A stretch of 62,676 nucleotides of DNA, counting the filler, from Actinomycetota bacterium (GTDB taxonomy: Bacteria > Actinomycetota > Acidimicrobiia > IMCC26256 > VFJJ01): the NCBI GenBank assembly GCA_009886115.1. It is 6 parts of 6 records of this genome, joined end to end, with 100 filler letters (N's around TTAATTAATTAA, not from the genome) between each part and the next. Parts side by side here need not be neighbours in the genome. Positions count along the whole stretch, not along the records: positions 6,617 to 21,685 come from VFJJ01000199.1; 5 more parts are not named here. One strand, 5' to 3'. Positions within the stretch are counted from its first letter, which is position 1. Every line of letters starts with the position of its first letter. A program made the position numbers and the translations under genes. The notes under the pieces are model-generated. The model searched no databases. It saw only the letters and a program-made list of their open reading frames with translations, and was not told the origin of the DNA. Shown piece by piece: positions 1 to 62,676 of the stretch.

Positions 1-156
1 CGGCCGATCCCATCGGTGCCGGCGATCACGCCCATCCCGCTGCGCTCTCCCGGGCGCGCCAGGCCCGGGCCGTCAGGCGCCGAGCGGGTGTTCGACCTGG
101 CCCGCGACGCTGGTGGCCGACGTGCGAGCCGCCCGGTCGCGACGCTGACGCGCGCT

Positions 157-645
157 CTACGACTGCCGTCGTTCGTAGTAGCGGTCGAGATGCTCGAGGT
201 CTTTCGCACGTCCGGATGCCTGCTTGAGCGTCTCCCAGGTCGTTGGTGTGATCACGAGCACGGGTTCGCCATCGAGCATGTGCCGCTCGGCTGAACCGGC
301 AAGATCGTCGTAGCCGCGGGTTGCGCCGTCGGGTGCGAACACGATGTCCACCGGGCCGTAGCGGGTCACAAGATGGAGGGTGTCGTAGTGCGCCCAGTTC
401 TCGACGGGGATCCGAGGAAACCACGTGCCACCTCCCTCGGCGGTGTTGAGACCAGCTTCGAGGTCGTCGAAGGAGCGGGCCAAGGATTCGAGGTTCTTCC
501 GGTCACGGGCCGGTGTGAGGTCGATGTCGACGGTCGCCGGCACCGGCAGATCGTGGATCAACGCGGCGATGCCGCCGATCACGACGTACCTGACACCATG
601 CCGATTGAGGATCCCGATGATCGCCCCGGGGTCGAGGTCAGCCAC
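157..645 (-). CDS. Nucleotidyltransferase-fold protein (putative toxin partner of upstream HTH)
   Basis: YVVIGGIAALIH...TVDIDLTP Pol-beta-like GG...DxD motif; overlaps the upstream HTH gene by 8 nt. Confidence 0.7.
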   Translation of the reverse strand: MADLDPGAIIGILNRHGVRYVVIGGIAALIHDLPVPATVDIDLTPARDRKNLESLARSFDDLEAGLNTAEGGGTWFPRIPVENWAHYDTLHLVTRYGPVDIVFAPDGATRGYDDLAGSAERHMLDGEPVLVITPTTWETLKQASGRAKDLEHLDRYYERRQS

Positions 646-958
646 GAACCTGTCGACGTTCGACTCGGGCGTGTTCGCGTTCGGCGTGCTCGGTGAGTTG
701 ATCGGCAGGTACCAACGACTCTGCGATCACGCGGGCTGGTTCGTGCGTATCGGGAAGGGCGAGGCGCATGCGAACCTCGAAGCCGGCGGCGCCGAGGATA
801 CGGCACAACGTTTCGACCGACGGTGAACGTCGCCCGGACTCGTAGGCCGAGATCGCAGCTTGGCTCGTCTCGGCGCGTTCGGCGAGCGCATGTTGCGTGA
901 GGCCGGCCTGACGGCGAGCAATCCGGATCAGATGCCGTGAGTATCTCTCGGAGGGCAC
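638..958 (-). CDS. XRE-family helix-turn-helix protein (putative antitoxin/regulator)
   Basis: IRIARRQAGLTQHALAERAETSQAAISAYESGRRSPSVETLCRIL is a classic HTH_3; GTG start at 958 chosen because TATCCT lies 6 nt upstream. Confidence 0.8.
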   Translation of the reverse strand: MPSERYSRHLIRIARRQAGLTQHALAERAETSQAAISAYESGRRSPSVETLCRILGAAGFEVRMRLALPDTHEPARVIAESLVPADQLTEHAEREHARVERRQVRG

Positions 959-1168
959 CCCTCGAGGATATACCGGTACCGGTGTGGCTGTGGCACCGAG
1001 CAAGGGTCGAAGCCCTGGGTGGTGCACACCGGCCCACGCAGCGTGATGGGACGTTCGTGAGACGCCCCGTCCGTATGTCCCGGGTGGTGAGCCACGGAAC
1101 GGGAACCTACCAACGATGTCGCACGCGTCTCCTTCTTCGAGCTCGACGTGGGTGAGGGTGCTCCCGCC

Positions 1169-1431
1169 AACCGGGTGCCGGTGTGCGTGGCGCTGACGGG
1201 CCGTGTGGCTGCGGGCGGGTCGGTGGATGTGGCGCCGTCGTGTACGGATGTCGAGAGCGATCCGCTCACGTATGCGATCGTGGCGCAGGGCGCCAAGGGT
1301 GCGGCTCGGTCGTGAATGGCCAGTTGCGTTACACGGCCAACGCGGGCACGTCGGGGACCGACTCGTTCATGTATACGGCCGATGATGGCAAGGGTGGGGT
1401 GTCGGCGCCGGCGGTGGTGACGGTCACGTTC
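1169..1431 (+). pseudogene. Frameshifted Ig-like (Big_9/tandem-95/cadherin-like) repeat relic
   Basis: NRVPVCVALTGRVAAGGSVDVAPSCTDVESDPLTYAIVAQGAKG / frameshift near 1304 / SVVNGQLRYTANAGTSGTDSFMYTADDGKGGVSAPAVVTVT; D.D.D.LTY and GTDSFxYT.DDG motifs. Confidence 0.75.
1193..1270 (+). repeat. 78-bp direct repeat, copy 1 (copy 2 at 2452-2529)
   Basis: Manual alignment: 76/78 identical. Confidence 0.95.
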
Positions 1432-1518
1432 GCTCACCTCCTGGCCGCGTTCGATGGTGGCGAGTTGATCGCCGCCGCGATACCGAGCCGCGTGGGCCGG
1501 CGCGCCTTGGCGGCTCGG

Positions 1519-1884
1519 TCAGATGGGGAGCCGGCGGACTCGCAGCCGGTCGTCGTTGATGACCACGATGGCGCCGAGCTCGAGGTCCTCGCCGACCTCC
1601 GCGAGGTTCGCGAGGAGGAGCCGTGCCTGGTCGTGTGCGCGGCGAAAGCCTCGAAGGCGGAACAGGACGACCGATGGCGACGTGGACCCGGTGTCGGCGA
1701 GGAGCGACGCGAAGTCGGTGTCGGCCGAGATGATGATCCTGCGCTGGTCGAGTGCCAGTGCGAAGATCTCGGGGTCGGATGCGGTTTCAAGACCGATCTC
1801 GTTTGTGTGCACGACGTCGTGGCCCGCGTCGCGGAGCGCCTCGGCGAGGAGTGGCGAGCGATTCTGATCGACCAGGAACCTCAC
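1519..1884 (-). CDS. DUF5615 PIN-like toxin (VapC45-type)
   Basis: MRFLVDQN...GHDVVH...ASDPEI...IISADTDF; GTGA overlap with the DUF433 gene. Confidence 0.85.
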   Translation of the reverse strand: MRFLVDQNRSPLLAEALRDAGHDVVHTNEIGLETASDPEIFALALDQRRIIISADTDFASLLADTGSTSPSVVLFRLRGFRRAHDQARLLLANLAEVGEDLELGAIVVINDDRLRVRRLPI

Positions 1885-2111
1885 GCAGGCTTACGCAGAG
1901 GGAGGTCGCGCTCGAGGGGCGCGTCAGCGGCGAATCGGAGCGCGGCTTCAACGTCGGCCGGTACGAGCGGGGGTAACTCGGCCACGATCTCGCTTGCGCT
2001 CATGCCGTCGGCGACCATGGCGACGACGGTCGCCACCGGGATGCGCAGTCCGCGTATGCACGGGACGCCACCCATCTTGTCGGCCTCGACGGTGATCCTC
2101 TCATGGGGCAC
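1881..2111 (-). CDS. DUF433 antitoxin (VapB45-type)
   Basis: RITVEADKMGGVPCIRGLRIPVATVVAMVADGMSASEIVAELPPLVPADVEAALRFAA. Confidence 0.9.
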   Translation of the reverse strand: MPHERITVEADKMGGVPCIRGLRIPVATVVAMVADGMSASEIVAELPPLVPADVEAALRFAADAPLERDLPLRKPA

Positions 2112-2451
2112 GGTCGTTGATCGTAGCCCCGGTGAGGCGTCGGGCCTCCGCGATGATGTCCTGCGGGATGATGTGCTTGCTGGCGCACCTGGGCGTTGGA
2201 TTCCATGAACGAAGCCACCAGCGCGTGAACGGTGGGCCGAGAGCCGGGTGAACGCGCCAGCCACCGTGGATCAGGTGCCAAGGCGGTTGTCGAATCGCTC
2301 GCGGGACGACAGCGGACCTCGTCGGATGGTGGGACGCTGGTGAGACGCTGGGGTCCGTATGTTCGGAATCGTGAACGACCTCGACGTTGATGAGCCGGAT
2401 CGGCATCGTCCGTACACGGTGCTGATGCTCCGTTTGGTGACGGCCGAGACA

Positions 2452-2529
2452 CTGACGGGCAGTGTGGCTGCGGGCGGGTCGGTGGATGTGGCGCCGTCGT
2501 GTACGGATGCCGAGAGCGATCCGCTCACG
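2452..2529 (+). repeat. 78-bp direct repeat, copy 2 (truncated Ig-like relic)
   Basis: Encodes LTGSVAAGGSVDVAPSCTDAESDPLT; 76/78 identical to 1193-1270. Confidence 0.95.
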
Positions 2530-2639
2530 ATCACGAAAGCCAGGACAGGGCACGTGTCGTCGGCGTTCCCGATGCCCGGGGTGGCCTCGAGGAGGGCCAT
2601 GCATACGACTGAGCGATGTTTGAGAGTATGCTCAGAGGT

Positions 2640-2909
2640 ATGGCGCGTGAGAAGACCACGATTACGGTCGACCGGGCCAAGCTGGATGCCGTGCGGGAGA
2701 TCACCTCGAGCGCCAGTGCTTCGCAGGCGATCGACCGGGCCCTCACGGCGCTGCTCGCATCGGAACGCTTGCGTCGTGATGTCGAGGCCTACACCGGGGC
2801 GCCACCATCGGCCGACGAGGTGGCCCTGGGCGCCACCGTTGCCGATTGGTCGGATCTCGCCGACGACACCGACTGGGGCGGGCTGTACGGCGACGATGCC
2901 TGCGCCTGA
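2640..2909 (+). CDS. Type II antitoxin (RHH/VapB-like N-terminus) upstream of PemK toxin
   Basis: MAREKTTITVDRAKLDAVREI...SQAIDRAL; acidic C-terminus; overlaps the toxin start. Confidence 0.75.
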   Translation: MAREKTTITVDRAKLDAVREITSSASASQAIDRALTALLASERLRRDVEAYTGAPPSADEVALGATVADWSDLADDTDWGGLYGDDACA

Positions 2910-3216
2910 GCCCCGTCGGGGTGAGGTGTGGTTGGCCGAGCTCGACAAGCGCCGACCGGTGATCGTGCTCACCCGCGATCCGCTCGGCCGCTATCTCAAG
3001 AGCGTCATCGTCGCGCCGGTCACCTCAACGGTGCGGGGCCTCTCCACCGAGATTCCCGTCGGCCCCGAGGACGACATCGTGGCGCCGTCGGTCGCCAACC
3101 TCGACAACGTGCAGCTCGTCGATCGGGCTCGACTGGTACGCCGGGTCGGACGGGCCCGTCCCGAGACGATGGGCGAGATCTGCCGGGCGTTGTCCATCGC
3201 CGTCGGCTGCGACTGA
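2896..3216 (+). CDS. mazF: PemK/MazF family endoribonuclease toxin
   Basis: RRGEVWLAELDKRRPVIVLTRD...VIVAPVTSTVRG...ANLDNVQLV. Confidence 0.9.
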   Translation: MPAPEPRRGEVWLAELDKRRPVIVLTRDPLGRYLKSVIVAPVTSTVRGLSTEIPVGPEDDIVAPSVANLDNVQLVDRARLVRRVGRARPETMGEICRALSIAVGCD

Positions 3217-3256
3217 TCCACCGCCACCGCCAAGGCCATCACCCGCCGCCATCGCC

Positions 3257-3302
3257 CACTGGTCGTGGAATCGATCACATGCGATCGAACGCACGACCAG
3301 TG
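3257..3302. repeat. REP-like/terminator-like hairpin
   Basis: CACTGGTCGTG...CACGACCAGTG 11-bp inverted repeat with inner TCGATC/GATCGA, 40 nt after the mazF stop. Confidence 0.55.
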
Positions 3303-3387
3303 CTCGGAGGCGACGGATCTGACAGGGTTGCGCACCTTCATGTGCAGCACCGGGCATCAGCCCCCGGACCCCGGTAGAGTTACAGCG

Positions 3388-4377
3388 ATGGCATTCGAGG
3401 CACCAGCACCGCCGTTCGAGGTGAGCACCCCCGTGTTCGAGGGGCCGTTCGACCTGCTGTATCACCTGATCGTCAAGGAGCAGGTCGACATCTACGAGGT
3501 GTCGCTGAGCGCGATCATCGAGAAGTTCCTGCGCGAGCTGGCCGGGGCCGAGACGGTCGCGCTGGGGCCGTGTACGGAGTTCCTCGTGATCGCGGCGTCG
3601 CTCGTCGAGCTCAAGAGCCGGCGCCTGCTGCCGGGCTCCGACGACATCGACCTCGACGACGAGTTGCTGCTCGACCAGCGTGACGCCCTCCTGGCCCGGC
3701 TGCTGGAGTACAAGACCTTCAAGGACGCCTCGGCGGCGCTGCGCCTGCTGCTCGACCGGGCGATGCGCTCGGTGCCTCGCACGGCGGGCCCCGAGGAGCC
3801 TTTCGCGTCGCTGGTCCCCGATCCGCTGGCCGCGGTCACCCCGTTGCAGATCCGCGATGCCGCCCGCAAGGCGCTCACGCCCCGTCTGCAGGAGCGGATC
3901 GACCTCGACGCCGTGGCGCCGTTGCGCATCAGCGTCCGCGAAGCCGTCGACATCGTGCTGGCCGGACTGCCCCGCCGGGGCTCGATCACCTTCCGCCAGT
4001 TGACGATCGGCCTGCGAGCCCGCATCGACGTGATCGTGCGGTTCCTGGCCGTGCTGGAGCTGTTCAAGCAGGGCATCGTCGACATCGAGCAGGCCGAGCA
4101 CTTCGGCGAGATCTCGATCCGCCTGCTCGACGAGCCGGCCGAGATCGACCTCGTGGCCATGGAGGCCGACTGGGGCGAGCACGACGCCACGGCTCGGGCC
4201 CGCGAGCTCGATCGTGAGCGTGAGCACGCCAGCGGTCTGCGCCGTGAACGTGATCGTGATCGTGACCTCGACGACCTCGACGACCTCGACGGGCTCGACG
4301 GGCTGGGGCTGGGGCTCGACGAGCCGGGCGATGTCGATCGGCTCGGCGATCCCGCACGGGAGCTGGAGACCACATGA
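3388..4377 (+). CDS. scpA: Segregation and condensation protein A
   Basis: FEGPFDLLYHLI, EFLVIAASLVELKSRRLLP, VRFLAVLELFKQG; low-complexity acidic tail. Confidence 0.93.
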   Translation: MAFEAPAPPFEVSTPVFEGPFDLLYHLIVKEQVDIYEVSLSAIIEKFLRELAGAETVALGPCTEFLVIAASLVELKSRRLLPGSDDIDLDDELLLDQRDALLARLLEYKTFKDASAALRLLLDRAMRSVPRTAGPEEPFASLVPDPLAAVTPLQIRDAARKALTPRLQERIDLDAVAPLRISVREAVDIVLAGLPRRGSITFRQLTIGLRARIDVIVRFLAVLELFKQGIVDIEQAEHFGEISIRLLDEPAEIDLVAMEADWGEHDATARARELDREREHASGLRRERDRDRDLDDLDDLDGLDGLGLGLDEPGDVDRLGDPARELETT

Positions 4378-5153
4378 GCGCATGGGACGGTTCGGGTCTC
4401 GGGGCCCGACACACCGACGACGCCCGATCGGCCCGCGAGCACGAAGGCCGCCGAGCCATCGAAGCGGTCGTGATGGCGGCCACCGATCCGGTCGAGACCG
4501 TGGTGCTGGCGCAGTTGCTCGAGCTGCCCGTCCACAAGGTCGAGGCGCTGTGTCGCGAGCTGGCCGACACCTACGAGGTCCAAGCCCGGGGCTTCGTGCT
4601 GGCCCGGGTGGCGGGCGGGTGGCGCTACCAGACCCATCCCGATCTCGCAGGCTACGTCGAGCGCTCGATCCTCGAAGGCCAGCAGTCCCGGTTGTCGAAC
4701 GCGGCCATGGAATCGTTGGCCATCGTGGCCTACAAGCAGCCGATCGCCCGGAGTCAGCTGGCGGCCATCCGGGGCGTGAGCGTCGACGGTGTGGTGCGCA
4801 CGCTCTTGCAGCGGGGCTACATCGAGGAGGTCGGACGCGACCAGGGCCCGGGTCAGGCGGTGCTCTACGGCACGACCCGCCTGTTCCTCGAAGACCTCGG
4901 CCTCGACACCGTGGCCGACCTTCCCGCGCTCGGCGCCTTCGTTCCTCCGGCCGAGATCATGGACATCCTCGAGCAGTCGCTCCGGCCCGTCGACGAGATC
5001 CCGGTGTCCGACGAGGCTGGTGCCGACGGGTCGCTCATCGACGAGCCGACCGCGTTCGGGGCGACCCCGTTCGGGGCGACCCCGTTCGAGCCAGCAGCAG
5101 TCGAGGCGACCGCGGCGGAGCCGAGTGGCGATGCCGACCGATCCGCACCCTGA
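4374..5153 (+). CDS. scpB: SMC-Scp complex subunit ScpB
   Basis: LARVAGGWRYQT, LSNAAMESLAIVAYKQPIAR...IRGVS, LYGTTRLFLEDLGL. Confidence 0.95.
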   Translation: MSAWDGSGLGARHTDDARSAREHEGRRAIEAVVMAATDPVETVVLAQLLELPVHKVEALCRELADTYEVQARGFVLARVAGGWRYQTHPDLAGYVERSILEGQQSRLSNAAMESLAIVAYKQPIARSQLAAIRGVSVDGVVRTLLQRGYIEEVGRDQGPGQAVLYGTTRLFLEDLGLDTVADLPALGAFVPPAEIMDILEQSLRPVDEIPVSDEAGADGSLIDEPTAFGATPFGATPFEPAAVEATAAEPSGDADRSAP

Positions 5154-6051
5154 AGGCGACCGACTCCAGAAGCTGCTCGCCACCGCCGGCTACGGGTCGC
5201 GCCGGGTGTGCGAGGAGTTGGTGGCTGCCGGGAGAGTCGCTGTGAACGGGACCGTGGTCGAGCTGGGCGCCCGAGCCCGGCCGGGGGTCGACGACGTCAC
5301 CGTCGACGGCGTACCCGTGGCGTTCAGCGGTGTGCTCGTCTACTACCTGCTGCACAAGCCGGCCGGGGTCGTGACCACCGCCAGCGATCCCCAAGGCCGG
5401 CCGACGGTCGTCGAGATCGTTCCGAGCGACCCGCGCGTGTTCCCCGTGGGTCGTCTCGACACGGCCACCGAAGGCCTGTTGATCCTCACCAACGATGGCG
5501 AGCTGGCCCACGGGTTGACGCATCCGAGCCGGGGCGTCGACAAGACCTACCTGGCCGAGGTCGAGGGCGTCCCGAGCCGGGCGGCGCTGCGCCAGCTGCG
5601 GATGGGCGTGGCGCTCGACGACGGCCTGACCGCTCCGGCGCGGGTGACGGTGATCGCCGAGCGACCCGAGGGGTCGGCATTGCAGATCACCATCCACGAG
5701 GGGCGCAATCGTCAGGTGCGGCGGATGTGCGAGACCGTCGGCCATCCGGTGCGCCGCCTGGTGCGTTCGGCGATCGGGCCCCTCACCGACCAGCGGCTCA
5801 CGGCGGGGGAGTGGCGCGACCTCACCGTTGCCGAGGTGCGCGACCTCTACGCGGCCGCGGGTCTCGCCCGTCCGGCGCCCGTCGACCCGATGGCCAAGCG
5901 GTACGGGCCCGACAAGCGCCCTGCCAGCCCGGCCCGGGGGGCCCGCCGGCAACGCCAGCGCGATGATGCCGAGCAACGCCGTGCCGAAGGGCTCGACATC
6001 GAGCCCGGATCAGTCGGGCCGGGATCAGTCGGGCCGGAAGCCGGCGAGTAA
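5131..6051 (+). CDS. rluB: rRNA pseudouridine synthase (RsuA/RluB family)
   Basis: S4 domain RLQKLLATAGYGSRR; HKPAGVVTT; GRLD catalytic motif; EGRNRQVRRM; follows scpB. Confidence 0.9.
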   Translation: MPTDPHPEGDRLQKLLATAGYGSRRVCEELVAAGRVAVNGTVVELGARARPGVDDVTVDGVPVAFSGVLVYYLLHKPAGVVTTASDPQGRPTVVEIVPSDPRVFPVGRLDTATEGLLILTNDGELAHGLTHPSRGVDKTYLAEVEGVPSRAALRQLRMGVALDDGLTAPARVTVIAERPEGSALQITIHEGRNRQVRRMCETVGHPVRRLVRSAIGPLTDQRLTAGEWRDLTVAEVRDLYAAAGLARPAPVDPMAKRYGPDKRPASPARGARRQRQRDDAEQRRAEGLDIEPGSVGPGSVGPEAGE

Positions 6052-6061
6052 CGTCGCACCC

Positions 6062-6430
6062 GTGGGAACACTGGCCGCCAGAGGCGCGATCACCGTCGAC
6101 GTCGACGCTGCTGACGAGGTTGTCGCCAAGACCCAGAAGCTCGTCACAGCGATGCTGGTGCGCAACGACATCACGGTCGACGACGTGATCAGCGTGATCT
6201 TCACGACCACGCCCGACCTCCGCAGCGCCTTCCCCGCCGGGGCCGCTCGAGAGGTCGGCTTCCACGACGTGCCGATGATCGGAGCCGTCGAGACCGACGT
6301 TCCCGGTGCGCTCGCTCGCGTCATCCGGGTCCTCATGCACATCGAGAGCGACCGGTCCCGAGCCGCGATCCGCCACGTGTTCCTCGACGGGGCCCGGGCG
6401 CTGCGCCCCGATCTCGCCGACGGTGAGTAG
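6062..6430 (+). CDS. aroH: Chorismate mutase, AroH class
   Basis: ARGAITV...SVIFTTTPDLRSAFPA..AR...DVPGALARVIRVLMH...LRPDL. Confidence 0.92.
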   Translation: MGTLAARGAITVDVDAADEVVAKTQKLVTAMLVRNDITVDDVISVIFTTTPDLRSAFPAGAAREVGFHDVPMIGAVETDVPGALARVIRVLMHIESDRSRAAIRHVFLDGARALRPDLADGE

Positions 6431-6436
6431 TCATCG

Positions 6437-6516
6437 ATGACTACCGCGCTGGCGCGGGTCGCGATCGTCGGCACCGGGCTCATCGGAGGCTCCCTGGGCA
6501 TGGCGCTGCGCGAGAC
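6437..6516 (+). CDS. tyrA: Prephenate dehydrogenase, 5' fragment (cut by contig end)
   Basis: MTTALARVAIVGTGLIGGSLGMALR Rossmann start directly after aroH. Confidence 0.75.
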
Positions 6517-6616
6517 NNNNNNNNNNNNNNNNNNNNNNNNNNNNNNNNNNNNNNNNNNNNTTAATTAATTAANNNNNNNNNNNNNNNNNNNNNNNNNNNN
6601 NNNNNNNNNNNNNNNN
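6517..6616. other. Artificial contig spacer (also 21686-21785, 32374-32473, 53510-53609, 61236-61335)
   Basis: N-run, TTAATTAATTAA (stops in all frames), N-run; identical 100-nt structure five times. Confidence 0.99.
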
Positions 6617-6725
6617 AGGAGCCCTCCGGCCGGGTGGTGGATCCCCTACAACGGGCCCACCACCCCAGCTCAAGGGTGAGGAATTTCAGTGATCGAGTCT
6701 GGGGAGAGTTCGGTGATCGCTACCA
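6617..6725. mobile_element. Terminal segment of an IS21-family-like element
   Basis: Reverse complement reads TGGTAGCGATCACCGAACTCTCCCCA-GACT-CGATCACTGAAATTCCTCA: TG terminus plus tandem internal repeats typical of IS21 ends; abuts a truncated vapC. Confidence 0.6.
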
Positions 6726-6982
6726 TCGGCCCGTCCGCGGAGGCCAGACTCCTGACCCTGGTGACCAGTAGTCGTTTCACGATCATCGACCTCATTCCCG
6801 GCGACTACCAACGAAGCATCGAGCTCATCACCACCTACAGCACCCTGGGGCTCGGGTTCGTCGACGCCTCGATCATTGCCGTCGCCGAACGCCTACTCCT
6901 GGCAACGATCGCGACGCTCAACGACCGCGACTTCAGAGTCGTGCGCCCTACCCACTGCGCGGCGTTCGACCTGATTCCCTGA
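6726..6982 (+). pseudogene. vapC: VapC PIN toxin, 3' half, interrupted by IS
   Basis: GPSAEARLL...DYQRSIELITTYSTLGLGFVDASIIAVAERL...IATLNDRDFRVVRP..FDLIP; the N-terminal PIN Asp region is missing. Confidence 0.8.
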
Positions 6983-7015
6983 CCCCGTCACGGACACCGA
7001 CCCGGGCATTGCCGC

Positions 7016-7037
7016 GTAGTCGCGAAGTAGTCGCGAA
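7016..7037 (+). repeat. Tandem 11-bp repeat GTAGTCGCGAA x2 (possible integrase arm-type sites)
   Basis: Perfect tandem pair about 115 nt inside the tRNA-derived att core. Confidence 0.45.
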
Positions 7038-7152
7038 CCCTGTGGAAACGGGCACATGGCGGCGGTTGCCGACGGACGAGGACCCGAACAAATATGCAGC
7101 TCAGACGGTATATCGCGGACGAACACGAACGCCAGCGGACCCAACAATGTCC

Positions 7153-7198
7153 GACTTCTAATCCGCGGGTCGGGGGTTCGATTCCCTCCGGGCGCGCC
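7153..7198 (+). other. 3' half of tRNA-Arg(TCT): att site of an integrative element
   Basis: GA-CTTCTAA-TCCGCGGGTC-GGGGGTTCGATTCCCTC-CGGGCGCGCC has the anticodon loop, T-arm and acceptor 3' strand; no D-arm or 5' acceptor strand upstream. Confidence 0.8.
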
Positions 7199-7322
7199 CC
7201 GTGGTAACCCGCACCGTTGTAGGGCCAACCACTGGTCGACGGAAGCGCTCCCAGTGAGCTGCGACTCGACGCCACCGTCCACCCGGCGTGATCCGCCCAG
7301 TTCGCCCCGTCACCGGAAACCC

Positions 7323-7464
7323 ATGAGCGTGAACGACGGGAATCGAACCGTGATCTCGATTCTCGAGGGCGAGGCGGCCCGGCGCGGGATCACAAACGCT
7401 CAGCTCATCGAGCTCATCACCACCTACAGCGGTCTGGGGCTCGGGTTCGTCCACACCTCGATCA
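7323..7464 (+). pseudogene. Collapsed vapBC relic (antitoxin-like segment fused to a vapC internal fragment)
   Basis: LEGEAARRGITNAQLI (CopG/RHH-like) runs into IELITTYSGLGLGFVHTSI; 7406-7464 closely resembles 6817-6875. Confidence 0.55.
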
Positions 7465-7487
7465 ACATGGCCGGCTCGATGATCTTG

Positions 7488-7817
7488 TCAGCCGGCCAGG
7501 CCCAGGAACACCAGCACCGCCCGATTGAGCCGGACCATGTCGCCGTCGTCCAGGCGTCCGACCCGCTCTCCCAGCTTCGATCGCGTGACGGTGGTGATCT
7601 TGTCAACCATGAGGCTGCTCGGCTCGCGCAAACCGTTGACCTGATCGGGAAGGACCACCAAGCGAAACAGCGGCGCCTCCGTCGGATCGGTGGTCAGCGC
7701 GCAGATCGTGACCGAGTCAGTGCCGTCGAAACGGTCGTCCTGGACGATGACCACGGGACGAGGCTTGCCGACGTAACCGCTCCCTACAGCCGCGGTCCAG
7801 ACCTCACCTCGCTTCAT
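7488..7817 (-). CDS. mazF: PemK/MazF family toxin
   Basis: MKRGEVWTAAVGSGYVGKPRPVVIVQDD...NGLREPSSLMVDKITTV. Confidence 0.92.
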   Translation of the reverse strand: MKRGEVWTAAVGSGYVGKPRPVVIVQDDRFDGTDSVTICALTTDPTEAPLFRLVVLPDQVNGLREPSSLMVDKITTVTRSKLGERVGRLDDGDMVRLNRAVLVFLGLAG

Positions 7818-8032
7818 TCCTCGTCCACGCTGACGGCATCGATGAACGCCTGATCGTCGGCTGCGTACGCGCTCGAGGCCACGGCACCCGATTGAAGGTG
7901 CGCCTGTTCGGCGAACTCGCGCGAGCGGACATCCGGGACCCAGATCTGGATCGGGCGCAACCCTTGCGCTCGCAGGCGCGCCCTGTACTCGCGAACCCGC
8001 TGAGCTGAAGGTGATCCCGTCCATCGCGGCAT
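7814..8032 (-). CDS. MazE-like antitoxin (DUF3018)
   Basis: RVREYRARLRAQGLRPIQIWVPDVRSREFAEQAHLQS; ATGA overlap with mazF. Confidence 0.88.
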   Translation of the reverse strand: MPRWTGSPSAQRVREYRARLRAQGLRPIQIWVPDVRSREFAEQAHLQSGAVASSAYAADDQAFIDAVSVDEE

Positions 8033-8405
8033 CAGCCCATGTTACATGTCACGCTGAGATGCAACGCTACATCCAACGAAGGCTGCCTCAAACCTGTGCC
8101 GCCACACCCCTTCACATCGCGTCGTTCCATGGGATGTCGAGCCCTCACAACCGGCGGCGTACTCGCGAAATAGCTGCCGAGAAGGCCCAGCCCTGAATGC
8201 ACTGCTGGTCCTGACCTCTCGCCCCGGGCCGCCGCTGGGCGCTCCCCAGAAGACGTCGAGAATCCGCCCCGGGAAACGGCGGCCTCGGCCGTGGCCGCCG
8301 CGCGAGCCGTGCTCGAGCGCTCGAGCAGCCTCATCGACGATTCCCCGAAGGCCAGCTCCACTCCCTGGACGAACGTATCTGAACGCCGCGTCAATCAAGG
8401 ACGCC

Positions 8406-9512
8406 TCAGGCCGATGGGTCGAACAGGATCTTCGTGTTGGCGGCTCCGGCACCGGCACCCGCACCCGCACCGGCACCCATACCGGGTCCCGCACCGGGCG
8501 AGTCGGCCCCGGTCGATCCCCCTGCCGCCAGGGCCTCGAAGGCGTCTCGAAGCCGGTCGGGCCCGACGGTCGAGGTGTGCAGCGGCGCGGCCTGTACCCG
8601 ACCGTCGGCGATCATCGCCATGCACCACTCGAACTCGGGGCGCAGGTAGGCGACCGAGCCTCGGACCGTGACCTCCTTGGCCAGCCACAGCCCCGGGTGG
8701 ATGGTGGCCGGCAGGTCGGAGAGCCCGATGAGCATCACCTGCCCGCCCCGGCGGACCCGGTCGACGGCCTGCTGCACGGTGGCCGGCACGCCCGCGCACT
8801 CGATGACCACGTCGGCGCCCAGGCCCCCGGTGCGCTCGGACACCGTGTCGGCTGCAGCGTCGCCCGCAGGCGAGACCACGATGTCGGCGCCGAGCCGCGC
8901 GGCGAGCGCGGCGCGGTGCTGATCGGGCTCGACCACGATCACCGTCGCGGCACCCTGATGACGCGCCCACTGCAATGCAAGGGCACCGATCGGGCCGGCC
9001 CCCTGAACGACCACGGTGTCGCCCAAGCGGATGCCGGCGCGCCGCACGCCGTGGAAGGCCACGGTCGCCGGCTCGACCAGCGCCGCTTCCACATCGCTGA
9101 GCCCGGGATGGGCCCGCATGATCCGGTTGGCCGATACCCCGATGCGTGCTGCGTACCCGCCGTGCGCTGAGCCCCCGGGGTCGGCCATGAGCGAGGCGAA
9201 CATGGGCGAGCACCAGTCGGCCTGGCCGGCGCGGCAGGCCGCGCACTCGCCGCACGCCGGCGCCATGGCCACGACGACCCGATCACCCTCGGCGAGCGTG
9301 GTGACGGCGCCGCCGACCTTCGACACCACGCCCGTCCACTCGTGCCCGCACAACGTGGCCGGGTAGGGCCCGCCGTTCTTGTAGGCGTGCACGTCGGTTC
9401 CGCAGATGCCGCAGTACCGCACGTCGACGACCACACCCTCGGGCGATGGCTCGGGCTCGGGGAACGTGCGCCATTCGAGACTGCCCTGCCCGGTGACGAT
9501 CGCTGCCTGCAT
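8406..9512 (-). CDS. Zinc-binding MDR dehydrogenase
   Basis: CGICGTD, GHE, CGECAAC..C, GAGPIG. Confidence 0.9.
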   Translation of the reverse strand: MQAAIVTGQGSLEWRTFPEPEPSPEGVVVDVRYCGICGTDVHAYKNGGPYPATLCGHEWTGVVSKVGGAVTTLAEGDRVVVAMAPACGECAACRAGQADWCSPMFASLMADPGGSAHGGYAARIGVSANRIMRAHPGLSDVEAALVEPATVAFHGVRRAGIRLGDTVVVQGAGPIGALALQWARHQGAATVIVVEPDQHRAALAARLGADIVVSPAGDAAADTVSERTGGLGADVVIECAGVPATVQQAVDRVRRGGQVMLIGLSDLPATIHPGLWLAKEVTVRGSVAYLRPEFEWCMAMIADGRVQAAPLHTSTVGPDRLRDAFEALAAGGSTGADSPGAGPGMGAGAGAGAGAGAANTKILFDPSA

Positions 9513-9631
9513 GGTTTGAAGCATCGCACAGGCCCGCTCAGCGGGCGAGGCTCCGACCGGCGAGCGAGGCCGTCGAGCGGTCGACCCCTGGCTCAGATCC
9601 GCGGTCGATGGCGTGAGGGCTCGACCGCGCC

Positions 9632-10039
9632 TCAGTCTTGGATGGCCGACGTCGACCGGCCGCGCCGCATGCACTGGCTCAGCGTGCTCCCGAGCCAGGT
9701 GATGGTGGCGATCACTGCGCGCAGCGCCACGACGGCCGCGACGGCGAACAGCCAGGGGAAGGTGGTCTCGTCGTCCCGGCTCCGGAGAACCGCGTACAGG
9801 GTGCCGTATCCGAGCGGGACGGCGAGGAACGTGCCAACCCCGGCGAGGATCCAGGTCTTCTGTGCGGCGAGCGAGGCCAGGGTTCGGGGGCTGGCGCCGA
9901 TGGCGATCAGGGTGTCGCGTACGTCTCGTCCCTCGGCCGCCCACAGCGCCATGCCCAGCCCGATGATCAGCCCGATGATCAGCCCGGTGAGGAGCAGCCC
10001 GGTGAGGAGCAGCGCGCCGCCGATCGCACCGAGGCGCCC
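9632..10039 (-). pseudogene. C-terminal relic of an FtsX-like ABC permease
   Basis: GLGMALWAAEGRDVRDTLIAIGASPRTL...LAVPLG with TM helices; no N-terminal domains or start. Confidence 0.55.
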
Positions 10040-10165
10040 CCATGTGGTCCAGTGACCCGGGCTGAGACAGCACTCAGCGGATGCAGGATGCAGGATCCGG
10101 GATGTCATGCGCGAACGCGGCGCCGGTACGCTCGCAGCACCGTGACATCGGCGTCGGGGGGAACC

Positions 10166-11356
10166 ATGGATGCTCAGCGGCAGCGGCTCAAGTTCGGCAC
10201 CTTCATCGCGCCGTTCCACCATCTGCAGGGCAATCCCACGCTCCAGCTCCAGCGCGACCTCGACCTCGCCGTGCTCTGTGACCGACTGGGCTACGACGAG
10301 GTGTGGTTCGGCGAGCACCATTCGACGGGCATGGAGATCGTCGCCTCGCCCGAGCTGATGATCGCCGCGGCGGCAGGCACCACCAAGGCCATCCGCTTCG
10401 GGACGGGCGTGGTGTCGTTGCCGTATCACCATCCGCTCAACGTGGTCGACCGGGCGATCCAGCTCGACCACATGACGCGGGGCCGTCTGATCCTCGGGAC
10501 CGGTCCGGGCAAGATCCCGCTCGACGCTCGCATGATGGGCATCGATCCCATGCGCCAACGGGCGATGCAGGGTGAAGCGCTCGAGGTGATCCTCCCCTTG
10601 CTGCGCGGCGAGGTGGTGAGCGCCGAGACCAATTGGTTCACGCTCCACGACGCCCGAGCCCAGCTCCTGCCGTACTCGCCCGACGGCATCGAGGTGGCGA
10701 CGGCGTCGACCGTCTCGCCTTCGGGCTCGATCCTCGCCGGCCGTCACGGTCTCTCGCTCCTGTCGCTCGCGGCCGGCGACCCGGCGGGCTTCGATGCGCT
10801 CGATCGCAACTGGGGCGTCTACGAGCAGGCCGCGACCGAGCACGGCCAGGTGGCCGACCGGTCCCGTTGGCGTTGCGTGGCCCTCATGTTCCTGGCCGAG
10901 ACCCGAGAAGCGGCACGGGCCGCGATCGAGCGGCGCGCCCTGTTCGCCGTCGAGTACATGGAGAAGCAGGCGAACATCGAGTTCGCCTGGGGGCGGTCGC
11001 CCGGCGCCGCCATCGACCGCTGGACCAACGAGGGCTTCCCGTCGTTCGGCGTGGCGATCATCGGTACGCCCGTCGACGCCATCGCCGGCATCGAGCGGCT
11101 GCTCGACAAGACCGGCGGCTTCGGCACGTTTCTCAATCTCGACTTCGACTTCGGCAACTGGGACGCCACCCGTCGCAGCTACGAGCTGTTCGCCGAGGAG
11201 GTCGTCCCCCACTTCCGTGACAGCAACCGCAACCGCGTCGCCAGCATCGAGTACGCGCGCCAGCACAGCGGCGAGCTCCTCGGCGGTCTGCGGGCCGCGA
11301 TCACGCAGGTGACCCACGACCACTTCGGCGACGACCGCTCGATCTACATCCGGTAG
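10166..11356 (+). CDS. LLM-class flavin-dependent monooxygenase
   Basis: KFGTFIAPFH, GYDEVWFGEHHS, GTGVVSLPYHHP, LDHMTRGRLILGTGPG. Confidence 0.92.
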   Translation: MDAQRQRLKFGTFIAPFHHLQGNPTLQLQRDLDLAVLCDRLGYDEVWFGEHHSTGMEIVASPELMIAAAAGTTKAIRFGTGVVSLPYHHPLNVVDRAIQLDHMTRGRLILGTGPGKIPLDARMMGIDPMRQRAMQGEALEVILPLLRGEVVSAETNWFTLHDARAQLLPYSPDGIEVATASTVSPSGSILAGRHGLSLLSLAAGDPAGFDALDRNWGVYEQAATEHGQVADRSRWRCVALMFLAETREAARAAIERRALFAVEYMEKQANIEFAWGRSPGAAIDRWTNEGFPSFGVAIIGTPVDAIAGIERLLDKTGGFGTFLNLDFDFGNWDATRRSYELFAEEVVPHFRDSNRNRVASIEYARQHSGELLGGLRAAITQVTHDHFGDDRSIYIR

Positions 11357-11418
11357 CGCACGCGTCGTGCGGCCTCGACAGCGCCGCGGCCACAGCGGCG
11401 ATGCGGCCGCCGCGGCCG

Positions 11419-11624
<206 letters not shown>

Positions 11625-11625
<1 letters not shown>

Positions 11626-12248
11626 CACGATCCTCCGTGATCGAGCAAGGGCGGCAACGGATCGCCACCAGAGGGCGGAGGCCGCCGATCGGGCGGATCG
11701 CGCCTGACCTGAAAGAACTCCGGGCTGCGAGAGCGCCACCACAGCATCAGGGGAACACCGGCCGCGAGCAGCACGGCACCGATGACGAACACCGGGCTGA
11801 CACCGAACCATTCCTTGGGCGGATCGACATACGCGCCGTCGGTCATGTCGATCACCGACTGCACGAACACATACGTGAGGATCCCGGCGCCGAGGAACGG
11901 CAAGAGCCCGACGAAGATGAAGTTCTTCGCGCTCGTGAACAGGTGACGCCGGTAGTAGGCAACGCAGGCGTAACCGGTGAGGCCGAAGTAGAACGAGATC
12001 ATGAGTCCCACGCCGGCGATCGACCACCCCAACACGTCGCCGTCGGACAGCTCACTGATGACAACGAGGATCACGTACCAGGCCGAGGCCAAGGCGCCGA
12101 AGGCCCACGTGGCGTTGGCCGGGGTGAGATGTCCGGGGTGGATGTCGCCGAACCAGCGTGGGGCAGCCTTGTGCGCGGCCATCGACAGCGCCGAGCGGAC
12201 CGCGGGCAGGATCGTCGTCTGACACGACGCCGCGGCCGACGTGAGCAC
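11625..12248 (-). pseudogene. APC-family amino acid permease, 3' half only
   Basis: LTSAAASCQTTILPAVRSALSMAAH.A.PRWFG.IHP..LTP; GLMISFYFGLTGYACVAYYR; upstream half absent. Confidence 0.75.
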
Positions 12249-12520
12249 CGGGAGCCCACGTCGCTTGCCGGTTCCACGGCCTCGGTCGTCATTGCGGTCC
12301 CCCCGGGGGTGGCCCCACGTCGACTGCGGGCCACGGTTGCTCACCCGGTATCGGACGGCCACCGAGCGCGCTCTCACGGGTGCGTTCGCGCCGCTGCGAG
12401 CGGCGCCGCGGGTCTCCACAGCGGTCGTGACATCCGCCACCCGGGACCGGTTGGCGAGGGCGGTAGGGTCGCGCTGTGCCTCGACTCGGCCCCACCGAGA
12501 ACGCGTCGGTCGACTCCACC

Positions 12521-14155
12521 GTGACCGACCTCGACGATCTCCCCTTCCACGCCCGGTTCACGGCCGTGCTGCCCGGCGATCCCGAGCCGTCGAACCAGCG
12601 CCGCCAGGTGCACGGCGCCGCTTGGAGCCCGGTGCCGCCCACCCCGGTTGCCGGTCCCACGACGATCGCGTGGTCGCCCGAGGTTGCCGACCTCCTCGGC
12701 CTCGATCACCAACTCTGCCGCTCGGACGACTTCGCCCAGGTGTTCGCGGGAAACCGCTTACCCCGGGGCGCTGAGCCCTTCGCCGCCTGCTACGGCGGGC
12801 ACCAGTTCGGCAACTGGGCCGGCCAGCTCGGCGACGGTCGGGCCATCGCGCTGGGCGAGGTGACCGACCGCTTCGGCAATCCGCAGACCCTCCAGCTCAA
12901 GGGTGCGGGGCCCACACCGTACTCGCGAGGCGCCGACGGGCGGGCCGTCCTCCGGTCGTCGATTCGAGAGTTCCTCTGCAGCGAAGCCATGCACCACTTG
13001 GGAATTCCGACGACCCGGGCCTTGTCGCTCGTGCTCACGGGCGACGCCGTGGTGCGCGACATGCTCTACGACGGCCATCCCCGCCCCGAGCCGGGCGCCG
13101 TGGTGTGCCGGGTGGCGCCGTCGTTCACCCGCTTCGGGAACTTCCAGCTCCCCGCGGCCCGCGGCGATCTCGATCTGCTGCGGACGCTCGTGGAGTTCAC
13201 GATCAGCTCCGACTTCCCCCACCTGCTCGGCACCACCTCGGCGACGGTCGACGGCCCCGGCACACCGTCCGCCGACGGCCAACTCCCGGTCGGGGCCTGG
13301 TTCCGCGAGGTCTGCGAGCGGACAGCGACGATGGTGTTGGGCTGGATGCGCGTCGGCTTCGTCCATGGCGTGCTCAACACCGACAACATGTCGATCCTCG
13401 GCCTCACGATTGACTACGGCCCCTACGGATGGCTCGAGAGCTTCGATCCGGGCTGGACGCCGAACACGACCGACGCCGCCAACCGCCGGTATCGGTATGG
13501 CCATCAGCCGCAGATCGTGCACTGGAACCTGCTGCAGCTCGCCAATGCGCTGGTGCGTCTCACCGACGACCCCGCGGCGTTCGAGGCGGGACTCGACCAC
13601 TTCGTCGAGACGTACCAGCACGGCTTCCGGTCGATGATGGCCGAACGGCTCGGCTGGGGTGCGCCCCGAGACGACGACGAAGCGCTCGTCAGCAACCTGT
13701 TCGAGATCCTGGTGTCCACCGAGACCGACCAGGTGCTGTTCTTCCGTGACCTGGCGCGGGTGCCCGTCGATGCTCACGCTGCGATACCCGACGACGCGCT
13801 ACTCGCTCCATTGGCCGACGCCTGGTACCGGCCCGAGGAGCTCGTCGGCGACGTTCGAGCCGCAGTGGTGGCCTGGCTGCGGGCCTGGGCGGCCCGGGTC
13901 GTCGACGGCGGGCTGGGCGACGACGAACGGAGACGGCGGATGGACGCCGTCAACCCCCGGTTCGTGTTGCGCAACTACCTCGCCCAGGAAGCCATCGACC
14001 TGGCCGAGCGGGGCGACGGGTCACGGGTGATCGAGCTCCTCGACGTGCTGCGCCGTCCCTACGACGAACAGCCGGGGCGGGAGCAGTTCTCGACTCGGCG
14101 GCCGGAGTGGGCCCGCCAGCGGGTGGGCTGCTCGATGCTGTCGTGCAGCTCCTGA
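12521..14155 (+). CDS. selO: Protein adenylyltransferase SelO (YdiU)
   Basis: [65 protein letters not shown]-terminal CSMLSCSS. Confidence 0.96.
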
Positions 14156-14204
14156 GCCCGGCCAGGTTCGATCGCGCCCAGGCCCGCCAACCCACGATCG
14201 TGTC

Positions 14205-14723
14205 TCAGGGCGTGCCGACCCAGAAGCGGCCGTCGTCGTAGAAGCCGAAGTCGGCGAGCTCGCCAGGGACGACCCAGGAGTCGGTCCCCAACGCCACCAA
14301 CACCTTCTGGTAGTTCCACTTCATCACGTCGAGCGTGATCTCGAGGATCTGTGCATCGCTGAAGTGTCGGTGCAACTCGGCGGCGAGGTCGGCGTCGAGC
14401 GCGCCGGGTTGGGTCATGAGTGCGTCGGCGAGTCGCAGTGCCACCCGTTGACGGTCGGTCAGGTCACCGGCTGCGCTGGAGTCGTAGCCGTCGATCTGGT
14501 CGGCCAGGGTCTCGTCGAGGCCCGCCTGCTTGGCAACTGCCAAGCGCAACGACATTCACGTCCGGCAATCGTGATGGCGGGCACAGCGCAGCCGCACCAG
14601 CTCGGTGGTGACCGGGTCGACGGTGTCGAGCCGAACGGCCGCGTTCTGCCACTCCCCCAGCGCCGTCCCCAGTGTGCGCTCGGGCCCTGCGGCATCGGTC
14701 GGGACGCGTCGGCTGCGATCCAT
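14205..14723 (-). CDS. CMD/AhpD-like protein with in-frame TGA (candidate CxxU selenoprotein, 172 aa)
   Basis: VDPVTTELVRLRCARHHDCRT-TGA(14558-14556)-MSLRLAVAKQAGLDE...RQRVALRLADAL is one frame; TGATG coupling to the upstream gene. Confidence 0.75.
14528..14545 (-). promoter_or_regulatory. Candidate bacterial SECIS hairpin
   Basis: mRNA: UGA + 10 nt + GCUUGGC-AGUU-GCCAAGC, a perfect 7-bp stem with GU in the apical loop. Confidence 0.6.
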
Positions 14724-15199
14724 CACGTGTTCCCTTCGACGGTGCCGGCGAAGACCCGCTCCCACACCAGGCGCAGGCGTTGACGTTGCTCGATCACCAA
14801 CAGCGCGTTGGTGAAGTCGACCAGCCCTTGCACGCCGAGCTCGTCGGACACCGCGGCGGCAACGTGGTCTTCGAGCGAGGCGACGTCGATCACGAACTGC
14901 TCGCAGAAGGCGAGGCACGCTCGTTCGCGGGGCCCGAAACGCGCCGACGTGGGCCACGACGAGAGCTCGCTGATCGTGGCCTCGCCGAGCCCGTCGGCCA
15001 TCGCCGCCGGGGTGCGGACGGCCGACTCGGCATCGCATCCCAGCAGCATCGCCACCCGCAGCCGGCAGAGTTCGAGCAGGACCGGATCGACGACCGTCCA
15101 CGCAGCGTCGTGCGCGGCGCCGAGGTGCACGGCGACATCGGGCTGATCGGCGAGGACCAGCGCGAAGACCTCGCTCGTCGGCCCGGTTCGGAGGCTCAT
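14723..15199 (-). CDS. CMD/AhpD-like protein lacking CxxC
   Basis: VDPVLLELCRLRVAMLLGC...SWPTSARFGPRERACLAFCEQFVID. Confidence 0.8.
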   Translation of the reverse strand: MSLRTGPTSEVFALVLADQPDVAVHLGAAHDAAWTVVDPVLLELCRLRVAMLLGCDAESAVRTPAAMADGLGEATISELSSWPTSARFGPRERACLAFCEQFVIDVASLEDHVAAAVSDELGVQGLVDFTNALLVIEQRQRLRLVWERVFAGTVEGNT

Positions 15200-15265
15200 G
15201 GGCGCGAGGTTGCCACTCGTTCGCTGGCGTGTCGAGGCGGGCTCGAGGGAGCAGACGGGCACGAG

Positions 15266-16093
15266 CTATCGAGCCGCGGGCCAGCCGGGGAGGAGCCCGT
15301 GCCGCTTGCACACCGCCTGGGCGTGCACCATCTGGCCGAGATGACGCTCGGCGCCGGCGTCGCTCGCCAACCACCCGATGACCGCGCCCGCGACCTCGGG
15401 CGGGTCGCCCGGGAAGTGCTTGGCGTACTCGCGACCAGCATCGAGCGCGATGCTCCGCTCCGTCACGGTGTAACCAGGCTCCAGCGTGAAGGCCCGAATG
15501 CCCCGGCCCCTGAATTCCACATCGATGACGATCGCCAGTTGATGGAAGGCTGCCTTCGCGGCGCAGTGCACCAGGCTCCACCCGCCCTCGCCGGCAGGCG
15601 CAGGAGGCGGGACGAGCGCCGAGCCCGAGCCCAGGTTGATGATCGTGCCGCTCCCTCGCTCCAGCATGCTCGGCAGAACGAGCTGTGACAGGTGGAGCTG
15701 GTTCACGTAGTCGGCCTCGACGACCCGGGTCGCGATCTCGCAGTCGATGTCGAGGAGCTTGGCTTCGACGCCCGGGCCCGAGTACGGAGCGTTGTTGACG
15801 AGCACATCGACACGGCCCCATTCGGCCATGGTCCGTTCGAACGCCGCCGTGATCGAAGCCCGGTCCATCACGTCCATGGCGATGGGCAACGCTCGTCGTC
15901 CGACCGCGGCGATCTCGGCTGCGGTGGTGTCGAGGCTGCCCGGAATCGTGATCCCACGTTCCATCGAGTCGCCCTCGTGCACCGTGCGGCCCGTCACCAC
16001 CACATCGAAACCCCGAGCCGCCAGGGCCAGCGCGCCGCAGCGCCCGATACCTCGACTCGAGCCCGTCACCAACGCGACTCGGCGGCTGTCCAT
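15266..16093 (-). CDS. SDR oxidoreductase
   Basis: TGSSRGIG, DVLVNNA; atypical H-xxx-K at the usual YxxxK position. Confidence 0.88.
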   Translation of the reverse strand: MDSRRVALVTGSSRGIGRCGALALAARGFDVVVTGRTVHEGDSMERGITIPGSLDTTAAEIAAVGRRALPIAMDVMDRASITAAFERTMAEWGRVDVLVNNAPYSGPGVEAKLLDIDCEIATRVVEADYVNQLHLSQLVLPSMLERGSGTIINLGSGSALVPPPAPAGEGGWSLVHCAAKAAFHQLAIVIDVEFRGRGIRAFTLEPGYTVTERSIALDAGREYAKHFPGDPPEVAGAVIGWLASDAGAERHLGQMVHAQAVCKRHGLLPGWPAAR

Positions 16094-16253
16094 CGTCGTC
16101 TCCTCGGACCCTGCGGGGGTGGCTGGTGGTCGCTGACCCTACCCCGCGTTGCCACCGGCCTCGCCGGCCCGCTCACCGCCCGGCTCACCGTCGAGCGGGC
16201 ACCGACCACAGCCCATGTGCGACGATCAGCGCCCCTCCCGGTGAGGAGCACCA

Positions 16254-16718
16254 ATGCACGACTGGGAGATCGACGCTCATCTCCAGATCCGCAATCTCGT
16301 TGCCGGGTACGCCCAGTGCGCCGACTCCGGACGCTTCGAGGCCCTCGTCGCCATGTTCACCGACGACGCCGTGCTCGATGTGCCGGGCCTGGCCACGCAC
16401 CACGGACGAGCAGCGATCGCCGCGATGTTCGAGCGGGCCAAGGAGCACCTGAGCGGAGCCGACCCCGCAGCCGGAGCCAGCGCGGCGATCAGGCACCACG
16501 TGTCGAGCCACCACATCGAGATCGAGAGCCCGCAGCGGGCCCGGAGCTCGTGTTACTACTCGGCCCACATGGTCGGCGGAGTCGACCACTGGGGCCGCTA
16601 CCGCGACACGTTCGTCGCACTCGACGGTCGCTGGCTGTTCTCGCATCGACGGATTCTTCGCGATGGAGCGATCCCGGGAGGCTGGGGCTCACGGGGCGAC
16701 GAGTGGGTCGGTCGATGA
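16254..16718 (+). CDS. SnoaL/NTF2-like protein
   Basis: IRNLVAGYAQCADSGR...MFTDDA...IRHHVS...WGRYRD...WLFSHR. Confidence 0.85.
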   Translation: MHDWEIDAHLQIRNLVAGYAQCADSGRFEALVAMFTDDAVLDVPGLATHHGRAAIAAMFERAKEHLSGADPAAGASAAIRHHVSSHHIEIESPQRARSSCYYSAHMVGGVDHWGRYRDTFVALDGRWLFSHRRILRDGAIPGGWGSRGDEWVGR

Positions 16719-17012
16719 GGTCGCTCGAGGAGCTCGCACTGTGGCCGTTGGTCGTGGCCCGGGCCGCCGCCACCCCTGACGCCATCCTCGCCATCGACGA
16801 GCGCGATCGCACCCTCACGTTCGCGGACCTGCGCGACCAGGCTGAACACGCCGCCCGCGGCCTGCAGACCCTGGGGGTGCGAGCCGGCACGATCGTGTCG
16901 TGGCAGCTGCCGACCCGCATCGAGTCTGTCGTGGCGGTGTGTGCCCTGGCCCGTCTCGGCGCTGTGCAGAACCCGCTGCTGCCGATCTACCGCGAGCGTG
17001 AGCTCACGTTCA

Positions 17013-18980
17013 CCCGGGTTCCGCAGTTGATGGGCACATGAGGGCATCTCGGTGCGCGATCATGCTGGTCAGCTGGTTGCGGGGGGTCTGAAAGGTCCGA
17101 TAGTGTGGGCACACGACTTTGGTGGTGGTGCTTGCATTTGTTGGGTGTTTCTGCGATTGTGTGGGCATGTATTTACGGTCGACGCAACGCAAGAACCGTG
17201 ACGGCACGGTCGTTCGTTACGTGCAGCTCGCGCACAACCGGCGTGTCGATGGCGTGACCCAGGCCGAGGTGTTGTTGAACCTCGGCCGCGAAGACCTTCT
17301 GGATCCGGATGGTCTGCGACGGCTGGTCCGTTCGATCAACCGTTACCTCGGCGAACCTGATGCCGGCGATGACGGTGTGGCTGTCGTTGATGGGCTGTCG
17401 ATCGTGTCGTCGCGCCCACTCGGTGTCGCCTGGCTGCTCGATGGCCTGTGGCGCCAGCTCGGTGTCGACACCGCGTTGGCACAGGTGTTGGGCGGCCGCA
17501 GGTACACGACCGATATCGAGCGGGTCCTGTTCGCGCTCGTCGCGAACCGGGCGATCGACCCGGTATCGAAGTTGGCAGCCGCGGAGTGGGCTTCCAACGA
17601 TGTCGCGATCACTGGCCTGGAATCGATGGATGAGGATCAGGCGTATCGGGCGATGGACCTGCTCGTCGCGGCCGACGCTCAGGCGCATGTCCAAGAAGCG
17701 GTCTTCTTCGCGGTCGCTGACTTGTTGAACCTCGAGGTCGACTTGTTGTTCTTCGACACCACCTCGACCTACTTCGAGACCGAGACCGCGGACGAGTTCC
17801 GGCGGTTCGGGAAGTCGAAGGACTCACGTCCGGATCTGCCGCAGATCGTGATCGGTCTCGCTGTCACGCGTGAGGGGATCCCGGTGCGGTGTTGGGTGTG
17901 GCCGGGCAACACCAACGACAACAGCATCTTGCCCGAGGTCAAAGACGGGCTGCGCGGTTGGCGGCTCGGCCGGGTGGTGACCGTCGTCGATCGCGGGTTC
18001 TCGAGCGACAAGAATCTGGACTACCTGCGTCGCTCAGGTGGGCATTGGATCGCCGGTGAGAAGATGCGCGACGGCTCACCCGACGCCCAGGCCGCCCTGT
18101 CTCGTCAGGGCCGCTACCAGAGCGTCCGCGACAACCTCAGGGTCAAAGAAGTCCGCCTCGACGACGACACGGGCAAACGGTGGATCGTGTGCCACAACCC
18201 GTTCGAAGCCGAACGCGACCAAGCCCAACGTGAAGCAGCGCTGGCCCGGATCGAGGCCGAACTCGAACGCATTCGCGTCGGTCGCGAACGCGACGCCAAG
18301 AAGAAGACCAAGAACGGTCACAAGGTCAATGACGAGTCGCATCGCCTCGCCGAGTGCGCGCTACGCGATCACGTCTCACTCGGCCGTTGGCTGCGCCAGA
18401 CCCCGTCGGGCCGGCTCGTGATCGACCGGGCCAAGGTCACCGCCGAAGAGAGGCTCGACGGGAAATATCTGCTCTCGACGTCGGACCCTGACCTCCCGGC
18501 GGAGGACGTCGCGCTCGGCTACAAGAACCTCCTCGAAGCCGAACGAGGGTTCCGTGACCTCAAGTCCACCCTCGATCTCCGGCCCGTCTACCACCGCATC
18601 GAACCACGCATCCGCTCCCACGTGCTGCTCTGCTGGCTCGCCCTGCTACTCATCCGCGTCGCTGAACGACGCACCGGAGACACCTGGCGGCGCATCGCGA
18701 TCGAGCTCGGCCGCGTCCACGCCGTCACCCTGACCAGCAGCGCCGGGACCGTCGTGCAGACCACCCCACTCACACCGGCCCAACAAGCCATTGTTGACGC
18801 CTGCGGCGTGACCGCACCACCCCGCGTCACCCACCTCCACACCGCCTGACCAGGCGCGACACGCTCAAACAGGGCAGCTCAACACGTGGACACACGCGGC
18901 CCGCGCCCCGAACAGCACGTCACCCCAGCTCACACCCCCGAAACCGCCACAACGTCTGCCCACCAACTGCGGAACCCGGG
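17013..18980 (+). mobile_element. IS1634-family insertion sequence (1968 bp)
   Basis: 24-bp terminal IRs CCCGGGTTCCGCAGTTG(A/G)TGGGCA with 1 mismatch; 5-bp TSD GTTCA at 17008-17012 and 18981-18985. Confidence 0.93.
17167..18849 (+). CDS. IS1634-family DDE transposase
   Basis: MYLRSTQRKNRDG, FFDTTSTYFE, GKSKDSRPDLPQ, VVDRGF, ERGFRDLK..LDLRPVYHR. Confidence 0.93.
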   Translation: MYLRSTQRKNRDGTVVRYVQLAHNRRVDGVTQAEVLLNLGREDLLDPDGLRRLVRSINRYLGEPDAGDDGVAVVDGLSIVSSRPLGVAWLLDGLWRQLGVDTALAQVLGGRRYTTDIERVLFALVANRAIDPVSKLAAAEWASNDVAITGLESMDEDQAYRAMDLLVAADAQAHVQEAVFFAVADLLNLEVDLLFFDTTSTYFETETADEFRRFGKSKDSRPDLPQIVIGLAVTREGIPVRCWVWPGNTNDNSILPEVKDGLRGWRLGRVVTVVDRGFSSDKNLDYLRRSGGHWIAGEKMRDGSPDAQAALSRQGRYQSVRDNLRVKEVRLDDDTGKRWIVCHNPFEAERDQAQREAALARIEAELERIRVGRERDAKKKTKNGHKVNDESHRLAECALRDHVSLGRWLRQTPSGRLVIDRAKVTAEERLDGKYLLSTSDPDLPAEDVALGYKNLLEAERGFRDLKSTLDLRPVYHRIEPRIRSHVLLCWLALLLIRVAERRTGDTWRRIAIELGRVHAVTLTSSAGTVVQTTPLTPAQQAIVDACGVTAPPRVTHLHTA

Positions 18981-20383
18981 GTTCATCTCGCACCAGATCC
19001 GTCCCGAGTTCCACCTCAGCCCGGGAACCTGGCGGGGCTACGACTACGACGACCTCGCCCGGAGAACCTTCCCCGTCGACACCAGGATCGTGACCTGCGC
19101 CCCCGACCTTCCGGCCTGCGCCGACGATTCGACTCCGGCGGCGCTGGCGCCATGGCCCCGGCCGAGCGGCGACGGGAGCGGCGACGACGCCGTGCGGTGG
19201 GTCTTCTACACCTCGGGAACAACGGCCGATCCCAAGGGGGCACGGCACACCGACCGATCGGTGGCCACGCCTGCGGTTGGTTTCTCCCGGGCGGTCGCGC
19301 TCACACCCGACGACCGGCTCCCGCTCGTGTTCCCGTTCACCCACGTCGGCGGGATCAACATCTTGATGGCGCTGCTGATGAGCGGCGCCGGAGCCATCCT
19401 CGTCGAGCACTTCGACCCGACGACCACACCCGGGCGCCTCGCCGACCTCGGCGTCACCGTCGGAGGCTCGGGGACGCCGTTCATCCTCCTGTACCTCGAG
19501 CTCCAACGCCGGCGCCCCGACGTTCCCCTGTTCCCTCGTCTGCGAGTGGCACTCGCCGGGGCGTCGCCCAAGCCGCCGCAGCTCCACGAGGAAGTCAAGC
19601 GGGAGTTGGGCGGCGTGGGTGTGATCTCGGGCTACGGCCTCACCGAAGCGCCCATGGTCACGTTCTGCTCGGTCGAGGCGTCCGACGAGCACAAGGCCAC
19701 GACCGAGGGTCCGGCGAGCCCCGGAGCCGAGCTGAGGATCGTCGCCGAGGGCAACGACTGCCGTCTCGGTGAGGTCGGTGAGGTCTGGGCCCGGGGACCG
19801 CACCTGTGCCGGGGCTACGTCGATGCGTCACTCGACGCCCAGGCGTTCACACCCGATGGCTGGTTCCGCTCAGGCGATCTGGGGTTCCTCGACGACGAGG
19901 GCTACCTCACGATCACCGGTCGGATCAAGGACATCATCATCCGAAACGGCGAGAACATCTCGGCCAAGGAGATCGAGGACGTGCTGTACGGCCATCCCGC
20001 GGTGGCCGACGTCGCGGTGATCGGCATGCCCGACCGACGGGCCGGCGAGCGGTGCTGCGCCGTGGTCGTGACCGCTCCGGGCCACGATCCGCTCACCATG
20101 GGCACCCTCACCGAGTGGTGCCGGAGTCAGGGCTTGATGACCCAGAAGATCCCCGAGCGGCTCGAGCTCATCGACGAGCTCCCCCGCAACGCCAGTGGCA
20201 AGGTGCAAAAACACAACTTGAAAGAGCACTACGTCGAAGCGACGGCGCTGCCGCAGGGTTGACCGCACCGGTCGTCGGCGGCGAGGCTCGGGGCCTCGGT
20301 ACTCGCTCGCCGAGGCAGCGTCCCCGATCCCGCCTTCCCGTGCTCCGCACTGCCGGAGCCCTCACCGAACCGCCGGAGTCGCC

Positions 20384-21196
20384 ATGTCGCTCATCGATCC
20401 CTTCGCCGACTACTCGATGTCAGGGAAGGTCGCCGTCATCACCGGCGGGGCCTCGGGTCTGGGCGCGTGCTCGGCCGAGCTCCTCGCGGGAGCCGGAGCC
20501 GCTGTCGTGCTCGGCGATGTCGACGAGGCCGGGGCCGAGAAGCACGCAGCCAAGATCCGCGAGGCCGGGGGACGGGCCGTCGCCCAGTCCTGCGACGTGC
20601 GCCGGCGCAGCGAGCACGAGGCGCTCGTCGACCTGGCGGTGGCCGAGTTCGGCCGCCTCGACGTGTACGCCAACGTCGCCGGCACGATGGGCAATACCAA
20701 GCTGGTCGTCGACGTCGAGGAGGCCGACCTCGACCTGCTCTACGAGATCAACCAGAAGGGCACGTACTTCGGATGCCAAGCCGCCCTGCGGGTGATGATC
20801 CCGCAAGGCTCGGGGTCGATCGTGAACGTCTCGTCGGCGTCGATCGACTATCCGATGAGCAACGTCTCGGCGTACGCGATGACCAAGGCCGCGGTGGCCA
20901 TGCTCACCCAGGAGCTGGCGATGGAGGTCGGCCAGCACGGTATCCGGGTCAACTGCATCGCACCGGGCCAGACGCCCACCAACTTCAACGCCGCGGGGCG
21001 AGCCCTCCCCGACGGTTCGCCCGACCCCGAGAAGTGGGCGATGTACCGCGAGCGGGGTGCGTCGATGTCGCCGATCGGCCGGCTGGGCGAGGCCATCGAC
21101 CAGGGCCACCTCGTGCTCTATCTGGCGTCCGAGGCGGCCAAGTTCTGCACCGGGGCGATCTTCCGCGCCAACGGCGGCGTCGGCATCGTCTGGTAG
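20384..21196 (+). CDS. SDR oxidoreductase
   Basis: TGGASGLG, YAMTK, IRVNCIAPG. Confidence 0.92.
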   Translation: MSLIDPFADYSMSGKVAVITGGASGLGACSAELLAGAGAAVVLGDVDEAGAEKHAAKIREAGGRAVAQSCDVRRRSEHEALVDLAVAEFGRLDVYANVAGTMGNTKLVVDVEEADLDLLYEINQKGTYFGCQAALRVMIPQGSGSIVNVSSASIDYPMSNVSAYAMTKAAVAMLTQELAMEVGQHGIRVNCIAPGQTPTNFNAAGRALPDGSPDPEKWAMYRERGASMSPIGRLGEAIDQGHLVLYLASEAAKFCTGAIFRANGGVGIVW

Positions 21197-21206
21197 TCGA
21201 GCACCC

Positions 21207-21685
21207 GTGAGCGACGACGGCGATCAGCCCGGCGGCCCAGGAGGCGCCAGCTCGGGAGGCGCCAGCTCGGGAGGCGCCGCGGCCGACCCGCGCTCGATCG
21301 CCGGGCGGGTGGCGATCGTCACCGGGGCGGCCAGTGGGATGGGACGGGCCACCGCGGTCCTGCTCGCCTCGGTCGGGGCTCGGGTCGGTCTGCTCGACCG
21401 CGACGCCGAAGGGGTGCTCGCTGCCTGCGACGAGATCGACTCGGCCGGAGGTGCCGCCCATGGTGTGACGGTCGACCTGGCCGACGCGACGGCGATCCCC
21501 CGGGCCGTCGACGACGTCCGCCGGCGTCTCGGGCCGATCGACATCCTGATCAACAACGCCGGCATGCCGTCGGGCCTTCCCTACGATGCCGAAAGCCCGG
21601 CCTTCGAGAACCTGTGGGATCTCACGATCGCCGTCAACCTCACGTCGCAGATGCTGATGGTGCGAGCCTGTCTCGCCGATCTGCG
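21207..21685 (+). CDS. SDR oxidoreductase, 5' part (cut by contig end)
   Basis: TGAASGMG, DILINNAG. Confidence 0.88.
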
Positions 21686-21785
21686 NNNNNNNNNNNNNNN
21701 NNNNNNNNNNNNNNNNNNNNNNNNNNNNNTTAATTAATTAANNNNNNNNNNNNNNNNNNNNNNNNNNNNNNNNNNNNNNNNNNNN

Positions 21786-22184
21786 ACCACCACGACGGGC
21801 GAGTCGACCACCACGACCACCACCACCACGACCGCCCCAACGACGACCACGACGGCCCCGACGACCACGACCACGGCGGCCACGACCACCACGGGACCCA
21901 CGACCACGACGACGGCGCCCACACCGCCAACGGTGTTCCGGGTGCCTCAAGCCACGCCTGACCAGTCGGCGCCGATCACGGGGCCGACGAGCCCCACCCG
22001 GTCGCTGGTGCCCGGTGGCGGTGCCGTCACCCCTCCCGGCACCGCCGTGGTGCCGACGCCGGGCTCCGGTTTGGCCTTCACCGGGACCGCCGCCTTCGGA
22101 GCGCTCGTGCTGGGTCTGTGGATCGCCGCCGCCGGCGCCCTGGCGCTGATGGCGGGAGACCGCCGCGCCCGCCGGCGGTCGTAG
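21786..22184 (+). CDS. C-terminus of a Thr-rich surface protein with LAFTG sorting signal
   Basis: Poly-Thr linker, then LAFTG, hydrophobic helix and RRARRRS. Confidence 0.8.
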   Translation, partial: TTTTGESTTTTTTTTTAPTTTTTAPTTTTTAATTTTGPTTTTTAPTPPTVFRVPQATPDQSAPITGPTSPTRSLVPGGGAVTPPGTAVVPTPGSGLAFTGTAAFGALVLGLWIAAAGALALMAGDRRARRRS

Positions 22185-22247
22185 CCAGCGCCCAGCGCCC
22201 AGCGCCCAGCGCCCAGCGCCCAGCGCCCAGCGCCCAGCGCCCAGCGC
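22185..22247 (+). repeat. Heptamer microsatellite (CCAGCGC)9
   Basis: Nine perfect copies between convergent stop codons. Confidence 0.95.
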
Positions 22248-22253
22248 GGCCCC

Positions 22254-23456
22254 TCAGCGGCTGCGGGCGACGATGGTCACGGGGAGCGCGGCGGGGCCAT
22301 TGGCCCAGAAGACGGGAACCTTGTGGCGGACGTGTCCCGGGGCCAGGGCGACCTCGCCGACGAGGTCGCAGAAGACCTCGAGCATCACCCGGGCCTCGAG
22401 GCGCGCCAGCGAGGCTCCGGGGCAGACGTGGGGGCCGCCGCCGAACGCCACGTGGGCCCGCGGGTCGGGCCGGTCGAGACGGAAGTCGTCGGGCTGGTCG
22501 AAGACGGTCTCGTCGCGGTTCGCCGAGGAGATCCCGAAGATCACCTTGTCGCCGGCGCTCAGCGACACGCCGCGGATCTCCTTGTCGCCCATGCAGTTGC
22601 GCATCAGCATGTGCACCGGTGACTCCAACCGGAGCGATTCCTCGACGGCGATGGCGATGAGCGCGGGCTCGTCCTTGAGACGCCGATAGAGCGCAGGGTC
22701 CGACGCCATGGCGTGGAGCAGGTTGCCGATGAGATGCCGGGTCGTCTCGTTCCCCGAGATGACGAGGAAGAAGGCCTGGGTGCGCACTTCCACGTCGGTG
22801 AGCCGATGCCCGTCGATCTCGGTGTTCACGAGCTTGGTGAGCAGGCAGTCGGGCGGGTCGAGCGCGCCCCGACACTCGGCGATGCGGGCATCGAGGTACG
22901 CCGCGAACTCGGGATGGCCACCTGTGAGGCCCTCGCCCCGATCGGTGCGGTTCTTGGTGGCGTAGGTGCCCTCGACAACCTCGTCGCTCCAGGCCCTGAA
23001 CTGCTCCCAGTCGCCCGGAGGCACGCCGATGAGATGTGCCACAACGATGATCGGCACGGGAGCGATCACCTCGTTCACGAGCTCGCCCCCGCCCCGTTCG
23101 ACCACCGGAGCGAGGCGCTCGACGCAGAGGTCACGAATGAACGGCTCCATGCGTCCGATCCTGTGCGCGGCGATCGCCGAGTTGATGATGCGGCGAACCT
23201 GGCCGTGGCGGGGCTCGGCGATCTCGGAGATGAGCTTCTCGTCCTCGGGGACGATCACCCCGGCCTCACGGAACGACGACACGAAGCTCCCCACGTCACG
23301 GGTGGCCGCGAGGACGTCGTCGTGGCGGGCGAGGTACACGGCGCCCGATGCGGTCTTCGCCACCGGGCAGGTCTGGCGAGCGAGGGCGAAGTCGTCGTAC
23401 GGGATCTCCCCCACGGCATCGAGGGGATTGAAGGTTGCCGGGTCGAGCGTCGTCAT
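22254..23456 (-). CDS. Cytochrome P450
   Basis: SGNETT I-helix, EESLR (ExxR), FGGGPHVCPG heme ligand. Confidence 0.95.
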   Translation of the reverse strand: MTTLDPATFNPLDAVGEIPYDDFALARQTCPVAKTASGAVYLARHDDVLAATRDVGSFVSSFREAGVIVPEDEKLISEIAEPRHGQVRRIINSAIAAHRIGRMEPFIRDLCVERLAPVVERGGGELVNEVIAPVPIIVVAHLIGVPPGDWEQFRAWSDEVVEGTYATKNRTDRGEGLTGGHPEFAAYLDARIAECRGALDPPDCLLTKLVNTEIDGHRLTDVEVRTQAFFLVISGNETTRHLIGNLLHAMASDPALYRRLKDEPALIAIAVEESLRLESPVHMLMRNCMGDKEIRGVSLSAGDKVIFGISSANRDETVFDQPDDFRLDRPDPRAHVAFGGGPHVCPGASLARLEARVMLEVFCDLVGEVALAPGHVRHKVPVFWANGPAALPVTIVARSR

Positions 23457-23573
23457 CGCTGTTCTCCATCGTCGGGGCGATCGGTACGCCGGGGCTACCG
23501 TCTGGGTATGGCCTGGAGGTTGTCGCGTCGGCAGCGTTCAGGCAAGGAGGAGCTTCATGCGAGGAGCGTCACG

Positions 23574-25763
23574 GTGAGCACGAACAGCTCGACGGGGGTC
23601 GAGACGACGCCCGCGCCCGACGCTCGCCTCTATCGGGGTCATCCCGTCGACGAGCTGATCGACGACCTCCAGATGGCGATGGTCTCCCGGGCGCTCGACG
23701 ACCGGGAGATGACGCTGCAAAAGCAGAGCCGCGTCTTCTTCCAGATCTCGGGCGCCGGGCACGAGGCGCTGCTGCTGGCGCTGGCCCGGTCGCTGCGGCC
23801 CTCGTACGACTGGTTCTTCCCGTACTACCGCGACCGGGCGCTCGTGCTCGGTCTGGGTGTGAGCCCGACCCAGATCCTCCTCCAGGCGGTCGGATCGGCG
23901 GCCGATCCCGCGTCCGGCGGCCGTCAGATGCCGTGCCACTGGGGCGACGCCTCTCGCAACATCGTCACCCAGTCGTCGCCGACGGGTTCCCAGTGCATTC
24001 CTGCTGTGGGCTGTGCGGAGGCCAGCCGCTACATCGCCCGCCGCAACCTCCCGGGCCTGCATGCCCACGGCGACGAGATCACGTACGTCTCGCTCGGCGA
24101 GGGTGCAACCTCGGAGGGCGAGTTCTGGGAGTCGTTGAACACCGCGTGCCGGCTCCACCTCCCCGTGCTGTACCTCGTGGCCGACAACGGTTGGGCGATC
24201 TCGGTGCGGGCCTCCGATCAGCAGCCGGCGCCGGTGGCCGAGCTGGTGCAGGGCTTCCGCGGGCTGGCGATCCATCGGGTCGACGGCCGCGACTACTTTC
24301 AGGCCCGCCGGATCGGAGCCCGCGCCGTCGCTCGCGTCCGGGCCGGAGAAGGCCCCGGGCTCATCCACGCGATCACGACACGCCCCTACTCGCACTCCGC
24401 CGCCGACACCCAGTCGAAGTACCGAGCGGCCGACGAGCTCCGCGACGAGACCGACCACGATCCGATCGAGGTCATGGTGCGTGAGCTCGTGCGCCGCGGG
24501 CTGGTCGACGACGACCGGGTCGCCGCCATGCGCGCGGAGGCCAAGGCGATTGTCGCCCGGGCCGCCGACGAGGCCCTCGCCGCTGTGCGCCCCGACCCCG
24601 CGTCGATTCGCGAGCACGTGTGGCTGCTCCCCGAGATCGCTGAGCCCGCTGAGCCCGAGCCCGCCGAGGTTGTCGAGCCCGTCGCTGCGGCCCGGGCTTC
24701 GGGAGCGTCGGGCGGCCTCGCCGCCGCGGCGAGCGGCGACGTCGTGGCCTTCGGCGAGGCGATCAGACGCACGTTGCACGAGTTGATGGGCATCGACGAG
24801 CGGATCCGGGTGTTCGGCGAGGACGTCGCCGATGCTCCCGTCGATCTGCTCGGTCAGGTGGAGGGCAAGGGTGGCGTGTTCGGGACGACGCTGGGGCTCC
24901 AGCGGACCTATGGCGAGGCCCGCTGCTTCAACACGCCGCTCTCGGAGGCCAACATCGTCGGGCGGGCGGTCGGTCAGGCGATCCGGGGGCTGCGCCCGTT
25001 CCCCGAGATCCAGTTCTTCGACTACATCTGGCCGGCGATGACCCAGATCAAGAGCGAGGCGGCGACGATCCGCTGGCGCTCCAACGGGAACTTCAGGTGC
25101 CCCATGGTCCTGCGGGTGCCCATCGGCGGCTACCTCACGGGCGGCTCCATCTGGCACTCGCAGTGCGGCGAGTCGATCTTCACCCACATCCCCGGCCTCA
25201 TCGTGATGTTCCCGTCGCGTGCTCGTGACGCAGCCGGACTGTTGCGGGCCGCGCACCGCTGCGAGGATCCGGTGCTGTTCCTCGAGCACAAGCACCTCTT
25301 GCGCCAGCCCTACACCCGCGATCCCTTTCCCGGACCCGACTTCGTGATCCCGGTGGGACGAGCGTCGCACGTGCAGCGCGGTCGGGCGCTCACGATCGTC
25401 ACCTACGGCGCCACGGTCGAGAAGTCGCGGCGGGCTGCGGCGCTGCTCACCGAGGAAGGCGTCCGCGGGGGCATCGAGATCGTCGACCTGCGCACGCTGG
25501 CCCCGTGGGACCACGACATGGTGGCCGAGTCGATCCGCAACACCGGCAAGGCGCTCGTGGTGCACGAGGACACGCTCACGTGCGGGTTCGGTGCCGAGGT
25601 GGCCGCCTGGATCGCCGAGCACTGCTTCGGCGACCTCGACGGCCCCGTCCGCCGCGTCGGTGCAGCCGACACGCCCGTCGCCTACGAGCCGTCCCTCGAG
25701 AACGCCATCCTTCCGCAGGTCGCCGACATCGCCTCGGCGGCCCGTGAACTCCTCGCCTGGTGA
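23574..25763 (+). CDS. Fused 2-oxoacid dehydrogenase E1 alpha/beta
   Basis: FQISGAGHE, GEGATSEGEF...DNGWAIS (TPP motif), FGEDV, FNTPLSE, EIQFFDY; GAGGAG RBS before GTG 23574. Confidence 0.92.
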   Translation: MSTNSSTGVETTPAPDARLYRGHPVDELIDDLQMAMVSRALDDREMTLQKQSRVFFQISGAGHEALLLALARSLRPSYDWFFPYYRDRALVLGLGVSPTQILLQAVGSAADPASGGRQMPCHWGDASRNIVTQSSPTGSQCIPAVGCAEASRYIARRNLPGLHAHGDEITYVSLGEGATSEGEFWESLNTACRLHLPVLYLVADNGWAISVRASDQQPAPVAELVQGFRGLAIHRVDGRDYFQARRIGARAVARVRAGEGPGLIHAITTRPYSHSAADTQSKYRAADELRDETDHDPIEVMVRELVRRGLVDDDRVAAMRAEAKAIVARAADEALAAVRPDPASIREHVWLLPEIAEPAEPEPAEVVEPVAAARASGASGGLAAAASGDVVAFGEAIRRTLHELMGIDERIRVFGEDVADAPVDLLGQVEGKGGVFGTTLGLQRTYGEARCFNTPLSEANIVGRAVGQAIRGLRPFPEIQFFDYIWPAMTQIKSEAATIRWRSNGNFRCPMVLRVPIGGYLTGGSIWHSQCGESIFTHIPGLIVMFPSRARDAAGLLRAAHRCEDPVLFLEHKHLLRQPYTRDPFPGPDFVIPVGRASHVQRGRALTIVTYGATVEKSRRAAALLTEEGVRGGIEIVDLRTLAPWDHDMVAESIRNTGKALVVHEDTLTCGFGAEVAAWIAEHCFGDLDGPVRRVGAADTPVAYEPSLENAILPQVADIASAARELLAW

Positions 25764-26752
25764 GCACCGACGTCTCGCTCGCCGACGTCGAGAGGGCGGC
25801 GGCGGTCCTGCTCGGCGTCGCCCACCGCACGCCAGTCGTCACATCGAGCACGCTCGACCAACGCGTCGGGGCGTCGGTGTTCCTCAAGTGCGAGAACCTC
25901 CAACGCATGGGCGCCTTCAAGTTCCGGGGCGCGTACAACGCGGTCTCGGCCGTCGCCCTCGACGGACGGTCGCCCGGCGTGGTCGCGTTCTCGTCGGGGA
26001 ACCACGCCCAGGCCGTGGCGCTCGCCGCCCGGCTCCACGGGCTCCCGTCGATCATCGTGATGCCCTCGCAGGCTCCCACGGCGAAGCTCGCAGCCACCCG
26101 GGGCTACGGAGCCGAGGTCGTCACGTACGACCTGTCGACGGGTGATCGTGAGGCCATCGCCGCCGACGTGGTGGCTCGCACCGGCTATGCGCTCGTCGCG
26201 CCCTTCGACGATCCGGCGGTGATCGCCGGCCAGGGCACGGCGGCCCTGGAGATGCTCGACGAGGTGGCGTCGCTCGACGTGGTGGTGGCGCCGGTCGGTG
26301 GTGGGGGACTGCTCGCCGGGACGGCCGTTGCGGTTCGGGGCCGTCTCGGCGATGGGCTGGGCCGAGCGCGCCTGGTGGGCGTCGAGCCCGAGGCGGGCGA
26401 CGACGGTCGGCAGTCGCTCGTCGCCGGACGACGGATCGTGCTCGACTCGGTTCCCGAGACGATCGCCGACGGCCAGCAGACCAAAGCTCTCGGGCACCTC
26501 CCGTTCGCGATCATGCGCCGGGCCGGGGCCGAGATCGTCACCGTCGACGACGACCAGATCGTGCGGGCCATGGTGTTCCTGTTCGAGCGCACGAAGCTGG
26601 TCGTCGAGCCGAGCGGCGCGACCGGCGTGGCGGCGTTGCTCGCGGGACGCATCCCCGATGTCGCCGGGCGCCGGGTCGGGGTGATCGTGAGCGGCGGCAA
26701 CGTCGATGCCGATCGGTTCCGAGCGCTCATCGGCCGAGCCGGGGGAGCGTGA
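25760..26752 (+). CDS. PLP-dependent serine/threonine dehydratase family enzyme
   Basis: KCENLQRMGAFKFRGA, SSGNHAQ, PVGGGGL, SGGNVD. Confidence 0.92.
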   Translation: MSTDVSLADVERAAAVLLGVAHRTPVVTSSTLDQRVGASVFLKCENLQRMGAFKFRGAYNAVSAVALDGRSPGVVAFSSGNHAQAVALAARLHGLPSIIVMPSQAPTAKLAATRGYGAEVVTYDLSTGDREAIAADVVARTGYALVAPFDDPAVIAGQGTAALEMLDEVASLDVVVAPVGGGGLLAGTAVAVRGRLGDGLGRARLVGVEPEAGDDGRQSLVAGRRIVLDSVPETIADGQQTKALGHLPFAIMRRAGAEIVTVDDDQIVRAMVFLFERTKLVVEPSGATGVAALLAGRIPDVAGRRVGVIVSGGNVDADRFRALIGRAGGA

Positions 26753-26759
26753 GCCGCCC

Positions 26760-27272
26760 GTGACCCGGATCGTCGTGCTGGCCGATACGCATCTGCGCCG
26801 AGCCTGGAACCGGCGGTTGCCCGACGCGGTGTGCGCCGCGCTCGCCGAGGCCGACGTGGTCGTGCACGCCGGCGATCTCGTCGAGCCCTGGGTCGTCGAT
26901 CATGTGACCGGTCTGGCCCCGAAGGCGGCGGCGGTGCACGCGGTGCTCGGGAACAACGACCACGGCCTCCGAGCCGTGCTGCCCGAGGTGCTCGAGTTGG
27001 TGATCGACGGCGTCGTCATCGCCGTGGTGCACGAGACCGGGGCCACGGCCGGGAGGGCGGGCCGGCTGCGGCGGCGGTTCCCCGACGCTGATCTCGTGAT
27101 CTACGGCCATTCCCACGTGCCCATCGACGAGGTCGGCGTCGAGGGGCAGCGGCTGTTCAACCCGGGCTCACCCACCGAGCGGCGCCGGCATCCCTGGCCC
27201 AGCTTCGGGATCGTCGACCTGGCCAAGGGCCGGGTCGCGGCGAGCCAGATCGTCGCGCTGCCGCTCGGTTGA
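26760..27272 (+). CDS. Metallophosphoesterase (YfcE-like)
   Basis: DTH, HAGD, GNND, GHSH, NPGS. Confidence 0.9.
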   Translation: MTRIVVLADTHLRRAWNRRLPDAVCAALAEADVVVHAGDLVEPWVVDHVTGLAPKAAAVHAVLGNNDHGLRAVLPEVLELVIDGVVIAVVHETGATAGRAGRLRRRFPDADLVIYGHSHVPIDEVGVEGQRLFNPGSPTERRRHPWPSFGIVDLAKGRVAASQIVALPLG

Positions 27273-27283
27273 ACGTCGTGTCG

Positions 27284-28024
27284 TCAGGGGGTGTCGAACC
27301 AGTCCCACTGCCAGGGAATGATCGTCTCGAAGGGCCCGGCGAAGCGGGTGCTGACGGCCCGGTCGCCGGGGTAGCGATCGTCGCGGGCGAACTCGGCCAG
27401 GCGCTCGGTGACCGCGACCGGGTCGTCGTCGAGGTAGGCCACGGTGATGCGGGCCTCGAGCGGCATCGGCCGGCGGGTGGTCACCGGCGAGTGCCGGGCG
27501 AACGTCCATATTCCAGCGACCCCGGGCACCTCGAGCGCCCGGCGGTGATGACCCTCCTCCCAAGCCAGGAACGGATCGAGTCGGGACTGGTCGAGCACCT
27601 CCTGCACAGTCACGAACAGGCCGCGGGTCGGCCGCCAGGGCACCGCCTCGGCAGAGATGCGGACGCGGGGCGACGCGTGGGCGTGGACGCGCATGAGGGC
27701 GCCGCTGAGGTGCGACGTTCGATGATGGTGCCAGCGGCCCTTGGCGTGAAGCTCGCCGCCGAGGTGCATGAACTCGTCGAGCGTGCGCTGTACGGGCTCG
27801 GTCATGAGGTACAGCGTCACGTAGTGGATCGGGTCGAGCAGCCCGTCGGAGACCAGCCGGGCCGCGATGCAGCGCGGTGACGAGACCCAACGTTGCCCCT
27901 GCGCCACACCCGGGATGGGGAACTGTTCGGGCATGTGGTCGAGCTGGTGCCACTCGTTGTACGAGCGGTGCTCGCCGTCGAGGATCTCGGTGAACGAGAA
28001 GAACCCACATCGCACCTTGTTCAT
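27284..28024 (-). CDS. Conserved hypothetical protein, EthD/dimeric alpha-beta barrel-like
   Basis: YNEWHQLDHMPE...PGVAQGQRW; second half-repeat HHRRALEVPGVAG. Confidence 0.6.
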   Translation of the reverse strand: MNKVRCGFFSFTEILDGEHRSYNEWHQLDHMPEQFPIPGVAQGQRWVSSPRCIAARLVSDGLLDPIHYVTLYLMTEPVQRTLDEFMHLGGELHAKGRWHHHRTSHLSGALMRVHAHASPRVRISAEAVPWRPTRGLFVTVQEVLDQSRLDPFLAWEEGHHRRALEVPGVAGIWTFARHSPVTTRRPMPLEARITVAYLDDDPVAVTERLAEFARDDRYPGDRAVSTRFAGPFETIIPWQWDWFDTP

Positions 28025-28204
28025 GGCGGGAACGCTATTCGGACCGCCGATGTGCGTGGAGCCCGCTGAGCGAGCAGACTCTTTCCCTCCCACGGTCCGC
28101 ACCGGGCCCACTGTCGCCGTGACACGGCGAGGGTCGTACGAGGTCGACGTGGAGCGCCTGTTCCGAACCGGTTGGCCGGTCCTTGTCTTCTAGGAGTTCC
28201 GCCC

Positions 28205-29674
28205 ATGAACCCGTCCACCCCGGTGCCCTTTCGCGGCCGCATCCTCGTGCTCGGCTGCGGCTCGGTGTCGCAGTGCACCCTGCCCCTGCTGCTCGACGAG
28301 CTCGACGTCGCGCCCAAGCAGGTGACCGTGATGGACATGGTCGACAACCGCAAGCGCGTGCGTGAGGTCCAAAAGCGCGGCGTGCGGTACGTCGTCGACC
28401 AGATCACGAGGGAGAACCTCGACGAGACGCTGTCGCGCCACCTGCGCGAAGGCGATCTGCTCGTCGACCTGGCCTGGAACATCGACAACCCCACGATCCT
28501 CCAGTGGTGCCACGACAAGGGGGTCATGTACCTGAACACCTCCGTCGAGGTCTGGGACCCGTACGCGGGCGCAGCCGACGTCAGCCCCCTCGATCGCACG
28601 CTGTACGTGCGCCACATGGACATCCGCCGAACGATCGCCCGATGGGACGGTGGTGGTCGGCGGGGAGCCACCGCGGTCGTCGAGCACGGCGCCAATCCCG
28701 GGCTGGTCTCGCACTTCACCAAGGAAGCGCTGGTCGACATCTCCGACCGCGTGTTGGGCGAGGGCCGGGCCAAGGGCAGGCGTCGAGCGGCTCTCGAACG
28801 GGCCCGCGCCGCGTCCGACTTCGCCTCGCTGGCCCGGCACCTCGGCGTGAAGGTGATCCACATCGCCGAGCGCGACACGCAGATCACCAACGTTCCCAAG
28901 CGTTTCAACGAGTTCGTCAACACGTGGTCGGTGGAGGGCTTCTACGAAGAGGGTGTCGCCCCGGCCGAGCTCGGTTGGGGTACGCACGAGAAGTGGCTCC
29001 CCCCCAATGCGTATGTCCACCAGGGCAAGCCCGGCAACCAGATCTGCCTGGCTCAGCCGGGGATGAAGACCTGGGTGAGGTCGTGGGTTCCGTCCGGCGA
29101 GATCACCGGCATGGTCATCCGTCACGGCGAGGCGTTCACGATGTCGGAGCACCTCACCGTGTGGGACGGCGACCGTCCGCTCTACCGCCCCACCGTGAAC
29201 TACGCGTATTGCCCGTCCGAGGTCGCGGTGAGCAGCGTGCACGAGCTCGAGATGCGCCAGTGGGTGATCCAGCCCGAGCAGCGGATCCTCAACGACGAGA
29301 TCGTGAGCGGCCGCGACGAGCTCGGTGTGCTCCTCATGGGTCACGACTTCCGGTCCTGGTGGACGGGCTCGTTGCTGTCGATCGAAGAAGCCCGGGCCGT
29401 GATCCCGTCGCAGAACGCGACGACCCTCCAGGTCGCGGGCTCGATCGTGGCGGCCATCCGGTGGATGATCGTGAACCCCGACTCGGGTTTCCGGGTACCC
29501 GACGAGCTGCCCTACGACGAGATCCTCGGCGTTGCCAAGCGCTACCTGGGCACGTGGTGGAGCGGCGCCGCCGACTGGGACCCCGTCTCGAGTCGCAAGG
29601 ATGTCTTCGCCGGCTGGAACGCCCGCGACCTCGACCGTACCGATCCCTGGCAGTTCAAGAACTTCCTCGCCTGA
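28205..29674 (+). CDS. hss: Homospermidine synthase
   Basis: GCGSV, EHGANPGLVSHF, IHIAERDTQ, NTWSVEGF, HGEAFT, YRPTVNYAY, QNATTLQV, DPWQFKNF. Confidence 0.88.
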   Translation: MNPSTPVPFRGRILVLGCGSVSQCTLPLLLDELDVAPKQVTVMDMVDNRKRVREVQKRGVRYVVDQITRENLDETLSRHLREGDLLVDLAWNIDNPTILQWCHDKGVMYLNTSVEVWDPYAGAADVSPLDRTLYVRHMDIRRTIARWDGGGRRGATAVVEHGANPGLVSHFTKEALVDISDRVLGEGRAKGRRRAALERARAASDFASLARHLGVKVIHIAERDTQITNVPKRFNEFVNTWSVEGFYEEGVAPAELGWGTHEKWLPPNAYVHQGKPGNQICLAQPGMKTWVRSWVPSGEITGMVIRHGEAFTMSEHLTVWDGDRPLYRPTVNYAYCPSEVAVSSVHELEMRQWVIQPEQRILNDEIVSGRDELGVLLMGHDFRSWWTGSLLSIEEARAVIPSQNATTLQVAGSIVAAIRWMIVNPDSGFRVPDELPYDEILGVAKRYLGTWWSGAADWDPVSSRKDVFAGWNARDLDRTDPWQFKNFLA

Positions 29675-29764
29675 GCGCCGTCAGCGCCTGAACGCCGCCC
29701 CGGTGGCGGTGGCGGGGCGGCGGCGGTGCTGGCGGTGGCGGTGGCGGTGCTGGCGGTCCTGGGA

Positions 29765-30664
29765 TCACACGCCGGCGCTGGCGCGGCGGATGAGCAACGC
29801 CAGCGCCGCGATGGTGACGGCGACGCCGAGGAGTTGCCAGGCGTTCACCCGTTCGCCAACAAGGATCGCGGCCGCGGCCAACGCCACCACGGGAATTCCG
29901 AGGCTGAGCTGCGACTGGCGCGAGACCGGGAGGTAGTGCACGGCCCAGGTGTTGAGGAGATGGCCGGCGGCGCCAGGCAGCAGGACGATGGCCACGCACC
30001 AGGCCCAGTCGGCCGATGTCATCGAGCCGAGATCGTCGCTGCCGATCAGCGCGATGGGCGTGAGCACCACCGCCGCGACGGTGACGACACCCGCCATGAA
30101 CTCGAACGGGTTGAGCTCGACCCGGGCCCGCTTGATCATGAGGTAGTACCCCGCCCAGATGAACAGGGCGATGAAAGCGAGCACGTCACCGCTGGGGCTC
30201 CATTCGGGTCCGCCCGATCCTCCGACGATGACGATGCCGACCCCGCAGAGGGCACCGAAGCCCAGCAGCACGTCGAATCGAGACACCCGCTCGCCCATCC
30301 ATCGCCACGCCACGAACATGACCAGGACGGGGTTCAGCGCACCGATCATGGTGGCGTTGGTGATGCCCGTCCGGTGGATCGCCGTGAAGAACAAGGCGAT
30401 CTGGGTTCCGAACATCGCTCCGCTCAGCGCGCTGTGGCGGAACACGCGCCACGACAGGCGCCCGCCGGTCGCGTACAGGAGCGAGACCATGACGCCCGAG
30501 CCGAGTACCGAGCGCCAGAACGCCAGCGTGAGCCCGGACACGCCGACCTTCTTGTTGAACGCGTTGCCGACGCCCCAGCACACCACCGCTGCGCAGGCGG
30601 CGATCGTCGCGAGGCGCGCCCGGGTCATCCGTGCCGGCGGGCTCGCCGCGTCGGTTGCCGTCAT
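29765..30664 (-). CDS. DMT/EamA family transporter
   Basis: About 10 TM segments in two EamA halves; GDVLAFIALFIWAGY. Confidence 0.88.
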   Translation of the reverse strand: MTATDAASPPARMTRARLATIAACAAVVCWGVGNAFNKKVGVSGLTLAFWRSVLGSGVMVSLLYATGGRLSWRVFRHSALSGAMFGTQIALFFTAIHRTGITNATMIGALNPVLVMFVAWRWMGERVSRFDVLLGFGALCGVGIVIVGGSGGPEWSPSGDVLAFIALFIWAGYYLMIKRARVELNPFEFMAGVVTVAAVVLTPIALIGSDDLGSMTSADWAWCVAIVLLPGAAGHLLNTWAVHYLPVSRQSQLSLGIPVVALAAAAILVGERVNAWQLLGVAVTIAALALLIRRASAGV

Positions 30665-30666
30665 CG

Positions 30667-32373
<1,707 letters not shown>

Positions 32374-32484
32374 NNNNNNNNNNNNNNNNNNNNNNNNNNN
32401 NNNNNNNNNNNNNNNNNTTAATTAATTAANNNNNNNNNNNNNNNNNNNNNNNNNNNNNNNNNNNNNNNNNNNNCTCCCCGGTAG

Positions 32485-32542
32485 CTCGGACCCCCCGCTC
32501 TCGGACCCCCGCTCTCGGACCCCCCGCTCTCGGACCGCCGCT
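32485..32542 (+). repeat. Imperfect ~15-bp tandem repeat CTCGGACCCCCCGCT (about 4 copies)
   Basis: Directly visible. Confidence 0.85.
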
Positions 32543-32556
32543 CGACCTCGGGCCCG

Positions 32557-33393
32557 CTACTCGACGGTGCAGCGGCGCATGCGGCGGTGTTGGGGGGCGT
32601 CGAGGAAGTGGTCGGAGAGCGCACGGTGGTTGGTGGAGCGCTCGTCCCAGATCGCCAGGTCGCCCGGCTGCCAGCGCCAGCGGACGTGGAGGTTGGGGTC
32701 GTCGAGGATTCCCTGGAGGTAGCCGAGCAACAGCGTGCTCTCGGCCGGGTGCAGGCCCACGATGTGCTGCATGAACGAGCCGCCGAGGAACAGCACCTTG
32801 GCCCCGGTCTCGGGGTGCACCTTGACGAGCGGGTGGGTGGCGCCGTCCACGAACTGCTCGATCCGCTCCCGCACCTCGGGTCCGAACGACCGGGCGACGG
32901 CGTCGATGAACCTCGGGCCGGGGTGGTGGTACACCTCGAGCGGGTCACAGAAGCGCTGCATCACCGGCGAGAGCGCGTCGTAGGCCCTGGTGGTCGAGGC
33001 CCACAACGTGTCGCCACCCACGGACGGGACCTCGAGCGCGCACAGCAGCGCGATCGACGGCGGCGTCGGGCTCCACGTCACGTCGGTGTGCCACCCGTCG
33101 GCGTCGGGCGGGCTCCCGGGCGAGTCCTCGATCACGCTGAGCACCCGATCGCCACCCATCAGCTTCACGATGGGAAACACCGACGGCTCGCCGAGGCATC
33201 GGGCCAGCGCCAGGTGTTGTTCGTCGTCGAGATGGGCGCCCCGCACGAACAGCACCTGGTGCTCGAGCAGGCCGGCGCGCAGAACTGCGACCTCGTCGGC
33301 ACCGAGCGGGCCCGACACGTCGAGGCCTTCGAGCACGGCCCCGCACGCCCCGGCCACCGGGGTGAACGACGGGCTCGTCCGTGTCGCGCTCAC
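32557..33393 (-). CDS. TauD/TfdA Fe(II)/2-oxoglutarate dioxygenase
   Basis: WHTDVT (HxD), GGDTLW, HPLVKVHPETG, WDERSTNHRA. Confidence 0.93.
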   Translation of the reverse strand: MSATRTSPSFTPVAGACGAVLEGLDVSGPLGADEVAVLRAGLLEHQVLFVRGAHLDDEQHLALARCLGEPSVFPIVKLMGGDRVLSVIEDSPGSPPDADGWHTDVTWSPTPPSIALLCALEVPSVGGDTLWASTTRAYDALSPVMQRFCDPLEVYHHPGPRFIDAVARSFGPEVRERIEQFVDGATHPLVKVHPETGAKVLFLGGSFMQHIVGLHPAESTLLLGYLQGILDDPNLHVRWRWQPGDLAIWDERSTNHRALSDHFLDAPQHRRMRRCTVE

Positions 33394-33429
33394 GTCTGCC
33401 TCCTTCACGTCTGCCTCCTTGCTCTGCCG

Positions 33430-34635
33430 TCAGCGCCGGGGCAGGCCGAGGATGCGCTCGGCCACGATGTTGCGCTGGATCTCGCTGGTGCCCCCGGGGA
33501 TGGTCGAAGCGAACGATCCGAGGTACGACATGACCCAGTTCCCGGTGTAGTAGCGATGATCGCAGTAGTGCTGGAGATCGACGCAGTCGACCGACTCGGC
33601 TCCGACGGCGTCGATGCCCGCCAGGTCGATGTTCTGGAGGGTCTCGGACGCGAACAGCTTGAGGATCGAGTGCTCGGGCGATGCCTTGCCTGACATCGAC
33701 TTGGTGAAACCCCGGTAGCCCATGCACTGCATGGCGTGCACGTCGATGTAGCGGGCGGCGACGATGTCGCGGAACCTCCGGTCGTGCTTGAGCCCGGCGC
33801 CGATGTCGTCGGGGCGCGCAGCCAGGCCCGCCAGATGCCCGAGAGCCTCGGCGGCCAGGAACCAGCCCTCGACCCACAGGATGGCCCGCTCGTGCGCCAG
33901 CGATCCCTGGCTCACGGCCCATCCTCCGTGCAGCGGGCCGAGCAGCTGATCGGCGGGCACTTCGACATCGGTGAAGAACACCTCGTTGAGGTCGTGGATG
34001 TCACCGCCCACGAGCTCGTGGATCGGGCGGATCTCGATGCCCGGCGACCGGAGGTCGACCAGCAGACACGAGATGCCCTTGTGCTTGGGCGCTTCCGGAT
34101 CGGTGCGCACGAAGAGGATGACCCAGTCGGAGTGGTGGGCGCCCGAGGTCCAGATCTTCTGCCCGTTGACGACGAACGTGTCGCCGTGCAGCACCGCCTT
34201 GGTCTTCAGGCCGCCAAAGTCGCTCCCGGCGTTGGGCTCGCTCATCCCGAGGCACCACGAGGTCTCGCCCCGCAAGGCGGGCATCGCGAAGCGCTCGATC
34301 TGCTCGGGCGTCCCGTAGTCGAGGATCGACGGGGTGACGATGCTCACTCCCGTCCAGTTCGTCGAGCGTGGCAGGTGCCGAGCGAGGAACTCCTCGTAGT
34401 AGATGAGCTGCTCGACGGGACCGAGGTTACGTCCTCCGAACTCGGGTCCCAGCCCGGGGATGAGCAGGCCGGCGTCGAAGAGCTTCCGCTGCCAGGGCCG
34501 GGCCCACGACGGGTAGTGCGATGCCGAGAGCGCCGGATCAGCCGCCATCGTCTCGGGGGTCGGTGCGTGCTCGTCGAGCCAGGCCCGCAGCTCGGCTCGG
34601 AACTTCTCGGTCTCGTCGTCCCAACGGAGATGCAT
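33430..34635 (-). CDS. Acyl-CoA dehydrogenase
   Basis: WCLGMSEPNAGSD, NGQKIWTS, NEVFFTDV, TIPGGTSEIQRNIVAERILGLPR. Confidence 0.95.
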   Translation of the reverse strand: MHLRWDDETEKFRAELRAWLDEHAPTPETMAADPALSASHYPSWARPWQRKLFDAGLLIPGLGPEFGGRNLGPVEQLIYYEEFLARHLPRSTNWTGVSIVTPSILDYGTPEQIERFAMPALRGETSWCLGMSEPNAGSDFGGLKTKAVLHGDTFVVNGQKIWTSGAHHSDWVILFVRTDPEAPKHKGISCLLVDLRSPGIEIRPIHELVGGDIHDLNEVFFTDVEVPADQLLGPLHGGWAVSQGSLAHERAILWVEGWFLAAEALGHLAGLAARPDDIGAGLKHDRRFRDIVAARYIDVHAMQCMGYRGFTKSMSGKASPEHSILKLFASETLQNIDLAGIDAVGAESVDCVDLQHYCDHRYYTGNWVMSYLGSFASTIPGGTSEIQRNIVAERILGLPRR

Positions 34636-34689
34636 CGGCGGAAGTTAGCCGGTGGCCCAGGCTCAACGAAGCGGCGGTACGGTGCACCC

Positions 34690-35493
34690 ATGACCAGCGA
34701 GACGACCGGGCCGCCTGCGAGCACCGAACCGGCCGAGCCGACGCCGTCGTCCGAGTCCGGTCCCCGGCGTTGGGACGGCAAGCGCTTCGGCGACTGGGCC
34801 ACCGAGGCCGCCCGCACAGGCAAGACCTTCGAGGCGATCCCCGCGGCCACGGTGATCCTGCTCCGCGACACGCCGGCCGGCATCGAGACGCTCATGCTGC
34901 ACCGCAACGCCGCGCTGGCGTTCGTCGGCGGTGGGTGGGTGTTCCCTGGCGGGCGGGTCGATCCCGGCGACTTCAGCGCCGATGCCCCGTCAGACGAGTT
35001 CCTCGCCGCCCGGGCTGCCGCGGTACGCGAGGCCAGGGAGGAAGCCGGTCTGGTCGTCGATCCCGACCGCTGCGTGTTCTTCGCCCACTGGGTACCGCCG
35101 CCCCAGGCACCAAAGCGTTTCGCCACATGGTTCTTCGTGGCGCCGGCGCCCACGGCCGACTCGGTGACGATCGACGGAGGCGAGATCCACGACCACGCGT
35201 GGCTGCGCCCGGCCGACGTGATCGATCGCCACCGTTCCGGCGAGATCGACATGGTGCCGCCCACGTGGGTCACCCTCCACGAGCTCACCCAGCACGCCAC
35301 CGTCGCCGAAGCCGTGGCGCACGCCGAGCAGACCGAGCCGCTGTTCTTCGAGACCCACATCGCCCGGGTCGGTGAGAGCGCGGTGGCGCTGTGGGCCGGC
35401 GACGCAGGCTACGACGCATCCGACGCCGACGTTCCGGGCCCCCGCCACCGCCTGCACATGCTCCCCGCCGGCTGGCGCTACGAACGCACCTGA
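34690..35493 (+). CDS. NUDIX hydrolase
   Basis: FPGGRVD...AAVREAREEAGL; KRFATWFF. Confidence 0.9.
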   Translation: MTSETTGPPASTEPAEPTPSSESGPRRWDGKRFGDWATEAARTGKTFEAIPAATVILLRDTPAGIETLMLHRNAALAFVGGGWVFPGGRVDPGDFSADAPSDEFLAARAAAVREAREEAGLVVDPDRCVFFAHWVPPPQAPKRFATWFFVAPAPTADSVTIDGGEIHDHAWLRPADVIDRHRSGEIDMVPPTWVTLHELTQHATVAEAVAHAEQTEPLFFETHIARVGESAVALWAGDAGYDASDADVPGPRHRLHMLPAGWRYERT

Positions 35494-35571
35494 GCCGTCC
35501 CCCTGCCTGATTCGGGCCAATGCACCCGCGCGGGTTCAAGGGTTCGTACGGCAGGGGTCGATGAGCGCACC

Positions 35572-36063
35572 ATGGGGAGCTACGCAGCGAGGCTGGTGGC
35601 ACTGGTACGCGGCGACCTCGAGCAGGACGAGCAGATCGTGGTGGGCTTCAAGGCGTTCGTCCCCGGGGCGATGCTCGCCCAGACGGCGGCCGCCACCGGT
35701 GCCGCCTTCGGAGGCGGTTCGGGCGACGAGGCGGCCCGGTCGCTCGATCATCTCCGCGAAGCGACGCGAGCAGCCGCCGAGCACCTCCCGTTCCCCGTGG
35801 TGCCGCAGATGATCTTCGGTCTCACGAATCGCCGCTTTGCGGTGTGGGCCATGTCGGCCATGGGCAAGCCCAAGCACCTGCTCGGCTCGTTGGGACCCGA
35901 CGGGATCCGCAGCGCGACCGTCACCGGTGCCGCAGGCTTCCCCCGCATGGGTCATCTCACCCTGGGGCTCGCCGACGGCCCCGACGTGATCTTCGAGGTT
36001 CCCGGCGGGCATGTCACCGACGCCCGACGCTTCTGCTTGAGCGTGAGCGTGAACGCGGCGTAG
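35572..36063 (+). CDS. Hypothetical protein
   Basis: Fills the gap between two plus-strand genes with host-like codon use; no recognised motif. Confidence 0.6.
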   Translation: MGSYAARLVALVRGDLEQDEQIVVGFKAFVPGAMLAQTAAATGAAFGGGSGDEAARSLDHLREATRAAAEHLPFPVVPQMIFGLTNRRFAVWAMSAMGKPKHLLGSLGPDGIRSATVTGAAGFPRMGHLTLGLADGPDVIFEVPGGHVTDARRFCLSVSVNAA

Positions 36064-36153
36064 CCGGCGGCATCCGCCGTAGGCTCCGAGCCGGCGAATC
36101 CGTTGACCCCCATGGGTCAGACCGGTGCGCACTCGCCTGGAGGCAATGACACC

Positions 36154-37869
36154 ATGCACGATCTCGTGATTCGCGGCGGGACGATCGTCGATGGGACCGG
36201 CGGCGAGCCCCACACCGGCGACGTGGCCATCGACGGCGATCGCATCACGGCCTGCGGCGGTCGTGTCGATGGGCCGGGCCGGCAGGAGCTGAACGCCGAC
36301 GGCCTGCTCGTGACCCCGGGTCTCGTCGACGTGCACACCCACTACGACGGCCAAGTGTCGTGGGACCCGCTGCTCAGCCCGTCGTGCTCGCATGGCGTGA
36401 CGACCGTCGTGATGGGCAACTGCGGCGTGGGTTTCGCACCGGTGGCACCCGATCGCCACGACTGGCTGATCGGGCTGATGGAAGGTGTCGAGGACATCCC
36501 GGGGAGCGTGTTGCACGAGGGCATCACCTGGGGATGGGAGAGCTTCCCCGAGTACCTCGACGTCATCGACCGTCTCCCCCGGGCGATCGACGTGGGCGCC
36601 CAGCTTCCCCACGGCGCGTTGCGGGCCTTCGTGATGGGCGAGCGCGGCGCCGACCACCGCCAGCACCCGACCGACGCCGAGATCACGACCATGGCCCGCT
36701 TGACACGCGAAGCGATCCTCGCCGGAGCACTGGGGTTCACGACATCACGCACAGTCAACCACAAGACCCGCGACGGTGAGCCCACCCCGTCGCTCACGGC
36801 AACGAGCGCCGAGCTGCTCGGGATCGCCCGAGGTCTCGCCGAAGCAGGTGCCGGGGTCATGGAGATCATCTGCGACTGGGAGGATCTCGACGCCGAGTTC
36901 GAGCTGTTGCGCCAGATGGTTCTCACGTCGGGGCGACCGATGTCGATCACCGTCCTCCAGAGCGACGCCGCGCCCACCAAGTGGCGGCGACTGCTCGATC
37001 ACATCGAGGCTGCCGACCGGTCCGGATTGCCCATGCGGGGTCAGGTGGCGGCCCGCCCCGTCGGACTGGTGATGGGGCTGGAGTCGCGCATCCACCCCTT
37101 CAAGATGTGCCCGACCTACCTGCCGCTCGACGAGCTCCCGCTGCCCGAGCGGCTCGTGAGGCTGCGCGACCCGCTGGTGCGCACGGCGATCATCGCCGAG
37201 GCCCGAACGCGACGACTCGCCCTGGCCGATCCGTCACGCATGTTCCCGCTCGGCGATCCGCCCGATTACGAGCCCCGACCCGAGGATTCGGTGACGGGCC
37301 GGGCTGCAGCCGCCGGGTTCGAGCCGTTGGCGGTGGCCTACGACTGGCTCACCGGCGCCGATGGCCATCGGGTGCTGTACGTGCCGGTGATGAACTACGC
37401 CGATGGCGACTGCGAGACCACCCGCGAGATGCTGCTCTCGCCGAGCACCGTCCCCGGCCTGGGCGATGCCGGAGCCCACTGCACGCTCATCTCCGACGGC
37501 TCGTTCCCGACCTATCTGCTCACCCACTGGGGCCGCGACCGCACCCGGGGCGAGCGGCTCCCCGTTCCCTGGTTGGTCAAGCGCCAGACGGCCGACACCG
37601 CTCGCCTCGTGGGGCTGCACGACCGGGGCGTGCTGGCCGCCGGCTACAAGGCCGACGTGAACCTCATCGAGTGGGACGCCCTGGGCATCGGCCCGCCCCG
37701 CATCGCCTACGACCTCCCGACGGGCGGGAAGCGCTTGCTCCAGGCGGCTCGGGGATACCGCCACACCATCGTGTCGGGCGAGGTCGCGTTCGTCGACGGC
37801 GACTCGACCGGTTCCCGCAGCGGTCGCCTGGTCCGCGGCGCCCGGACCACCCGAGGAGCGCACTCATGA
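36154..37869 (+). CDS. N-acyl-D-amino-acid deacylase family amidohydrolase
   Basis: DLVIRGGTIVDGTG, PGLVDVHTHYD, GVTTVVMGNCGVGFAP, GLGDAGAH. Confidence 0.93.
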   Translation: MHDLVIRGGTIVDGTGGEPHTGDVAIDGDRITACGGRVDGPGRQELNADGLLVTPGLVDVHTHYDGQVSWDPLLSPSCSHGVTTVVMGNCGVGFAPVAPDRHDWLIGLMEGVEDIPGSVLHEGITWGWESFPEYLDVIDRLPRAIDVGAQLPHGALRAFVMGERGADHRQHPTDAEITTMARLTREAILAGALGFTTSRTVNHKTRDGEPTPSLTATSAELLGIARGLAEAGAGVMEIICDWEDLDAEFELLRQMVLTSGRPMSITVLQSDAAPTKWRRLLDHIEAADRSGLPMRGQVAARPVGLVMGLESRIHPFKMCPTYLPLDELPLPERLVRLRDPLVRTAIIAEARTRRLALADPSRMFPLGDPPDYEPRPEDSVTGRAAAAGFEPLAVAYDWLTGADGHRVLYVPVMNYADGDCETTREMLLSPSTVPGLGDAGAHCTLISDGSFPTYLLTHWGRDRTRGERLPVPWLVKRQTADTARLVGLHDRGVLAAGYKADVNLIEWDALGIGPPRIAYDLPTGGKRLLQAARGYRHTIVSGEVAFVDGDSTGSRSGRLVRGARTTRGAHS

Positions 37870-38519
37870 GCCAGGTGCCGATTCACCCGTCGCCCGTCAA
37901 CCCGTTGCTCGATCACGGCAAGCGGTTCGACCGCAAGGAAGTCGATGAGGCGTTCCAGAACTTCTATCTCATCGGCTGCGTCGAGGAGGACTGGACCGCC
38001 TGGGCACGGCTGTTCACCCACGATGCCTGCTACGTGGAACGGTTCTGGGGCAACCTCACCGGCACCCGCGAGATCGAGGCCTGGATCAACCCGGTGATGG
38101 CCGGCGTCCCCGAGATCTACACGGTGCTCGAGTGGTACATGGTCGACGAGACGGGCCGAGTCGTGTGGTACCTGCAGAACCGGCGGGACAACCCCGATCC
38201 TGACGGCCCTGCGTACTTCGACTTCGCTGGGATCTCGACGGCTCGCTACGCCGGCGACGGGCTCTTCGACTACGAGGAGGACTACTGGGACGTCAAGGGT
38301 GCCCGGGCCACCGCGGGCGAGTACGCCGCCGCGGTCGAGAAGATGGGCACGACCGACGAGCAGAAGCTCTCGCGCCGCTTCTGGCCCGCGGGGCCGGCCT
38401 TCGCCCGTCTCGACACCACGACGGCCATCCCCAACTGGCTGGCCATGCCCGACGTGCGCCGCATCACCAAGCCCTGGGAGCTGCGGGAGATCCTGGCCGA
38501 GGTCCGGGCGCAGGACTGA
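37866..38519 (+). CDS. SnoaL/NTF2-like protein
   Basis: DWTAWARLFTHDACYVERFWG...YAGDGLFDYEEDYWD; ATGA-coupled. Confidence 0.8.
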   Translation: MSQVPIHPSPVNPLLDHGKRFDRKEVDEAFQNFYLIGCVEEDWTAWARLFTHDACYVERFWGNLTGTREIEAWINPVMAGVPEIYTVLEWYMVDETGRVVWYLQNRRDNPDPDGPAYFDFAGISTARYAGDGLFDYEEDYWDVKGARATAGEYAAAVEKMGTTDEQKLSRRFWPAGPAFARLDTTTAIPNWLAMPDVRRITKPWELREILAEVRAQD

Positions 38520-38582
38520 ACGCATGCCGGGGACGGAGCGGGCGCCGGGGACGGGGACGGGGGCGGGGTCACGCGACGTCCG

Positions 38583-39398
38583 TTACGCGAACAGGACCCC
38601 TCCGCCGTCGACCATCAGGGTCTGGCCGGTGAGGTAGCGGCAGGCGTCGGTGCAGAGGAACCGCACGACGGGGGCGATGTCGTACTCGGGATCGCCGTCG
38701 CGGCCCATGGGATGGTTGTCGTACATGCGGTTCCACACGGCCTTGCGGATCGGGTCGTCGTCGCCTGGGGGCAAGCGGTGCCCCGCCGAGGCCGGACAGA
38801 TGGCGTTCACGCAGATCCCGTCGCGGCCCCATTCCCGTGCCGCCGTGCGGGTGAGGGCTCTGATCGCCTCCTTCGACGCGTTGTAGGCCGCGAATCCCTC
38901 GCCCCCGGTGACGCCGGCGGCCGAGCCGAAGTTGACGATGCGGCCCCAACCCTGCGACCGCATGTGCGGATACACGGCCTGCATGGCCCACAACGTGCCC
39001 TTGACGCCCGAGGTGATGAGCACGTCGATGTCGGCCTCGGGGGTCTCGGCGATGGGCTTCGTCGATGCGAACGTCTGAGCGTTGTTCACGAGACCGTCGA
39101 CCCGGCCGAACTCGGCCATGGCCGCCGCAACCATGCTCTCGATCGACGCCTGCTCCATCACGTTGCACACCACGCCGAGATGGGGCACGCCGAGATCGGT
39201 GAGCTCCGTCGTCACGTTCTCGAGCCGGTCGGGCCTCCACTCGGCGGCAACGACGCTGGCGCCACCCCGGCCCAGATGACGAGCGATGCCTTGGCCGATG
39301 CCCCGACCGGCGCCGGTCACGATGACGACCTTCCCAGCCACGGAATGCTGGTCGGCTTCAGGGGCCAGGCTGCTCGTCGTGTCCGTGGGATCGCTCAT
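38583..39398 (-). CDS. SDR oxidoreductase
   Basis: TGAGRGIG, YNASK, TGQTLMVDGG. Confidence 0.93.
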   Translation of the reverse strand: MSDPTDTTSSLAPEADQHSVAGKVVIVTGAGRGIGQGIARHLGRGGASVVAAEWRPDRLENVTTELTDLGVPHLGVVCNVMEQASIESMVAAAMAEFGRVDGLVNNAQTFASTKPIAETPEADIDVLITSGVKGTLWAMQAVYPHMRSQGWGRIVNFGSAAGVTGGEGFAAYNASKEAIRALTRTAAREWGRDGICVNAICPASAGHRLPPGDDDPIRKAVWNRMYDNHPMGRDGDPEYDIAPVVRFLCTDACRYLTGQTLMVDGGGVLFA

Positions 39399-39463
39399 GG
39401 TCACTCCAGGCTCGGGCGCCGAATCTCTCGGGCATCGGCAGCGAAGTACGGCATCATCGCGGA

Positions 39464-40879
39464 ATGAATGCCAGCTCGCCCGGTCGTGAAGATGCCCTCG
39501 TGCTCAGGCGAGCCTTCGAGCATGCGTGCGCATACCTGGACGGCGTGGCCGAGCGTCCCGTCGGCCCGAGCGGCGCAGCCGCCGAGCTCCGGGCCGCCAT
39601 CGGCGGGCCGCTCCCGGAGTCGCCGATCGACCCCGTCGCCGCGCTCGACGCGCTCGTCGCCGCCGTCACTCCCGGGATCGTCGCCACGGCCGGCCCCCGC
39701 TACTTCGGCTTCGTCACCGGCGGGGCGCTGCCGATCTCCGTCGCAGCCGACTGGTTGACCGCCGCCTGGGACCAGAACGCCGCAGCGCATGTGATGTCGC
39801 CGGCGCTGTCGATCGTCGAGGAGACGGCCGGACGCTGGGTGACCGAGCTCCTCGGCCTCCCGGCCGGGGTCTCGTACGGCTTCGTGACCGGGGCGACCAT
39901 GGCGAACTGGACCGGGCTGGCCGCGGCCCGTCACGAGTTGCTCAGTCGGACGGGTTGGGACGTCGAAGCCGACGGTCTCACCGGCGCCCCGGCGATCAGC
40001 GTGATCGTGGGTGAGGAGCGCCACGCCACCATCGACCTCGTCGTGCGCTACCTCGGGCTGGGCACCAACGCCATCACCGTCGTCCCCGCCGACGCCCAGG
40101 GCCGCCTCGACGTGGGTGCGCTCCCGGCAGCGCTCGAGGCCACGAGAGGCCGTCCCACGATCGTGTGCGCCCAGAGCGGCAACGTGAACACCGGTGCCTT
40201 CGACCCCATCGGCGCCATCTGCGATCTGGCGCATGCCCCCGACGTAGGAGCCTGGGTGCACGTCGACGGGGCTGTCGGGGCCTGGGTCGCGGCGGTTGCC
40301 GAGCGCCGGCATCTCGTCGTTGGCTGGAACCGGGCCGACTCGTGGGCCACCGACGCCCACAAAGGGCTCAACGTGCCCTACGACTGCGGGATCGTGCTGT
40401 GCGCCCATCCCGAAGCCCACCGGGCGGCCTGCGCCTGGATCGCCCCGTACCTCGGCGCAACCGTCGACGGGCGCGACAACCACCACTGGGCCCCCGAGTC
40501 GTCACGGCGGGCCCGGGCGCTCCCCGTGTACGCAGCGCTCGCGCAGTTGGGGCGTAACGGTGTGGCCGAGATGGTCGACCGGTGCTGCGTGTTGGCGAGC
40601 CGCTTCGCCGACCGGTTGCGGCTCGTGCCCGGCGTCGAGATCTGCAACGACGTCGCGTCGAACCAGGTGCTCGTGCGCTTCGACGACTCCGACACGCGTA
40701 CGGCGGCCGTGGTGGCGGCGGTGCAGAGCAGCGGCGAGTGCTGGATGGGCGCCACGGTGTGGAAGGGCCGGGCCGCCATGCGGATCTCGGTGAGCAACTG
40801 GTCGACGACCGAGGCCGACGTCGACCGCTCGGTGGCGGCGATCGTCCGAGCCGTCGCCGCAACGAAGGCTGCCCCGTAG
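39464..40879 (+). CDS. Group II PLP-dependent decarboxylase (aromatic-L-amino-acid decarboxylase-like)
   Basis: RYFGFVTGG, HVDGAVG, DSWATDAHKGLNVPYDCG. Confidence 0.9.
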   Translation: MNASSPGREDALVLRRAFEHACAYLDGVAERPVGPSGAAAELRAAIGGPLPESPIDPVAALDALVAAVTPGIVATAGPRYFGFVTGGALPISVAADWLTAAWDQNAAAHVMSPALSIVEETAGRWVTELLGLPAGVSYGFVTGATMANWTGLAAARHELLSRTGWDVEADGLTGAPAISVIVGEERHATIDLVVRYLGLGTNAITVVPADAQGRLDVGALPAALEATRGRPTIVCAQSGNVNTGAFDPIGAICDLAHAPDVGAWVHVDGAVGAWVAAVAERRHLVVGWNRADSWATDAHKGLNVPYDCGIVLCAHPEAHRAACAWIAPYLGATVDGRDNHHWAPESSRRARALPVYAALAQLGRNGVAEMVDRCCVLASRFADRLRLVPGVEICNDVASNQVLVRFDDSDTRTAAVVAAVQSSGECWMGATVWKGRAAMRISVSNWSTTEADVDRSVAAIVRAVAATKAAP

Positions 40880-40950
40880 CGTTCGTTAGCCTGCGAGCCG
40901 TCAATGTCCGAGACGGCCGAGACGGCCGAGCGCCAACGACGGGACCGACG

Positions 40951-42081
40951 ATGCGTGGGATCGTGTTCACGGGGACCGAGATCGTCTGCACCGACGCTCT
41001 GACGGTGCGCGATCCCGAGCCCGACGAGGTGCTCGTGCGCATCGAAGCGGCCGGGGTGTGCGCCTCCGATCTGGCGGTCACGAACGGCAAGATCGCGGGC
41101 CTGATGCTGACGCCCTTCGTGATGGGCCACGAGGGCGCCGGCGTCGTCGAGGCCGTGGGAGCACAGGTGACGACCGTCGCCGAGGGCGACCACGTCGTCC
41201 TCTCGACGATCGACAACTGCGGTCGCTGCGCGGTGTGCGCCGCGGGACGACCGACCCTGTGCACCAACTCCCGCCTGGGACGGGCCATGGCCCGGCGAGC
41301 CCTCGCCGGCGAGGCCCCCGGCCCGAGCGATTTTCCGCAGCCGTTCCGCCTCCACGGCGAACCCGTCACCGCATTCGCCAACACCGGCGTCTTCAGCGAG
41401 CGGGTGGTGGTGCGTGAGAGCCAGGCCATTCGCATCGACCCTTCCGTGCCCTTCACCAGCGCCTGCCTCATCGGCTGCGGAGTCGTCACCGGGACGGGCG
41501 CCGTGTTCAACCGGGCCCGGGTGTACCGGGGCGACACCGTCGCCGTCGTCGGTATCGGTGGGGTCGGCCTCAACGTGATCCAGGCGGCCCGCATCGCCGG
41601 GGCGACCCGCATCGTGGCCGTCGACACCAATCCGGCAAAGGAGGCGTTCGCCCGGCGCTTCGGAGCCACCGATTTCGTTGACGCTTCGGCTCACGACGCG
41701 CCCGGCGTCGTCGACGCCGTACACCGAATCGTCCCTGGCGGGGTCAACTTCGCGTTCGAGTGCGTCGGCGCCGAGGCCACGATGCAGAGCGCGCTCGACA
41801 TGACCGGTCCGGGGGGCAGCGTCGTCATCCTCGGCGTCGCCGGGCTCGACGCCACGCTCACGATCTCGCCCTTCAAGCTCTATCAGGACAAGGCGATCAT
41901 GGGTTGCCGGTACGGATCGAGCCGGGTCGCCGACGACATCCCTCGCCTGGTCGACCTGTATCTCAAGGGCGATCTCCTGCTCGACGAGCTCGTCTCGCAC
42001 CAATACCCGCTCGAAGGCCTCCACGACGCCTTTGCCGACCTCACGGCCGGCCTGCTCGCCCGAGGCGTGCTCGTGCCCTGA
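40951..42081 (+). CDS. Zinc-dependent alcohol dehydrogenase (class III-like)
   Basis: GVCASD, GHEGAG, CGRCAVC...C, GCGVVTG, GIGGVG. Confidence 0.92.
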   Translation: MRGIVFTGTEIVCTDALTVRDPEPDEVLVRIEAAGVCASDLAVTNGKIAGLMLTPFVMGHEGAGVVEAVGAQVTTVAEGDHVVLSTIDNCGRCAVCAAGRPTLCTNSRLGRAMARRALAGEAPGPSDFPQPFRLHGEPVTAFANTGVFSERVVVRESQAIRIDPSVPFTSACLIGCGVVTGTGAVFNRARVYRGDTVAVVGIGGVGLNVIQAARIAGATRIVAVDTNPAKEAFARRFGATDFVDASAHDAPGVVDAVHRIVPGGVNFAFECVGAEATMQSALDMTGPGGSVVILGVAGLDATLTISPFKLYQDKAIMGCRYGSSRVADDIPRLVDLYLKGDLLLDELVSHQYPLEGLHDAFADLTAGLLARGVLVP

Positions 42082-42136
42082 GACCCCGTGTCGCACGTGC
42101 GAAGCGTGCGGCCACCCACCACCGAGGAGAACATCC

Positions 42137-42832
42137 GTGTCGGCCAAGCTGATCTACCTCGCCCGCCGCAACCCGGCCCTGAGCGCCGACGAGTTCCCCC
42201 GCCGCTGGCGGCGCCACGCCCGTCTGGCATCGGGGCTGCCCGAGCTCCTCGCCGAGTACCGAGGTGGCGCGTACTGCCACGTGCAGCCGGGGGGCGAGCT
42301 GCTCCCGGGGGCGTCGAGCGAATACGACGGCGTCGCGATCCTCGGGCTGAACGGCGTGCACTCCATCCCGTCGGTCGCCCGCGCCCTCGACACGAGCGAC
42401 GTGACCTCGTGCGACGAGCTCCTCGTCTTCTCGACGTACGTGCGCGACTTCGCCATCCTCTGCGAGGAGAAGGCCTTCCGCCAGTCCGACGGCAGCGAGC
42501 GCGGCATGATCGTCGTCGTGCAGTTCGTGCGCGCCCGCACCGGGATCGGCCCCAGCGACTTCGTCGCCCGGTGGCACGCCCACGGCGAGCGCACGATCAG
42601 CCAGCCGGTCCTCAACCGGGTGCTGCGCCGTCACTTCCACAACGTGGTCATCGTCCCCCCGCCGCTCGGGTACGGCTTCGACGGCATCTCCGAGCTCTGG
42701 TTCGACTCGCTCGACGACCTCGCAGCCGCCCGCCCCGAGCTCGACGCCCTCAGTTCTGATGCCGGCGAGTTCATCGACCACCCCACCTCGCTGACGCTGC
42801 TCACCCAGACCATCATGGACTGGCGCACCTGA
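42137..42832 (+). CDS. Tandem EthD-domain protein
   Basis: RRNPALSADEFPRRWRRHA...YDGVA and second domain RTGIGPSDFVARWHAHG...FDGISELWFDS; GAGGAG RBS. Confidence 0.8.
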   Translation: MSAKLIYLARRNPALSADEFPRRWRRHARLASGLPELLAEYRGGAYCHVQPGGELLPGASSEYDGVAILGLNGVHSIPSVARALDTSDVTSCDELLVFSTYVRDFAILCEEKAFRQSDGSERGMIVVVQFVRARTGIGPSDFVARWHAHGERTISQPVLNRVLRRHFHNVVIVPPPLGYGFDGISELWFDSLDDLAAARPELDALSSDAGEFIDHPTSLTLLTQTIMDWRT

Positions 42833-42975
42833 GGTTCGGCCGAGGGCCGTCGTGCGCCGACACGCCGGCCTTCCGGCACTTCGAACACAGGTGTTGCAGG
42901 TGATGCTCGCGTCGCACGCGAGCACCCGCCCCGGAGGTCATCGACGTTCGCGCCCTCGTCACGGTCGCGCCCTCG

Positions 42976-43698
42976 TCACGACATTGAGAGCATCGTCCCC
43001 ACGAATGCCATGAATCGGAGCGAGCAGGCGGCCGCCCCCACCAGCACCGCGTCATCGGGCCGATCAGCCGCCCATTCGAGCCGCCACTCGTAGGGCCGCT
43101 CGTGGTGCTGGGGCTGAACGGCGCCGGTCCAGAGCAGTCGACCCGCCTCCCTACCGTCGGTCGCGATGAACCGGTGCCCGAGCGCGCTCCCGGCGAGCCT
43201 CTCGGATCGGAAGAAGCGGCGCCGTTCACGGCGCGCCCGCTCCTCATCGGACTCCGGCCGGACCACGTCGTCGAGTGTGAACCGGTCGGCGCCGGCCGTC
43301 ATGGCCGCGCCGGCGAAGAGACCCCACTCCCGCCCCTTCGCCGACCCGGCCTCACCGGTCCCGAGCACCGACCCATCGAGCGACTCGTGCCGCCAGTCGG
43401 TCCAGCCGAGACCGTCGTGGCCGATCCGCCCGATCGCCGGCCAAGCCACGCCGGGCGGCGCAGGCGCCAACACCTCCGCCGTGCTGGGCACCGACGCACC
43501 GCGGACGAACCGCACCTCGCTGGCGCTCGAGATGGCGAGCACCAGGCTGCCCGACGAATCGACCACCACCGCCCCCGGTACGCCGGGACGCTGCACCAGT
43601 AGGCCCGTGTCCGACAGGATCGCACGCTGCTCAGCGACCGAGATGCGCTCGGGCACCGGCGGGCCGGAATAGGGGCGGATCGACCACATGGTCACCAT
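42976..43698 (-). CDS. Hypothetical protein
   Basis: 240-aa ORF with plausible composition; no recognised motif. Confidence 0.5.
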   Translation of the reverse strand: MVTMWSIRPYSGPPVPERISVAEQRAILSDTGLLVQRPGVPGAVVVDSSGSLVLAISSASEVRFVRGASVPSTAEVLAPAPPGVAWPAIGRIGHDGLGWTDWRHESLDGSVLGTGEAGSAKGREWGLFAGAAMTAGADRFTLDDVVRPESDEERARRERRRFFRSERLAGSALGHRFIATDGREAGRLLWTGAVQPQHHERPYEWRLEWAADRPDDAVLVGAAACSLRFMAFVGTMLSMS

Positions 43699-44168
43699 CA
43701 GATCATCGTACGAGCGCTACCGAACCCGGCGTGGCCACCGTCCGATTCGTGTGGAGCCGAACCACTGGCCCGGGGCCAATGCAGCGGTTCCTGCTACAAC
43801 GGGCGCACGATGCTCGGTTCAGAAGCCGAGTGGGAACAGCCGATTCAACCGTCCACCAGACCAGACCCGGGGCTCGACGACGAGCAGGCGATCTACGCCA
43901 GGCAAGTACCCATCGAGGCGCAACGGACGACCGTGCGGGGTCACGACGCCTCTATCTACGTCTCGACACAACGAGGCGATCGGGGTCCGTTGCAGATCGA
44001 CGTGTGGTGGGTCGAGCAGCCCGGCATGGTCATGTACGTGAACGCCGTCAACCTGTACGAGCCCGACGAGCGGTCACCCCTCGCTGGAACGAACGGGCCC
44101 GCCGGATCTCCCAGAGCGACGGGGCCCGGCCGTACCTTCCGACAGCTCTGGTCGTGCCTTGCCGTGTC

Positions 44169-45359
44169 TCAGGGTCCGCGGCTGGTGTTGAGCCCGGTTC
44201 CGGTGAGGGGTGGGGGGTGGCTGGTGAGGGTGCGGCCGGTGGGGAGGGTGATCTCGACTCGTGCGTCGGGGAGGAGCTTCATCTCGCAGCCGGCGCGGTG
44301 GATGAGCGTGTGGTGCCGTTCGCACAGGAGGGCGAGGTTGGCGGGGCTGGTGGGGCCGCCGTGGAGCCAGTGGGTGACGTGGTGGGCGTCGCAGCGGGGG
44401 CTGGGCAGGTCACAGCCCGGGAAGCGGCAGTGCCGGTCGCGCAGTGCGACGACGGTCCAGACGTTCGCGGGGACGGCCTTCGTGCCGCGGCCGTAATCGA
44501 GGATCGTGCTCGCGCCGCTGGCGATGACCCGATGGAGGTTCGCGTCGCAGAGCACCTGGGCCATCGCCGCGTTCGAGATCGGGGTGCCGTCGAGCCAATG
44601 GCTCGACCCCGGGCCTCCGGTGCCGGCGAGGACGTCCCAGTCGATGATCACGTGGGCGCTGGGTCGCTGCCGGGGCGTGGCCGGGCCGGGCCGGTTCGCG
44701 AGGTAGAACGCGCAGACCTCGGCGAGCGCATCGGCACGGCGGCGGGACGGGGTCCGTTCGGGTTCACCGTCGAGATCGGGACGCAGGGCGGCCCGGATGG
44801 CGTCACCGACGATCGCTCCGGTCTTGTGGTCGAGGTTCCCGTCGATACGCTGGTGACCATCGGGCAACACCGACAGATACAGGTCGTTCCGCTCGACCGG
44901 CGGCTTCTCGTCGACACCGTCGATGATCTGCCGTCAACGGGTCATCGCCAGGCGGGTCTCGGCCACGTCACACCCGACCAGCGTCGGGACCATCAGCGAT
45001 TCGTGCTGAGCCCACCGTGCGACCGACCCGGCCGGAACCTGCGCGCAGATCACCTCCACCTGCCCGGCCGACAGCTCCCCGGAACGGGCCGCCGCCGCGG
45101 TCACCGGCCACTGCCGCAACCGCCGGCCCGCCTTCACGTTCCGGCCCACGTCGCCCGGGTCCGTGGCGGTGTGGTGCTTCAACCACGACACCATCGACAA
45201 GGCCCCATCGACCGCAAAGCCGTCGATCGCGTCGAACTCCCCGATCGCTTCCCGGACCCGGGCCGTCAGCTGATCGGCGATCCGGCACACCTCACGCAGC
45301 GCATCGCCCGTGGCCGGTATCTCCAGCCCCTCAACGGCATCTCGCAACGCTACGAACAT
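44169..45359 (-). pseudogene. DUF222 + HNH endonuclease (13E12-repeat family) with internal TGA at 44936-44934
   Basis: MFVALRDAV...SWLKHH...; RRADAL; RDRHCRFPGC...CDAHHVTHWLHGGPTSPANLALLCERHH; one frame apart from the stop. Confidence 0.85.
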
Positions 45360-45367
45360 GTGTTCGA
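45352..45367. promoter_or_regulatory. LexA (SOS) box overlapping the DUF222-HNH start codon
   Basis: ACGAAC-ATGT-GTTCGA versus actinobacterial consensus TCGAAC-N4-GTTCGA. Confidence 0.8.
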
Positions 45368-45559
45368 GTGTAGCAGTGCGATCACGAGATACCAAGGAAC
45401 TATCGCTCTAAGACCAAGATATTTTCTGTCCCATATATGCCATATGACCGCTCGCTCCCCATGACCCGATCCTGGCCTGGGAACGGGAGGTTGCGTCGCT
45501 TCGCCGCCGTCCCTGGCCCGACACTCATGGCCGACACGGACGCCAGACGCACGCGTCGC

Positions 45560-46150
45560 TCACGACTCGATGGTGAGGCTCGCGGCGTTCGGGATCTCGA
45601 GCACGGAGACGTGGGCGGCCCGGACCCGGGCGGGGGTCAGGGCGATTCGCTCACCGTCGTCGAGGTCGGCTGCTCCCGCCGTTGCGAACAACGCGACGCC
45701 TGACGGACGGGCGCGTTGGTCGTGACGGAGCTCGTGGCGAATCCCGTCGAAGCCATGGGCCCGGAACGCCGCGGCCCATCGGCGCGCCAGGTCGTACGGG
45801 ACCACGGTGGCCAGCTCGGTGGTCACTCCGTAGCGACCCGCAGAGGTGCGGGTCGTGGCCGCCAGCCGGGCCTGCGGATCGGGTGGAGCCACGTGCCGGA
45901 GCTCCCGTGCTCGCACCCAGGCGGTTGACACCGGTCCGAGACGGGTCGCCTCCCTGATGGCCGCGTAGGCGTCGGTGGCCAGGTAGCAGGTGCCCTCGGG
46001 TCCGGTGAGGTCGAACCGTCCACGGCCGTCGGCCGAGAACCACCAGGTGGCGCGGTCGGTCCGGCAGGTTCGCACCAGGCGCGAGGGCGGTCTGGAGGCG
46101 GGGAAACCGGTGAGGTCACCGGGCTCGCCGAGCGAGACGGTCGAGTTCAC
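45560..46150 (-). CDS. RES-domain protein (putative toxin)
   Basis: WWFS...GRFDL....GTCYLA.....AIRE (R, E); GFDGIRH; GTGA overlap with the upstream gene. Confidence 0.78.
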   Translation of the reverse strand: MNSTVSLGEPGDLTGFPASRPPSRLVRTCRTDRATWWFSADGRGRFDLTGPEGTCYLATDAYAAIREATRLGPVSTAWVRARELRHVAPPDPQARLAATTRTSAGRYGVTTELATVVPYDLARRWAAAFRAHGFDGIRHELRHDQRARPSGVALFATAGAADLDDGERIALTPARVRAAHVSVLEIPNAASLTIES

Positions 46151-46686
46151 GCGGCGAGCGCGTGCGCTGCGGTACGAGCGACGGCTCGCACCCGGTCGCG
46201 GTCGCCCCGGACCAGGGCATCGAAAGGCGCTTCGCCGAGGTCGGGATCGGGTGTGCGCAGCCAGGCCGCCAGCGTCCAGCCGTCGACCGCGTCCTCCGGG
46301 AACAGGGCGAGCACCTCGGCGAGTCCGAGGACGACGCCGCCGCCGTGGAACTGCCACAGCGGGTAGAGGTGCTCGCCGTCGGCGGTGATGGTGCGCAAGA
46401 GGCGCCGACGGGCCGCCTTGGCGGCGACCGCCTGGCGGCTGATGCCGAGGCGAGCCTGGACGCCCTCGCTGCGAACGAAGGGCCCGACGAGGTCGTCCCA
46501 CGGCGAGGCGAGCGGCGCGCTGGCGAGCACGGCGCGCTCGGCGAACGATCGGGGCTCGCCCAACACCGAGCGCGCCCGGCGACCGGCCCGCTCGTGCTCG
46601 GCGACCACCCGCGACAGTGACTGCTCGAACTGACGAGTCGCCTCGGCGACGAACTCGCAGCCATCGGTGTGCAGCAGGATCGTCAT
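46147..46686 (-). CDS. Putative antitoxin of the RES toxin (HTH plus Xre/MbcA-like C-terminus)
   Basis: VQARLGISRQAV..K....RLL, YPLWQF, WTLAAWLRTP..DLG..PFDAL; AAGGAGG RBS. Confidence 0.7.
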   Translation of the reverse strand: MTILLHTDGCEFVAEATRQFEQSLSRVVAEHERAGRRARSVLGEPRSFAERAVLASAPLASPWDDLVGPFVRSEGVQARLGISRQAVAAKAARRRLLRTITADGEHLYPLWQFHGGGVVLGLAEVLALFPEDAVDGWTLAAWLRTPDPDLGEAPFDALVRGDRDRVRAVARTAAHALAA

Positions 46687-46699
46687 ACCCGACCTCCTT

Positions 46700-46757
46700 G
46701 CGTCAATGGCGTCAACACCATCATGACCGAGTGTTGGCCTCGCGTCAATGGCGTCAA
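46700..46757 (-). promoter_or_regulatory. Sigma-A-type promoter with two 16-bp direct-repeat operators
   Basis: TTGACG (46748-46743), N17, CATGAT (46725-46720); TTGACGCCATTGACGC at 46742-46757 and 46700-46715. Confidence 0.7.
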
Positions 46758-46771
46758 TACCTCCGACACGA

Positions 46772-46816
46772 GCCCGAGCGGCCCGAACGGCCCGAACGGC
46801 CCGAGCGGCCCGAGCA
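46772..46816 (+). repeat. 9-bp tandem repeat GCCCGA(G/A)CG, about 5 copies
   Basis: Directly visible. Confidence 0.85.
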
Positions 46817-46890
46817 GCCCAGCCCGGGCGGGGTGCGCGGTGACTCAGTGCACCCGACCGCCACCCTCCCGAGCCCTCCCCTGCTCGGCC

Positions 46891-47922
46891 TCAGCGGCGC
46901 CGTTGGGTGAGGTCGGTGAGGCCGGGGAGGGTCACGTTCACGTCGTAGGGGTCGATGTCGAGGCCCGGCGCGCACAGGGCGTCGATGCGATCGAGGACCT
47001 CCGACGAGAGACGCACGTCGGCGCCGGCGAGGAGGTCGTCGAGCTGTTCAGGCGTGCGGGGCCCGATGATCGACGTGGACACGGCCGGGTGCTCGAGGCT
47101 GAAAGCCATCGCCATGTGGGTGAGCGACATGCCGGCGTCACGGGCGACGGCCTCCAGTGAGTCGACGAGCGCGAGCTTGTGTTGCACGACCTCGCGCTCG
47201 GTGTCCCACTTGCGGGTGCCGCCCCAGGTGCGAGCGGCGCGGGTGCCCTCCGGGGGCTCCTGACCCGAGCGGTACTTGCCCGACAGCCATCCGGCGTTGA
47301 GCGGGCCGTAGACCAGCACGCCCATACCCGACCGCTGAGCCGCCGGAAGGATGTCACGCTCACAGGCGCGTACGAAGATCGAGTACGAGAGCTGCTCGGT
47401 GCGCATCCGCTCGAAGCCCCGAAGCTGTGCCACCCATTGCGACTCGATGATCGTCTCGGCCGGATGGGCCGACGAGCCGATGAGGCGCACCTTGCCCTGA
47501 CGCACCAGATCGGTCAGCGCCGAGAGGGTCTCGTCGAGATCGGTGTCGGGATCGGGCCGGTGCATCTGGTACAGGTCGATCCACTCGGTGTCGAGCCGGC
47601 GCAGCGACGCCTCGACCGCTCGGATGATGTAGCGACGTGAGCCGCCTCGGTGGTTCGGGTCGGAGCTCGTGGGGAAGTAGAACTTCGTGGCCAGCACCAC
47701 GTCGTCGCGCCGGCCCTTGAGCGCCTTGCCCACGATCTCCTCGGTCTCGAACAGCGAGTAGACGTCGGCTGTGTCGACCACGTTGATCCCGCTGTCGAGC
47801 GCACGGTGGATCATCCGCACGCACTCGTCGTGATCGGGGTTACCGCCCTTGCCGAACATCATCGTGCCCAGGCAATAGCTCGAGACCCGGACCCCGGTCC
47901 GGCCCAGCAGTCGGTGCTCCAC
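46891..47922 (-). CDS. Aldo/keto reductase
   Basis: LGTMMFG, DTADVY, LATKF, IDLYQMH. Confidence 0.95.
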   Translation of the reverse strand: MEHRLLGRTGVRVSSYCLGTMMFGKGGNPDHDECVRMIHRALDSGINVVDTADVYSLFETEEIVGKALKGRRDDVVLATKFYFPTSSDPNHRGGSRRYIIRAVEASLRRLDTEWIDLYQMHRPDPDTDLDETLSALTDLVRQGKVRLIGSSAHPAETIIESQWVAQLRGFERMRTEQLSYSIFVRACERDILPAAQRSGMGVLVYGPLNAGWLSGKYRSGQEPPEGTRAARTWGGTRKWDTEREVVQHKLALVDSLEAVARDAGMSLTHMAMAFSLEHPAVSTSIIGPRTPEQLDDLLAGADVRLSSEVLDRIDALCAPGLDIDPYDVNVTLPGLTDLTQRRR

Positions 47923-47985
47923 GGCGTTCCCCTCGCAGACGGGCTCTCGCTGGCGGGCTCTCAGTGAGCCCAAACCCGACGGAAC

Positions 47986-50325
47986 CTACCCCTTGCCCAG
48001 CGCATCCCGGAGGAAGGCCACCTGGAGGAGCAGCAGGTTCTCGGCCACGACCTCCTGGGGCGTCATGTGCGACACCCCGGCGAGCGGCAGCACCGTGTGG
48101 GGACGTCCCGCCTCGAGCAGGGCCTGCGAGAGCTGCAGCGTGTGGGCCACCACCACGTTGTCGTCGGCCAACCCGTGCACGAGCATCAGCGGCCGGCTCA
48201 GGCGCGCCGCGTCAGTCAGCACCGACGACCGCTCGTAGGGCCCCGCGTCGAGCAGCGGATCGCCGAGATAGCGCTCGGTGTAATGCGTGTCGTAAAGCCG
48301 CCAGTCGGTGACGGGCGCTCCTGCGACCGCGGCGTGGAACACATCGGGCCGACGGATCACCGCCAGCGCCGCCAGATATCCGCCGAAGCTCCAGCCCCGG
48401 ATGGCCACCCGTGAGAGATCGAGACAGGGATGGCGCTCGGCTACCGCGTGCAGCGCGTCGACCTGGTCGTCGAGGACCGGTCCGGCGAGATCGCCGTGCA
48501 CGGCTCGCTCCCAGTCGGTGCCCCGACCGGGCGTTCCCCGGCCGTCGGCCACGATCACCGCGAAGCCCTGATCGGCCAGCCATTGCGACGCCAGGAACGC
48601 CGCCTGCGAATGCACGACCCGCTGGGCGTGGGGGCCGCCATAGGGGTCGAGGAGCACCGGCAGCGATCGCGGCGGACGATCGTCGATGGCGATGCCGTCG
48701 TCGGGAACGAGCAGGGCCGTCGCGGCCGAGTGCGGACCGGTCTTCGAGAACGTGACCCGGGGCGAAACGATCGGCCGTTCGGCGTGCGTGGCGATGATGT
48801 GCACCGGCTCGCCCGCCCGCCCGCCCGAGACCGTCTCGAGCAACTCCTCGATACGCCACACCGCGGTCGTGGAGCGGGCGTCGGTCATCGTGGCCGAGCG
48901 CAGCACGATCGTGTCGCCGCCGACCACCGCCGAGTGCACCCCCGCGACGTTCGTGAGCCTGCGGGCGCCGACACCGTCGACCAGGAACGTGGTTGCCGGA
49001 TCTCCGGTCTCGGATGCCAGGTAGACGATTCGCGGCGACGACGAGACGACCGCCCTGACCTGATGTCCCCGGGGCGAGGCCGGCACCCCGTTCAGGGCGA
49101 GTCGCCTGACGCCGGCATCCTCGATGGTGGTGACGATCCGACCGTCGGTGGCGTAGCGCGGCACCCCGGGCACGATCTCCACCCAGTGGTCGTCGCGCTG
49201 GTCGGCGATGACGGTCGTTGCACCGCTCTTCTCGTCGACGGCGAGCACGAGCATGCGGCGCTGATCGCGTGACTGGACCGCCACCGTGAGGCGATGGCCG
49301 GCGGCCCAGTGCACCTCGACCAGGTAGGGGAAGGCCGTCCGGTCCCACTCGACGGCGATGGGCGCCACGGCCACGGCCACGGCCACGGCCACGGCGGCGG
49401 CGTCGGCGTCGGTGGCGGCGTCGGTGGGGGCATGGTCCCGCGCACCGGCGTCGACGATCCACAACGAGACGTCGGCGTTCGGCGTACCGGCGGCCGGATA
49501 GTGGACGGCCCGCGCCGGCTGCTGCGGTTGGGACGGATCGGCGATGTGCCACACGGCAACGGGCGCTACGTCGACGCGGGTCACGGCCAGTCGGCGCGAG
49601 TCAGGCGCCCACCAGTGGCCCCGGGAACGGCCCATCTCCTCGGCCGCCACGAACTCCGCCTGACCCCAGGTGACTCCCGCCCCCGGAAGGGCGCGACCGC
49701 CACCGCCGCCATTGCCGCCACCGCCGCCATCGCCACCGCCGCCGCCATCGGCGTCATCGGCGGGCTCGGCGGGCTCGGCCGCGACGCAGCGGTCGTGACC
49801 GTCAACGCCGACGACCCGCAACGTACCGTCACGGCAGTACGCGATCGCCGTCGCATCCGGTGACGGTCGAGGGTCGAACACGGGGCCGTCGACGGCGATC
49901 TCCGACACCGGCGAGACACCGGCAGCGACACCAGCGGCGCCTCCAGCGAGGCCCAGATCGGCCCGGAACAGCCGCCCCCCGAGCGCGAACGTGGCCACGG
50001 TCGCAGCCGGGTCGCACGCGAACGAGACGATCCCCGATCCGCCTTCGCGCGCTCGCTCCCGACGGGCCCGTTCCTCGGCGGGCAGGTCGCCCTCGACGCC
50101 AGCGAGGAGCACGCCCGGATCGACAACCAGGCGCTCGACGATCTTCGGCCGGTCGGTCGCGGCCTCGGGGATGTCGAGCACCCACAAGCCGTTGGTTGGA
50201 TCGCTCCCCGATGGAGACCGGACGAACACGACCCGCCAGCCGTCGTTCGACACCTGGACCAGCCGAGGCTCGCCGACCGTGAACCGCTGCGTGCGCGCGT
50301 ACTGGCGAGGAAACGATTCGGTCAT
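47986..50325 (-). CDS. S9 family peptidase (dipeptidyl peptidase IV-like)
   Basis: YGGPHAQ, GWSFGG nucleophile, YDTHYTERYLG, HGLADDNV, SH. Confidence 0.93.
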   Translation of the reverse strand: MTESFPRQYARTQRFTVGEPRLVQVSNDGWRVVFVRSPSGSDPTNGLWVLDIPEAATDRPKIVERLVVDPGVLLAGVEGDLPAEERARRERAREGGSGIVSFACDPAATVATFALGGRLFRADLGLAGGAAGVAAGVSPVSEIAVDGPVFDPRPSPDATAIAYCRDGTLRVVGVDGHDRCVAAEPAEPADDADGGGGGDGGGGGNGGGGGRALPGAGVTWGQAEFVAAEEMGRSRGHWWAPDSRRLAVTRVDVAPVAVWHIADPSQPQQPARAVHYPAAGTPNADVSLWIVDAGARDHAPTDAATDADAAAVAVAVAVAVAPIAVEWDRTAFPYLVEVHWAAGHRLTVAVQSRDQRRMLVLAVDEKSGATTVIADQRDDHWVEIVPGVPRYATDGRIVTTIEDAGVRRLALNGVPASPRGHQVRAVVSSSPRIVYLASETGDPATTFLVDGVGARRLTNVAGVHSAVVGGDTIVLRSATMTDARSTTAVWRIEELLETVSGGRAGEPVHIIATHAERPIVSPRVTFSKTGPHSAATALLVPDDGIAIDDRPPRSLPVLLDPYGGPHAQRVVHSQAAFLASQWLADQGFAVIVADGRGTPGRGTDWERAVHGDLAGPVLDDQVDALHAVAERHPCLDLSRVAIRGWSFGGYLAALAVIRRPDVFHAAVAGAPVTDWRLYDTHYTERYLGDPLLDAGPYERSSVLTDAARLSRPLMLVHGLADDNVVVAHTLQLSQALLEAGRPHTVLPLAGVSHMTPQEVVAENLLLLQVAFLRDALGKG

Positions 50326-50363
50326 GACGGACATGGTGCCACGTGTGCCGCTTCCTGGCATGC

Positions 50364-51056
50364 TCAACCGCGATTCGCGACCTTCTTGGTCCGACGCGGG
50401 CCACCCGGACCGTCGGCCAGACCTCGAAGCTGACTCTCCACGACCTGATCGATCACCTGATCGACAGGAGGCCACGGGAAGCTCTCCATGACGATCATGG
50501 CGGTGACGATGCCGTGCAACGCCGTCCACACGCCGACAGAAACCAGGAACGGGTCGGCGACCCGCGCCGCCCCCACATCCATGGCGTCGCCGACCCGACG
50601 CACCAGCATGGCGAAGGCGTCCATCCCGGGCATCTCGTCGGGCGGAAGGCTGGCGTAGCGCTCGGGGTCGCCTTGCAGCATGAGGATCTTGTACTTCTCG
50701 GGATTCTCGAGGCCGAACTCGATGTACGCCCGGCCCATACGCCGCAGAGCATCGAGCGGATCGGCGGCCGAGCCCGCTGCGGCGTCGATCGTGCTCGCGA
50801 AATGCTCGAAGCCTCGATGGCAGACGGCGTCCATGAGCGAGAACTTGTCGGGGAAGTGCAGGTACAGCGCCGCAGCCGACACCCCGACCCGCTGGGCCAC
50901 AGCCCGCATCGACACGCCGTCCTCGGATCCGACCTCAGACAGCAGTGCCTCGGCGGCGTCGAGCACCTCGTCGCGCAGACGCTCTCCCTCGCCTCGGCGC
51001 GACCGGGTGCGAGACGCGCTCGGGTTCGGGTTCGGGGTGGCGGCGGCGTTCTGCAT
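50364..51056 (-). CDS. TetR/AcrR family regulator
   Basis: VSMRAVAQRVGVSAAALYLHFPDK; C-terminal W..LHG. Confidence 0.93.
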   Translation of the reverse strand: MQNAAATPNPNPSASRTRSRRGEGERLRDEVLDAAEALLSEVGSEDGVSMRAVAQRVGVSAAALYLHFPDKFSLMDAVCHRGFEHFASTIDAAAGSAADPLDALRRMGRAYIEFGLENPEKYKILMLQGDPERYASLPPDEMPGMDAFAMLVRRVGDAMDVGAARVADPFLVSVGVWTALHGIVTAMIVMESFPWPPVDQVIDQVVESQLRGLADGPGGPRRTKKVANRG

Positions 51057-51068
51057 GCGGCTTCGACG

Positions 51069-53354
51069 CTATCGGCTCACCAAGTCGGCCGAGTCCCGTT
51101 CGGCGGCTCCCACCGCAACACCGACAGCGGCCACGTCGACCGGTTCATCGGCCAGGTGCTCGCTCACGCCGTAGCGGTCGTGGAAGCGCCGCAACGGGGC
51201 GGGGGCCCACCAGTTGGCCCGGCCGGCCAGCTTCATGAACGCCGGCACCAGCACTCCACGCACCAATGTGGCGTCGACCACGACGGCCATCGCCAAGCCG
51301 ACACCGAACATCTTGATGAACGAGATGCCCGAGGTCGCGAACGCGGCGAACACGAAGGCCAAGAGGGCACTGGCTGCGGTGACGATACGACCGGTGCGCT
51401 CGAGCCCCAGCCCCACCGAGTGCTCGTTGTCGCCCGTGAGGTCGTACTCCTCCTTGATGCGTGACAGGAGGAACACCTCATAGTCCATCGAGAGGCCGAA
51501 GGCGATGCAGAACATGAGGATCGGGACCGTGGCGTCGAGGCTGCCCGTCGCCGAGAATCCGAGCAGCTCGGAGAGATGGCCATCCTGGAAGACGAACACC
51601 ATGGCGCCAAAGGTCGCCGAGAGCGACAGCAGGTTCATCACCAACGCCTTGATGGGCACGATCACCGAGCCGGTCATCATGAACATCACCACGAACGTGA
51701 CCAAGGCGATGATCGCGACCGCCAGGGGCATGCGCCCGAACAGTGAGCTCTTCGAGTCGACCAGGTCGGCCGACGGACCGGTGACCTCGACGGCGAACGG
51801 CGCCGCCGTGTCGCGCACGTCGTGGGCCAGCTGCTCGCCTTCGTCCGAGAACGGCTCGATGGCGGGGACCACCGAGAGGAAGGTGCCGTCGGGCCCGGCG
51901 AACCGCTGCGAGAGCTCCGTCGGTCCCTGCACCAGGCTGCCGGCGATGTACGAACCCGTCAGCGCGTCGACCCGGGCGACACCGGCCACCGTCGACAACC
52001 GCTGTGCGTAGCTGTCGATCTGCGAGCTGCGCAGTGCCGGATCGCCCGTGCCCTCGGCCACGACCTGCAGCGCCGACGATTCCCTCGAGGTGAAGTTGGT
52101 CCTGAGCTCGTCGTGCACCTGACGGCTCGACGCCGACTCGGGGAGCACCCGATCGTCGGAGAGGGCGAACTCGATGTGGAGGAACGGGCTTCCCAGCACG
52201 AGCAGGACCGCGATCACGGCGGTCGCTGCCGGGATCGGGCGAGCCATCACACCAACGGCGATCCGATGCCAGAACCCCTGTCCGTCGACCGACGCCCGAG
52301 CCTGGGCTCGACCCGTGCGCCGACGGCCGATCCGGCCCTTGTCGACCCTCGGGCCGAGGATCGACAGCAGTGCGGGCAGTACGACGAGCGCCCCCAGGGC
52401 GGCCAGTGCGACGACCGCGATCCCCGAGTACGCGAACGAGCGCAGGAACACGAGGGGGAACACCAGCAGAGCCGACAACGAGATGGCGACGGTCGCCGCG
52501 CTGAAGATGATCGTCTTGCCGGCCGTCTGCATCGTGCGCCGCAACGCCTGGTCGTTGGAGCGGCCCTCGGCGAGCTCCTCGCGATATCGCGAGACGATGA
52601 ACAGGCTGTAGTCGATCGCCAGGCCCAGGCCCAGCGCGGTGGTCAGGTTGAGCGCGTACACCGAGACGTCCATGAACGAGGTGAGGACCCGCAGGGTCGC
52701 GAACGTGCCCAGCACCGCCATGATGCCCACGGCCAACGGCAGCGACGCCGCGACCACCGAGCCGAAGATCAGGATCAGCAGGATGATCGTGATGGGCAGC
52801 GTGATCAGCTCGGCCCGGGTGAGGTCGGCCTCGATGGTCTCGCCCACCTCCCGGAAGATCTCGGCCAGCCCACCCACGCGCACCGAGACCGTGCCGTCGG
52901 ATCGGGTGTACCGGGGTGAGAGCTCGGTCACGAGCTCGTCGACGGCGTCGTCGTCGCCCTCGATGGCTGCGAGCACCAGCGCCTGGTGACCCGCCGTGCT
53001 GCGAAGCGGTGGCGCGTCGCCCTGGTTCCAGTAGGAGACGACCTGCACGACGCCGGCCTCACGGGCCAGCTCCTCACCCAGGGCCAGCCCGGCGGCGCGC
53101 ACCTCGGGATCGTCCACGGTCGAACCCTCCGGAGCGGTCACGAGCAGCAGCAGCTTCGGATCGAGGGCTCCGAACTCGTCCTCGAGCACCTGCCGAGCCT
53201 GATACGACTCCGATGCCGGATCGTCGAAGCCGCCGCTCGTGAGGTGATCGGCCACTCCCCCGCCGAACGCCCCGGCCAGCACCAGCCCGAAGACCGCAGT
53301 CACCACGATCGACCGGCGGCGGCGGATGATCCACCGCGACAACGCTTCCATCAT
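51069..53354 (-). CDS. MMPL family transporter
   Basis: GLAIDYSLFIVSRYREEL and GLSMDYEVFLLSRIKE. Confidence 0.95.
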   Translation of the reverse strand: MMEALSRWIIRRRRSIVVTAVFGLVLAGAFGGGVADHLTSGGFDDPASESYQARQVLEDEFGALDPKLLLLVTAPEGSTVDDPEVRAAGLALGEELAREAGVVQVVSYWNQGDAPPLRSTAGHQALVLAAIEGDDDAVDELVTELSPRYTRSDGTVSVRVGGLAEIFREVGETIEADLTRAELITLPITIILLILIFGSVVAASLPLAVGIMAVLGTFATLRVLTSFMDVSVYALNLTTALGLGLAIDYSLFIVSRYREELAEGRSNDQALRRTMQTAGKTIIFSAATVAISLSALLVFPLVFLRSFAYSGIAVVALAALGALVVLPALLSILGPRVDKGRIGRRRTGRAQARASVDGQGFWHRIAVGVMARPIPAATAVIAVLLVLGSPFLHIEFALSDDRVLPESASSRQVHDELRTNFTSRESSALQVVAEGTGDPALRSSQIDSYAQRLSTVAGVARVDALTGSYIAGSLVQGPTELSQRFAGPDGTFLSVVPAIEPFSDEGEQLAHDVRDTAAPFAVEVTGPSADLVDSKSSLFGRMPLAVAIIALVTFVVMFMMTGSVIVPIKALVMNLLSLSATFGAMVFVFQDGHLSELLGFSATGSLDATVPILMFCIAFGLSMDYEVFLLSRIKEEYDLTGDNEHSVGLGLERTGRIVTAASALLAFVFAAFATSGISFIKMFGVGLAMAVVVDATLVRGVLVPAFMKLAGRANWWAPAPLRRFHDRYGVSEHLADEPVDVAAVGVAVGAAERDSADLVSR

Positions 53355-53399
53355 GATCAGGACCCCGCGTCTCTCGAGCAGTCGTGTGCGTGCTCGCTC

Positions 53400-53458
53400 A
53401 GTGAACGACGTTCAGTGAACGCCGTTCACTTTGTACGTCGAGATGGGCTCACTGTCAA
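53400..53458 (-). promoter_or_regulatory. Tandem palindromic TetR-type operators and promoter of mmpL-tetR
   Basis: TGAACG-A-CGTTCA followed by AGTGAACG-C-CGTTCACT; TTGACA on the minus strand at 53458-53453. Confidence 0.7.
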
Positions 53459-53609
53459 CGTGGCGTGTGCCACACGGCCTCGACGCCCGAGCACCCACGA
53501 GATCGGCAGNNNNNNNNNNNNNNNNNNNNNNNNNNNNNNNNNNNNNNNNNNNNTTAATTAATTAANNNNNNNNNNNNNNNNNNNNNNNNNNNNNNNNNNN
53601 NNNNNNNNN

Positions 53610-53953
53610 GCCGCCTGTTCATGTGGCATCTGGCCGAGGAGGTCGAGCACAAGAACGTGGCGTTCGACGTGTTCGAGGCGACCGACGGATCCCGCCGCCG
53701 CTACACGCTGGCCATGCTGATGTCCTTGGCGCTGCTGGGATTCTTCACCGCGACCACCACGTTCGTGATGCTCTGGCGCGACCGGAGACTCTGGAACCCG
53801 CTCACGTACGTCCGCCTGATCGGCCTGGCCGTCAGCGCGACGTTCGACGTGCTCCCCGACGTGTTCCTCTCGTGCTTACCGGGCCATCACCCATCGCAAA
53901 TGAGCGATCCGACCGCCTACCGCGCTTGGCTCCTCACCAACCACACCGTGTAG
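53610..53953 (+). CDS. Predicted metal-dependent hydrolase, 3' fragment
   Basis: WHLAEEVEHKNVAFDV...PGHHP. Confidence 0.85.
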
Positions 53954-54104
53954 GGCGCGCCCGGATTGGCTTGACGACCGACCACTCGTGGGGCGTCCGC
54001 CAGAACGTCGGCGCCCCCGTCCCCGACCTGATCCACAGCCCGCCGAGCATCCCGGCGGCGGCGCTCGCTGGGCGCGCCGGCACCGGCACCACCCCCCGGG
54101 CGCG

Positions 54105-54263
54105 ATGAAGTGGTCGACGATGCTCTTCCAGCGTCCCGACGGCACGTGCTACGAGACCCGGACGCGCCACGTCCTCCGCGGCGAGTTTCGCCAGATCATG
54201 GCCAACGGCGCCGAGCGCGTGTTCGAGGTCGAGACGGCGGCGTCGCTCGGCTCAGCCGGCTGA
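54105..54263 (+). CDS. Small hypothetical protein
   Basis: 52-aa ORF with strong GC3 bias. Confidence 0.35.
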   Translation: MKWSTMLFQRPDGTCYETRTRHVLRGEFRQIMANGAERVFEVETAASLGSAG

Positions 54264-54301
54264 GCAGAGACCGGTCCCGTTCTGCCACGGTCGGCCGTTC
54301 G

Positions 54302-54769
54302 TCACGACCAATCGCCGGCGTGCACGTCGGCATAGAGAATCATCGGGAACTCTTCGCGGATGAGGTATGTGAAGCCCGGACCTTCCAGACGGTACCGACG
54401 CCAGAACGTCCCGGCACCCCGACCCACGTCTTCGAGCTCGAAGCTCGTACGGGCCTCGAGCGAGGCGACGATCTGACCCAACCCCATGGCCTGGGTCTCG
54501 ACCAGCGAACGAACGTGTGGATCGTCGACCGTGATGTCGGTGACCGCGCGGACCACGACCATCCCCAGGGTCTCGCACACGAGGTTCACCGCCCGTCGAA
54601 TCACTGCGCCCTGGGGGCCCTGCGAGAGCACGGCCACCGTTACGGGATGGCCGAAGTAGGCCGAGAGCGTGCTCTGAAGCGTGCCCGGAACGGCAAGAAG
54701 CAACCGGCGCAGCGGACTGAAGCCCGCGAGCTTCTCCAGCATCTGCGCCTGGTCGGTGATCTCGGCCAT
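54302..54769 (-). CDS. Chorismate pyruvate-lyase-like protein (UbiC/DUF98 fold)
   Basis: RLLLAVPGTLQSTLSAYFGHPVTVAVLSQ, IRRAVNL, GLGQIV, WRRYRL, LIREEFP. Confidence 0.65.
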   Translation of the reverse strand: MAEITDQAQMLEKLAGFSPLRRLLLAVPGTLQSTLSAYFGHPVTVAVLSQGPQGAVIRRAVNLVCETLGMVVVRAVTDITVDDPHVRSLVETQAMGLGQIVASLEARTSFELEDVGRGAGTFWRRYRLEGPGFTYLIREEFPMILYADVHAGDWS

Positions 54770-54851
54770 GACAACCCGCCTCTCTTCGAGCGAGGCCGGG
54801 CCGTCGCTCCTGGTCGTGCTGCGCCGTCGAATAGCGGCCCGTCGCTCTCGG

Positions 54852-56375
54852 TCAGGCGTCTGTCGAGCTCGACACCTTCGTCGGGGCTGACTCGACGAGA
54901 TACTTGCGGAGGATCTTCCCCAACGGGCTCCTGGGGATCTCGTCCCGGAACTCGATGGTGCGGGGAACCTTGAACTCGGCCAGGTGGAGGCGACACCATG
55001 CGACGAGCTCCTTGCGGTCGCACGATCCGTTCGCTACGACCACCGCCTTGACCGTCTCGGAGCCGTGGACCCCGGGCACACCCACCACCACAACCTCCCG
55101 TACAGCAGGGTGCCGGGCCAGTGCCGCCTCCACCTCGAAGGGGTCGACCTTCAAGCCGTTGGTGGCGATGAAGAGCTTACGTCGTCCTGTCACGAACAGG
55201 TTGCCGGTCGCGTCGAGGTGGCCGAGGTCACCGCTGAGGAAGCGACCGTCGCAGAACGACTCGTCGGATGCCTCGGCGAGGCCGTCGTACCTGCCGGCCA
55301 TGGCCGGGCTCGTGATGGCGATCTCACCGGTCTCACCCGGCGAGAGGGAGCGGCCGTCTACACCGACCACCTCGATCTCGATCGTGCCGAGCGGACGACC
55401 GACCGATTCTGCCGTGGCCGTCGGATCCTCGGCGAGATTCGCGGTCACCGAACCAGCCTCGGTGCACCCGTAGAGATTGCGGACGGGAACTCCGTAGCGA
55501 TCGTTGAAGGCGTCGTAAATCGAGCGAGACATCGGGGCTCCGGCCGAGAAGCACCAACGGAGCCTCCCGATGTCGGCGCCAGCCGAGCTGGGCAGACCGG
55601 CCAGCATCTCGACCATAAACGGAACGGCCGGAAAGGTCGTGACGCCTTCGTCGCAGATGAGCTCGAGCGTGGCGCGACGCCGGAACTCTGGAGCCACCAC
55701 CAAAGCGGCGCCCGATCGAAGGCTCGCGAGCAACCCGTTGCCGTAACCGTGTGCATGAAACAGCGGCACCACGGCCAAAATGACGTCATCGGGGAGGAGA
55801 CCCACCGACGAGTCGAAGCCCACTGCCTCGGCGACCAGATGGCGTTGGAGGCGTGTCACCCGCTTGGGAGTTCCGGTCGAGCCGGAGGAATAGCCGTAGA
55901 GAACCGGTCGCTCAGCCAGAGAACCCACAGCGGGGAGCTCAGCTGCAACCGCTGCCAGACGCGGGCCCGGGCTTGTCACGCAGATGGGCCGAGCCGACGA
56001 TCCTGAACACGCACGTGCCTGGTCGACGGTTGCGCGGCGAGGCTCGTCGAACACCACGACCGAGACGTCGGCATCGCGCAAGTAACTTCCCAGCTCGCTC
56101 GCTGTATACGCCGGGTTGAGTGGTACCGCCACGCATCCCGCACGGGCCGTCGCCAGGAACTGCACGACGAACTCGACCGAGTTGGCCATGACGATGGCGA
56201 CTGCTGCACCCGGGCCAGCGCCCGCGACTGCCAGGGCCCGGGCGCAGGCATCGACCGACTCGGCGAGTTCCTGCCACGAGATCCGTCGCCCGTCCCCGAT
56301 GACCGCAGTCCGTTCCCCCCACCTTTGTTCGCAGTTCTGGAGGAGCCCGGGGATGTCACTGCCTGGCGCCGTCAA
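54852..56375 (-). CDS. ANL-superfamily adenylating ligase
   Basis: YSSGSTGTPK, PLFHAHG, YGCTE, SGDLG, PRSPLGKIL. Confidence 0.92.
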   Translation of the reverse strand: MTAPGSDIPGLLQNCEQRWGERTAVIGDGRRISWQELAESVDACARALAVAGAGPGAAVAIVMANSVEFVVQFLATARAGCVAVPLNPAYTASELGSYLRDADVSVVVFDEPRRATVDQARACSGSSARPICVTSPGPRLAAVAAELPAVGSLAERPVLYGYSSGSTGTPKRVTRLQRHLVAEAVGFDSSVGLLPDDVILAVVPLFHAHGYGNGLLASLRSGAALVVAPEFRRRATLELICDEGVTTFPAVPFMVEMLAGLPSSAGADIGRLRWCFSAGAPMSRSIYDAFNDRYGVPVRNLYGCTEAGSVTANLAEDPTATAESVGRPLGTIEIEVVGVDGRSLSPGETGEIAITSPAMAGRYDGLAEASDESFCDGRFLSGDLGHLDATGNLFVTGRRKLFIATNGLKVDPFEVEAALARHPAVREVVVVGVPGVHGSETVKAVVVANGSCDRKELVAWCRLHLAEFKVPRTIEFRDEIPRSPLGKILRKYLVESAPTKVSSSTDA

Positions 56376-56620
56376 CGGTCCAGCAGCCGGCTCACGTACG
56401 CGACGATGACCGCGACCGTCGCGAAATTCTCCCGTTTGAGGTCATCATCGGGAACCTCGATCTCGAACTCGTCTTCGATGCCGGTGACGAGACGCATGGT
56501 GCCGGCTGAGTCGAGGCCCATCTCATCGAACAATGGCGTGTCGTCGCTGACGTCGTCGACATCGAGCTCGCCAGTCAGAAGCTCGATGACACGACCGCGA
56601 AGTGAGGAAGTATCGTTCAT
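56372..56620 (-). CDS. Acyl carrier protein
   Basis: MGLDSAGTMRLVTGIEDEFEIEVPDDDL; acidic 82 aa; 4-nt overlaps with both neighbours. Confidence 0.92.
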   Translation of the reverse strand: MNDTSSLRGRVIELLTGELDVDDVSDDTPLFDEMGLDSAGTMRLVTGIEDEFEIEVPDDDLKRENFATVAVIVAYVSRLLDR

Positions 56621-58527
56621 GAGTTAATCCTCGCGGGCGCGGTGTTCGGCAACTCGGCGATCCAGCCGACGACGGTCTCGATGGCGTGATCTTGCGACTC
56701 GAGGGAAGCGAACCCGTGGAGATCTCCGGGCTTCTCCCGCACCTGTACCATCTCGCCGGCACGGGCAAGGCACGCGGCCAACACGCCGTCTCGGTGGGCT
56801 TCGAACGCCTCACGCTGAATGTCGTCTTCGCCGAGCACCACGAGCACGCGCGTTCCCGCATCGAGCACCGTGCTCAGATCGGAGACGACCCGGTCGAGCC
56901 GGCGCTCTCGAGCCGAACGGAGCTCGACCCGGACGGCAGGTGGCTCGCGACGCATGCGAGCAGTGACGCGCCGCACCTTGGCCCGCGCGCCCTTCCGGTA
57001 CACCGCTCGAGTAGCCGGGTGGAACCAGCCCTTGAGCACCGACGGTCGCACGTTCATGGCGATGAGCTGACGCGTCGACAGCGCATCGACTGCGGCAACG
57101 ACCTTGCTGGAGGCCCCTCCTTCGTGGGGGAGCGACAACGACACCAGTCCGACACCGTGCACCGGTACTTGACCGGCAGCCGCCGCGGCGAGTCCTGTGT
57201 GGGCGCCGAAGCAGAACCCGACGAAGACGACACCATCGGCCCCGCTATCGAGGAGATGGCGTGCAGCGGCGACGGCCTCTTCGACGAGGGGCTCGTCGAG
57301 CCGGAACGTCTCGAGCTCACCGGCGCTCTCGCCCATGCCTCGCCAGTCGATCCGGACGACGCGATGTCCCTGAGCGGCGATCCGTCGACCCAAGCGCACA
57401 AAGATTCGGTTGCAGTTGGTGGAGCTGCCGTACCAGCCGCCCGGGAGTAGCACCACACCCGTCGATGACGACGGGGGGTCGTGCGGCGACGACTCGACCG
57501 CGAAGATCGGCCCCGCCGGTGTCTCGAGGTACAGGGGACGCTCGATGAGCTTGGGGATCGCACACGCTGAAGCGGTCATCGCGCCACCCTGAGTGTGCCC
57601 CGAGAGCCTTGGCAGCCCGGCCACTACGCCGGGGGAACCGAGATGGTCGACCGTCACCGATATTGCCTCGACGCCCGAGAGCGCCACGGCGACGCTCCCG
57701 CCTCTCGCCGATGAGCCGAACCACCACCCGGTCTGGTCGACGACCGCTGTCGCCGTCACATCGTGTCCGCGAGTGTGCCAACGCTCGACGAGAGCAGCCG
57801 TCTCCCGCCGCACCGTCTGCTTGCTCCCGAGCTGCACGACGAGGATACGACGTGGGTCATCGGGCAACACGTCGTCGAGACCGGACCCGGCGAACGAGAG
57901 ACGAAGTCGCTGCGTCACGTCATAGCCGAGAACGTCGATGCTGGACGCAGATTCGAGCCTGTCGTTGAGCTCAGCAGCATTCGCGCCGCTCACGTCACCC
58001 TGCCGCATGCCGCGAAGCCGAAAGGCCCGGAAGACCTCGTGGAGATAACGGTCGATGTCGAGCACCGGCTCCCAAAGTACCAGGCCCGAACCCGGGAGAT
58101 CTCGCGCAGCCTTCGCCGCGACGATCGCCCCCAGGCGGATCCCGAGGAAGGTCACGTGGGTCACGCCGGTCGTCGAGCGGAGCCGGTCGGCTGCCCACCG
58201 GGTGTCGTCCACCAGGGTGTCGAGCCCGACTGCCAGCGGGTCGCCGTCGCTGTGCCCGAATCCGCCGTAGTGGAACCGCTGGACGGGGATCCCCACTCGG
58301 GCCAGGGCCCAGCCCAGGAGGTGTTCCCGCCGATAGGTTCGATTGGCCTCCATGTGCAAGGGCGAGCACACGACGACACCATGGGTTCGGACCGTGTCAC
58401 GGTCCCTCGGCGGCTCGTGAAGGAGCAAGAGACGCGACGGAGCAAGATCGTCGCCATACGCAACGTGCAACGTGGCCCCGAGCTCGTCGATGATTCTCTG
58501 GGGGTCGAGAAAACGTCGTGTGCTCAT
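56617..58527 (-). CDS. Double alpha/beta-hydrolase (fused hydrolase-2 + hydrolase-1 type)
   Basis: Domain 1: RFHYGGFGHSDGD, FLGIRLGA, LWEPV; domain 2: RIDWRGMGESAG, VGFCFGA, LHGF. Confidence 0.75.
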   Translation of the reverse strand: MSTRRFLDPQRIIDELGATLHVAYGDDLAPSRLLLLHEPPRDRDTVRTHGVVVCSPLHMEANRTYRREHLLGWALARVGIPVQRFHYGGFGHSDGDPLAVGLDTLVDDTRWAADRLRSTTGVTHVTFLGIRLGAIVAAKAARDLPGSGLVLWEPVLDIDRYLHEVFRAFRLRGMRQGDVSGANAAELNDRLESASSIDVLGYDVTQRLRLSFAGSGLDDVLPDDPRRILVVQLGSKQTVRRETAALVERWHTRGHDVTATAVVDQTGWWFGSSARGGSVAVALSGVEAISVTVDHLGSPGVVAGLPRLSGHTQGGAMTASACAIPKLIERPLYLETPAGPIFAVESSPHDPPSSSTGVVLLPGGWYGSSTNCNRIFVRLGRRIAAQGHRVVRIDWRGMGESAGELETFRLDEPLVEEAVAAARHLLDSGADGVVFVGFCFGAHTGLAAAAAGQVPVHGVGLVSLSLPHEGGASSKVVAAVDALSTRQLIAMNVRPSVLKGWFHPATRAVYRKGARAKVRRVTARMRREPPAVRVELRSARERRLDRVVSDLSTVLDAGTRVLVVLGEDDIQREAFEAHRDGVLAACLARAGEMVQVREKPGDLHGFASLESQDHAIETVVGWIAELPNTAPARINS

Positions 58528-58866
58528 CGCTCCGTACCGTCTGGTGAGGAAGGCCTGTCGATTCCATCGCCACGGGCGGGTTCGTCGACGCTGTACCAAA
58601 GGCCCCTGTCGGTCGAGGCGAAACCAGTACGAGGCTCGACCGGGAGTGTGGCATTCGGTCGTGGCCAGAAGCCAGCGTTTCTCGACCCTCTCTCGGATTC
58701 GGCCGCGATTCGAGCGGTTCGTCCGGTTCGACCCGACACCCTGTTCCGCGCCTCCACGGTGGCTATCGACCGCGCCGACGACGGCATGCAGCGAGCTCGG
58801 CGACGACCAGCCCCGACGAGGACACTCCGCGACGAGTCACGCGGGTCGTGGGAGCTCGCTTGTTGA

Positions 58867-58942
58867 TGGTGGGCCCGGCAGGGATCGAACCTGCGACCGA
58901 GGGATTATGAGTCCCCTGCTCTGACCGCTGAGCTACGGGCCC
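58867..58942 (-). tRNA. tRNA with CAT anticodon, most likely tRNA-Ile2 (lysidine)
   Basis: GGGCCCGTAGCTCAGCGGTCAGAGCAGGGGACTCATAATCCCTCGGTCGCAGGTTCGATCCCTGCCGGGCCCACCA; full cloverleaf, paired 1-72, encoded CCA. Confidence 0.92.
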
Positions 58943-58994
58943 TGATCTGATGGGTGACGAAAAACGCCCCCGTGTCTCCCACCCGGCGAACCGC

Positions 58995-59380
58995 TGGCGG
59001 CATTCGAAGCAAGCACGACGGTTGGGCGGTACAGCTGCGCATCGGCACCGATCCTCGAACAGGGACGCCCCGTCGGGTCTCACGTTCCTTCGTGAGACCC
59101 AAGCCGACGCCGAGCAGGTCCTGCTCGAGCTCCGCTGCCAACACCTCGAGGGCCGGCTCGCCACGGTCGATGCCACGGTCGCTGAGCTGATCGCCGCCTG
59201 CCTGGAGGTCGCAGGGCCCCGGTTGTCGTCCACGACGTTGCAGGGCTACCGGTCGAAGATCACCACGCACCTGCTCCCGGCGCTCGGAGACATCCCGCTC
59301 CGAAAGCTGCGCTCTCCACACCTCGATCGCCCTCTAGAGGATGCCGATCGCCGCGCCGCCGAGATCATTGGCGGCACGTC
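58995..59380 (+). pseudogene. Tyrosine integrase relic (frameshifted, catalytic domain deleted)
   Basis: GWAVQLRIGTDPRTG.PRRVSRSF / TQADAEQVL...TVAELI...LSSTTLQGYRSKITTHLLPALGDIPLRKL then EDADRRAAEIIG. Confidence 0.75.
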
Positions 59381-59547
59381 TCAGCACCATGGGGAGTAAC
59401 GACGCTGGGTCACCACACCGGTGTTCCCTTCGCTCGTCACGCAACTGTACGCGTGTCACCTCCTCCGACAGCGTGAAGATCGACGGGAACGCGGCGGCGA
59501 CCGTCTCAGATCACGTCCTCGCACACGATCTCCGACCGTGCTGAGGC

Positions 59548-59922
59548 TCATGGCCAGGTATGGACGACCGGGGCTGCAGGGCCGAACATCGCGGTCAGGA
59601 TGGCGATGTCGTCTGGGTCGCCGGTGAGGATGTCGTGTCCGAGGCGGACGGCGCAGATGACGAGATGGGCGTCGACGACATCTGATGTTCTCGCCAGGGC
59701 GAGCAGGCGGCCGACGGGCCGACCGTCGTCGAAGGGGTGAACGGTGATGGCCTTCAGGAAGGCGGCCAGGCGTGCTTGACGCGGGCCGTCTCGCCAGACT
59801 TGGGCGACGACGGGATGCGAGGTGTGCAGCGCGGTTCCTGTCCGCTCGGCGGCCGCGAGGAAGGCGTGGGCGGTCTTCTCGCTGCGGTCGATGGAGATGA
59901 GTAACCCGGCGTCAAGGATCAC
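59548..59922 (-). CDS. PIN-domain (VapC-like) toxin
   Basis: ILDAGLLI, VVAQVWR, DVVDAHLV, ILTGDPDD. Confidence 0.85.
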   Translation of the reverse strand: MILDAGLLISIDRSEKTAHAFLAAAERTGTALHTSHPVVAQVWRDGPRQARLAAFLKAITVHPFDDGRPVGRLLALARTSDVVDAHLVICAVRLGHDILTGDPDDIAILTAMFGPAAPVVHTWP

Positions 59923-60146
59923 AGACCGTATCGGTCAGCCATCGCCGCGATGTCCGCGTCATCGATCGGACCTTCGTGGGTGTCCCAATCGGTGAGAAAG
60001 GTGCGTAGGGCGTCTTGCCGGCGGCGGTCGGCCGCGAGGTTGCGGAGGGCTTGGCGTATGGCGCTGGATCGGCCGCCGTACTCCGGAGCGAGCATGTCGA
60101 GGAGAGCTTCGTCTTCGTCGTCGAGTCGGACCGTGGTGGTACTCAT
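59919..60146 (-). CDS. RHH antitoxin
   Basis: MSTTTVRLDDEDEALLDML...GGRSSAIRQAL; GTGA overlap with the toxin. Confidence 0.85.
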   Translation of the reverse strand: MSTTTVRLDDEDEALLDMLAPEYGGRSSAIRQALRNLAADRRRQDALRTFLTDWDTHEGPIDDADIAAMADRYGL

Positions 60147-60155
60147 GACCCGACC

Positions 60156-60173
60156 GTAGCACGGACGTGCTAC
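60156..60173. promoter_or_regulatory. Palindromic operator over the -10 of the RHH/PIN operon
   Basis: GTAGCACG-GA-CGTGCTAC, overlapping TACGGT located 6 nt before ATG. Confidence 0.7.
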
Positions 60174-60240
60174 ACCTGTGAAGCGATCCTTCGCGGGCGT
60201 AAGAGCCGATGCGAGAACTCGGCGGGCCCGCACGGCGGGT

Positions 60241-60828
60241 CTACCGATGCGTCGCCGAGCCGCGATCGACGAGCACCTCGCCGTGCTGGTTCAGTACTCG
60301 GAACCAAACGGCGCCGTCCTCGCCGGCCGGCCCGCCGGTGCCCGACCAGATCTCGGTGCAGAGCTCGTCGCCGTTGTAGCCGGCGTTGACGAACCGGCCG
60401 CCGATCGACATCAGCCGGTGCGGATGGCCCAGCACCGCGGTCACGATCGCGTGCGTCGCAATGCCGAGCATGTTCTGGCCCGTGAGGATCGGCGCACGAA
60501 ATCCTGCTCGGCGCGCGAAGGTCGGATCGACGTGCAGCCGGTTGGCGTCGTTCCCCCCGTGTCGGTATAGCAGCGTCTGGACCGGCGACGTGAGACACCG
60601 CACGGTGTGATCGGGCGATCGGTCGGGCAATGTGGTTGATGGCCCGGCCGGCTGTCGGGCCCCGCCGAAGTTGCCGGCGCCGGCGTCGTGCACTACGAGC
60701 ATGTCGACACCCACTCCGCCGACCACGCGTCGATGGGTGAAGTCCTGGTAGCACTGCGTTCTGGCCGTTCCGACGGCTGAGCTGCAACGGATGAGGCGAT
60801 CCTCGGTCGTCAAGACCGGCACCGACAC
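60241..60828 (-). pseudogene. MaoC-like R-hydratase, N-terminus truncated or degenerate
   Basis: LLYRHGGNDANRLHVDPTFARRAGFRAPILTG hydratase-2 motif; short, divergent N-terminal hot-dog domain. Confidence 0.6.
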
Positions 60829-60928
60829 CGTCGATACGACGGTCGTGAACCCGTCGCGCGGCGACCGCGCTCAGACCGTCACGCGCGGCGCGCCTGGGCC
60901 GGTCCCTGTGCCCCATACGCGACATGAG

Positions 60929-61235
60929 GTGCCGGTCGTCAGTGCCACCCCCGCGCCTGCCGCCGCTACCGCGTCTGCCGCGCCGCTTCCGGTCGATCCG
61001 GCGTGGAACCGGCGGCTGCTAGAGCTGTCGTGTGCGATCAACGGCGTGTCGCTGATGATGCCGGCCGTCGAGCCCTATTTCATCCGCTCGATCCGAGCAG
61101 TCCAGGCCTCACTCGACCCGGCGCTCGTACTGGCGACCAACCGTTTGGTCGCCGAAGAAGCGCACCACCACACCGAGCACCGTCGTTTCAACGCCCTCGT
61201 GCGAGCCCGCTACCCCGCCGTCGCACGCTTGGAAC
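60929..61235 (+). CDS. Predicted metal-dependent hydrolase, 5' fragment (cut by contig end; start uncertain)
   Basis: NGVSLMMPAVEPYFIRSIR...EEAHHHTEHRRFN. Confidence 0.75.
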
Positions 61236-61335
61236 NNNNNNNNNNNNNNNNNNNNNNNNNNNNNNNNNNNNNNNNNNNNTTAATTAATTAANNNNNNNNN
61301 NNNNNNNNNNNNNNNNNNNNNNNNNNNNNNNNNNN

Positions 61336-61411
61336 CGTCAACGCCAAGGTCAAGGGTCGAGCCGACGGCAAGACCGTCGCCGACCTCGTGAAGGCCCGCT
61401 TGGGCGGCTGA
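61336..61411 (+). CDS. GatB/YqeY domain protein, 3' end
   Basis: VNAKVKGRADGKTVADLVKARLGG-stop. Confidence 0.7.
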
Positions 61412-61434
61412 ATCCGCCGCGTCACCAGTCGGAG

Positions 61435-61461
61435 CTATCTGATTACCTCACCCCGCTGCAT
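61435..61461 (-). pseudogene. 9-codon stub of a deleted mazF
   Basis: MQRGEVIR-stop overlapping the antitoxin end; compare MKRGEVW and RRGEVW of the intact mazF genes in this window. Confidence 0.65.
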
Positions 61462-61699
61462 CGGCCCAGTCCGACCAGTCCTCGGCCGGCCCCCAGTCGG
61501 CGATCCGGGCGATCGCCTGTTCACCTTCGTCCAACGGCGTGCGATCCCACGCTGCCACCTCGGTCTCGGCGGCCAGGCGCACGAGCTGCCTGTGCAGTGC
61601 CTCCCGCAGGAGCTCCGAGCGGTCGACCCCCAAGAGGGTGGCCCATCGCTGGATCGCACGAGCCTCGGCCTCATCGACCCGAAAGCTGAGCATCGTCAT
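61448..61699 (-). CDS. Orphan RHH (MazE-like) antitoxin
   Basis: MTMLSFRVDEAEARAIQRWATLLGVDRSELLREALHR...WGPAEDWSDW. Confidence 0.82.
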   Translation of the reverse strand: MTMLSFRVDEAEARAIQRWATLLGVDRSELLREALHRQLVRLAAETEVAAWDRTPLDEGEQAIARIADWGPAEDWSDWADAAG

Positions 61700-61759
61700 A
61701 CATCCAGAATGACATGTACGACGCCGGTCGCCAAGGTTCGACCGGTCGGTCGCCGAGGC

Positions 61760-62676
61760 TCAGTAGGCGTCGGGATCAGCTTGCACGGCGGCGGGCACGG
61801 GATGGCGGTACAGGCGCGAGGCGTTCTCCCACGTGATCATGCGCACGGCGTCGGCCGGCAGATGGCCGATCTCGCGCTCGATCACCGCCTGGGTGCGGGG
61901 CCAGGTCGAGTCGCAATGCGGGTAGTCGGATTCGAGCAGGATGTGGCCCGTCCCGATGCGGTCGCGCTGGTCGAACGACGACGGATCTTCGACGGCGCAG
62001 AACCAGAAGTTGCGCTGCATCACCTCGGCCGGTGTGAGGTCGAAGGTCCAGGTGCCGTACATGGCGTGATAGCCGAGCATGTGGTCGAGCCGGTCGAGGA
62101 GCCCGGCCACCCAGCCGATCCCGCCTTCCGACATGCAGATCTTCAAGCCGGGGAACCGCACGGGATACAGCGAGTAGAGCCAGTCGACCGCGGCGAACAT
62201 CGCGTAGCCGAAGAACAGCACGCCGGTGACGTCGGGCGGGGCGTCGTCGGTCGTGGTCGGTGACGATCCCGACGAGCCGATGTGCAGGTTGATGACGGTT
62301 CCGGTCTCGGCGCAGGCCTCGATGAAGGGGTCCCAGTAGCCGCTGTGCAGGGTGGGGAACCCATGCGCCGCTGGCGATTCGGGGAAGGTGACCGCCTTGA
62401 ACCCTCGGTCGGCGTTCTCGCGGATCATCGCCCCAGCCACGTCGGCGTCGAGCAGCCACGGGATCTGGCACGGGATCATCCGCTCGGGGTGCCGACCGCA
62501 CCAGGCCTCGAGGTGCCAGTCGTTCCAGGCCCGCACCGTGGCCATGGCCAGCTCGCGGTCGGGGGTCAACAGGGCGAAGCGCTGCCCTGCGAAACCGGGG
62601 AGGAACGACGGGAAGTTCACCGACGCGTAGATGCCGTTGAGATCCATGTCGGCGACACGGGCGTCGACGTCCCATG
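61760..62676 (-). CDS. Amidohydrolase_2 family protein (5' end beyond window)
   Basis: NFPS, RAWNDWH, NLHIGS, SEGGIGW, ESDYPHCDSTWP. Confidence 0.92.
   Translation of the reverse strand, partial: WDVDARVADMDLNGIYASVNFPSFLPGFAGQRFALLTPDRELAMATVRAWNDWHLEAWCGRHPERMIPCQIPWLLDADVAGAMIRENADRGFKAVTFPESPAAHGFPTLHSGYWDPFIEACAETGTVINLHIGSSGSSPTTTDDAPPDVTGVLFFGYAMFAAVDWLYSLYPVRFPGLKICMSEGGIGWVAGLLDRLDHMLGYHAMYGTWTFDLTPAEVMQRNFWFCAVEDPSSFDQRDRIGTGHILLESDYPHCDSTWPRTQAVIEREIGHLPADAVRMITWENASRLYRHPVPAAVQADPDAY

Follow-up and report, generated by a model that had tools for sequence, protein, structure and literature searches.

The 62,676-nucleotide stretch of Actinomycetota DNA analysed here as one window (assembly GCA_009886115.1, filler included) raises the question of whether a TGA codon inside a CMD/AhpD-like reading frame ends one gene ahead of another or is decoded as selenocysteine (Sec). 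Two table-11 ORFs share the frame, one at 14556..15821 that ends in HHDCRT and one at 14205..14555 that starts with MSLR, and the sequence and the ORF list agree with the first-pass annotation that they are a single frame split by one TGA at 14558-14556. With this TGA read as U, translation of 14723..14208 on the minus strand from the ATG at 14723 gives 172 residues with U at position 56. The features of the locus are as follows.

14205..14723, minus strand: predicted selenoprotein gene, CMD/AhpD-like, 172 codons followed by a TGA stop at 14207-14205
14556..14558, minus strand: in-frame UGA, predicted Sec codon (U56), second position of the CxxC motif, placed by codon alignment of related loci
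14565..14567, minus strand: Cys53 codon (TGC), partner thiol of the CxxU pair, placed by reading the sequence
14528..14545, minus strand: predicted bacterial SECIS core, 7-bp stem GCUUGGC/GCCAAGC with apical loop AGUU, also encoding R-L-A-V-A-K
14723..15262, minus strand: partner CMD-family paralog, 179 codons, Pfam CMD 36.6 bits, degenerate site

The active site reads H51-D52-C53-R-T-U56-M-S58-L-R60 and lies in the minus-strand codons CAC GAT TGC CGG ACG TGA ATG TCG TTG CGC TTG GCA GTT GCC AAG CAG. As had been proposed, the TGA takes the place of the second Cys of a CxxC pair, with C53-R-T-U56 aligned to C-R-x-C of the homologs and to C-A-Y-C of Pseudomonas aeruginosa PA0269. We consider it very probable that this is one gene for a thiol-selenol oxidoreductase of 172 residues with the AhpD/CMD fold, in which UGA56 is decoded as Sec, because the genome carries the Sec machinery, Cys and TGA alternate at this codon, the hairpin downstream covaries, selA co-occurs with the TGA form, and the same TGA is present in other assemblies. 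Selenium incorporation and translation through the UGA are thus predictions, strongly supported by the sequence evidence, as is the selenoenzyme of 172 residues first suggested from the window.

Cys/TGA alternation is evident at exactly the UGA56 codon. All 160 related loci align across it, with TGA in 149, TGC in 10 and TGT in one, a ratio of 149 to 11 that is skewed toward Sec forms by scan patterns drawn from an alignment rich in Sec-type sequences. Among the 120 database matches listed, 91 are full-length proteins reading HDCRxC (CxxC), and the full-length Cys homologs span 95-100% of the 172 residues. All 129 Sec forms and all 93 Cys forms carry Cys53 and also Arg60, four residues after the second Cys or Sec; His51 and Thr55 show no variation across the 129 Sec forms. 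Among the Cys forms, 47 make up what appears to be a nested clade, which may reflect either a Cys-to-Sec or a Sec-to-Cys change. Over the 20 codons 5' of the TGA, nucleotide entropy in 116 distinct sequences was 0.46 bits at first, 0.17 at second and 1.21 at third codon positions, and this periodicity, together with strong protein conservation on either side of the TGA, shows purifying selection.

These alignments bear directly on whether the UGA could instead be a true stop, leaving a 55-residue peptide and a separate protein of 116 residues made by re-initiation at the adjacent ATG. An ATG does directly follow the TGA in this window, and gene callers produce just such proteins, 107-126 residues long, from these loci; as the first-pass annotation had anticipated of annotation pipelines, 28 of the 120 listed database matches have their first residue at the Sec position or immediately beyond it, and a further match is in the wrong frame. 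However, ATG is the codon after the TGA in only 27 of the 149 TGA loci, the rest having CTG (71), CTC (27), AAG, CGT, CTA, CGC, CTT, CAG or CGA, and 59 of the 149 offer no in-frame ATG, GTG or TTG until 8 or more codons downstream. A split would also sever the CxxC/U redox pair and the fold, the 116-residue piece has no Pfam match when taken alone, and a split gene leaves both the covarying hairpin and the Cys codon of the homologs without an explanation. We therefore regard two separate genes as very unlikely and the single selenoprotein gene as the better description. On that reading, the databases mostly store this selenoprotein truncated to about 110 residues, with its active site missing, and the practical outcome is an annotation fix. 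None of the matched curated models reaches its cut-off. Going by record titles, the selenoprotein is widespread in Acidimicrobiia of soil, freshwater and sea.

A hairpin follows the UGA within the coding region. The perfect GCUUGGC-AGUU-GCCAAGC structure that had been described 10 nt downstream is borne out by its coordinates on the minus strand, where the 5' arm GCTTGGC occupies 14545-14539, the loop AGTT 14538-14535 and the 3' arm GCCAAGC 14534-14528, so that 10 nt separate the TGA from the stem and 17 nt separate it from the loop. The 18-nt hairpin alone has a folding energy of -11.1 kcal/mol (z -3.33; 6 of 200 shuffles fold equally well), and a 39-nt segment containing it reaches -16.4 kcal/mol; the total energy of the 71-nt context is ordinary (z -0.84; 43 of 200 shuffles fold equally well). 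A single sequence therefore makes the hairpin no more than suggestive, and its significance rests on conservation across homologs rather than on single-sequence stability. It is kept in 116 distinct homologous RNA segments, with pairing in 89.7% of cells; each of the six shifts of register does far worse and lowers the paired share to 20-59%. Double-change cells number 66, relative to 21.4 +/- 3.1 in shuffles (0 of 500 reach 66). Compensatory changes occur in four of the six pairs of the RNAalifold consensus, some of them at synonymous sites; for example, pair 24-33 changes from G-C to A-U in eight sequences by way of Leu CTG to CTA together with Ala GCC to GCT. A 5-bp lower stem is predicted in this copy and lies outside the RNAalifold consensus.

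The loop is AGTT in 115 of the 149 TGA loci and GGTC in 34, at an offset from the UGA that is identical in all 149, while the hairpin is absent from Cys forms. Entropy over residues 60-65 is 0.46 bits in Sec forms and 1.73 in Cys forms, and third-codon-position entropy is 0.36-0.79 bits inside the hairpin relative to 1.16-1.95 in its flanks. Amino-acid and synonymous variation at the hairpin is therefore suppressed in Sec forms only. The family offers a clean natural case of an RNA signal constraining a protein, in which the peptide R-L-A-V-A-K/R is fixed in Sec forms but varies freely in Cys forms.

We compared the hairpin to the bSECIS consensus model as given in the Fig. 2 legend of PMC13188914. 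Where that legend has a loop of 3-9 nt and an upper stem of 4-16 bp, this copy has 4 nt and 7 bp (6 bp in the family consensus); both AGUU and GGUC carry the G at loop position 1 or 2 that is usually followed by G or U; the distance of 17 nt from UGA to loop falls within the model; and -11.1 kcal/mol lies below its limit of -7.5 kcal/mol. As in the E. coli fdhF type described in that review, the hairpin is in the coding region right after the UGA, with G and then U early in a small apical loop, although here the conserved stem is only 6-7 bp and SelB binding is predicted. An Rfam search of 14150-14800 with E up to 10 gave no match. We count this neither way, since Rfam represents bacterial SECIS elements poorly according to a 2026 Actinomarina preprint.

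The components needed for Sec decoding are encoded in the same assembly. The genes selA (458.7 bits), selB (293.7 bits, or 320.5 with a C-terminal piece) and selD (398.4 bits) all score above their cut-offs, as does a tRNA-Sec (66.2 bits) with anticodon TCA that ARAGORN also calls tRNA-SeC. Sec use had been described at the outset as patchy in Actinomycetota, which does not hold for the class Acidimicrobiia, where Sec decoding is common, with selA above cut-off in 101 of 151 sampled genomes. Within the library searched, literature joining 'Acidimicrobi' with 'selenoprotein' was sparse, and the 2026 Actinomarina preprint describes the Sec machinery there as previously unreported. Among genomes carrying the TGA form, selA was found in 47 of the 49 tested; the two in which it was not found (G161 and the 1.5-Mb G191) are both of uncertain completeness. 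Nor was it found in the sole Cys-form genome of the batch. Because selA is common in the class anyway, this co-occurrence discriminates only modestly.

Family matches were also obtained for seven other read-through ORFs of the assembly. Four match UGSC and one matches ResA-like WAxxUGC, two NCBIfam models that carry (seleno)protein in their names; another is FdhA-like (TIGR01591, 644.3 bits relative to a cut-off of 666.25), and the least certain is MerB-like. A generic scan of the genome for a TGA followed by a hairpin returned 879 candidates, which is uninformative without a coding filter; a GC3 filter kept eight of these, yet lost the CMD/AhpD-like gene itself, and two of the eight, one on C160 and one on C203, appear to be false positives.

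It might be supposed that a near-cognate tRNA reads the UGA as an ordinary residue, Cys or Trp, and that the hairpin is a general stimulator of read-through rather than a SelB site. Low-level misreading of UGA is established, the hairpin is short and Sec at position 56 is predicted, all of which would be compatible with such decoding. It is nevertheless as improbable as the split gene, given the complete Sec machinery, a loop whose G, U and spacing are those demanded by the bSECIS model, the distribution of selA among TGA and Cys relatives, and the same hairpin plan after the in-frame UGAs of the FdhA-like, UGSC and ResA-like candidates.

Although one in-frame stop is a common artefact in a draft MAG such as this (224 contigs), it is scarcely credible that a nonsense mutation has made the gene a pseudogene or that the TGA arose by faulty sequencing or assembly. 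Both are effectively refuted by the same TGA in 149 independent loci and in contigs from other runs; its presence in the relative L021 (95% identical at the protein level) and the selection on both sides of the codon also speak against them. The TGA was also not unique to this assembly, being unchanged together with the hairpin in contigs from another sample (X3) and from another study (X5, depth 18.3), where the variant closest to them, at position 14523, is synonymous. An RNA-library run (X6) yielded a single 238-nt contig of depth 2 that covers 14100-14320 only and stops short of the UGA; it could be DNA carry-over and counts as no evidence of expression.

The protein scores 20.9 bits against Pfam CMD (PF02627; gathering score 23), 27.8 against TIGR01926 (cut-off 81.8), 36 against NF053654 (310) and 24.2 against NF041047 (110), and NF041238 was not among the matches at E<=0.01. 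Since these scores fall below the curated cut-off of every model matched, membership in CMD/AhpD holds at the superfamily level only, as judged from profile scores. The family profile matches PDB chains of the AhpD/CMD fold, with a best E of 3.5e-10, and weakly matches the CMD-fold debrominase Bmp8 (E 1.6e-3).

For structure models, a natural Cys homolog (P0004) and a natural fusion protein stood in for the read-through protein. The P0004 model (pLDDT 93.4) has 23 Foldseek matches in the PDB at E<=0.001, and all those listed are AhpD/CMD-fold chains, the best being 2o4d and 7xw1 (E about 1.7e-6); 7xw1, 2o4d and 2gmy have TM-scores of 0.77-0.78 normalised to the target. The predicted fold is thus AhpD/CMD and closest to Pseudomonas aeruginosa AhpD. 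The nearest solved folds are P. aeruginosa AhpD/PA0269 (7xw1, 2o4d, 2ijc) and Agrobacterium Atu0492 (2gmy), which the family profile matches with the CxxC aligned, but these contain Cys rather than Sec, are about 145 residues long and lack the C-terminal beta-hairpin. PA0269 has the site C-A-Y-C-V-N-M-H (CxxCxxxH), whereas the site of this family is H-D-C-x-x-U/C-x-S-x-R, in which neither the Arg at +4 nor the His two residues before the first Cys (-2) varies. The His four residues after the second Cys, a defining feature of AhpD proper, is present in PA0269 and replaced here by Arg60. Mycobacterium tuberculosis AhpD (1knc, 1gu9), the founding enzyme of the family and presumably a thiol-disulfide relay to peroxiredoxin, shares the CxxC pair in an all-helical CMD-type domain, but is a remote structural match to the P0004 model (Foldseek E 1.1-1.7, TM-score 0.26-0.33). 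The neighbours of the cassette in the window include no AhpC gene.

Selenoproteins of this general kind were known beforehand, as the first-pass annotation had stated. AhpD-like (COG2128/TIGR01926) and CMD domain-containing (PF02627) CxxU families come from marine metagenome surveys, with a 2005 Sargasso Sea survey (PMC1088965), the 2008 GOS survey (PMC2398784) and a table in a 2026 review (PMC13188914) as sources; both surveys used COG2128. The marine families share with this gene the CMD/AhpD fold, the CxxU motif, plentiful Cys homologs and frequent mis-annotation, as well as a small hairpin with G in its apical loop right after the UGA. They differ in that this branch falls below the cut-offs of TIGR01926, PF02627, NF041047 and NF053654 and has a conserved partner gene. 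The result accordingly corrects an annotation and brings no new mechanism to a group known since 2005, and the branch may already be contained in those surveys. What is added are the scores below cut-off, the H-D-C-x-x-U-x-S-x-R site, the constant degenerate partner and the annotation as fragments.

The partner gene lies directly upstream on the same strand in all 152 loci with room for it, and in this window its TGA stop (14725-14723) overlaps the ATG of the selenoprotein gene by one base. Translation of the selenoprotein gene is coupled to that of this degenerate CMD paralog. At the position of the H-D-C-x-x-U site the partner has L-G-C-x-x-E, along with an invariant E-x-x-x-x-D-V motif and a near-invariant Cys116. 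Sixteen of 20 longer Cys-type relatives are fusions of both domains, and the fusion-protein model has a pTM of 0.84 across a disordered linker. Given this coupling, and because many Cys-type relatives have the paralog and the CxxC domain in one fused protein, the two products are probably parts of a single enzyme with two domains, with synteny and the fusions as the grounds for proposing a heteromer.

A more specific possibility, which we put forward tentatively and think less likely than its negation, is that this is an obligate two-subunit, undescribed AhpD-type selenoenzyme, sestrin-like, with an H-D-C-x-x-U-x-S-x-R catalytic subunit, a degenerate L-G-C-x-x-E paralog and a single redox centre. 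If so, bacteria would provide a simple model of AhpD-like proteins that have two domains but a single active centre, and the altered site, with Arg for the AhpD-type His, would point to a substrate other than the classical AhpC disulfide. Human Sestrin2 (5dj4), which we take to consist of two AhpD-like halves, resembles the fused relatives in having two CMD/AhpD-like domains, only one of them with a CxxC pair. It is the top full-length Foldseek match for the fusion model, but a weak one (E 0.011, TM-score about 0.5, rmsd 12 A). Homology to Sestrin2, or a like arrangement of domains, was therefore set aside, the match being indicative of like architecture at most.

In bacteria, SelB brings Sec-tRNA(Sec) to a hairpin downstream of the UGA and so directs Sec insertion. 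Here SelB would bind the hairpin, with its loop (A/G)GU(U/C) 17 nt past the UGA, while the UGA is in the ribosomal A site, and would compete with release factor 2 in delivering Sec. If the chemistry follows that of AhpD-type CxxC proteins, Sec56 would be the attacking nucleophile and Cys53 would resolve the adduct into a selenenylsulfide, which some reductant would recycle. Our best guess for the substrate is a peroxide or a peroxiredoxin-type disulfide.

A promoter and terminator scan of 13900-16400 found none. The neighbouring genes in the window encode an SDR, SelO and a transposase, and neighbours were counted over a 1.5 kb flank per locus. SelO was rejected as a functional link, as a homolog lies near the gene in one of 160 loci. 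An SDR is near the gene in 18 of the 160.

Two ORFs called with translation table 11 on the minus strand lie in the same frame and are separated by a single TGA. The minus-strand sequence here reads CAC GAT TGC CGG ACG TGA ATG TCG TTG CGC TTG GCA GTT GCC AAG CAG, and translation that starts at the ATG of 14723 and takes TGA as selenocysteine (Sec, U) gives 172 residues, with U56 within H-H-D-C-R-T-U-M-S-L-R. The features are as follows, those within the codon and hairpin being taken from the window sequence.

14556..15821, minus strand: ORF ending HHDCRT
14205..14555, minus strand: ORF starting MSLR
14558-14556, minus strand: in-frame TGA (U56)
14545-14539, minus strand: hairpin 5' arm, GCTTGGC
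14538-14535, minus strand: hairpin loop, AGTT
14534-14528, minus strand: hairpin 3' arm, GCCAAGC
15262..14723, minus strand: partner gene, a CMD paralog (Pfam CMD, 36.6 bits) directly upstream of the selenoprotein gene
C9:7484-8234 of the source assembly: selenoprotein locus

The locus is well supported as a real, predicted selenoprotein gene of the already known CxxU AhpD-like/CMD type. Its terminal stop is also a TGA (14207-14205, minus strand), and one codon has two readings in this gene: TGA is Sec at position 56 and stop at position 173. The hairpin stem begins 10 nt past the in-frame TGA and the loop 17 nt past it. The isolated hairpin has an MFE of -11.1 kcal/mol (z -3.33; 6 of 200 shuffles as stable), but because its energy is unremarkable in a 71-nt context (z -0.84), the single-sequence hairpin is a hint only. 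All four criteria of the bSECIS model, as set out in the accessible text of PMC13188914, hold for it: a loop of 3-9 nt on a stem of 4-16 bp, a G at loop position 1 or 2 with G/U after it, 16-37 nt from UGA to loop, and an MFE of -7.5 kcal/mol or lower.

The first-pass annotation had proposed Sec insertion at this codon and named the Sec machinery, alternation of Cys and TGA among homologs, covariation in the hairpin and recurrence of the TGA outside the source assembly as its checks. The source assembly (5.45 Mb, 224 contigs, 95.6% complete) encodes all four machinery components, each above its curated cut-off:

C73: selA, 458.7 bits
C73: selB, adjoining selA, 293.7 bits (320.5 with its C-terminal piece)
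C57: selD, 398.4 bits
C73: tRNA-Sec, anticodon TCA, 66.2 bits

A scripted genome scan for TGA plus hairpin in coding context, followed by HMM scans of the read-through ORFs, yielded at least seven further ORFs that match families; this list is surely incomplete, because the scan filter dropped even the CMD/AhpD-like selenoprotein gene itself. Their hairpins share a common plan, a 7-bp stem 11-13 nt past the UGA and a small loop with GU. One is FdhA-like (TIGR01591, 644.3 bits against a cut-off of 666.25; motif SCNRT-U-HAPSV), four are UGSC-family paralogs (PF24696, 104.5-151.7 bits) and one is a ResA-like WAxxUGC protein (NF041054, 249.6 bits against 300). These six (loci L181 and L183-L187) and the seventh lie at:

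C80:17940-19892, C101:8695-9738, C149:2897-3451 and C168:5428-6597, minus strand: FdhA-like, UGSC or ResA-like candidates
C179:3730-4452 and C1:7564-8217, plus strand: the remaining candidates of these three types
C94:11678-12391, plus strand, outside the window: MerB-like (alkylmercury lyase) ORF, locus L182

The MerB-like ORF (PF03243, 91 bits; NF040728, SaoL, 50.6 bits against a cut-off of 140) is the least certain of the seven and a candidate selenoprotein only. Its in-frame TGA lies in DDIVFT-U-GSMNLF, and a hairpin, CUCUUCC-GGUC-GGAGGAG, starts 12 nt after it. A MerB-like SaoL selenoprotein is listed in the 2026 review PMC13188914; SaoL carries a CU motif, whereas here Thr precedes U.

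Homologs were sought among 5.8 billion proteins, and the 120 matches listed were classified. H-D-C-R-x-C-x-S-L-R is the motif of 91 full-length matches (about 160-300 residues). A further 28, of 107-126 residues, have their start at the Sec position or immediately past it (MSLR in 24 of them), and the remaining one is a mis-framed short form. We then fetched 160 loci, 80 of them from species genomes and 80 from metagenomes, and read off the codon that tblastn aligned with U56. The proposed alternation was seen: 149 loci have TGA, 10 TGC and 1 TGT, a 149:11 ratio that is biased because the scan patterns derived from an alignment rich in Sec-type sequences. By record title, the 80 genome loci comprise 57 Acidimicrobiia, 9 Actinomycetes, 8 Actinomycetota without class and 6 other or none. 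The TGA and the hairpin are both shared with L021, the nearest relative at 95% identity. That the TGA is a true stop in a split gene, with re-initiation downstream, is very improbable: an ATG follows it in only 27 of the 149 TGA loci, the codon otherwise being CTG (71), CTC (27) or others (24), and the downstream piece on its own has no Pfam match.

For the selenoprotein gene, the RNA alignment comprised 116 distinct 63-nt segments, from the window and 115 loci, with duplicates counted once and L098 left out for its N. RNAalifold gave six consensus pairs, four of them with compensatory changes:

pair 21-36: CG 95, UA 16, GC 3, UG 2
pair 22-35: CG 53, UA 32, UG 6, GU 1; broken 24
pair 23-34: UA 89, UG 7, GC 6; broken 14
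pair 24-33: GC 107, AU 8, GU 1

A seventh pair (20-37) forms in only 71 of the 116 sequences. Across the 7-pair helix 89.7% of cells are paired, and shifting the 3' arm by up to three columns either way lowers pairing to 20-59%. The covariation proposed for TGA-bearing homologs was borne out: both sides changed in 66 cells, whereas shuffles gave 21.4 +/- 3.1 (none of 500 reached 66), and the covariation score was 0.249 against 0.122. Part of it is carried by synonymous sites, as where Leu CTG -> CTA is coupled with Ala GCC -> GCT. Third-codon-position entropy is 0.36-0.79 bits in the hairpin, 1.16-1.72 before it and 1.84-1.95 after it. Mean entropy at residues 60-65 (R-L-A-V-A-K/R) is 0.46 bits for 129 Sec forms and 1.73 for 93 Cys forms, compared with 1.30 and 1.44 over the whole protein. 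A loop lies at the same offset in all 149 TGA loci (AGTT in 115, GGTC in 34), and no such hairpin was found in the Cys forms examined. This comparative evidence marks the hairpin as a conserved RNA element.

Among 151 evenly sampled genomes of the class, the source assembly (G000) included, the gene is present in three at E<=1e-20, with one TGA each. selA exceeds the cut-off in 101 of the 151, among them 34 of the 35 roughly 1-Mb genomes from one genus (g31), and Sec decoding seems to be a majority trait of Acidimicrobiia. A co-occurrence batch of 50 genomes was reached through loci L021-L070 (49 TGA forms and one Cys form, L035). selA was found in 47 of these, related genomes that do not count as independent; it was not found in G161, G191 (1.5 Mb) or the Cys-form genome G165, MAGs that may be incomplete. 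Read-through of the UGA by an ordinary tRNA would leave both this association with selA and the SelB-type loop unexplained, and we give it very little credence. Pseudogene and assembly error are ruled out, with the TGA recurring in 149 loci, codon-position entropies of 0.46, 0.17 and 1.21 bits over the 20 upstream codons (116 distinct sequences), and contigs from two further sequencing runs, X3 (another sample) and X5 (another study; 3703 nt, depth 18.3), unchanged across TGA and hairpin, so that the TGA is not unique to the source assembly. The X5 variant closest to these elements is a synonymous GCG -> GCT at 14523; run X1, possibly the source sample, was left out of this check.

FastTree was run on 222 distinct proteins (129 Sec, 93 Cys), leaving out duplicates and rows with fewer than 140 residues or more than 2 X. 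The tree requires two Sec/Cys state changes; without the columns of residues 53-67 it requires four, against at least 57 with shuffled labels. Nested among the Sec forms of this unrooted tree are a 47-member Cys clade (support 98) and a single Cys protein, P0057, that retains C-M-S-V-R.

Such proteins have been described before. The accessible text of the 2005 Sargasso Sea study (PMC1088965) lists CxxU 'AhpD-like' (COG2128; 27 sequences) and 'CMD domain-containing' (4 sequences) selenoproteins, that of the 2008 GOS study (PMC2398784) 'AhpD-like 1' (299) and 'AhpD-like 2' (70), and those of a 2026 review table and BSepDB (PMC13188914, PMC13326102) AhpD-like/CMD selenoproteins. The accessible text of the latter two does not mention Actinobacteria, Actinomycetota or Acidimicrobi*, nor that of PMC2398784 Actinobacteria. 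A literature search (Acidimicrobi + selenoprotein) found Sec decoding in the class noted only in a 2026 Actinomarina preprint, which reports Sec machinery in 84 of 84 genomes and does not mention AhpD. Curated models do not capture this branch, and its database entries are systematically cut short. The protein scores 20.9 bits with Pfam CMD, below the gathering score of 23, and NCBIfam gave only sub-threshold matches: NF053654, 'YciW-related (seleno)protein' (36 against 310), TIGR01926 (27.8 against 81.8) and NF041047 (24.2 against 110).

A family profile built from 63 full-length sequences matched the PA0269 chains 2ijc and 2o4d in the PDB (E 3.5e-10), and also 7xw1 ('AhpD from P. aeruginosa'), Atu0492 (2gmy), the debrominase Bmp8 (1.6e-3) and 3c1l. 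P0004, a natural Cys homolog with 56-58% identity to the window protein, was modelled with AlphaFold (pLDDT 93.4, pTM 0.89), and the model matched 2o4d, 7xw1, 2ijc and 2gmy in Foldseek (E ~2e-6 to 2e-5; TM-scores 0.77-0.78, normalised to target), whereas M. tuberculosis AhpD was a remote match (E above 1). From these profile and model matches, the fold of the family, as modelled on P0004, is AhpD/CMD. His51, Cys53, Cys/Sec56 and Arg60 are invariant across the 129 Sec and 93 Cys forms. The family CxxC aligns opposite C-A-Y-C-V-N-M-H of PA0269, whose site is CxxCxxxH, whereas the selenoprotein family has Arg60 in place of that His. Beyond re-annotation, only this His-to-Arg change and the conserved degenerate partner are added here.

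The partner shares 28% identity with P0004 across 99 residues, and one base is common to its stop codon and the selenoprotein start codon. All 152 loci with room for it (142 TGA, 10 Cys; 8 of the 160 lacked room) have a partner homolog immediately upstream in the same orientation. In 50 aligned partners, L-G-C-x-x-E stands opposite the selenoprotein H-D-C-x-x-U (Gly in 48, Glu in 46, Cys in 33); Glu121, Asp126 and Val127 do not vary, and 45 partners have Cys116. Single-ORF two-domain fusions account for 4 of the 120 listed matches (P0021, P0031, P0060, P0107). A P0004 search of longer proteins gave 20 with 306-346 residues at E<=1e-10, all Cys forms, 16 of them with a partner-like N-terminal domain ahead of the CxxC domain. 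The model of one natural fusion, P0123 (alignment of 18; pLDDT 85.6, pTM 0.84; disordered linker 151-166), hints that the two fused CMD domains may pack in a defined way. Foldseek with the whole model returned no chain at E<=0.001; a likeness to Sestrin2, the top full-length row, was rejected as too weak (E 0.011, TM-score ~0.5, rmsd 12 A).

The window is not one assembly contig (32474-53509 is C11, the selenoprotein locus C9), and since it joins several, no synteny is to be inferred past contig ends. Other genes near the locus are:

12476-14155, plus strand: SelO-family protein adenylyltransferase (PF02696, 396.3 bits), convergent neighbour
15266-16093, minus strand: short-chain dehydrogenase (SDR), ending 4 nt ahead of the partner start
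17119-18849, plus strand: DDE transposase ORF (PF01609, 44.4 bits), about 1 kb beyond the SDR

The first belongs to the Cys-type homologs of eukaryotic selenoprotein O. Only 1 of the 160 related loci has a SelO homolog close to the selenoprotein gene, so this adjacency looks coincidental. The SDR may form an operon with the partner and selenoprotein genes; just 18 of the 160 loci have an SDR homolog close by.
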